This document shows positions 1 through 20,801 of a DNA stretch of 20,801 nt, piece after piece (within the stretch, counting starts at the first letter, position 1; the number at the start of each line of letters is the position of its first letter). The notes below the pieces were generated by a model. The model saw only the letters and a program-made list of their open reading frames with translations, did no database searches and had not been told where the DNA came from. The stretch comes from Trueperaceae bacterium (lineage in GTDB: Bacteria; Deinococcota; Deinococci; Deinococcales; Trueperaceae), in the NCBI GenBank assembly GCA_035703635.1, contig DASSXV010000024.1:1-20801 (forward strand), written 5' to 3'. A program made the position numbers and the translations under genes.

Positions 1-1302
1 CACCACGTCGCTTAGTTGCGCGGTGCCAGCGAACACGCCGGCGCTGTAGATGGTGACGGTGCCGGCGGCCAAGTGCAGGCCGGTGTCGTTGGTCAGGCGC
101 ACCGCGCGCAGGGGGTGATCTGCGAGGGTGGCCTCGTTGTAGACCGAGAGGGGCGTCGCGGTCACGTCGGTAACGACGATCGGCACCATGGCGGACTCGA
201 AGGGGCCAACTGTGACTGGCTGGGAGACGTCATAGCTGAACGTGGCGCCGCTGCGGCTACCGCTCGCCATGGCTTCGACGCCGGAGCCTGCGAGGTCGGC
301 CACGGCGCTCTCCAACGCTGGCGCCCCAAGCATCTGCCTGGCCGCCATGCTTGGTGCTGGCGCGGCGGCGATGGGGAACGCGCCACTGTCGACTTGCGCG
401 ACGACGTTGCCGGCCAGGTTCGTCTCGAGCCGTGGCCTAGCTACGTAGATGGGTTCGAACAAGCTCGTTACGAAGCTGATGGGTTGACCTGCGACGAAGC
501 TGACGCTCACGCCGTCGAGGCGCAGACTGGTCGGGTTGTCGAGGATGGCCCAGCCTTGCAGCGAGCCGCGGCCGTCGTCGCCGACGACGAGGCGATAGCT
601 GCTCTTCCACACGGGCATCTCGCGAAGGTACGCGACCCTAACGCGGCGTTCGCCGCTACCCTCGAACGAGATGCTGACCTTGGAGCTCGCCTCGCCGGCG
701 TGAGCGGCTACGGCCGCCAAAGCCTCGTCGAGTTGGGCTTTCAAGGCGGGGTCGTCGAAGCGCACTTCCTCGAACTCGTCGAGCGGTGCACGCACCAAGC
801 CGGTGCTCGTGGCGAGCGTAACGAACGTACGTTGGGCTTGCTCTGGCTGCTGCACCCGCTCGACGCCGACGACGTTGCCAGAGACGCTGCGAGTACCGAT
901 GAGCGAAACGCTGGCGCCGCGCGCTTGGGCGAGCACGTCGGCTAGGGTCAGGTTGCCTGACACGTCGATCTGGTAGCCGTCCAGCACGCGCTGCAGCGGG
1001 TCCTGGGCCGTGTAGCGGACGGGCCTCACGGAACCGCCATCCAGGTCTTGAAGCACGAGGCTCTGCAGCAGGTCGTCCATGGCGGCGCGCGGCACGTCCA
1101 GCGTCAGGACTTGGTTGCCTGTCACCGTGCCCTCGTGCTCGAAGTAGCCGACGCCGTTGGTGAAGAGGACGAGGCGCGTGACGGGCAAGTCGGCCGTGCT
1201 GGTGCCCGGCGCTTGCTGCGCGAACGCTAACGACATGAATACCCCCACGAGTGCTGGTAGCAAGGTGCGAGTCGACCGCGCGAGAAGCTGGTTATCACCC
1301 AT
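1..1302 (-). CDS. Secreted DUF4139-type protein (mucoidy inhibitor MuiA-like); 3' end runs off the window
   Basis: Missing from the ORF track because there is no stop in the window. My translation from ATG 1302: MGDNQLLARSTRTLLPALVGVFMSLAFAQQ (signal peptide), LPVTRLVLFTNGVGYFEHEG, MDDLLQSLVLQDLDGG, YLREMPVWKSSYRL, LQGWAILDNPT, SFVAGQPISF, FESAMVPIV, LHLAAGTVTIY. These motifs are typical of this family. Confidence 0.85.
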   Translation of the reverse strand, partial: MGDNQLLARSTRTLLPALVGVFMSLAFAQQAPGTSTADLPVTRLVLFTNGVGYFEHEGTVTGNQVLTLDVPRAAMDDLLQSLVLQDLDGGSVRPVRYTAQDPLQRVLDGYQIDVSGNLTLADVLAQARGASVSLIGTRSVSGNVVGVERVQQPEQAQRTFVTLATSTGLVRAPLDEFEEVRFDDPALKAQLDEALAAVAAHAGEASSKVSISFEGSGERRVRVAYLREMPVWKSSYRLVVGDDGRGSLQGWAILDNPTSLRLDGVSVSFVAGQPISFVTSLFEPIYVARPRLETNLAGNVVAQVDSGAFPIAAAPAPSMAARQMLGAPALESAVADLAGSGVEAMASGSRSGATFSYDVSQPVTVGPFESAMVPIVVTDVTATPLSVYNEATLADHPLRAVRLTNDTGLHLAAGTVTIYSAGVFAGTAQLSDVV

Positions 1303-1373
1303 GGCATGAGGTTAAGGCATGTTCGTGAGTGAAGTAGGGAAGCGCTCCACAGCCCCGGCGCAGCGGGAGTGGG

Positions 1374-2597
1374 TTAGCTGGTCACGTGCGGCCCCCACGC
1401 CGCCGCCCCGCCGATGAACACGGCCGTTGGCCGCAGCTCGCGGGTGAAGAACGCGAAGTCCGCGCGCTTCCCGACCTCGAGGCTGCCCTTGTCAGCGGCT
1501 AGGCCGACGGCGCGAGCCGGGTTGAGGGACGCCATGCGTACTACCTCGACCAATGGCAAACCGACCTCGAAGTGCATGACCTGCAGCATGCGGTCGAGGA
1601 GAGTGGTGCTGCCCGCGAACGCCGTCAGGTCCTCGAGCATGGCCACGCCGTCCCCGATGACGATGTCAAGGCTGCCGAGCTTGAGTCTGGTGCCCTCCGG
1701 CAACCCCGCGCCGTGAGTAGCGTCGCTGACGATGCAGAGGCGATCCGGGCCGATGGCGCGGTACGCGAGCTTGAGCAGCGTGGTGGGGAGGTGCCGGTGA
1801 TCGGCGATGACCTCCACGCTCAGGCCGTCGAACGCCAACGATGCCTCGAGGAGGCCCGGCTTGCGCCACGGCCCCTCGCGCACGGTGGTCGACTGCGCGC
1901 TGAAGAGGTGGATGACATGCGTGAGGCCGCGCTCCATCGCCGCGGCCAGGTGGCTGTCCTTGGCGCTGGAGTGGCCGGCGCCAGCGACGATGCCGAGCTC
2001 GACGAGGCGCTCAGTCAGCGCGAGGGCGCCGGGCAGCTCGGGCGCGAAACTCATGAGTCTGATCACGTCAGCGTAGGCCAACAGGTCGTCCACGGAGCCG
2101 TCGTCCGGGTTCCGGATGTGATCCGGGTCCTGTGCCCCCGCCTGGGCGAGCGCGAAGTAGGGGCCCTCGACGTGCATCCCTGGCACTTGCGCGCCTGCGC
2201 GCGGGGCCGCCAGCCACCGCCGTCCCTGGGCCAACGCGGCCGTCAGCTCTGGCAGGGAGGCCGTCAGGGTCGTGGGCAACACGGTCGTAACGCCGTGAGC
2301 TAGCTGCACGTCGAGGATGGTGGCCCAAGCCTCGTCGTCTGCCTCGTTGAAGAGCCTGCCGCCAGCACCGTGAGTGTGGATGTCTACCAGGCCGGGGAGA
2401 ACGTAACCGCCGCCAGCGTCGATGCGGCGGATGCGCGGATCGACCTCGCCCTCCGGTTGCACTCCAACGATGGCGCCATCCTGCACGACGAGGGCGGTGC
2501 CTGGCGCCAAGCGCTCAGGCAAGACGAGGGTGCCGCCAACTACTGCGAACTTCTCACCCTCAAGACGCGAATCTGGCCGTGCCTCTTTTGCGGTCAC
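1374..2597 (-). CDS. nagA: N-acetylglucosamine-6-phosphate deacetylase (amidohydrolase)
   Basis: PGLVDIHTHG, HVEGPY, APE, GHS, THVIHLF, IADHRH, VSDA, FAGS, SLNPAR, GSLEVGKRAD motifs. Confidence 0.88.
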   Translation of the reverse strand: MTAKEARPDSRLEGEKFAVVGGTLVLPERLAPGTALVVQDGAIVGVQPEGEVDPRIRRIDAGGGYVLPGLVDIHTHGAGGRLFNEADDEAWATILDVQLAHGVTTVLPTTLTASLPELTAALAQGRRWLAAPRAGAQVPGMHVEGPYFALAQAGAQDPDHIRNPDDGSVDDLLAYADVIRLMSFAPELPGALALTERLVELGIVAGAGHSSAKDSHLAAAMERGLTHVIHLFSAQSTTVREGPWRKPGLLEASLAFDGLSVEVIADHRHLPTTLLKLAYRAIGPDRLCIVSDATHGAGLPEGTRLKLGSLDIVIGDGVAMLEDLTAFAGSTTLLDRMLQVMHFEVGLPLVEVVRMASLNPARAVGLAADKGSLEVGKRADFAFFTRELRPTAVFIGGAAAWGPHVTS

Positions 2598-2632
2598 GCG
2601 CCGAGCTTACCAGCCGGTCAGTGCGGCCGCGT

Positions 2633-3073
2633 TTAGGTGTCCGTGTCTTCCGTTGGCTCCCCGAAGCGTTCGTAGAGGTCGTTCATGGCGTCCGCCAAGT
2701 CGTTGGCCTCTTCGCTGTCTTCCATGTCGGCCCAATCGCGCACGTCGATGACGAGTTCGCCAAGGCGCCTGGCTAGCTCGTCGCGGGTGGCTATGCCCTC
2801 GTACTCCCAAGTTTGCGGTGTGTCTGTCACGCCGTCTCCTTCCGGTAGGTCGTCGTCGACCGGGGGCTCGTCGAGGCCGTCCTCGAGGCTCTCTGGGATG
2901 GCGTCTTCCGTGCCAGGGAACGGGTCGGGCAGGCCGGTGATGTCGGCGTCGTCGAGTGTCGGGTCGTAAGCCGGGCCGCCCGGAAAGTCAGAGTCATCGA
3001 ACGAGGCGCCGATGTCACCTGCCTCGCTAGCGTCAAGGTAGTTGTTTGAGGTAGTGCGTTTGGAGCTTGCCAT
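2633..3073 (-). CDS. Small, highly acidic hypothetical protein
   Basis: 146-aa ORF, Asp/Glu/Pro-rich, GC3-biased codons, GGAGAGG SD upstream; fills the gap between genes. Confidence 0.75.
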   Translation of the reverse strand: MASSKRTTSNNYLDASEAGDIGASFDDSDFPGGPAYDPTLDDADITGLPDPFPGTEDAIPESLEDGLDEPPVDDDLPEGDGVTDTPQTWEYEGIATRDELARRLGELVIDVRDWADMEDSEEANDLADAMNDLYERFGEPTEDTDT

Positions 3074-3205
3074 GCTCGTTCGCCTCTCCGCCCTCGGCCA
3101 CGCTAAGAGAACTTCAAGTCAGCGCCGAGCGCCGGTCGTGACCTCCACGGTATGCCCGAGGCGCCCTTGAGGGTGGTCCGCTCATCACTGCGCCCAGCCG
3201 GGCCA

Positions 3206-3871
3206 TCACGGCCGAGAGCTGCGTAGCCGAGTGCGCTGGTTTCCGGCCTCGTCGAAGTTGTCGGGCGCCAGCCAGGCCTCGTATGCCGCTTTCAACCCTG
3301 GCCACTCGTGATCGAGGAGCGCGAACCAGGCGGTGTCGCGGTTCCGGCCCTTGACGACCATGTGCTGCTCGAAGATGCCCTCGAACTTGAAGCCGAAGCG
3401 CAGCGCCGCGGCACGGCTGGGGCCGTTCAGGGCGTCGCACTTCCACTCGAAGCGGCGGTAACCAAGGGCGCCGAACACATGATCGGCGTACAGGTAGAGC
3501 GCCTCGGTCGCCAAGCGCGTGCGCGCCACTTGCGGACCCCAGTAGATGTTGCCGATCTCGATGACCCCGTGCTGCGGCACGATGCGCATGAGGGCCTGTC
3601 GCCCGCCGCACGCGTTAGTGCGCTGGTCGACGAGCGTATGGAACAGGGGATCTTCGGACGGCTCCATCGCCTCGAACCAAGCGCGTAGTGAGGCTGGCGT
3701 TGCAGGCTCGTCGAACAGGTACCTGAAGCGCTCCGCCTCGCCGGCCTGCGTGCTCGCGTTCAGGAGGGACGTGTAGTGACGCTCCGCGTTGAGCGGCTCG
3801 AGGCGCACGTACTGCCCCTCGAGAGTCACGCGACCCGGACGCGGTCTGGGTAGGACAGGTAGGGGGAGCAT
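3206..3871 (-). CDS. GNAT acetyltransferase, RimJ/RimL family
   Basis: LEGQYVRLEPL, HGVIEIGNIYW, LGYRRFEWKCDALNGPSRAAALRFGFKFEG, KGRNRDTAWFALLDHEWP. Confidence 0.9.
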   Translation of the reverse strand: MLPLPVLPRPRPGRVTLEGQYVRLEPLNAERHYTSLLNASTQAGEAERFRYLFDEPATPASLRAWFEAMEPSEDPLFHTLVDQRTNACGGRQALMRIVPQHGVIEIGNIYWGPQVARTRLATEALYLYADHVFGALGYRRFEWKCDALNGPSRAAALRFGFKFEGIFEQHMVVKGRNRDTAWFALLDHEWPGLKAAYEAWLAPDNFDEAGNQRTRLRSSRP

Positions 3872-3958
3872 GGGAGATGCTCAGTCTTCTAGGCCCAGAT
3901 TGTCAAGGGCCGCGGACGGCGGCTGGCCCCGGTTGTGCGGCTGGTAGACTCGACGTTC

Positions 3959-4612
3959 ATGACCACTGAACAGTTGGGGTCGGCCACACCGCTAGTTGTC
4001 AGCGAACTCACCGTTCGACTGGCTGGCGTGAGTGTGCTCGAAGACGTTACGTTCACCCTTGCGCCCGGCGAGGTCGCCCTGCTGGTCGGGGCAAACGGGG
4101 CGGGCAAGAGCACGTTGATCCGGGCCGTCGTCGGCCTGCTGCCGTCGCGCGGCGACATCGCCATCTTCGGACGCCCGAACCGCAGCCTTACCGCACGGTC
4201 GAAGTTCGTGTTCTCCCCAGACGACCCTGCGCTCTACGAGGACCTGACGCTACGTGAGCACGTGCGCTTCACCTCCGTGGTTTACGGCCGCCCTGAGGCC
4301 GATGAGCGTGCCCTCGTGTGGCTCGAGCGCTTCGGTCTCACGGCGCGCCTAGACGAGTTCCCCGGGACCCACTCGCGCGGCATGCGCCAGAAGCTCGCGC
4401 TGTCCTTGGCGTTGGGGTTGGAGATGCCGCTGACCATATTGGACGAGCCGTTCAATGGCCTCGACATCGCCAGCCAGGAACGCCTGGCGGCCGGCCTGCA
4501 GGAGCGAGGCAAGGCGGGGGGAGCCGTGCTCCTCACCGGCCACCAGCGCGAGTTGGAGACGCTACTCGAGGCGCGGCGCCTTGACCTCGTAGACGGTCAA
4601 CTGCAGGCGTGA
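3959..4612 (+). CDS. ABC transporter ATP-binding protein (exporter, EcsA/CcmA-like)
   Basis: Walker A GANGAGKS, signature HSRGMRQK, Walker B ILDEP, H-loop TGH. ATG 3959 preferred as start because TAGACT lies just upstream. Confidence 0.9.
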   Translation: MTTEQLGSATPLVVSELTVRLAGVSVLEDVTFTLAPGEVALLVGANGAGKSTLIRAVVGLLPSRGDIAIFGRPNRSLTARSKFVFSPDDPALYEDLTLREHVRFTSVVYGRPEADERALVWLERFGLTARLDEFPGTHSRGMRQKLALSLALGLEMPLTILDEPFNGLDIASQERLAAGLQERGKAGGAVLLTGHQRELETLLEARRLDLVDGQLQA

Positions 4613-6060
4613 ACGCCGCCGTCGACTACCTGCGGCGCCTCACGGTCGTCCGGTCGTTTCACGCCTACCGCGTGTGGGTGGGCCGGGCCGTCGGTTGGTG
4701 GACCCTCGTCTACCTCGTCGGCTGGCTCGTTGTCTTCGTGGTGGCTGGCCTCGAGGCACTCACGCCCCTCGCCAACCCCGTCGCTGGACCGCGCATGGTG
4801 TTGGTCGGCATCTTCGTGCTCATGTTCATCAGCCTTGCGCTTGCTGGGCGCGTGCCGCCCGTGATCCTCGACCGCCGCGACCTTTACCGGCTAGGCATCG
4901 CTCCTGTCGAGCCGTGGGCCGCCCTGCGCTGGCGCTTCAGCGTGCGGGTGGCTGGGGCGGCGGCGCTTGGCGCTTTCATCGGACTGTTGTGGACGGCAGT
5001 AACGCCGGCGGTGTTCGGGTACGGGGCGCCATGGGCAGCGCCTGCGTTGGCCCTCGTGTTCGTCGCGCGCTTCACGGGTTCGTGGCTGCGGTACGCGAGC
5101 GCAACTGAAGGTTCGCGCTACGCCGGCTGGTGGGTAGCGTTGGCAGGGGTCGCGCTTGCGGTGCTCCCCTACGGCCTCACGGAGGCGTTCCTCAGCGCCT
5201 CGCCGCTTGGCTTGCTGGCTCCTGCCTTGCTGGTGGCCATGGGCTTGGCCTTGTCGCGCAAGTCGTTGCGTGAGTACTGGCCCCCGCGCTTCCCGGCGCA
5301 GAGCCTGGTCCTCACCCAGCTTCAGGCCATGCGCACCCTGCAACTCATCGCTGGCATGGCCGGCTTCTTGCGCCAAGCCGCGGCCGACGGCGGCGAGCGG
5401 CGCAGATTGTTGGCCGCCCTGCACGACACCCCTGGCGCGACCAAGCCGCGGCGCTCCCTCCCCCTCGTAGCCGCCACCGCTCCGCAGTGGCGCGCCATCG
5501 CATGGCGCACGGCCACCGACTTGTGGCGCAGGCCGCTACTGCGTTCCCTGTTCGCACTGGTCATCACCATCAGCGCGGCGACGGCGGCGGTACTGGTCAA
5601 CTCGGGGGCCGAGGGGCTGCGTGCAGGCGGCGTCACCTCGCTCTTGGGTGGTGCGTTAGGCGTGCTGCTGGCGGCACTGCTAACGGCGCGCGCGGGGAGC
5701 GCACTCCTTGGGCCGGAGCTCGCCGTCGGGGCGCTGCCACTCGAGCCGCTGGAGCGCACGCTAGGCCGCGTCGTTCCGGGCGCCGCGCTCTTCCTCCTGT
5801 TCGGACTGCCCGCCGTCTTCTACTTCGGCGTTGGTGTAAGTGGACTGGTTGGAGCGGCTACCCTAGTGCTCCTCGTCTTGCTGGCGCTGGAGAAGTACGC
5901 GTCTTGGAGCGGCACTGGCACCTCGCGCTGGGAGGCGCAGATCGTGGCTGCCATCTTCGCCGCCCTCCCCAGCCTGGTGCTGGCGGCATTTGGGGTGCCA
6001 GGCTGGACGGTCGGTGTTCAGGTAGGAGTGCTGGTCGTGGTCACATTGATCTCCGTTTGA
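4609..6060 (+). CDS. Multi-pass membrane protein, probable permease of the ABC exporter
   Basis: Many hydrophobic segments; GTGA overlap with the ATPase stop (translational coupling). Confidence 0.75.
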   Translation: MNAAVDYLRRLTVVRSFHAYRVWVGRAVGWWTLVYLVGWLVVFVVAGLEALTPLANPVAGPRMVLVGIFVLMFISLALAGRVPPVILDRRDLYRLGIAPVEPWAALRWRFSVRVAGAAALGAFIGLLWTAVTPAVFGYGAPWAAPALALVFVARFTGSWLRYASATEGSRYAGWWVALAGVALAVLPYGLTEAFLSASPLGLLAPALLVAMGLALSRKSLREYWPPRFPAQSLVLTQLQAMRTLQLIAGMAGFLRQAAADGGERRRLLAALHDTPGATKPRRSLPLVAATAPQWRAIAWRTATDLWRRPLLRSLFALVITISAATAAVLVNSGAEGLRAGGVTSLLGGALGVLLAALLTARAGSALLGPELAVGALPLEPLERTLGRVVPGAALFLLFGLPAVFYFGVGVSGLVGAATLVLLVLLALEKYASWSGTGTSRWEAQIVAAIFAALPSLVLAAFGVPGWTVGVQVGVLVVVTLISV

Positions 6061-6136
6061 GGGTTTCTCAGCCGCCACACAAGCTTCACACGGCCGCCCG
6101 CTCTAGCATTCCTTCGTGATTCGGAAGGAGCGCGAC

Positions 6137-6733
6137 ATGGCGAGCTTCGACAGCACCATCGACGTCAACGTACACATATCGGAGGCGTACTTGCTCTTCA
6201 GCGACTTCGAGCGCTTCCCTAGCTTCATGGAAGGCGTCAAGGACGTGAGGCGCACTGGTGACGACACGCTTCACTGGCGGGCGGACATCGGCGGGCGCGA
6301 AGTGGAGTGGGACGCCAAGGTGACGGAGTTGTCGCCTAGCGACAAGATCTCGTGGACGAGCACCTCCGGCGCCAAGAACACGGGCGAGGTTACCTTCGAC
6401 AAGCTGAACGAGGACCGCACCCAAGTCCACATGCACGTTGAGTACGAACCTGAAGGCTTCATCGAGAGTGTCGGGTCCGCGCTTGGCGTCGTCAACGGTC
6501 GGCTAGAGCGTGACCTCGAGCGCTTCAAACGCGCGGTCGAGGGTGGCGCGGCGGTGCATGACGGTTGGCGCGACGCCCCGGACGCCGTGCACCTCGGCAA
6601 GGTCAAGGCCGAAGCCAAGGCCGCGCTGCAGAACAGCGGCAAACTAGCAGGGTCGGCGGCTGGCGGCGTTGCGAGCACGGCTAGTGCCGTGGCCGACAAA
6701 GCCCAAGAGCCGCCGAAGTCAGGCAAGGCCTGA
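6137..6733 (+). CDS. SRPBCC / polyketide cyclase-dehydrase family protein with an Ala/Lys-rich tail
   Basis: DFERFPSFMEGV, LHWRADIGG, EWDAKVTE, ISWTS..GAKNTGEVTF, EYEPEG, DLERFK; AAGGAG SD before ATG 6137. Confidence 0.88.
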   Translation: MASFDSTIDVNVHISEAYLLFSDFERFPSFMEGVKDVRRTGDDTLHWRADIGGREVEWDAKVTELSPSDKISWTSTSGAKNTGEVTFDKLNEDRTQVHMHVEYEPEGFIESVGSALGVVNGRLERDLERFKRAVEGGAAVHDGWRDAPDAVHLGKVKAEAKAALQNSGKLAGSAAGGVASTASAVADKAQEPPKSGKA

Positions 6734-6748
6734 CGCGTAGCAGCACCG

Positions 6749-8002
6749 TCAGTTGGGCAGTGAACTAGCCAACTTCGCGGCCACGTGCTTCCCTATCGCC
6801 AGGGAGGCCGTGGCCGCTGGCGACGGGGCGTTCAGCACGTGCAACGAGTGGACGCCCTCCATGAACACGAAATCATCGACCAAGCGGCCATCGCGAGCGA
6901 CCGCCTGCGCCCTCACGCCGCTATGGCCAGGCACTAGGTCGCTGGCTACGATGCTTGGCACGAGGCGCTGCAACGAGGCGACGAACGCCGCCTTGCTGAA
7001 CGACCGGTAGTACTCGTACGCCCCCACGCGCCAGAAGCGCCGCGCCAGCCGCCAGAACCCTTCGAAACCCAAGGTTCTGGCGGTGTCGTCGAGGTCGAAG
7101 GTCGTCATCTTGTAGCCCTCGCGCGCGAAGGCCAGCACTGCGTTCGGCCCGGCCTCCATGCCGCCGTCGATGGTGCGGGTGAAGTGCACGCCGAGAAACG
7201 GCAGTGCGGCGTTGGGGACGGGGTAGACGAGGTTGCGCACGAGCTCGGTGCGCGCTTGCGTGAGCAAGTAGTACTCGCCGCGGAACGGGACGATCTGCAT
7301 GTCGGGCGTTAGGCCGCAGAGGCGCGCGACGACGTCGGCATGCAGGCCTGCGCAGTTGACCAGGTAGCGAGCCGTGACCTCGAGTCCAGGCCCGTGAACC
7401 GTGACGCCGCGTCCGCCGTTCACCACGGCGCCGACCTTGGCGTTCTTGAGGACCGTGACGCCACGCCCTGTCAGCGCTTGAGCGAGTTTGCGAGCCACGG
7501 CGCCGTAGTCGGTGATGGCCGTAGTCGGCGAGTGGATGGCTTGCAAGCCGCGCACGTTAGGTTCGAGTTCCCGCAGTTCGTCCGGCCCGAGGAGCCGCAA
7601 ACCTGGCACGCCGTTGGCAACGCCGCGGCCGAGCAGCTCCTGCAGCGGGGCCAGTTCGCTCGCGTCCGTCGCCACGATCACCTTGCCGCACTCGGTGTAC
7701 GGCACGTCGTGCTCCTGGCAGAACTCCCGCAAGAGCGCCACCCCTTGGCGGCAGAGTTCCGCCTTGAAAGACCCAGGCCGGTAGTAGATGCCGGAGTGCA
7801 CGACGCCGCTGTTGTGGCCCGTCTGATGACTGCCGACCTCCGCCTCCTTCTCCAAAACCACGAGTTCGAGGTCCGGCCGGGCGCCATGCAGCGCGAGTGC
7901 GGAGGCCAAGCCGACGATGCCGCCGCCGACGATGACGACGTCGCAGTGCAGCGCTCGGTACGCCTGCTCCTTGGCGGTTGGCGTCCGCTCGACCTGTCTC
8001 AT
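6749..8002 (-). CDS. lhgO: L-2-hydroxyglutarate oxidase/dehydrogenase (FAD-dependent)
   Basis: GGGIVGLASA, HQTGHNSGVVHSGIYYRPGS, PFRGEYY, PFLGVHFT, GPNAV, GVRAQA, NAPSPAATASL. Start moved to ATG 8002, which has TATCGT 6 nt upstream. Confidence 0.9.
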   Translation of the reverse strand: MRQVERTPTAKEQAYRALHCDVVIVGGGIVGLASALALHGARPDLELVVLEKEAEVGSHQTGHNSGVVHSGIYYRPGSFKAELCRQGVALLREFCQEHDVPYTECGKVIVATDASELAPLQELLGRGVANGVPGLRLLGPDELRELEPNVRGLQAIHSPTTAITDYGAVARKLAQALTGRGVTVLKNAKVGAVVNGGRGVTVHGPGLEVTARYLVNCAGLHADVVARLCGLTPDMQIVPFRGEYYLLTQARTELVRNLVYPVPNAALPFLGVHFTRTIDGGMEAGPNAVLAFAREGYKMTTFDLDDTARTLGFEGFWRLARRFWRVGAYEYYRSFSKAAFVASLQRLVPSIVASDLVPGHSGVRAQAVARDGRLVDDFVFMEGVHSLHVLNAPSPAATASLAIGKHVAAKLASSLPN

Positions 8003-8102
8003 CCCACGACGATACTCGCTCCTGGCACTGACAGCGTCGCCGAGCGTTCCTACACTTGGCCCGGTACCTGCGAAGCGTGCCAGGAGAGGACCGTGATCTG
8101 TC

Positions 8103-8525
8103 ATGCGATCTAGCGACACCTACTTGAACTTCGACGGCAACACCATGGAGGCGTTCGAGTTCTACCGTTCCGTGATCGGCGGGGAGTTCGAGACCAAGCT
8201 CACTTACGCCGAGCTGGCGGGCGGCGGCTGGGAGCCGCCGGAGGTCGACAGGGGCCGCATCGGTCACGTAAGCCTCAGGCTCTCGGAAGCCACGGTGTTG
8301 ATGGGGAGCGACGTCTCCAGCAACCAGAGCGGCAACTTCGTGATGGGCAACAACGTCTACATCAACATCAACGCCGAGAGTGAGGAAGAAGCGCGGCGGC
8401 TGTTCGCGGGCCTCTCAGCCGGCGGCAAGGTCGAGATCGCGTTGACCACCACCGGCTGGGCCAAGCTCTACGGCAGCTTCTTCGACAAGTTCGGCGTTGG
8501 GTGGATGGTGAACCTCAGCGAGTAG
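8103..8525 (+). CDS. VOC / PhnB-like glyoxalase family protein
   Basis: YLNFDGNTMEAFEFYRSV, LMGSD, RLFAGLSAGG, WAKLYG..DKFGVGWMVN; AGGAG SD upstream. Confidence 0.88.
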   Translation: MRSSDTYLNFDGNTMEAFEFYRSVIGGEFETKLTYAELAGGGWEPPEVDRGRIGHVSLRLSEATVLMGSDVSSNQSGNFVMGNNVYININAESEEEARRLFAGLSAGGKVEIALTTTGWAKLYGSFFDKFGVGWMVNLSE

Positions 8526-8557
8526 CGCGGCGTCCGCTTCTGGGACGGAGAAGTGGG

Positions 8558-8590
8558 TTAAGTCAGATTTAAGCGGACGGCGATTAGCCT
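8558..8590 (+). promoter_or_regulatory. Activator-dependent promoter: TTAAGTC/TTAAGCG direct repeats (11-bp period), N9, then -10 TAGCCT
   Basis: Same architecture as 12979-13011; lies upstream of the 8614 operon. Confidence 0.6.
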
Positions 8591-8613
8591 GGGCGCACCT
8601 TGAAGGAGGGTGC

Positions 8614-9459
8614 ATGCTCAGGATTTCGCTTATCGCCTTGGTGCTGCTCTTGCAGGTTGCGTTCTGCCAACAGTTCAACGGCAGTTTCGTAGACGCGGCA
8701 AACGGCATAACCATCAACCTGCAACAGAATGGCGGTGCGCTGCAGGGCGTGCTGATCGGCCCGAACGGCCAGTGGCAGCTGCAGGGCAACAGCCAGCAGT
8801 CCTCCGCGGCTGGCGTAGTGCAATCCCAACAAGGGTTACTTGGGTTCCAGGCGCAACTCAGTCAAGACGGCCAGATGCTGCAGGTGGCTTTCTACGAGCT
8901 GGACGCTAACGGCAACGCCGTTGGCCAGGGCCAGCCACTAATGCTCCAACGCCAAGGCGGTGCCAGCGGTGGAGCGCCAAGCGGAGGCGTGGGTGCGCCC
9001 ATGGTTGGCGGCCAACCAGGCGCGCCCATGCAGAACGGGCAAGCCGGCTGGCCTCCACCGCCACCTGGAGCCGTGGTGTCGACCGCCCCTCCAGGCCAGG
9101 TCCCTGGTCAAGTAGCAGCTCAGACTCCAACCGCGCCGTTCGGCGCGCAACCAACGCCGCCTTTCGGCGGTGCGCCGGCGGCCAAGCAAGTCGATTGGAA
9201 CGGCACGTTCACTGGCAACAACGGCACGGTCGTGCTTGCGGTCCAGGCGGGCCAGGGTGGTTACGTCGGGTACTTGCAGGACCAGGGTCAGCGTTACCAG
9301 TTCGAAGCGCACCTAGACGACCAGACCTTGCATGGGCAGTTCATGGCCAACGGCGTCCCTTACGAGTTCTGGGTCGACCGCGAGGGCCCTGATGCCTTGC
9401 TAACCGTCGGCGAAACGACCTTCTGGTTGACGCAGACTGCCAACCAAGCGACCCCCTGA
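8614..9459 (+). CDS. Secreted hypothetical protein: two similar beta-rich domains joined by a Gly/Pro/Gln linker
   Basis: AAGGAGG SD; signal peptide MLRISLIALVLLLQVAFC; low-complexity centre. Confidence 0.8.
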   Translation: MLRISLIALVLLLQVAFCQQFNGSFVDAANGITINLQQNGGALQGVLIGPNGQWQLQGNSQQSSAAGVVQSQQGLLGFQAQLSQDGQMLQVAFYELDANGNAVGQGQPLMLQRQGGASGGAPSGGVGAPMVGGQPGAPMQNGQAGWPPPPPGAVVSTAPPGQVPGQVAAQTPTAPFGAQPTPPFGGAPAAKQVDWNGTFTGNNGTVVLAVQAGQGGYVGYLQDQGQRYQFEAHLDDQTLHGQFMANGVPYEFWVDREGPDALLTVGETTFWLTQTANQATP

Positions 9460-9473
9460 GCGGAGCGAGGAAC

Positions 9474-10145
9474 ATGCGAACGCTACGGAACTACCTGCTC
9501 ACCTGTGCCTGCGCCGCGCTCTCGACGGTGGCCGCCGCGCAGTACTACCCGTACGGGGCCGACCCAATCGGCACTGTCGGTGGCATCCTGAACGACCTGC
9601 AGGCCAGTCAGAACTACTACATGAACCAGATGGATCAGCTAGGGTTGCAGATCCAGGCGCAGTTGAACGAGTACAACAAGTACTTCATCGACCTCTACCG
9701 CACTACGACCGGGGACTTGACCTCACCCGACGCCTACGCGCTTCAGGGTGGGCAGATGATCCATTGCCAGCGCTACCCGGTCGACTGCCAGTTGGCCATG
9801 CAGGGCTCGCAGGCCGCTCAGGCTGCCCAGCAGAGTAGCTTCAACGCGTGGATGGCCGGGGTGCAACAGAAGGACGCGGCCAACGACGCCGCCTTCAGCG
9901 CGTGGATGCAGGGGCAAGCAGACCAGCAGGCTAGCCACGACGCGTACGTGCGCGGCGCCATCCTCGGAGTGAGCGAGTACGGCAACCCAGATACGGGAAC
10001 CGGCTACTACCTGCCGTTCGCGCCAGGGCAGGGCACCTACTACCAGACGCCAACCGGACTGCCCCTGGTGTTCGATCAGAGCAGAAACACTTGGTACCAA
10101 GTCGAGGTGGACGGCACATACACCCCCTACTACGAAGTCAAGTGA
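9474..10145 (+). CDS. Secreted Gln/Tyr-rich hypothetical protein
   Basis: GGAG/GAGG SD; signal peptide ending in VAAA-Q; 14 nt downstream of the previous gene. Confidence 0.8.
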   Translation: MRTLRNYLLTCACAALSTVAAAQYYPYGADPIGTVGGILNDLQASQNYYMNQMDQLGLQIQAQLNEYNKYFIDLYRTTTGDLTSPDAYALQGGQMIHCQRYPVDCQLAMQGSQAAQAAQQSSFNAWMAGVQQKDAANDAAFSAWMQGQADQQASHDAYVRGAILGVSEYGNPDTGTGYYLPFAPGQGTYYQTPTGLPLVFDQSRNTWYQVEVDGTYTPYYEVK

Positions 10146-10169
10146 CCCACTCATGTCACGTACCGCCGG

Positions 10170-12908
10170 CTAGGCGTCTGGTAGGAGGGCAGACGTAGTT
10201 GGGTGGGGCTCGAGCCCGACCTCGTCAAGCAAGAGGCTGCGGAAGCGCGCGTAGTGGCGCTGGGCCTCGCGGTTGCGACCTAGTTTGGCTAGCAGCGCGA
10301 GCAGCGCCCGCAGCGCCTCTTCGTGGAGTGGCTCGAGTTCAAGAACGCGCTTCAAGTAGCGTATGGCCGCCTCGTGTTCGCTCGGCGTCGAGGCGCTCTC
10401 GAGCGCGGCAGCGTGAAGGACCTCAATGACGTGTTCGTGCAGTGCGTTGCGCTCGTCTGCGACGGCCTGGACTTCGACGCCCGGCGCTAGCGGCCCGCGG
10501 TATAGCCCGAGCACTCGCTCGGCGTCACGCGCTTCGGTGGCGCTGCGTAACTCGTCGACGTCCGACTCGAAGTGCATGAGCCCGGCCTCGTTGAGGTAGG
10601 TCGCCACGCCCCAAGGCTCCAGCAGTTTGCGTAGCAAGTTCAATTGCACGCCCAGGTTATTGCGCTGCTTCTTGCCGTCCGCCTCTGGCCACATCGCCTC
10701 GGCCACCCCTTCACGGCTAACGTGGAGCGCGAGTAGCGTCATGAGTTCGCGCTGGCGATCGGTGAGCGCTACGGACTCCCCAAGGCGCGTAACGTTCACC
10801 GTGCCGAGGAGCCGCACCTCGAGCGGTGGGATCTCGTGCGCCCTCAACCGGATGGCGTCCTCCCAGCCGGACGCCAGCACTTCGTCAAGCGCGTACGCGC
10901 GCGCGAGTTCGGGGCGGTCACCTGGCAACGTGGACAGGGGAATGCCCGTATAAGTCAGCAACTGCTCGCTGCTGATGGCCAAGGCTAGCAGCTCGTCGAG
11001 GCGGGCTTGGCGGCGGTCGAGAACGTAGGCCGCTGCGTGCCAATGAAGGAGGAACTCCCGGTAGGCGTATGCTCCGCGCGTTTCTTCGAGGAGGGCGCGG
11101 GCGGTCGCAAGATCGCCGTTGTTGGCGTGAACCCACACGAGCTCGAGCTTGGTGAACGGGCCCACTTGCAGCGCAGGCTGAAGGCTCAAGGCGGTTCGCA
11201 GGTCGCCGGTGCGGCGCAGCGCGCGGAGCCACAGTGCGCTGGTGCGTTCACATAGTTCGAAGGCCTCCCAGCGGCGAGTGGCGGCGATGATGGCGGGGAA
11301 CGCCTCTAAGTCGCGTTCGAAGTACGCGAGCATGCCCCGGATCATGAGTTGCGCGTAGGCGTTGGCCCTCGTGGTGGCCTTGCGGAGGGCCGCCACGGCT
11401 TCCTCATCTGCGCCCGCGAGAGCGTAGCTCACGGCGAGGTTCTGGTGGAGGGTCACGTAAGCGGTGTCGTCGAGGTCGGGGTTCGCCGCGAGTTCCCGTT
11501 GGCCAGCGAGCGGCTCCTCCGAGTTGCCGTGCAGCTCCCACGCGATCAGGTAGAGGTTCCCGCGAACTTTCGTCTCTGCCAGCGTGCGCTCGATGCTGGG
11601 AGGAGCCTGCTTGGAGGCGGCCAGGCTCGCACGGAAGAGCCGCTCCGACTCGGCAAAGTCGCCGGTCACGAAGGAAAGGGCGCCGAGTTTCTGCAGTAGC
11701 AGCGCCGCGTCAGTCGGCGCCAGGTCGGGGAGCAAGGCTGCAGCCGCGCTCGTGAACGCCGCCACTTCGTCGAAGCGCCTGGCGGCGCCGAGGGCATAGA
11801 TGGCTGTGCCCGCCAGGCGCGCCCTCACGTCCTTAGCCAGACGAACATCGTTGACAAGGACGGCTGCGTCTGAGACCGTTTCATCGAAACGGTTGAGGTG
11901 TAGCCGCGCCATGGCGACGTGAGCCGCGCGCTCTGGCTCAGCGCTGGCCGGGGCGAGCTCATGCCAGCGTAAGAACGCTTCGGGCGCGTGCTGGTATAGG
12001 TCACCTTCGCCGCTAACGAGCAACTCGTGCAGGCCAGCTAGCTGGCTCGCGCGCTCGTACGCCGCTGCGCGCTGGCTGGGCGCAAGGCGCTTGGCTTGTT
12101 CGGCGAGGGTTGCGCGAACGTCGTTGGAATGGGCGTTCCTGACGCTCTCAGCTACCAGTGCGTGCAGTCGGTAGCCGTCCGCGAGGCTCTGGACGAAGCC
12201 GGACCTGGCGAGATCGCCTGTTGCTGCAACTGCCGCCTGGCGCGGGAGGTAATCGGCGGCGGCGAGGAAGAGCAGCTCGGTCCAGGCGCTGGCGCTGATG
12301 CTGCGCCTCACTCCCTCGAGCAAGCTGGCCTGCTGCGGCAGGTCGCCGGTCAGCGCAGCGAAGTGTAGTGGCAGCGACCAGCCGCGCGTGACGAGCCACG
12401 CCTCCTTCCCGCGGGTGGGGTCCTCGAAGAGCTGAACTGCCTCGTGCTCCTCGAAAGCCAGGTCGCTGCTCGTCAAGTGCACGAGCCGCCCTGCAGTGCG
12501 TAACTTCGGGAGTTCCGGGTAGGGAAGCGCTTGGCGGCTGGCGAGCAACACGAGCCCACGTGCCTGGGCTAGGAGGGGCCCGAGGTCCTCGTCGCCCTGG
12601 AGGTCCTCCAGAACCACTACCGTCTGGGCGCTCCACAGCTCGTCGTTGACGATCCCCCACGGGGCCGTCGCGGGCAGTGTGAGGCGTTGTGCTATGGCGC
12701 CGCGGGCGTCGCTGCCAGCTAGCGACAGCCACAGTACACGCCAGCCCTCACGCTCGAGAGTCTCCGCCCAGTGGCTGGCGAGCACGCTCTTGCCGTAACC
12801 GTACGGCGCTTCCAGCCACACGACGAAACCTGCCGCGTCTGGCAACTGCTCAAGCAGGCGCGGACGACGCAGGTAGTAAGGGCTCGCAGCCGGGCGGACG
12901 CTGAACAC
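10170..12908 (-). CDS. Large transcriptional activator: MalT-like N-terminal NTPase, TPR-like helices, C-terminal SARP-type wHTH + BTAD
   Basis: YLRRPRLL..LEAPYGYGKSVLA (Walker A), VVLEDL (Walker B), TRGWSLPL; C-terminal LEVRLLG..SREGVAEAMWPEAD..LNLLRKLL, LYRGPL, LELEPLHEEA, DEVGLEP. Confidence 0.85.
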   Translation of the reverse strand: MFSVRPAASPYYLRRPRLLEQLPDAAGFVVWLEAPYGYGKSVLASHWAETLEREGWRVLWLSLAGSDARGAIAQRLTLPATAPWGIVNDELWSAQTVVVLEDLQGDEDLGPLLAQARGLVLLASRQALPYPELPKLRTAGRLVHLTSSDLAFEEHEAVQLFEDPTRGKEAWLVTRGWSLPLHFAALTGDLPQQASLLEGVRRSISASAWTELLFLAAADYLPRQAAVAATGDLARSGFVQSLADGYRLHALVAESVRNAHSNDVRATLAEQAKRLAPSQRAAAYERASQLAGLHELLVSGEGDLYQHAPEAFLRWHELAPASAEPERAAHVAMARLHLNRFDETVSDAAVLVNDVRLAKDVRARLAGTAIYALGAARRFDEVAAFTSAAAALLPDLAPTDAALLLQKLGALSFVTGDFAESERLFRASLAASKQAPPSIERTLAETKVRGNLYLIAWELHGNSEEPLAGQRELAANPDLDDTAYVTLHQNLAVSYALAGADEEAVAALRKATTRANAYAQLMIRGMLAYFERDLEAFPAIIAATRRWEAFELCERTSALWLRALRRTGDLRTALSLQPALQVGPFTKLELVWVHANNGDLATARALLEETRGAYAYREFLLHWHAAAYVLDRRQARLDELLALAISSEQLLTYTGIPLSTLPGDRPELARAYALDEVLASGWEDAIRLRAHEIPPLEVRLLGTVNVTRLGESVALTDRQRELMTLLALHVSREGVAEAMWPEADGKKQRNNLGVQLNLLRKLLEPWGVATYLNEAGLMHFESDVDELRSATEARDAERVLGLYRGPLAPGVEVQAVADERNALHEHVIEVLHAAALESASTPSEHEAAIRYLKRVLELEPLHEEALRALLALLAKLGRNREAQRHYARFRSLLLDEVGLEPHPTTSALLPDA

Positions 12909-12978
12909 GCGAGATTCTTGCTCCTTAAGCTGTTGCCGCGAGTATACGGCGAGCTAAAGCGGTGCGCGGGGGCTGGCC

Positions 12979-13011
12979 TTAAGTCGGCGTTAAGTCGCTC
13001 GGATGTACGGT
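12979..13011 (+). promoter_or_regulatory. Activator-dependent promoter: TTAAGTC x2 (11-bp period), N9, then -10 TACGGT
   Basis: Perfect heptamer repeats at 12979 and 12990; same spacing as 8558-8590. Confidence 0.6.
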
Positions 13012-13035
13012 GCGCGGCATGGGAGCTGGCGGCAG

Positions 13036-13254
13036 GTGAACGAGGAGACGAGGGAGATGGGCCCCGCCGAACCAGCGTTGCTGTGCCTCGACGCGCTGAT
13101 GGAGCTGTGCCGCTCGCTCGAGGAGCAGGTCAGCAGCGGCACGGCGCCCTTGCGGGTTTACGGACTGTTGGCCGAGGCGCACCGCGAGCTGGAGATGCGT
13201 AGGGGTTTCGAGGGGATGACTGGCGGCGGTGCCAGTGGGGTGCGCTGCGGCTGA
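13036..13254 (+). CDS. Small hypothetical protein (about 72 aa), divergent from the activator
   Basis: Strong GC3 bias and helical-looking sequence. Start is uncertain (GTG 13036 or ATG 13057). Confidence 0.55.
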   Translation: MNEETREMGPAEPALLCLDALMELCRSLEEQVSSGTAPLRVYGLLAEAHRELEMRRGFEGMTGGGASGVRCG

Positions 13255-13278
13255 GGGTGGTTGCCGAACTGCTGCAAG

Positions 13279-13307
13279 TTGACCGTTGCGGGCGGCTCTG
13301 CTATCGT
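13279..13307 (+). promoter_or_regulatory. Sigma70-type promoter of the atuA-like operon
   Basis: TTGACC-N17-TATCGT with an extended -10 TG. Confidence 0.6.
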
Positions 13308-13317
13308 CGTGCAACAA

Positions 13318-13346
13318 CTGCTGTAAGATGTACAATCTTGCAACAG
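13318..13346. promoter_or_regulatory. Palindromic operator 1 (probable RpiR site)
   Basis: CTGCTGTAAGAT-GTACA-ATCTTGCAACAG, 10/12 inverted match; similar to 20370-20399. Confidence 0.6.
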
Positions 13347-13415
13347 AGCACTTCGAGGTGGGGACCCCTCTGTGAGAGAGCCAACTCCTCGACACGTTCG
13401 CGAGAGGACCGCACG

Positions 13416-14825
13416 ATGAGCAACAACGCCGGACCCACCCTGAGGTTCTTATGCCCGAACGGACACCTCGGCTTCGCACCCTTGAAAGTCGCGAGCTTCG
13501 AGCTGGGCGTCGCCACGCGGCCCGATTTCATACTGGCCGACTCCGGTTCTGACGACATCGGGCCGGGGCCCCTCGGAAGCGACACCTCGACGGCCCCGAA
13601 AGAATGGCAACGCCATGACCTCGAGCACATGCTGCTTGCCGCTCGCGAACTCGGCGTGCCGATGCTCATCGGCTCTGCCGGCGATACCGGCTCCAACAGC
13701 CGCGTCGACATGTACGTGCAGATGATCCGCGAGATCGCGGCAGATCACCAACTGGCACCGTTCAAACTCGGGTACTTCTACTCCGAAGTGCCCAAGTCTT
13801 ACCTGCGCCGCAAGATGACCTCGGGCGACGCCGTGACTGGCCTCGATGGCCGCGGCGACCTCACCCTAGAGGAGTTGGACGCCACTGACCGCATCGTCGC
13901 CGTTGCGGGCGTGCACCCGTACATCGAACTGCTTAACCGCGGCGCCGAGGTGATCATCGGCGGACGCAGCTCCGACGCGGTCATCTTCGCGGCGCCCGCC
14001 ATCCGCGCCGGCTACCCGGAGGACCTCTCCTACTACCTCGGCAAGGTGCTCGAGTGCGCGTCTTTCAACGCAGAGCCGTACGCAGGCAAGGAGAGCGTGA
14101 TCGGTGAGATCAGCGCCGAGGATGTGAAAGTCACCGCCATGCACCCTGGGCAGCGCTGCACCGTGGCGTCCGTGGCGGGGCACGCCATGTACGAGCGCTC
14201 CAACCCTTACTTCGAGTTCGTGGCGGGAGGCATGCTCGACATGACGAACTGCCACTACGAGCAGTTCGACGAGCGCACGACTCGCGTCACCGGCCCGCGC
14301 TTTGAGAAGGCAGAGAAGGTGCGCGTGAAGCTCGAGGGTTCGGGCAAGGTCGGCGAGCGCTATATGGGGTTCGCTGGCGTGCGCGACCCGTACACCATCG
14401 AGCGCATCGATGAGGTCATCGGCTGGGCGCAGCAGCAGGTGCGTGAACGCTTCGGCGACCCAGAAGACGGCGGCTACGAGCTTCACTACCAGGTGTACGG
14501 GCGGGACGCCATCATGGGCGAGATGGACCCGCTGCGCAGCCAGCCAGGGCATGAGCTCGGCATCATGGTCTTCGGCGTGGCGCCGACCGCGGCAATGGCC
14601 GAGGAGGTCACCCTCACCGGCACGCGCCAGATGTTCTACGCACGCCTCCCAGATGTCAAGGGCACGGCGGGCGGCGTGGCGTTCCCACTCGACGAGGTGA
14701 CACGCGTGACTCCTGCCTACCGTTGGACCCTAAACCACACCGTTGCGGTCGATGATCCCCTTGAACTCTTCGAGCTTCACACTACCGACGTGGCGGACGT
14801 TGTGGCGGGCGGTGCTGAGCGATGA
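13416..14825 (+). CDS. Acyclic terpene utilization AtuA family (DUF1446) protein
   Basis: PNGHLGF, DSGSDDIGP, PMLIGSAGDTG, IIGGRSSD, GKVLECAS, SVAGHAMYE, VKLEG, AGVRDP, PAYRWTLNH. GAGG SD before ATG 13416. Confidence 0.85.
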   Translation: MSNNAGPTLRFLCPNGHLGFAPLKVASFELGVATRPDFILADSGSDDIGPGPLGSDTSTAPKEWQRHDLEHMLLAARELGVPMLIGSAGDTGSNSRVDMYVQMIREIAADHQLAPFKLGYFYSEVPKSYLRRKMTSGDAVTGLDGRGDLTLEELDATDRIVAVAGVHPYIELLNRGAEVIIGGRSSDAVIFAAPAIRAGYPEDLSYYLGKVLECASFNAEPYAGKESVIGEISAEDVKVTAMHPGQRCTVASVAGHAMYERSNPYFEFVAGGMLDMTNCHYEQFDERTTRVTGPRFEKAEKVRVKLEGSGKVGERYMGFAGVRDPYTIERIDEVIGWAQQQVRERFGDPEDGGYELHYQVYGRDAIMGEMDPLRSQPGHELGIMVFGVAPTAAMAEEVTLTGTRQMFYARLPDVKGTAGGVAFPLDEVTRVTPAYRWTLNHTVAVDDPLELFELHTTDVADVVAGGAER

Positions 14826-15145
14826 GCAGCAAGAAGCTTTCGGAACTCGCCAAGACGGTGCGGAGCAAGAACGCGGGCGTTGACCGCATCACCTTCGACA
14901 TCTTGTTCCGCGACCGCGGTAACTACGAGCTCGTCAAGAACAGCGGCGTGCTCAGCCGCGCTTCGGTGGCGGCGCTATTCAACATCGACGCCAGCCGCAT
15001 TACGGACTTCGTGGAGTACGATCCCGCCTACGCCATCAAGTTCACCATCTTGCGCCTAAGGCCGAGCGGCAGCGCTGGCGACGCGGACATCTTCGGTGCA
15101 CAGCAGTACGCGCCGCTGCTCGACGTCGAGGTGCCAGTAGCCTGA
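14822..15145 (+). CDS. DUF4387 family protein
   Basis: LSELAKTVRSKNAG..ITFDILF, AIKFTI.R..SG..GDADIFGAQQYAPLL; ATGA overlap with the AtuA-like gene. Confidence 0.88.
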   Translation: MSSKKLSELAKTVRSKNAGVDRITFDILFRDRGNYELVKNSGVLSRASVAALFNIDASRITDFVEYDPAYAIKFTILRLRPSGSAGDADIFGAQQYAPLLDVEVPVA

Positions 15146-15169
15146 GCTTCGCCAGGTAGTCTTGGTGAT

Positions 15170-16030
15170 ATGAGCAGCGAGGAGCAGTCGCCGGAAGACC
15201 TGCAGGCGCGCCTTGACCGGGCTGCCGACCAGCTCACCCCGCAGGAGCTGCGCCTTGCCGCGCACTTGGTCGAGCAGCTGGAGCGGTGGGGTTACCTCTC
15301 AAGCACGGAGCTGGCGGCCGAACTCGGGGTACACCGTTCGACCGTCGTGCGCTTCGCGCAGAACATCGGCTTCAAGGGCTACCCGGAGCTGCAGGAGAGC
15401 GCCAGGGCCGAGTATCACAAGTCGTTCTCCGTGCCCCGCGAGCTCGTCATGAGCGACATGGGCGGCCCCGAGAGCTACACCGTTCAGGCCGTCTACCAGC
15501 GCGAGCTGCAGAACCTGCAACGGAGCTATCACCTCCTTGACATCGCCGCGCTCGAGGCGACGGCCAAGAGCTTAGCCTCGGCTAGGCGCGTGCTCCTGTT
15601 CGGCAGGCGTTTCTCTCACCCGATCGCCTTGCACTTGGCGTTGGTGCTGCGGACCATGCGTGACCGCGTCGAGGTCGCGCCGCCGCCAAGCGGTACGTCG
15701 GTTGACTTGCTCTTCGACTTGGGTCCGGAGGACTTCGTGCTCGTCGTGTCTCTGCGCCGGCACTCGACCGAGGTGCAGCGCACGCTCAGGTACTTGGCGG
15801 ACGCGGGCGTGCCAGTCGCGGTCCTGACGGACGCCAGCCCAGGCAACAATGGGCCGGAGGGCGCGAGCGTTTTGCGCGCCCACGTTGGCAGTACCGGCGT
15901 GCTGGACTCCTACACGGCGCTCGTCAGCCTCAGCCACGCGTTACTCACCCTCGCAGAGGCCGCGCTGCCCAACGCGCCAGCGCGCCTGGCGCAGGCGGAG
16001 AAGGCCTGGCAGCACTTCAACAAGGATTGA
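15170..16030 (+). CDS. MurR/RpiR family transcriptional regulator (HTH + SIS)
   Basis: LTPQELRLA, STELAAELGVHRSTVVRFAQNIGFKGYPELQ; SIS domain RVLLFG, DFVLVVS, VAVLTD. Confidence 0.9.
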   Translation: MSSEEQSPEDLQARLDRAADQLTPQELRLAAHLVEQLERWGYLSSTELAAELGVHRSTVVRFAQNIGFKGYPELQESARAEYHKSFSVPRELVMSDMGGPESYTVQAVYQRELQNLQRSYHLLDIAALEATAKSLASARRVLLFGRRFSHPIALHLALVLRTMRDRVEVAPPPSGTSVDLLFDLGPEDFVLVVSLRRHSTEVQRTLRYLADAGVPVAVLTDASPGNNGPEGASVLRAHVGSTGVLDSYTALVSLSHALLTLAEAALPNAPARLAQAEKAWQHFNKD

Positions 16031-16038
16031 GGCCGGGC

Positions 16039-16782
16039 TCAGGCTGGTTGGGCTGCGCGATAGTTCGCGGCAGCTTCGACGAAAGCGAGGAAGAGCTTGC
16101 GGAACGCCGGTTGCTCCTGGGTGAGCCACTCTGGATGGAACTGCGTGCCGATGCCAAAGCCGCGGTCGGCCTCGATCGCCTCGACCCACCCGTCTGTCGA
16201 GCGCGCCGTTACCCGCCAGTGGGGCGGCGGCTTGTCGACGACCTGGCGATGGAAGCTGTTGACCCGAACCGTTTCACCCACCCAGCCGGCGAGGGCGCTA
16301 CCAGGAGTGAGTTCCACGGCGTGCGTCGTGACCGTCGCTACTTCGGTCTGGTAGTGGTTAGCCGCGCCTGGAATTGCCCCGAGGTTACGCACGATGGTGC
16401 CCCCTAGAGCCTCTGCGACGGTCTGGTGGCCGCGGCAGATGCCGAGCAGCGGCATCCCGGCAGCCCACGCGGCGCGCACGAGGCTGACCTCCAGGTCGTA
16501 GCGTACCGGGTTGGTGTCACGCAGGCTCGGGTCGGGGTTGTCGTGGAAGTACTGGCCAGGCAGCCGGCCGCCGCCACTTAGTAGGAGGGCGTCTATGGCG
16601 CCGAGCACGTCCTCTAGCCTGCCGGACGAGTCTGGGTGCGTCGGGAGGAGCAGGGGCACGCCGCCAGCGTCGGCGACGGCCTTGGCGTAGCGCGCCGCTA
16701 GCTGGAAGCGCCACTCACCGTGTCCTTCTTCGGTCACCACCTCAGCGACGTGAACGGTTATCCCAATTACGGGTGCTCTCAT
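16039..16782 (-). CDS. Gamma-glutamyl-gamma-aminobutyrate hydrolase family (peptidase C26, PuuD-like)
   Basis: PVIGIT, AGGVPLLLP, LLLSGG, GICRGHQ (catalytic Cys), VNSFHRQ, QFHPE (His/Glu); ATGA overlap with the permease stop. Confidence 0.88.
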   Translation of the reverse strand: MRAPVIGITVHVAEVVTEEGHGEWRFQLAARYAKAVADAGGVPLLLPTHPDSSGRLEDVLGAIDALLLSGGGRLPGQYFHDNPDPSLRDTNPVRYDLEVSLVRAAWAAGMPLLGICRGHQTVAEALGGTIVRNLGAIPGAANHYQTEVATVTTHAVELTPGSALAGWVGETVRVNSFHRQVVDKPPPHWRVTARSTDGWVEAIEADRGFGIGTQFHPEWLTQEQPAFRKLFLAFVEAAANYRAAQPA

Positions 16783-17675
16783 GCGGCCTCCTCTGTGGTG
16801 CTCGTTACCGTTGCCGCCTTGCTGCGGTTCACGCGGCGGAAGCGTTGCCTGCTCTTGCTTCTCGGGTCGTAGATCTCCTGCAGGCGCTCGCCGAGCAGAT
16901 TGATGGCCAGGACGAGGATGAGGAGCGCGATGCCTGGGATGGTGCTCACCCACCAGGCGATGAACAGTACGCCCCTGCCGTCCGAGATCATCGAGCCCCA
17001 TGCCGGGATGTTGGGGGGAATGCCGACGCCGAGGAAGCTAAGCGACGCCTCCAACACCATGAAGTAGCCGACGCGCAGGGTGCCGAGCACCACCGTTGCC
17101 GGGAGGATGTTGGGGATGACCTCCCGGAACAGGGTTCGTGAATGGCGTTGGCCAAGCGCTCGTGACGCCTCGACGTACTCGCGCTCAGCCTGATCGAGGG
17201 TCTGCCCGCGCGCTAACCGGTAGAACTCGACCCAGCCTTTGAGGGAGAGGGCCATCACGAGGTTAGCGAAACCGGGGCCAAGGAAGGCCATCATGCCGAT
17301 GGCGAAAATCAGGTAGGGGAAGGCAAGCAGAAGTTCGGTGAAGCGGCCGACCACGGCGTCGAAGGCACCGCGGTAGTAACCGCCGAGGGCGCCGAGCACC
17401 GTGCCGAAGGTGGCTGTGATGGCCACGGTGACCACGCCGATCAGGAGACTGACGCGGGCGCCGTAGATGGTCCGCGAGAGGATGTCGCGCCCCAGCGAGT
17501 CGGTGCCGAACCAGTGTTGCGCGGAGGGAGGTTGCAGGCGCTGGCCGAGCGAGGTTGCCTCTGGGCCGTACGGTGCGATGAGGGGCGCGAAGATGGCCAT
17601 GAGCACGTACAGCGTGATGACAGCAGCACTGACGCTCCCCAGCGGAGTCGCGATGAGCTGCTTCACCCGCTTCAC
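16779..17675 (-). CDS. Peptide/nickel ABC permease (DppC/OppC-like)
   Basis: HWFGTDSLGRDILSRTIYGARVSL, EYVEASRALG, EASLSFLGVG, WGSMI; GTGA overlap with the upstream permease stop. Confidence 0.92.
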   Translation of the reverse strand: MKRVKQLIATPLGSVSAAVITLYVLMAIFAPLIAPYGPEATSLGQRLQPPSAQHWFGTDSLGRDILSRTIYGARVSLLIGVVTVAITATFGTVLGALGGYYRGAFDAVVGRFTELLLAFPYLIFAIGMMAFLGPGFANLVMALSLKGWVEFYRLARGQTLDQAEREYVEASRALGQRHSRTLFREVIPNILPATVVLGTLRVGYFMVLEASLSFLGVGIPPNIPAWGSMISDGRGVLFIAWWVSTIPGIALLILVLAINLLGERLQEIYDPRSKSRQRFRRVNRSKAATVTSTTEEAA

Positions 17676-18679
17676 AAGGAGATCCGCGGGTTCAGCAAGG
17701 TGTAGAGCGCGTCCACGACCAAGTTGGCGGCCACGTAGGTCAAGGCGTAGAGCATGACCGCTGCCTGCACCACGACATAATCGCGCGCGAAGATGGAACT
17801 CACGACGAGCCGGCCTAAACCGGGCCAAGCGAAGATCGTCTCGACGATCATATTGCCCCCAAGCAGTTCGCCGAACTGCAGGCCCGTGACGGTGAGGGCG
17901 GGGATGAGGGCGTTGCGTAAGGCGTGCTTGATGATGACCGACCACTCACGCAGGCCCTTGGCTCGCGCGGTAGTAACGAAGTCCTTGCTTAGCACCTCGA
18001 GCATGGACGCGCGGATGACGCGCGCCAGCACGGCCGCGAAGACCACGCCGAGGGTAATGGCGGGCAGCACGAGGTGCTTGAGGGCCACGCCGAACGCCCG
18101 CAGGTCTTTGGCTAGGAGTGTGTCTATGAGCATGAAGCCGGTGGTGCGATCGACGACCATGGTCGCCGCGATGCGGCCCGACGTGGGAAAGAGCTTGAGC
18201 TCGACGGCGAACAGCAGGATGAGTAGCAGTCCGAACCAGAACGCTGGCATGCTCACACCGACAAGTGCGCCGGAGAGCACGGAGCGGTCCACAATGGAGC
18301 CTGCGCGCAGGGCGCTGATGATGCCGACTGGCAAGGCGATCAAGATGGCGACGAGCACGGTGGCCATCGTCAGTTCGATCGTGGCCGGCAGGGTGTCGGC
18401 TATCAGCTTCACGACCGGCGCGTTCTTGACGAAGCTCACGCCGAGGTCTCCGCGGAGCACGCCTGCGAGGAACAGCGCCAGTTGTGTGATGAGCGGTTTG
18501 TCGAGGTTGAGCTGGTTGCGTAATGAGTCGATCTGTTGTTGCGTTACTTGGGTCTCGCCGAGCATGATCTCGACGGGGTCACCGGGAAGGAAGCGGAGGA
18601 ACATGAACGCGAGGACCGCGACCCCTATGGCGACTGGGATGGCGGAGAGCACGCGTTCGAGTAGCTTCGTCAGTCGCAT
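17672..18679 (-). CDS. Peptide/nickel ABC permease (DppB/OppB-like)
   Basis: LPGDPV, GDLGVS, PATIEL, DFVTTARAKGL, KHALRNALIP, VETIFAWPGLG; GAAGGA SD before ATG 18679. Confidence 0.92.
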   Translation of the reverse strand: MRLTKLLERVLSAIPVAIGVAVLAFMFLRFLPGDPVEIMLGETQVTQQQIDSLRNQLNLDKPLITQLALFLAGVLRGDLGVSFVKNAPVVKLIADTLPATIELTMATVLVAILIALPVGIISALRAGSIVDRSVLSGALVGVSMPAFWFGLLLILLFAVELKLFPTSGRIAATMVVDRTTGFMLIDTLLAKDLRAFGVALKHLVLPAITLGVVFAAVLARVIRASMLEVLSKDFVTTARAKGLREWSVIIKHALRNALIPALTVTGLQFGELLGGNMIVETIFAWPGLGRLVVSSIFARDYVVVQAAVMLYALTYVAANLVVDALYTLLNPRISL

Positions 18680-18727
18680 TCGTGTCCTTCGCCCCGGTTG
18701 CGGTTCAGCTTGCGCTCGTGCGGCGCG

Positions 18728-18765
18728 GCCAGGTGGCGCCCCAGGAACTTGGGGCGCCACCTGGC
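18728..18765 (-). other. Intercistronic 16-bp perfect hairpin after the binding-protein gene
   Basis: GCCAGGTGGCGCCCCA-GGAACT-TGGGGCGCCACCTGGC; no U-tract. Confidence 0.8.
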
Positions 18766-18775
18766 TGGCGTGTAA

Positions 18776-20287
18776 CTAGTTGGTGTCGTACCCGGCTTGC
18801 TTTAGGAGCTCCTTGGCCTTGGCGGGGTCGTAAGGGTAGGGAGCGAGATCCTGAGCGTAACCGAACCCGCTCGGCAGGAAGGGCGTTGCTAGCCGGTCGG
18901 CGTAGCCGCGGTAGATGTTGGTGAGAATGCTGTCCCAGTCGATGGCGTAGTTGATGGCCTGACGCACGCGGGTGTCGTTGAACGGCGCGGTGGAGTTGTT
19001 GAGTTCGATCTGGTACGCGCGCGTGCCGAGGGCGGTGTGCACGCTCACGCCGGGCACGCTCGAGAGGCGCTCCACGAGGTCGGGTGGGACGGCCTGGATG
19101 ATCTGGACTTCACCGGCAAGGAGGGAGGCGATGCGGGTGGATGCTTCCGGCATCATCTGCCACACGACGGCCTTGAGTTTGGGAGCGCCGTTCCAGTGGG
19201 TCTGGTTCGCCTCGATGACGACTTGCGCGTCGAGCGCGCCGCGGGCGTACACGAACGGACCGGAGCCGATGGGCGCGGCCGTGAAGGTGGCTACCCCAAC
19301 TTCGGTGATGTAGTCCTTGGGAACTATCTGGAAGTGGGTGAGGGCCTGGAGCACTAGTTCCTGAGGGAAGGTGTTCTTGTACACGAGGCGGACGGTGTTG
19401 GCGTCGACCTTCTCAGCGTGACTTATCGGGCCGAGCAAGCCAGCGCGTGGGCTGGAGGCGCCGTCGATGCCGCCCTCGGTGAGGATGCGGTCGAAGGTGA
19501 AGACGACGTCGTCGGCGTCGAGCACCTCGCCGTTGCTGAACTTGACGTCTGGGCGGAGGTCGAACTCGTAGGTTAGGGGGTCTACCACGCGCCACGCGGT
19601 GGCTAGGTGAGGCTGCACCTTGCCGTCGGCGCTTGGGATGGTGAGGGCGTCGAAGATGTTGCGCAGGAAGGCCTCGTTGTCGCGGTCGCGGTACATGGCC
19701 GGATCGAGGGTGACGAGCGCGTTCGTGCGCAGACCGATGACGAGGGTGTCGGACCCGTCTACCGTGGTGAGGTGGAAGTTCTCGCTATTGTCCGCAGCTG
19801 GCTCCCAGCCGTGCACGCTGTCTGAGGACGCTTCGATGTTCTGCAGCACGTACCCGAAGGCAAGGGGGGCGTCAGCTAGGATCTGGCGCTGCGCAGTCAG
19901 GTACGCGGCGGCGCGGGCGGAGTCGTCGATTGACGTGGAGGCAACGCGGAAGGCTTCGTCGACCACGTCACTCGAGTAGAAGGAGTAGTTGCCGCGGTCT
20001 TTTGTGCGGAGCTTGGGGATGGCGAGGTCGAATGGGTCGAAGTACGCGCTGCCCCAGTCGGTTGCCGAGGCCGTGCGGTTCCCGGCGATCATCTCCTCTT
20101 TGAGGACCGTGGACTGCCAGATGCGCAGCGAGGCGTCGATGCCGATGGCTTGCAGCTGCGCGACGATGGCCTGACCTTCGTCGCTGCGGTTCTCCGCGAC
20201 GTCAAGCACGAACGTTAGTTTCTCTGCGTAGGCCGATGCGAAGAGCAGCGCGGCCAAGGGCACTAACAACCACTTCAAACGATGCAT
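18776..20287 (-). CDS. Family-5 ABC substrate-binding protein, circularly permuted
   Basis: GAAGGAGG SD; signal peptide ending in ASAYA; TLDP, YEFDLRPDVKFSNGEVLDADDVVFTFDR, PIGSGPF, DTRVRQAINYAID, YDPAKAKELLKQAGY. Confidence 0.9.
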   Translation of the reverse strand: MHRLKWLLVPLAALLFASAYAEKLTFVLDVAENRSDEGQAIVAQLQAIGIDASLRIWQSTVLKEEMIAGNRTASATDWGSAYFDPFDLAIPKLRTKDRGNYSFYSSDVVDEAFRVASTSIDDSARAAAYLTAQRQILADAPLAFGYVLQNIEASSDSVHGWEPAADNSENFHLTTVDGSDTLVIGLRTNALVTLDPAMYRDRDNEAFLRNIFDALTIPSADGKVQPHLATAWRVVDPLTYEFDLRPDVKFSNGEVLDADDVVFTFDRILTEGGIDGASSPRAGLLGPISHAEKVDANTVRLVYKNTFPQELVLQALTHFQIVPKDYITEVGVATFTAAPIGSGPFVYARGALDAQVVIEANQTHWNGAPKLKAVVWQMMPEASTRIASLLAGEVQIIQAVPPDLVERLSSVPGVSVHTALGTRAYQIELNNSTAPFNDTRVRQAINYAIDWDSILTNIYRGYADRLATPFLPSGFGYAQDLAPYPYDPAKAKELLKQAGYDTN

Positions 20288-20369
20288 GCCGTCCTCCTTC
20301 ACCCACCGGCCTTGGACGGCGGGGTGGTGCGCCACCTGTCGTACGGCGGCCTCCAGCTATGTACACGTT

Positions 20370-20399
20370 CTGTTGTAAGAACATACGTGTCTGCAACAG
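20370..20399. promoter_or_regulatory. Palindromic operator 2 (probable RpiR site)
   Basis: CTGTTGTAAGAACATACGTGTCTGCAACAG; arms match operator 1. Confidence 0.6.
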
Positions 20400-20409
20400 C
20401 CGTTGTCAA
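20380..20409 (-). promoter_or_regulatory. Sigma70-type promoter of the ABC operon
   Basis: TTGACA-N18-TATGTT on the minus strand, overlapping operator 2. Confidence 0.5.
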
Positions 20410-20466
20410 CAGCGATTAGGCCTTGCGCACGGCGGCCCATGTGACTCGACTGAACCACGGCTGCGG

Positions 20467-20496
20467 TTGACCCTATAGGGACGAATTGCTTACACT
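20467..20496 (+). promoter_or_regulatory. tRNA promoter
   Basis: TTGACC-N18-TACACT, 31 nt upstream of the tRNA. Confidence 0.55.
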
Positions 20497-20527
20497 GACC
20501 AACGTTCGCGCGTCACGCGGGCATGTT

Positions 20528-20603
<76 letters not shown>

Positions 20604-20636
20604 TCTCTTCCTAAAACAACTATATGACAATAGTTT

Positions 20637-20672
20637 ATCGCTGAAAACAAAGTTTTCGGCGATCGGAACTTC
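20637..20672 (+). terminator. Possible intrinsic terminator after the tRNA
   Basis: Stem-loop ATCGCTGAAAAC-AAA-GTTTTCGGCGAT followed by a weak T-rich tail. Confidence 0.4.
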
Positions 20673-20801
20673 TTTGGCTTTCCGCGCATTTTACCGGCAA
20701 TTCCAATCTTTATGGGCTGCTCGGCGTGCGCGCGATTTTTACTCTTGTCTCCACAATCGTATGTGCGGTGATTCTGTTCGTCGCAGGCCTTGTTGTCGTG
20801 G

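Follow-up and report, generated by a model that had tools for sequence, protein, structure and literature searches.

The best-characterized relative of the enzyme pair considered here is CmlAB, a two-subunit citramalate lyase for which structures have been solved (PDB 9ERQ and 9EVF; the latter was released on 2025-10-08 with the title ‘Citramalate lyase - ADP - pyruvate complex’). A preprint describes this enzyme, from Raoultella planticola and the I. Berg laboratory, as independent of coenzyme A and as converting citramalate directly to pyruvate and acetate (bioRxiv 10.64898/2026.01.16.699985). With a two-subunit member solved, the view in the initial annotation that the chemistry of the AtuA/DUF1446 and DUF4387 families is poorly defined is outdated. 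Natural circular permutation is also on record for ABC binding proteins: TpMglB-2 of Treponema pallidum is described as a circularly permuted cluster B protein (PMC4990184). Our literature search found no described circular permutant of cluster C or SBP_bac_5.

Here we compare such systems with a locus in a 20,801-nucleotide stretch of a Trueperaceae genome (the window), in which seven genes form two convergent operons (Pfam; refined coordinates):

13279..13346, plus strand: promoter and operator of the lyase operon (promoter scan; motif search)
13416..14825, plus strand: AtuA-like (AtuA/DUF1446) large subunit of a CmlAB-like lyase, 469 aa (Pfam PF07287; PDB 9erq_A match)
14822..15145, plus strand: DUF4387 CmlB-like small subunit, 107 aa (Pfam PF14330; 9erq_B match)
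15170..16030, plus strand: RpiR/MurR-type regulator, HTH_6 and SIS (Pfam)
16039..16782, minus strand: peptidase C26 / class-I glutamine-amidotransferase-like amidase of 247 aa, encoded at the end of the importer operon (Pfam PF07722)
16779..17675, minus strand: PermC, DppC/OppC-type permease (Pfam OppC_N and BPD_transp_1; start and stop codons read)
17672..18679, minus strand: PermB, DppB/OppB-type permease (Pfam BPD_transp_1_N and BPD_transp_1; start codon read)
18776..20287, minus strand: SBP, circularly permuted family-5 (cluster C) substrate-binding protein with signal peptide, 503 aa (SBP_bac_5)
20370..20409, minus strand: promoter and operator of the importer operon (promoter scan; paired motif)

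Pfam bore out all seven genes and the families initially claimed for them. The operons meet convergently, as had been noted, and the RpiR stop (16028–16030) and the C26 stop (16039–16041) are separated by exactly 8 nt. Start and stop codons overlap at three junctions (AtuA/DUF4387 by ATGA, PermB/PermC by GTGA and PermC/C26 by ATGA) but not at the other two, where gaps of 24 nt separate DUF4387 from RpiR and of 96 nt SBP from PermB. The limits first assigned to the locus are not gene starts: 13279 and 20409 each mark the first base of a sigma-70-like −35 box (promoter scan).

We propose that both operons probably work as a single catabolic system, under RpiR control, that imports and breaks down an amide-linked conjugate of an organic acid. 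A Dpp-type ABC importer, formed by the permuted SBP and the two permeases with ATPases from elsewhere in the genome, would take up the compound, after which the cytoplasmic C26 cysteine amidase would split its amide bond. The nucleotide-binding CmlAB-like pair would then cleave a C–C bond of a hydroxy-(poly)carboxylate intermediate without coenzyme A, much as CmlAB does when it turns citramalate into pyruvate and acetate. RpiR would repress both promoters by binding pairs of TGCAACA half-sites located over or just after the −10 boxes, and would be released when a pathway intermediate occupies its SIS domain.

The CmlAB-like pair and a possible relation to glutarate

The large subunit belongs to the AtuA family (PF07287, 71.8 bits; cut-off, 22.8; Pfam) and matches PDB chain 9erq_A, ‘Citramalate lyase subunit A’, over residues 9–460 (E = 4.3e-72). 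The small subunit, encoded by a separate gene directly downstream that starts inside the stop region of the large-subunit gene, belongs to DUF4387 (PF14330, 119.4 bits; cut-off, 27; Pfam) and matches 9erq_B, ‘Citramalate lyase subunit B’ (E = 6.6e-21). A structural model of the large subunit (pLDDT 88.2) aligns with 9evf_A in Foldseek (TM 0.87/0.89, E = 4e-52); because the next matches have TM values of around 0.13, and no other chain exceeds 0.2, this search gave no other structural relative. Judged by sequence, the AtuA/DUF4387 pair is no longer an orphan and is a relative of CmlAB. Identity to CmlA is about one third (32%, Foldseek alignment), and large-subunit orthologues, which occur in at least five phyla, are 54–96% identical (best 80 of 166 related loci). 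The pair belongs to a separate, tightly conserved clade distinct from CmlAB, and because only about one third of residues are shared with CmlA, the reaction of this clade could differ from that of CmlAB.

We consider it unlikely that the pair is a plain citramalate lyase that catalyses the CmlAB reaction, with the importer and amidase supplying it with glutamate or a citramalate conjugate. A citramalate lyase is the sole characterized relative, and PuuD (6vtv) is among the PDB matches of the C26 protein; C26 enzymes such as PuuD release glutamate. Glutamate, in turn, is described as the entry to the methylaspartate pathway, which ends in citramalate (PMC4682846). However, neither methylaspartate ammonia-lyase (PF07476) nor glutamate mutase E (PF06368) turned up in the window genome, which is 97.65% complete; the high identity within the clade is set against its distance from CmlA, and the genes that adjoin the pair across genomes encode amidases, importers and glutarate enzymes, not mal or glm functions.

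In four of the eight Bacillales genomes that carry the clade, LhgO and CsiD/GlaH come directly after DUF4387, scoring 600 bits (cut-off, 299) and 448 bits (cut-off, 333; Pfam CsiD, 430 bits), respectively. A fifth Bacillales genome and loci L050 and L028 have a succinate–glutarate CoA-transferase-like gene and an acyl-CoA dehydrogenase gene next to the lyase genes, and the dehydrogenase gene occurs in L056 with no CoA-transferase-like gene adjoining; the matches for both of these enzymes are below NCBIfam cut-offs. Both known glutarate routes are found directly 3′ of lyase genes in several Bacillales and Alphaproteobacteria. Among the 80 loci, just 7 have glutarate genes next to the lyase, and no other Deinococcota locus does. 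The window genome has its own LhgO (6749–8119; 542 bits; cut-off, 299), 5 kb from the operons; CsiD was not found in this genome, and a genome-wide motif search placed no paired half-site motif before LhgO. Gene order in the other genomes suggests that glutarate may be one end product.

We therefore raise, with low confidence, a more specific version of our proposal, in which the clade is a new glutarate-forming lyase that, with the amidase and importer, provides an undescribed and widespread route into glutarate metabolism and is served by the first natural circularly permuted cluster C SBP. In one candidate reaction, an acid of the 3-(2-carboxyethyl)malate (homoisocitrate) type would be cleaved without CoA to glutarate and either glyoxylate or pyruvate. 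If the proposal is true, an amide-linked natural compound would enter glutarate metabolism by this route in at least five bacterial phyla.

The same gene order could also be explained if the pair is not a lyase and uses its nucleotide site for other chemistry, such as using ATP to open or activate a lactam, imide or carboxylate and so give a glutaramate-type omega-amide, from which C26 or C45 would form glutarate. The title of 9EVF indicates that the solved relative binds ADP, and C26 has a glutaminase fold, which we note because glutaramate is glutamine minus its amino group. Yet we know of no AtuA/DUF4387 family member with such ATP-dependent chemistry, and the transporters encoded near the pair (Dpp-type, DctM and TctC) suggest charged, peptide-like or carboxylate substrates; reached by inference only, this scheme seems to us distinctly improbable.

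Importer, amidase and operators

The SBP and the DppB- and DppC-type permeases match components of Dpp/Opp importers in both Pfam and NCBIfam. The SBP_bac_5 match (267 bits, Pfam) is split over two stretches with the domain order swapped: residues 193–501 align to residues 43–370 of the canonical chain, and residues 33–146 to residues 382–504. The circular permutation reported initially is therefore real. In the structural model (pLDDT 91.9), canonical chains align only to residues 176–503 (Z of about 27), and the matches include YliB, DppA and GbpA (Z 26–27.5). Homologues are 49–99% identical over 88–100% of the query (best 120 of 2678 proteins, E ≤ 0.001), and the permuted forms are one clade of single origin. 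No ATPase genes (oligo_HPY) were found among the ORFs and Pfam matches of the importer operon, a feature of this ABC operon on which the initial annotation did not remark. Genome-wide, only two ATPase pairs stand against 28 Dpp-type permease pairs; one lies on contig C16 and the other on C32, and both adjoin permeases of their own.

The amidase (Peptidase_C26, PF07722, 180.2 bits, Pfam) has its best PDB matches in 3fij, 7d4r and PuuD 6vtv. It keeps the motifs GICRG (residue 115) and HPE (residue 217), which we take to form its Cys–His–Glu catalytic triad, and scores well below the level of a PuuD equivalog (NF008471, 101.2 bits; cut-off, 266; NCBIfam).

Downstream of the lyase promoter (TTGACC-17-TATCGT, 13279–13307) lie two TGCAACA half-sites in direct orientation, one at 13310 and one at 13339. 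At the importer promoter (TTGACA-18-TATGTT, 20409–20380, minus strand; 10 of 12 matches in the promoter scan), the inverted half-sites CTGTTGCA (20399–20392) and ACAACAG (20376–20370) straddle the −10 box. Both promoters are among the 5 sites that the scan returned for the window, against 1.0 expected, and TGCAACAR matches at 5 places in the window where 0.95 would be expected (motif search). Of 16 Deinococcota regions upstream of the lyase, 14 carry a half-site pair at 29–30 nt and all 16 at least one half-site; of 16 upstream of the importer, 13 carry a pair with 22-nt spacing. Paired half-sites occur only four times in the 2.9 Mb of the genome, and two of these are the window promoters. This rarity fits control by RpiR, to which we tentatively assign the motif by adjacency and which is the presumed repressor of both operons. 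The protein has HTH_6 (49.3 bits) and SIS (44.3 bits) domains above the Pfam cut-offs and reaches no named NCBIfam equivalog. Of the best 80 among 166 loci, 20 encode an orthologue, and all 20 are Deinococcota. RpiR-type regulators usually sense sugar phosphates, a preference that fits poorly with an organic acid system.

Linkage across genomes

We counted linkage in 80 loci, the best of 166 related ones, in which genes were called by a simple ORF heuristic that is imperfect in high-GC DNA. A DUF4387 gene follows the AtuA gene in 77 of these loci. An amidase is present in 54 (C26 in 34, C45 in 21 and both in one, L045), Dpp-type permeases in 50, and importer and amidase together in 45. Deinococcota and Bacillota have C26, and the C45 Ntn hydrolase occurs mostly in Proteobacteria. 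Because C45, which is unrelated to C26, is the amidase in 21 loci, the common requirement would appear to be an amide bond that is not necessarily gamma-glutamyl. With the C26 protein also well short of the PuuD cut-off, the gamma-glutamyl conjugate initially suggested as the imported compound is one candidate.

The gene set of the two operons recurs in 18 Deinococcota loci in an identical convergent layout. One co-directional operon holds the genes in Peptococcaceae (L022, GntR-SBP-B-C-D-F-AtuA-DUF4387-C26) and in Sporosarcina (L049, SBP-B-C-D-F-C26-AtuA-DUF4387), and Bacillaceae have a different transporter (DctM and a 101-aa membrane protein) with C26 still present. The gene-neighbourhood comparison that had been suggested as a check thus supports the proposed functional link, as 45 loci from several phyla combine importer and amidase with the lyase and Bacillota do so in a single operon. 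Together with the convergent Deinococcota loci and the rare paired motif at both promoters, it upholds the claim that the two operons are a functional unit. The amide step is not universal, because 18 of the 80 loci lack amidase, importer and DctM. Short contigs account for several of the 18, and in 10 a TctC receptor is encoded instead.

Although the closest solved SBPs include the glutathione binders YliB/GsiB and GbpA, and those 18 lyase loci lack importer and amidase, it is scarcely credible that the operons adjoin without being related, one encoding a gamma-glutamyl hydrolase and an importer of peptides or glutathione and the other an organic-acid lyase, given the linkage in several phyla and within single operons, the shared promoter motif, and the persistence of this linkage where non-orthologous proteins stand in for the amidase or for the transporter type.

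Comparison with known systems

The window pair shares with CmlAB the two-gene architecture of an AtuA-family large subunit and a DUF4387 small subunit, clear sequence homology and the fold. It differs in its one-third identity, in a genome in which the methylaspartate-pathway genes sought were not found and in a clade whose genes accompany an importer and amidase instead of mal or glm genes. The amidase resembles the gamma-glutamyl-amine hydrolases PuuD and SpuA in Pfam family, in its Cys and His-Pro-Glu motifs and in its PDB matches (6vtv and 7d4r), but scores 101 bits where the PuuD equivalog cut-off is 266, has no adjoining glutamine-synthetase-like ligase gene and ends an importer operon. 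Like DppABCDF and GsiABCD, the importer has a family-5 SBP, structurally matched to YliB, DppA and GbpA, and DppB- and DppC-like permeases; unlike them, it has a permuted SBP and no ATPase genes alongside. TpMglB-2, as described, is likewise a naturally permuted ABC binding protein that keeps the bilobed fold, but is a sugar-binding member of cluster B, whereas the window SBP belongs to cluster C/SBP_bac_5 (PMC4990184).

Glutarate catabolism proceeds by GlaH/CsiD and LhgO or by a CoA-transferase and glutaryl-CoA dehydrogenase. Equivalogs of LhgO and GlaH lie 3′ of the lyase in the Bacillales relatives, whereas in the window the glutarate module lies outside the two operons, and its connection to the lyase product is one that we infer. 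A further counterpart is a proteobacterial operon, Dpp-C45-EBP-AtuA-DUF4387, of which we found no published description. Its amidase is C45 where that of the window is C26, it has a sensor-less sigma-54 activator in place of RpiR and sigma-70-type promoters, and it differs from the window in the permuted SBP, missing ATPase genes and two convergent operons of the latter. Nevertheless, the lyase pairs (66–75% identity) and the Dpp permeases (38–53%) are orthologous, and both loci follow the same logic of importer, amidase and lyase.

Gene layout, promoters and neighbourhood

The system is a pathway of importer, amidase and lyase built around an enzyme that resembles CmlAB, the two-subunit citramalate lyase of PDB entries 9ERQ and 9EVF, which has a large subunit of the AtuA/DUF1446 family and a small DUF4387 subunit. 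The window is the whole of a 20.8-kb contig (C77) in a genome of 2.9 Mb (97.65% complete, 88 contigs); judging by its nearest protein and DNA relatives, the genome belongs to Trueperaceae (Deinococcota). An initial annotation made from the sequence alone had proposed two convergent operons. Open reading frames, Pfam matches and the junctions as read from the sequence bear this out and give seven genes:

13416–14825, +, AtuA-like gene (ORF, Pfam)
14822–15145, +, DUF4387 gene; its start overlaps the AtuA-like stop as ATGA
15170–16030, +, RpiR/SIS regulator, after a 24-nt gap from the DUF4387 gene
20287–18776, −, family-5 binding protein (SBP), with a signal peptide and a GGAGGA ribosome site
18679–17672, −, DppB-type permease, after a 96-nt gap from the SBP gene
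17675–16779, −, DppC-type permease, with a GTGA overlap with the DppB-type permease gene
16782–16039, −, peptidase C26 gene, with an ATGA overlap with the DppC-type permease gene

The 8-nt spacing between the terminal stops of the RpiR and C26 genes proved exact, and a scan returned no intrinsic terminator-like site between the two operons. Each of the limits originally drawn around the system, 13279 and 20409, is the opening base of the −35 hexamer of a sigma-70-like promoter. A consensus promoter scan found five sites (1.0 expected), two of which are the promoters of the operons.

Both promoters carry paired half-sites. Two direct TGCAACA copies (13310 and 13339) lie right after the −10 box of the lyase operon; at the importer operon, CTGTTGCA (20399–20392) sits in the spacer that separates the −35 and −10 boxes, with ACAACAG (20376–20370) just past the −10. 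TGCAACAR occurs five times in the window against 0.95 expected. In Deinococcota, 14 of 16 upstream regions of the lyase operon have the direct pair and all 16 have at least one site, and an inverted pair is found in 13 of 16 upstream regions of the importer operon. The whole genome holds only four half-site pairs at 15–35-nt spacing, two of them at these promoters. A paired motif that is rare, conserved and present at both promoters speaks for a local regulator dedicated to these operons; the simplest candidate is the RpiR protein, a putative repressor assigned by its adjacency. Two copies of TGCAACAG (8720 and 9862) lie inside the coding frames of two genes (8614–9459 and 9474–10145) whose proteins have no Pfam or NCBIfam match. 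We rejected LhgO as a member of the regulon because no paired motif precedes the window gene, which is not kept beside the system in other Deinococcota loci.

Contigs from four sludge RNA libraries cover both operons at low depth, and one of 1.3 kb (15438–16747) spans the convergent stops. Because these are assembled contigs, with DNA carry-over possible, they show neither transcription nor co-induction. A joint at 17722>19484, with a 22-nt side and present in two runs, probably comes from other organisms.

Other genes share the window. A tRNA-Lys(CTT) gene (20528–20603, +) lies just past the importer promoter, and the RNA-library contigs are far deeper over it than over either operon. A 912-aa STAND/TPR/BTAD regulator (10170–12908, −) lies upstream of the lyase operon; together with the two unmatched genes (8614–12908) it is syntenic there in the closest relatives, loci L003–L005. 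A gene for NagA, N-acetylglucosamine-6-phosphate deacetylase (1374–2597, −; 227.6 bits against an equivalog cut-off of 225.65), has, as far as can be seen, no relation to the system.

Linkage and distribution in other genomes

A scan of one genome per species gave 166 loci that encode relatives, the best 80 of which were searched with the seven proteins of the system. ORFs called heuristically up to 9 kb from the lyase gene were clustered, and recurrent clusters were named by Pfam and NCBIfam; in high-GC loci ORF picking used a GC3 filter against antisense frames and is still heuristic. In these best 80 of 166 loci, DUF4387 occurs within 9 kb of the lyase gene in 77. Within the same distance, Dpp-type permeases are found in 50 loci, an amidase of any kind in 54, and importer and amidase together in 45. 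The amidase is of the C26 type in 34 and a C45 autoproteolytic Ntn hydrolase in 21, with both in a single locus; RpiR accompanies the lyase gene in 20, all from Deinococcota. Eighteen loci show neither an amidase nor an importer nor a DctM-type permease, several of them being short contigs.

The exact convergent arrangement of the window was found again in 18 Deinococcota loci. Peptococcaceae and Sporosarcina have every part in a single co-directional operon, two ATPase genes included, and the order in Proteobacteria is SBP-B-C-D-F-C45-(sensor-less sigma-54 activator)-AtuA-DUF4387. In Bacillaceae, a DctM-type permease and a 101-aa membrane protein take the place of the importer and C26 is kept; Betaproteobacteria have a TctC receptor after the pair, with no amidase seen. 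The lyase pair is thus constant, and transporter, amidase and regulator are each swapped for a non-orthologous protein with an equivalent role, as would be expected if all belong to a single pathway. The functional link first suggested between the two operons therefore gains support from co-occurrence in other genomes, including single operons, and from partner replacement.

In some genomes the AtuA-like/DUF4387 pair occurs twice within a few kilobases (loci L097/L098, at G177:C1:3732389-3742275, L013 and L076); in G177, one copy lies within a Dpp–C26 operon and the other stands alone. Other neighbours include an MTTB-family methyltransferase (L065:11644-13161), an ornithine-racemase-like protein (398 bits; cut-off 480) accompanied by an EamA exporter (3′ of C26 in L022, L023 and L047) and a two-subunit CoA transferase (L069:6788-8545).

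The window-type pair and its orthologues (hereafter, the clade) occur at 54–96% identity in Deinococcota, Bacillota, Alpha-, Beta- and Gammaproteobacteria, Actinomycetota and Thermodesulfobacteriota. Its spread is patchy, which fits an accessory catabolic trait: of 301 sampled genomes of Deinococcota, 26 carry the clade (24 of 102 in the family of the window), as do 8 of 301 sampled Bacillales genomes.

The importer and its permuted binding protein

We found no ATPase genes in the ABC operon of the window. The genome encodes 28 DppB-like, 28 DppC-like and 25 family-5 binding proteins, and its oligo_HPY ATPases form only two pairs (C16:33343-37786 and C32:631-4732), both of which adjoin permeases of their own; this leaves about 26 pairs of Dpp-type permeases without dedicated ATPase genes. 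With two ATPase pairs for 28 permease pairs, the ATPase-less operon reflects a genome-wide habit, which suggests that ATPases are shared among the Dpp-type permease pairs of this genome.

The binding protein is circularly permuted: the N-terminal two thirds of canonical family-5 proteins are found in its residues 193–501, and their C-terminal part in residues 33–146. Its homologues (best 120 of 2,678 at E ≤ 0.001) are 49–99% identical over 88–100% of the query. In sequential aligners, canonical chains superpose on the model (pLDDT 91.9) over residues 176–503 only, with Z of about 27. Cluster C chains that bind glutathione, opines, sialic acid, nickel or peptides all tie (Z 24–27.5) and single out no ligand, so we discarded structural likeness as a guide to it.

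Among the binding proteins of the system, 18 are permuted (15 from Deinococcota, one from a Bacillota MAG and two from unclassified MAGs), another 26 are canonical, and 3 are truncated at contig ends. When a tree was built from the shared part, the 19 permuted rows, the window's among them, all fell into one clade (support 100/99) that adjoins canonical Bacillota binding proteins of the same system; by this sequence tree, the permutation has a single origin. The window protein is the only permuted copy among the 25 family-5 genes of its genome. A natural permuted binding protein of cluster B, TpMglB-2 of Treponema pallidum, is already known (PMC4990184); we found no described circular permutant among cluster C proteins in the literature searched. 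A permutation of single origin within one orthologous group of peptide-family binding proteins is a natural experiment on binding-protein topology.

Candidate product and relation to citramalate lyase

A PDB sequence search returned one strong match for each protein of the pair: the large protein matches 9erq_A and 9evf (AtuA family; citramalate lyase, subunit A, cmlA) over residues 9–460 (E = 4.3e-72), and for the small protein the match is 9erq_B (DUF4387; citramalate lyase, subunit B, cmlB; E = 6.6e-21). The large protein was modelled with AlphaFold on 37 orthologues (pLDDT 88.2); the model superposes on 9evf_A (‘Citramalate lyase - ADP - pyruvate complex’, a structure released on 2025-10-08) with TM 0.87/0.89, and no other structural relative in the PDB exceeds TM 0.2. 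Because of these strong matches to a solved enzyme, the AtuA/DUF4387 family has a known chemistry, with CmlAB as its single characterised member; the earlier view of that chemistry as poorly defined is superseded.

Genes behind the lyase pair point to a candidate product. Lysinibacillus and ‘[Bacillus] enclensis’ have the operon GntR-AtuA-DUF4387-LhgO-DUF3870-CsiD, and equivalog-level LhgO and/or GlaH directly follow DUF4387, in two different orders, in 4 of the 8 clade-bearing Bacillales among the 301 sampled. A fifth has a succinate-glutarate CoA-transferase-like gene and an acyl-CoA dehydrogenase, a pair that also stands behind the lyase genes in Neobacillus niacini and a Pseudogemmobacter; an Actibacterium has only the dehydrogenase, and the matches for this CoA route are below their cut-offs. 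Glutarate-route genes lie near the lyase in only 7 of the best 80 of 166 loci. Two alternative routes behind the same genes in unrelated genomes argue that glutarate is a product. Beside the glutarate genes of Bacillales, on either route, stands a small DUF3870 protein (L049, L051, L052, L101 and L102). The window itself has a gene for LhgO, L-2-hydroxyglutarate oxidase (6749–8119, −; NF008726, 542 bits against a cut-off of 299), the sole copy in the genome, 5 kb from the lyase; it is absent from this position in L003–L005, and CsiD/GlaH was not found in the 97.65%-complete genome.

As candidate chemistry, a CmlAB-type lyase would release glutarate from an acid of the 3-(2-carboxyethyl)malate type; alternatively, the amide itself may be a glutaryl- or gamma-glutamyl-type omega-amide. 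The candidate substrates that we weighed are gamma-glutamyl peptides, glutaryl amides, citrate- or oxoglutarate-containing siderophore fragments, homoisocitrate-type acids and hydroxymethylglutarate. The clade is conserved across phyla, always in a catabolic setting, and therefore points to an orphan pathway that has some ecological reach. This pathway has become testable through its two interchangeable amidases, its three interchangeable transporters and the glutarate modules behind the lyase genes in some genomes; cultivable carriers include Neobacillus niacini, Lysinibacillus sphaericus, Sporosarcina, Thioclava marina and Meiothermus rufus.

In the literature searched, we found no paper on the clade or on CmlAB itself, the primary account of which perhaps lies outside that literature. 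A 2026 preprint uses CmlAB as a CoA-independent enzyme that converts citramalate to pyruvate and acetate (bioRxiv 10.64898/2026.01.16.699985), and a 2015 paper places an unexplained DUF1446 gene downstream of a methylaspartate ammonia-lyase gene (PMC4682846). Neither methylaspartate ammonia-lyase nor glutamate mutase is detectable in the window genome (97.65% complete). On this ground and on sequence identity, the window pair is not an orthologue of CmlAB: CmlA is about one third identical to the large protein of the window, whereas that protein's own orthologues are 54–96% identical to it across phyla.

What the first reader, a model, noticed from the sequence alone, without database searches (positions are those of the whole stretch)
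18776..20287. Naturally circularly permuted family-5 (Opp/Dpp/Nik) substrate-binding protein
Seen in sequence: the mature protein starts with segments that normally form the C-terminal third of family-5 SBPs (GQAIVAQLQAIGIDASL; DWG...DP; GNYSFYSSDVVD; DDSARAAAYLTAQRQILADAP; VHGW). After a short linker (TTVDGSD, about nt 19760) comes the normal N-terminus (TLVIG..TLDP..IFDALT..PHLATAW..YEFDLR). The protein ends at YDPAKAKELLKQAGY, which usually lies about two thirds of the way in. Established: the canonical order in OppA/DppA/NikA. Inference: a clean in-frame permutation with a new signal peptide, possibly defining a subfamily with distinct ligand or permease interactions.
Basis: partly seen in the sequence, partly recalled or inferred. 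Interest (0 to 1): 0.8.

Follow-up and report, generated by a model that had tools for sequence, protein, structure and literature searches.

The report
Circularly permuted peptide-type ABC binding protein
This gene encodes a real nutrient-binding protein of an ABC importer whose last third has been moved to the front of the chain; the rearrangement arose once, is kept by selection in many bacteria of several phyla, and appears not to have been described.

Summary
ORF 18776-20287 (-) encodes 503 aa: a Sec signal peptide, then the segment that forms the C-terminal third of family-5 (PF00496) binding proteins, a 7-residue linker, then the N-terminal two thirds.

It is not a misassembly or a decaying fusion:
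- All 120 best database homologues share the order.
- At least 75 species-representative genomes carry it, in Deinococcota, Bacillota (including the isolate Moorella mulderi), Desulfobacterota, Pseudomonadota and Armatimonadota.
- A 28.5-kb contig from another study spans the gene without a joint.
- dN/dS is 0.10-0.29, across the junction too.

Permuted proteins form one clade (SH-aLRT 97) nested among canonical-order relatives of about 40% identity, so a single origin is likely. The AlphaFold model is confident (pLDDT 92.9), and no solved structure found has this order.

The gene heads a DppBC-type permease operon. Peptidase_C26 and AtuA genes recur beside it across phyla, so a gamma-glutamyl-type substrate is plausible but untested.

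Five literature searches found no description of this permutation. The scan has noted other permuted family-5 proteins on other DNA, but none resembles this sequence. I class it as a new variant of a known kind.

The parts
18776..20287 (-). Whole coding sequence of the permuted family-5 substrate-binding protein (503 aa plus stop at 18776-18778)
   Evidence: ORF list. PF00496 scores 266.6 bits. Homologues of 503-505 aa align at about 100% coverage.
20225..20287 (-). Signal peptide, residues 1-21 (MHRLKW, a hydrophobic core, AYA before the likely cut). It has no cysteine, so it is Sec/type I and not a lipoprotein signal.
   Evidence: Read from the translation. N-termini of homologues are variable signal peptides, and 12 of 122 have a lipobox-like motif. 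No signal-peptide predictor was run.
19772..20224 (-). Residues 22-172: the segment that forms the C-terminal third of canonical family-5 SBPs
19751..19771 (-). Residues 173-179 (LTTVDGS): the linker that joins the old C-terminus to the old mature N-terminus
   Evidence: It lies between the two BLASTP segments. This region has no gaps in the 22 of 64 rows of alignment A1 that were printed. Model pLDDT is 88-96 for residues 161-190. dN/dS over residues 160-200 is 0.10-0.31.
18779..19750 (-). Residues 180-503: the segment that forms the N-terminal two thirds of canonical family-5 SBPs. It ends 3 residues after the AGY motif.
20293..20299 (-). Shine-Dalgarno sequence AAGGAGG, 5 nt before the ATG at 20287
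   Evidence: Read from the sequence. It supports the ATG start rather than the GTG at 20335.
20380..20409 (-). Promoter-like site TTGACA-18-TATGTT upstream of the gene
   Evidence: The consensus scan gives 10 of 12 matches. It found 3 sites where shuffles give a mean of 0.3. This is a consensus match only.
17672..18760 (-). DppB/OppB-type permease, next gene of the operon (likely start near 18682)
   Evidence: BPD_transp_1 E 3.5e-41 and BPD_transp_1_N E 2.9e-12
16779..17945 (-). DppC/OppC-type permease (the true start is probably internal to this ORF)
   Evidence: BPD_transp_1 E 6.7e-28 and OppC_N E 5.7e-10
16039..17001 (-). Peptidase_C26 (gamma-glutamyl hydrolase / class-I amidotransferase type), last gene of the operon (the true start is probably internal)
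   Evidence: PF07722 E 1.4e-52. The same gene follows the permeases in 5 of 5 Trueperaceae-family loci that hold downstream sequence. It also follows them in Moorella mulderi and a Desulfarculaceae MAG.
15170..16030 (+). RpiR-family regulator (HTH_6 + SIS), divergent neighbour
   Evidence: It recurs in loci L028, L030, L032 and L033.
13257..14825 (+). AtuA/DUF1446-family protein, conserved neighbour
   Evidence: PF07287 E 9e-20. It recurs in L030 and L032 and in L094, L066 and L050.

Best explanation
The gene encodes a functional, exported substrate-binding protein of a Dpp/Opp-type ABC importer. It has the ordinary cluster C (family-5, PF00496) fold in a circularly permuted chain order.

Compared with canonical relatives, the chain is opened in a loop of the second lobe, just after the conserved helix ending AGY (about mature DppA residue 343). 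The old C- and N-termini are joined by a 7-residue linker, and a new Sec signal peptide sits in front of the new N-terminus.

The rearrangement most likely happened once, in a canonical-order ancestor. The probable route is an in-frame tandem fusion of two copies followed by loss of both outer ends (inferred). The product then spread to several phyla.

Inferred working:
1. The protein is exported and binds its ligand between the lobes.
2. It docks on the DppB/DppC-like permeases encoded just downstream.
3. Transport is powered by DppD/F-type ATPases encoded elsewhere in this genome.

The ligand is unknown. A gamma-glutamyl peptide or amide is the best guess, at roughly 30%, because a Peptidase_C26 gene travels with the transporter.
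For: Swapped order:
- The swap shows against Pfam, PDB chains and the nearest canonical relative.
- The whole-protein model is confident (pLDDT 92.9, pTM 0.86).

Real and conserved:
- 120 of the 120 best homologues (49-99% identity) have the same order.
- 25 of 364 genomes of the phylum carry a full-length collinear copy. All 25 are in the window's own family, and one is a single-contig genome.
- 75 of the 80 kept loci from species-representative genomes match near full length, across at least 5 phyla. They include the isolate Moorella mulderi DSM 14980 and a complete Ca. Fermentithermobacillus genome.
- 17 runs from 11 studies hold at least half of the sampled words.
- A 28,508-base contig of run X9 spans 18600-20500 with 8 differences and no joint.

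Selection: dN/dS is 0.10-0.29 against 7 orthologues. The values are similar for both parts and for the junction.

Single origin:
- The 27 permuted rows form one clade (SH-aLRT 97).
- That clade sits inside a clade of 43 rows (support 100) that also holds 16 canonical-order rows.
- The junction has no gaps, and the C-terminus ends 0-7 residues after the AGY motif (AGF or AGI in two rows), in all 22 alignment rows printed.

Transporter role:
- DppB- and DppC-type permeases follow the gene here.
- They also follow it in relatives, where DppD/F ATPases are present in 5 of 6 loci from other phyla.
- This genome has only 2 DppD/F pairs for about 25 family-5 SBP loci, so shared ATPases are its norm.
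Against: - No experimental structure or binding data exist.
- No permutation-aware superposition could be run. The structural equivalence of the first third therefore rests on sequence homology (35% identity over 160 residues).
- The tree is a quick search with SH-aLRT only. It used 27 of 123 permuted and 50 of 86 canonical sequences, and its root is not inferred.
- dS values of 0.7-1.3 are near saturation, so the ratios are rough.
- The duplication-and-truncation route is inferred. No close intermediate was found.
- The ligand guess rests on gene neighbourhood only. Three of 6 loci from other phyla lack both Peptidase_C26 and AtuA.
- The raw-read run X21 laid no reads, so read-level coverage was not tested.
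Confidence: 0.9

Rival explanations
1. Assembly artefact: a chimeric contig or mis-join put the 3' third of an SBP gene in front of its 5' two thirds.
For: The window is a whole 20.8-kb contig of an 88-contig draft assembly. The genome holds about 25 paralogous family-5 SBP genes that could confuse an assembler.
Against: - The same order occurs in 120 of 120 best homologues from many sources.
- It occurs in a single-contig genome of the same genus, and in an isolate genome and complete genomes of other phyla.
- A 28.5-kb contig from a different study spans the whole gene with no joint.
- No second copy or remnant lies on this contig.
Confidence: 0.01
2. Decaying fusion: a recent deletion between two tandem SBP genes left a non-functional hybrid ORF.
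For: A deletion within a tandem pair is the likely way the permutation first arose. In-frame tandem family-5 fusions exist (P0197, P0157, P0175).
Against: - The frame is intact, with a signal peptide and a Shine-Dalgarno sequence.
- dN/dS is 0.10-0.29 in both parts and across the junction.
- 68 columns are invariant over 64 sequences down to 50% identity.
- The gene is the only SBP gene of a conserved transporter operon.
- The fold prediction is confident.
Confidence: 0.02
3. The permuted protein is mainly a sensor or receptor module (signalling) and not a transport SBP.
For: One relative, P0122 (1770 aa, 46% identity), carries the permuted module in front of SBP_bac_3, HisKA, HATPase_c and receiver domains. 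SBPs are known to feed signalling systems (review PMC8050422, seen only as a search listing).
Against: In the window the gene directly precedes two permease genes. The same holds in most of the 12 related loci whose genes were scanned, where the ORF picker sometimes missed one permease or the SBP gene. Five of the 6 loci from other phyla also have both ATPase genes. P0122 is a single case whose DNA was not seen, so it could be a merged gene call.
Confidence: 0.05

Closest known systems
Canonical cluster C / family-5 SBPs with solved structures: E. coli YliB/GsiB (1uqw), DppA (1dpp, 1dpe, 8z1z), GbpA/HbpA (3m8u), H. pylori DppA (6ofq), NikA, OppA
   Same: - Same Pfam family, PF00496.
- 28-31% identity.
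- Same operon partners, DppB/DppC-type permeases.
   Different: The chain order differs. The canonical order is N-terminal two thirds then C-terminal third, and here it is the reverse. None of the 60 best PDB sequences, by single sequence or by profile, aligns collinearly from the N-terminus. The new termini lie in the second lobe, at about DppA residue 343. From the alignment, the Asp of the WSGDNGDP motif of GbpA aligns with Ala81 here. That this Asp binds the peptide amino group in DppA/OppA is recalled and was not tested.
Nearest canonical-order relatives (database clusters P0125-P0132, unnamed metagenomic proteins)
   Same: 40-42% identity over the large part and 35% over the small part. 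They share motifs such as SPRKGLLGP, RGN and DWG. They fall in the same well-supported clade of the tree.
   Different: They keep the canonical order. The 6-residue C-terminal tail and about 6-residue mature N-terminal tail of P0125 correspond to the 7-residue linker here. Its continuous AGYPNGFEFELD stretch is where this protein is cut. Their gene neighbourhoods could not be seen.
TpMglB-2 (Tp0684) of Treponema pallidum, proposed 'Type Ic / Cluster Bc' (PMC4990184, passages read)
   Same: It is a natural, conserved circular permutation of an ABC-transporter binding protein that keeps the bilobed fold and ligand binding. It was first noticed because sequence searches failed to match one end.
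   Different: It belongs to a different SBP class (cluster B sugar binders) and has a different cut. Its permuted part is poorly conserved in sequence, and the authors consider acquisition from another gene. Here both parts are clearly homologous to one canonical relative. The authors' tethering idea is not favoured here: 12 of 122 permuted proteins have a lipobox-like motif, against 37 of 86 canonical ones.
S. aureus GisD of the GisABCD-Ggt glutathione importer (PMC10355420, passages read)
   Same: Like this system, Gis couples an SBP-dependent importer to a cytoplasmic gamma-glutamyl-cleaving enzyme.
   Different: The link was not tested here because I had no GisD sequence from any tool. The paper holds no word beginning 'permut' (0 occurrences). 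Its partner enzyme is Ggt (PF01019), not Peptidase_C26. Whether the cut point or the clade is the same is unknown.

Membership tests
Family-5 / cluster C substrate-binding proteins (Pfam PF00496 SBP_bac_5) | Significant match to the family profile | tested here: met
   266.6 bits against a cut-off of 32.4, E 4.6e-79, in 2 stretches. NCBIfam NikA, GsiB, DppA and OppA models match only in part and all stay below their cut-offs.
Family-5 / cluster C substrate-binding proteins (Pfam PF00496 SBP_bac_5) | Collinear chain order as in all solved members (N-terminal two thirds, then C-terminal third) | tested here: not met
   The two homologous segments are in swapped order. No PDB chain shown aligns collinearly. 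This is the variant feature, and the homology itself is not in doubt.
Family-5 / cluster C substrate-binding proteins (Pfam PF00496 SBP_bac_5) | The cluster C three-dimensional fold | tested here: inconclusive
Family-5 / cluster C substrate-binding proteins (Pfam PF00496 SBP_bac_5) | Export signal and genetic linkage to OppB/C- or DppB/C-type permeases | tested here: met
   The signal peptide was read from the sequence, with no predictor run. Permease genes follow directly downstream and do so in related loci.
Family-5 / cluster C substrate-binding proteins (Pfam PF00496 SBP_bac_5) | Binds a ligand and delivers it to the transporter | not testable with these tools
   This needs purified protein with ITC or DSF, and transport assays.
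Natural circular permutant (as defined in PMC3320104, seen only as a search listing) | The first part is homologous to the relative's last part and vice versa, within one continuous reading frame | tested here: met
   BLASTP against P0125 gives E 3e-78 and E 6e-28 in swapped order, in one ORF without stops.
Natural circular permutant (as defined in PMC3320104, seen only as a search listing) | The arrangement is inherited and kept by selection, and is not an artefact | tested here: met
   120 of 120 homologues, 75 of 80 genome loci, an independent contig, and dN/dS of 0.10-0.29.
TpMglB-2-like 'Cluster Bc' permuted sugar-binding proteins | Cluster B (type I) fold and homology to MglB | tested here: not met
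   Only PF00496 is matched, and all structural neighbours are cluster C proteins. This is an analogue and not a member.

The most novel reading that the evidence does not exclude
This clade is an undescribed topological subclass of cluster C binding proteins, a 'cluster C-c' by analogy with the proposed 'cluster Bc'. A single ancient permutation event moved both chain ends into the second lobe. The clade then spread by horizontal transfer through at least five phyla as part of a cassette for a gamma-glutamyl-type compound (DppBC(DF) + Peptidase_C26 + AtuA). It was also recruited at least once as the sensor module of a hybrid histidine kinase. Taken with the other permuted family-5 proteins that this scan noted elsewhere, it would mean that the family-5 fold is unusually prone to natural circular permutation.
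Probability: 0.45. Interest if true: 0.6.

Novelty: new variant of a known kind. Interest (0 to 1): 0.5.

Why it matters
- **Fold tolerance.** Family-5 binding proteins are among the most studied bacterial transport proteins, and every solved structure found here has the same chain order. A conserved natural permutant shows where this large three-domain fold tolerates new ends.
- **Engineering.** That knowledge helps biosensor design, which relies on permuting binding proteins and inserting domains into them.
- **Evolution.** The clade gives a clean case, with close canonical relatives, for studying how circular permutations arise and whether they change stability, hinge dynamics or docking on the permease.
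- **Annotation.** Profile and collinear-alignment pipelines see only two thirds of such proteins. They may score them as partial or chimeric.
- **Substrate.** The conserved link with Peptidase_C26 and AtuA genes points to an uncharacterised substrate that can be tested.

Tried and rejected
- **Misassembly** was rejected. The raw-read run X21 laid 0 reads, so it tested nothing.
- **Pseudogene or decaying fusion** was rejected.
- **Remnants of a duplication** beside the gene: the whole-genome search found no second match on contig C77. The gap to the next gene is under 100 nt.
- **Signal peptide derived from the helix before the cut.** BLASTP ran its alignment into the signal peptide (query 14-21 against P0125 348-355). 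The matching residues are not conserved among the homologues' signal peptides, so this is chance.
- **Tethering hypothesis**, as proposed for TpMglB-2, is not favoured. A lipobox-like motif occurs in 12 of 122 permuted and 37 of 86 canonical proteins. The regex is crude, and the two sets are not taxonomically matched.
- **Whole-model fold searches** with sequential aligners cover only about two thirds of the model (Foldseek TM 0.47-0.57; VIA range 176-503). This is expected for a permutant. They therefore cannot test the first third.
- **The isolated first-third model** gave only middling matches.
- **ESM Atlas look-up** returned only generic PF00496 clusters and no structure search.
- **Link to S. 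aureus GisD** could not be tested, because no tool gave me its sequence.
- **Literature.** Five searches found no paper linking circular permutation with PF00496, cluster C, OppA or DppA. The library holds open-access papers and bioRxiv only, so a description elsewhere is not excluded.
- **Scan index.** A look-up by sequence found no look-alike window.

Full report
**1. Observation**

The finding lies on the minus strand. The ORF 18776-20335 holds an in-frame ATG at 20287, preceded by AAGGAGG 5 nt upstream. From that ATG the product is 503 aa, the length of its closest homologues. It begins with a Sec-type signal peptide (MHRLKW, a hydrophobic core, AYA, no cysteine).

Pfam finds only PF00496 (266.6 bits), in two stretches. 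The main stretch is residues 223-502 against profile positions 1-280 of 368. Against solved structures the swapped order is explicit. For 6ofq_A, query 193-501 aligns with chain 43-370 and query 33-146 with chain 382-504. The next two chains behave the same way.

The clearest comparison is with the nearest canonical-order relative in the 50%-identity representative library, P0125 (513 aa):
- Query 180-500 aligns with 29-354 (42% identity, E 3e-78).
- Query 14-172 aligns with 348-507 (35% identity, E 6e-28).

Residues 173-179 (LTTVDGS, nt 19751-19771) sit between the old C-terminal motif (NFH here, NMH in P0125) and the old mature N-terminus (DTLVIG). The protein stops three residues after AGY. 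In P0125 that point is the continuous stretch AGYPNGFEFELD.

**2. Is it real?**

The window is a whole contig (C77) of an 88-contig assembly that holds about 25 family-5 SBP loci, so a mis-join had to be excluded. Several independent lines exclude it.

- All 120 best homologues in the 5.8-billion-protein collection (49-99% identity, 88-100% coverage, all but one at 95% or more) have the small part before the large part: 120 of 120.
- In the window's phylum, 25 of 364 genomes have a full-length collinear copy at E <= 1e-100. All 25 are in the window's own family (24 of 127 without the window's genome). The other five families have none (0 of 125, 19, 23, 68 and 1). One carrier is a single-contig genome of the same genus.
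- In species-representative genomes, the best 80 loci were kept out of 571 confirmed relatives. Of these, 75 match from residue 24 or earlier to residue 491 or later. Three more are cut by a contig end but still span the junction.
- By their record titles the carriers are Deinococcota/Trueperaceae, many Bacillota, Desulfobacterota, Pseudomonadota and Armatimonadota. The Bacillota include the isolate Moorella mulderi DSM 14980, a complete Ca. Fermentithermobacillus carboniphilus genome, Symbiobacterium, Caldanaerobacter and Limnochordales.
- Near-identical DNA is held by 17 runs (at least half of the sampled words) from 11 studies.
- When contigs were laid on the stretch, a 28,508-base contig of run X9 covered 18600-20500 with 8 differences, no gaps and no joints. 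Contigs of X1 and X14 also cross the linker. The raw-read run X21 laid no reads and tests nothing.
- Against seven orthologues (67-85% identity), dN/dS is 0.10-0.29 overall. It is similar for the small part, the large part and residues 160-200 around the junction. dS is 0.7-1.3, so the ratios are rough.
- An alignment of 64 members has 68 invariant columns spread over both parts.

**3. Anatomy and origin**

In the 22 printed rows of alignment A1, the junction has no gaps (pattern N-[LM]-H-[DE]-V, three residues, G-[GS]-D-[TS]). The C-terminus ends 0-7 residues after the AGY motif (AGF or AGI in two rows). The new N-terminus is a variable signal peptide followed at once by the strand L-[ST]-F-[VT]-L-D. 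One shared pair of breakpoints is what a single event predicts.

In the 50%-identity representative library only the first four hits (P0121-P0124, 43-46% identity) are collinear with the query. From P0125 down the order is canonical.

A maximum-likelihood tree was built with IQ-TREE (quick search, LG+C20+F+G4).
- It used 27 of the 123 permuted and 50 of the 86 canonical sequences that carried both parts. The two parts were put in the same order for alignment.
- Sixty-two further sequences classed incomplete, partial or long were left out.
- All permuted rows fall on one side of a branch (SH-aLRT 97).
- That group sits inside a clade of 43 rows (support 100) that also holds 16 canonical rows.

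Since all other family members seen have the canonical order, the simplest reading is one canonical-to-permuted change. The root itself is not inferred.

The usual route to such a change is an in-frame tandem duplication followed by truncation of both ends. In-frame tandem family-5 fusions do exist (P0197 with three copies, P0157 and P0175 with two). They are only 28-32% identical to this protein, so they show feasibility and not ancestry. No remnant of a second copy lies on the contig.

**4. Structure**

AlphaFold2 with the 64-sequence alignment gives pLDDT 92.9 and pTM 0.86, with pLDDT 88-96 across residues 161-190. Sequential aligners cover only the last two thirds, as expected for a permutant:
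- Foldseek gives TM 0.47-0.57 over about 340-365 columns.

So residue 180 corresponds to the first residue of mature DppA. The new C-terminus corresponds to about DppA residue 343, which by recalled domain limits lies in the second lobe.

Neither the single sequence nor the family profile finds a PDB chain that aligns collinearly from the N-terminus (best 60 of 105 shown in each).

**5. Function**

The gene is first in an operon with a DppB-type and a DppC-type permease and a Peptidase_C26 gene. An RpiR regulator and an AtuA-family gene lie next to it. No ATPase gene is present. However, the genome has only four oligo_HPY ATPase genes, that is two pairs on other contigs, for about 25 SBP loci. 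Sharing ATPases is therefore the rule here.

In relatives of the same family, Peptidase_C26 follows the permeases in 5 of 5 loci that hold downstream sequence. Six loci from other phyla were also scanned:
- DppD/F ATPases are present in 5 of 6.
- Peptidase_C26 is present in 2 (Moorella, Desulfarculaceae).
- AtuA is present in 3.
- Three loci have neither Peptidase_C26 nor AtuA.

The protein therefore works as the binding component of an ordinary Dpp/Opp-type importer. A gamma-glutamyl peptide or amide is a reasonable but untested guess for the ligand. YliB/GsiB (the top VIA match), GbpA and DppA-type binders are among the closest solved relatives. That GsiB and GbpA bind glutathione comes from entry titles and recall.

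**6. Comparison with what is known**

The protein is a homologue of family-5 SBPs but departs from their chain order. A natural precedent exists in another SBP class. TpMglB-2 of Treponema pallidum is circularly permuted, and its authors proposed the label 'Cluster Bc' and a tethering rationale (PMC4990184, passages read). Here a lipobox-like motif is rarer among permuted proteins (12 of 122) than among canonical ones (37 of 86). Tethering is therefore not an obvious driver.

Five full-text searches found no paper that links circular permutation with PF00496, cluster C, OppA or DppA.

Earlier notes of this scan report permuted family-5 SBPs in other genomes: archaea, Anaerolineae, gut Clostridia and a GisD-like clade. 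None resembles this sequence. The GisD paper does not mention permutation (PMC10355420, passages read), and I could not test that link. These notes are unverified leads.

**7. Verdict**

This is a new variant (topological subclass) of a known kind, and interest is moderate.

Noticed in passing
P0122 (database protein, 1770 aa; no DNA seen): A 46%-identical permuted family-5 module (residues about 21-511) is followed by SBP_bac_3 domains, HisKA, HATPase_c and a receiver domain. This could be a hybrid sensor kinase that uses the permuted SBP as its sensor, or it could be a merged gene call.
   Followed up: partly
P0197, P0157, P0175, P0146 (database proteins): These are in-frame tandem fusions of family-5 SBPs in canonical order. 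P0157 and P0175 hold two copies and P0197 three. P0146 (2754 aa) has three large-part matches and was not scanned with Pfam. P0175 also has a Cu_amine_oxidN1 domain. This is the kind of intermediate a duplication-then-truncation permutation needs, though they are only 28-32% identical to this protein.
   Followed up: partly
Whole genome G000: contigs C32 (3448-4675) and C16 (33397-34634): The genome has only four oligo_HPY-type ATPase genes (two DppD/F pairs), against about 25 family-5 SBP loci. Many Dpp/Opp-type permeases must therefore share ATPases.
   Followed up: partly
window 13257-18760, and loci L028-L033, L094, L066, L050: The cassette DppBC(+DF) + Peptidase_C26 + AtuA-family gene travels with the permuted SBP across phyla. 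The regulators differ: RpiR in the window's family, and GntR/UTRA in Moorella and an Armatimonadota MAG. This looks like an uncharacterised uptake-and-catabolism module.
   Followed up: partly
window 20361-20410 (-): Upstream of the gene, a promoter-like TTGACA-18-TATGTT site overlaps short inverted repeats (GTTCT-6 nt-AGAAC and ACACGT...ACGTGT). The repeats were seen by eye and could be an operator or chance.
   Followed up: no
L032 (G333:C2) 15625-17394: In one relative, a gamma-glutamyltranspeptidase gene (PF01019, E 3.2e-145) lies about 6 kb from the permuted SBP, next to another DppB-type permease gene.
   Followed up: no
L113 (Meiothermus rufus DSM 22234, NZ_AUHY01000105.1) 122-829: A 56%-identical match covers only query residues 167-402. 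It begins 121 nt inside the 4,581-nt contig and spans the junction region. I did not determine whether this is a permuted gene, a fragment or a canonical relative.
   Followed up: no
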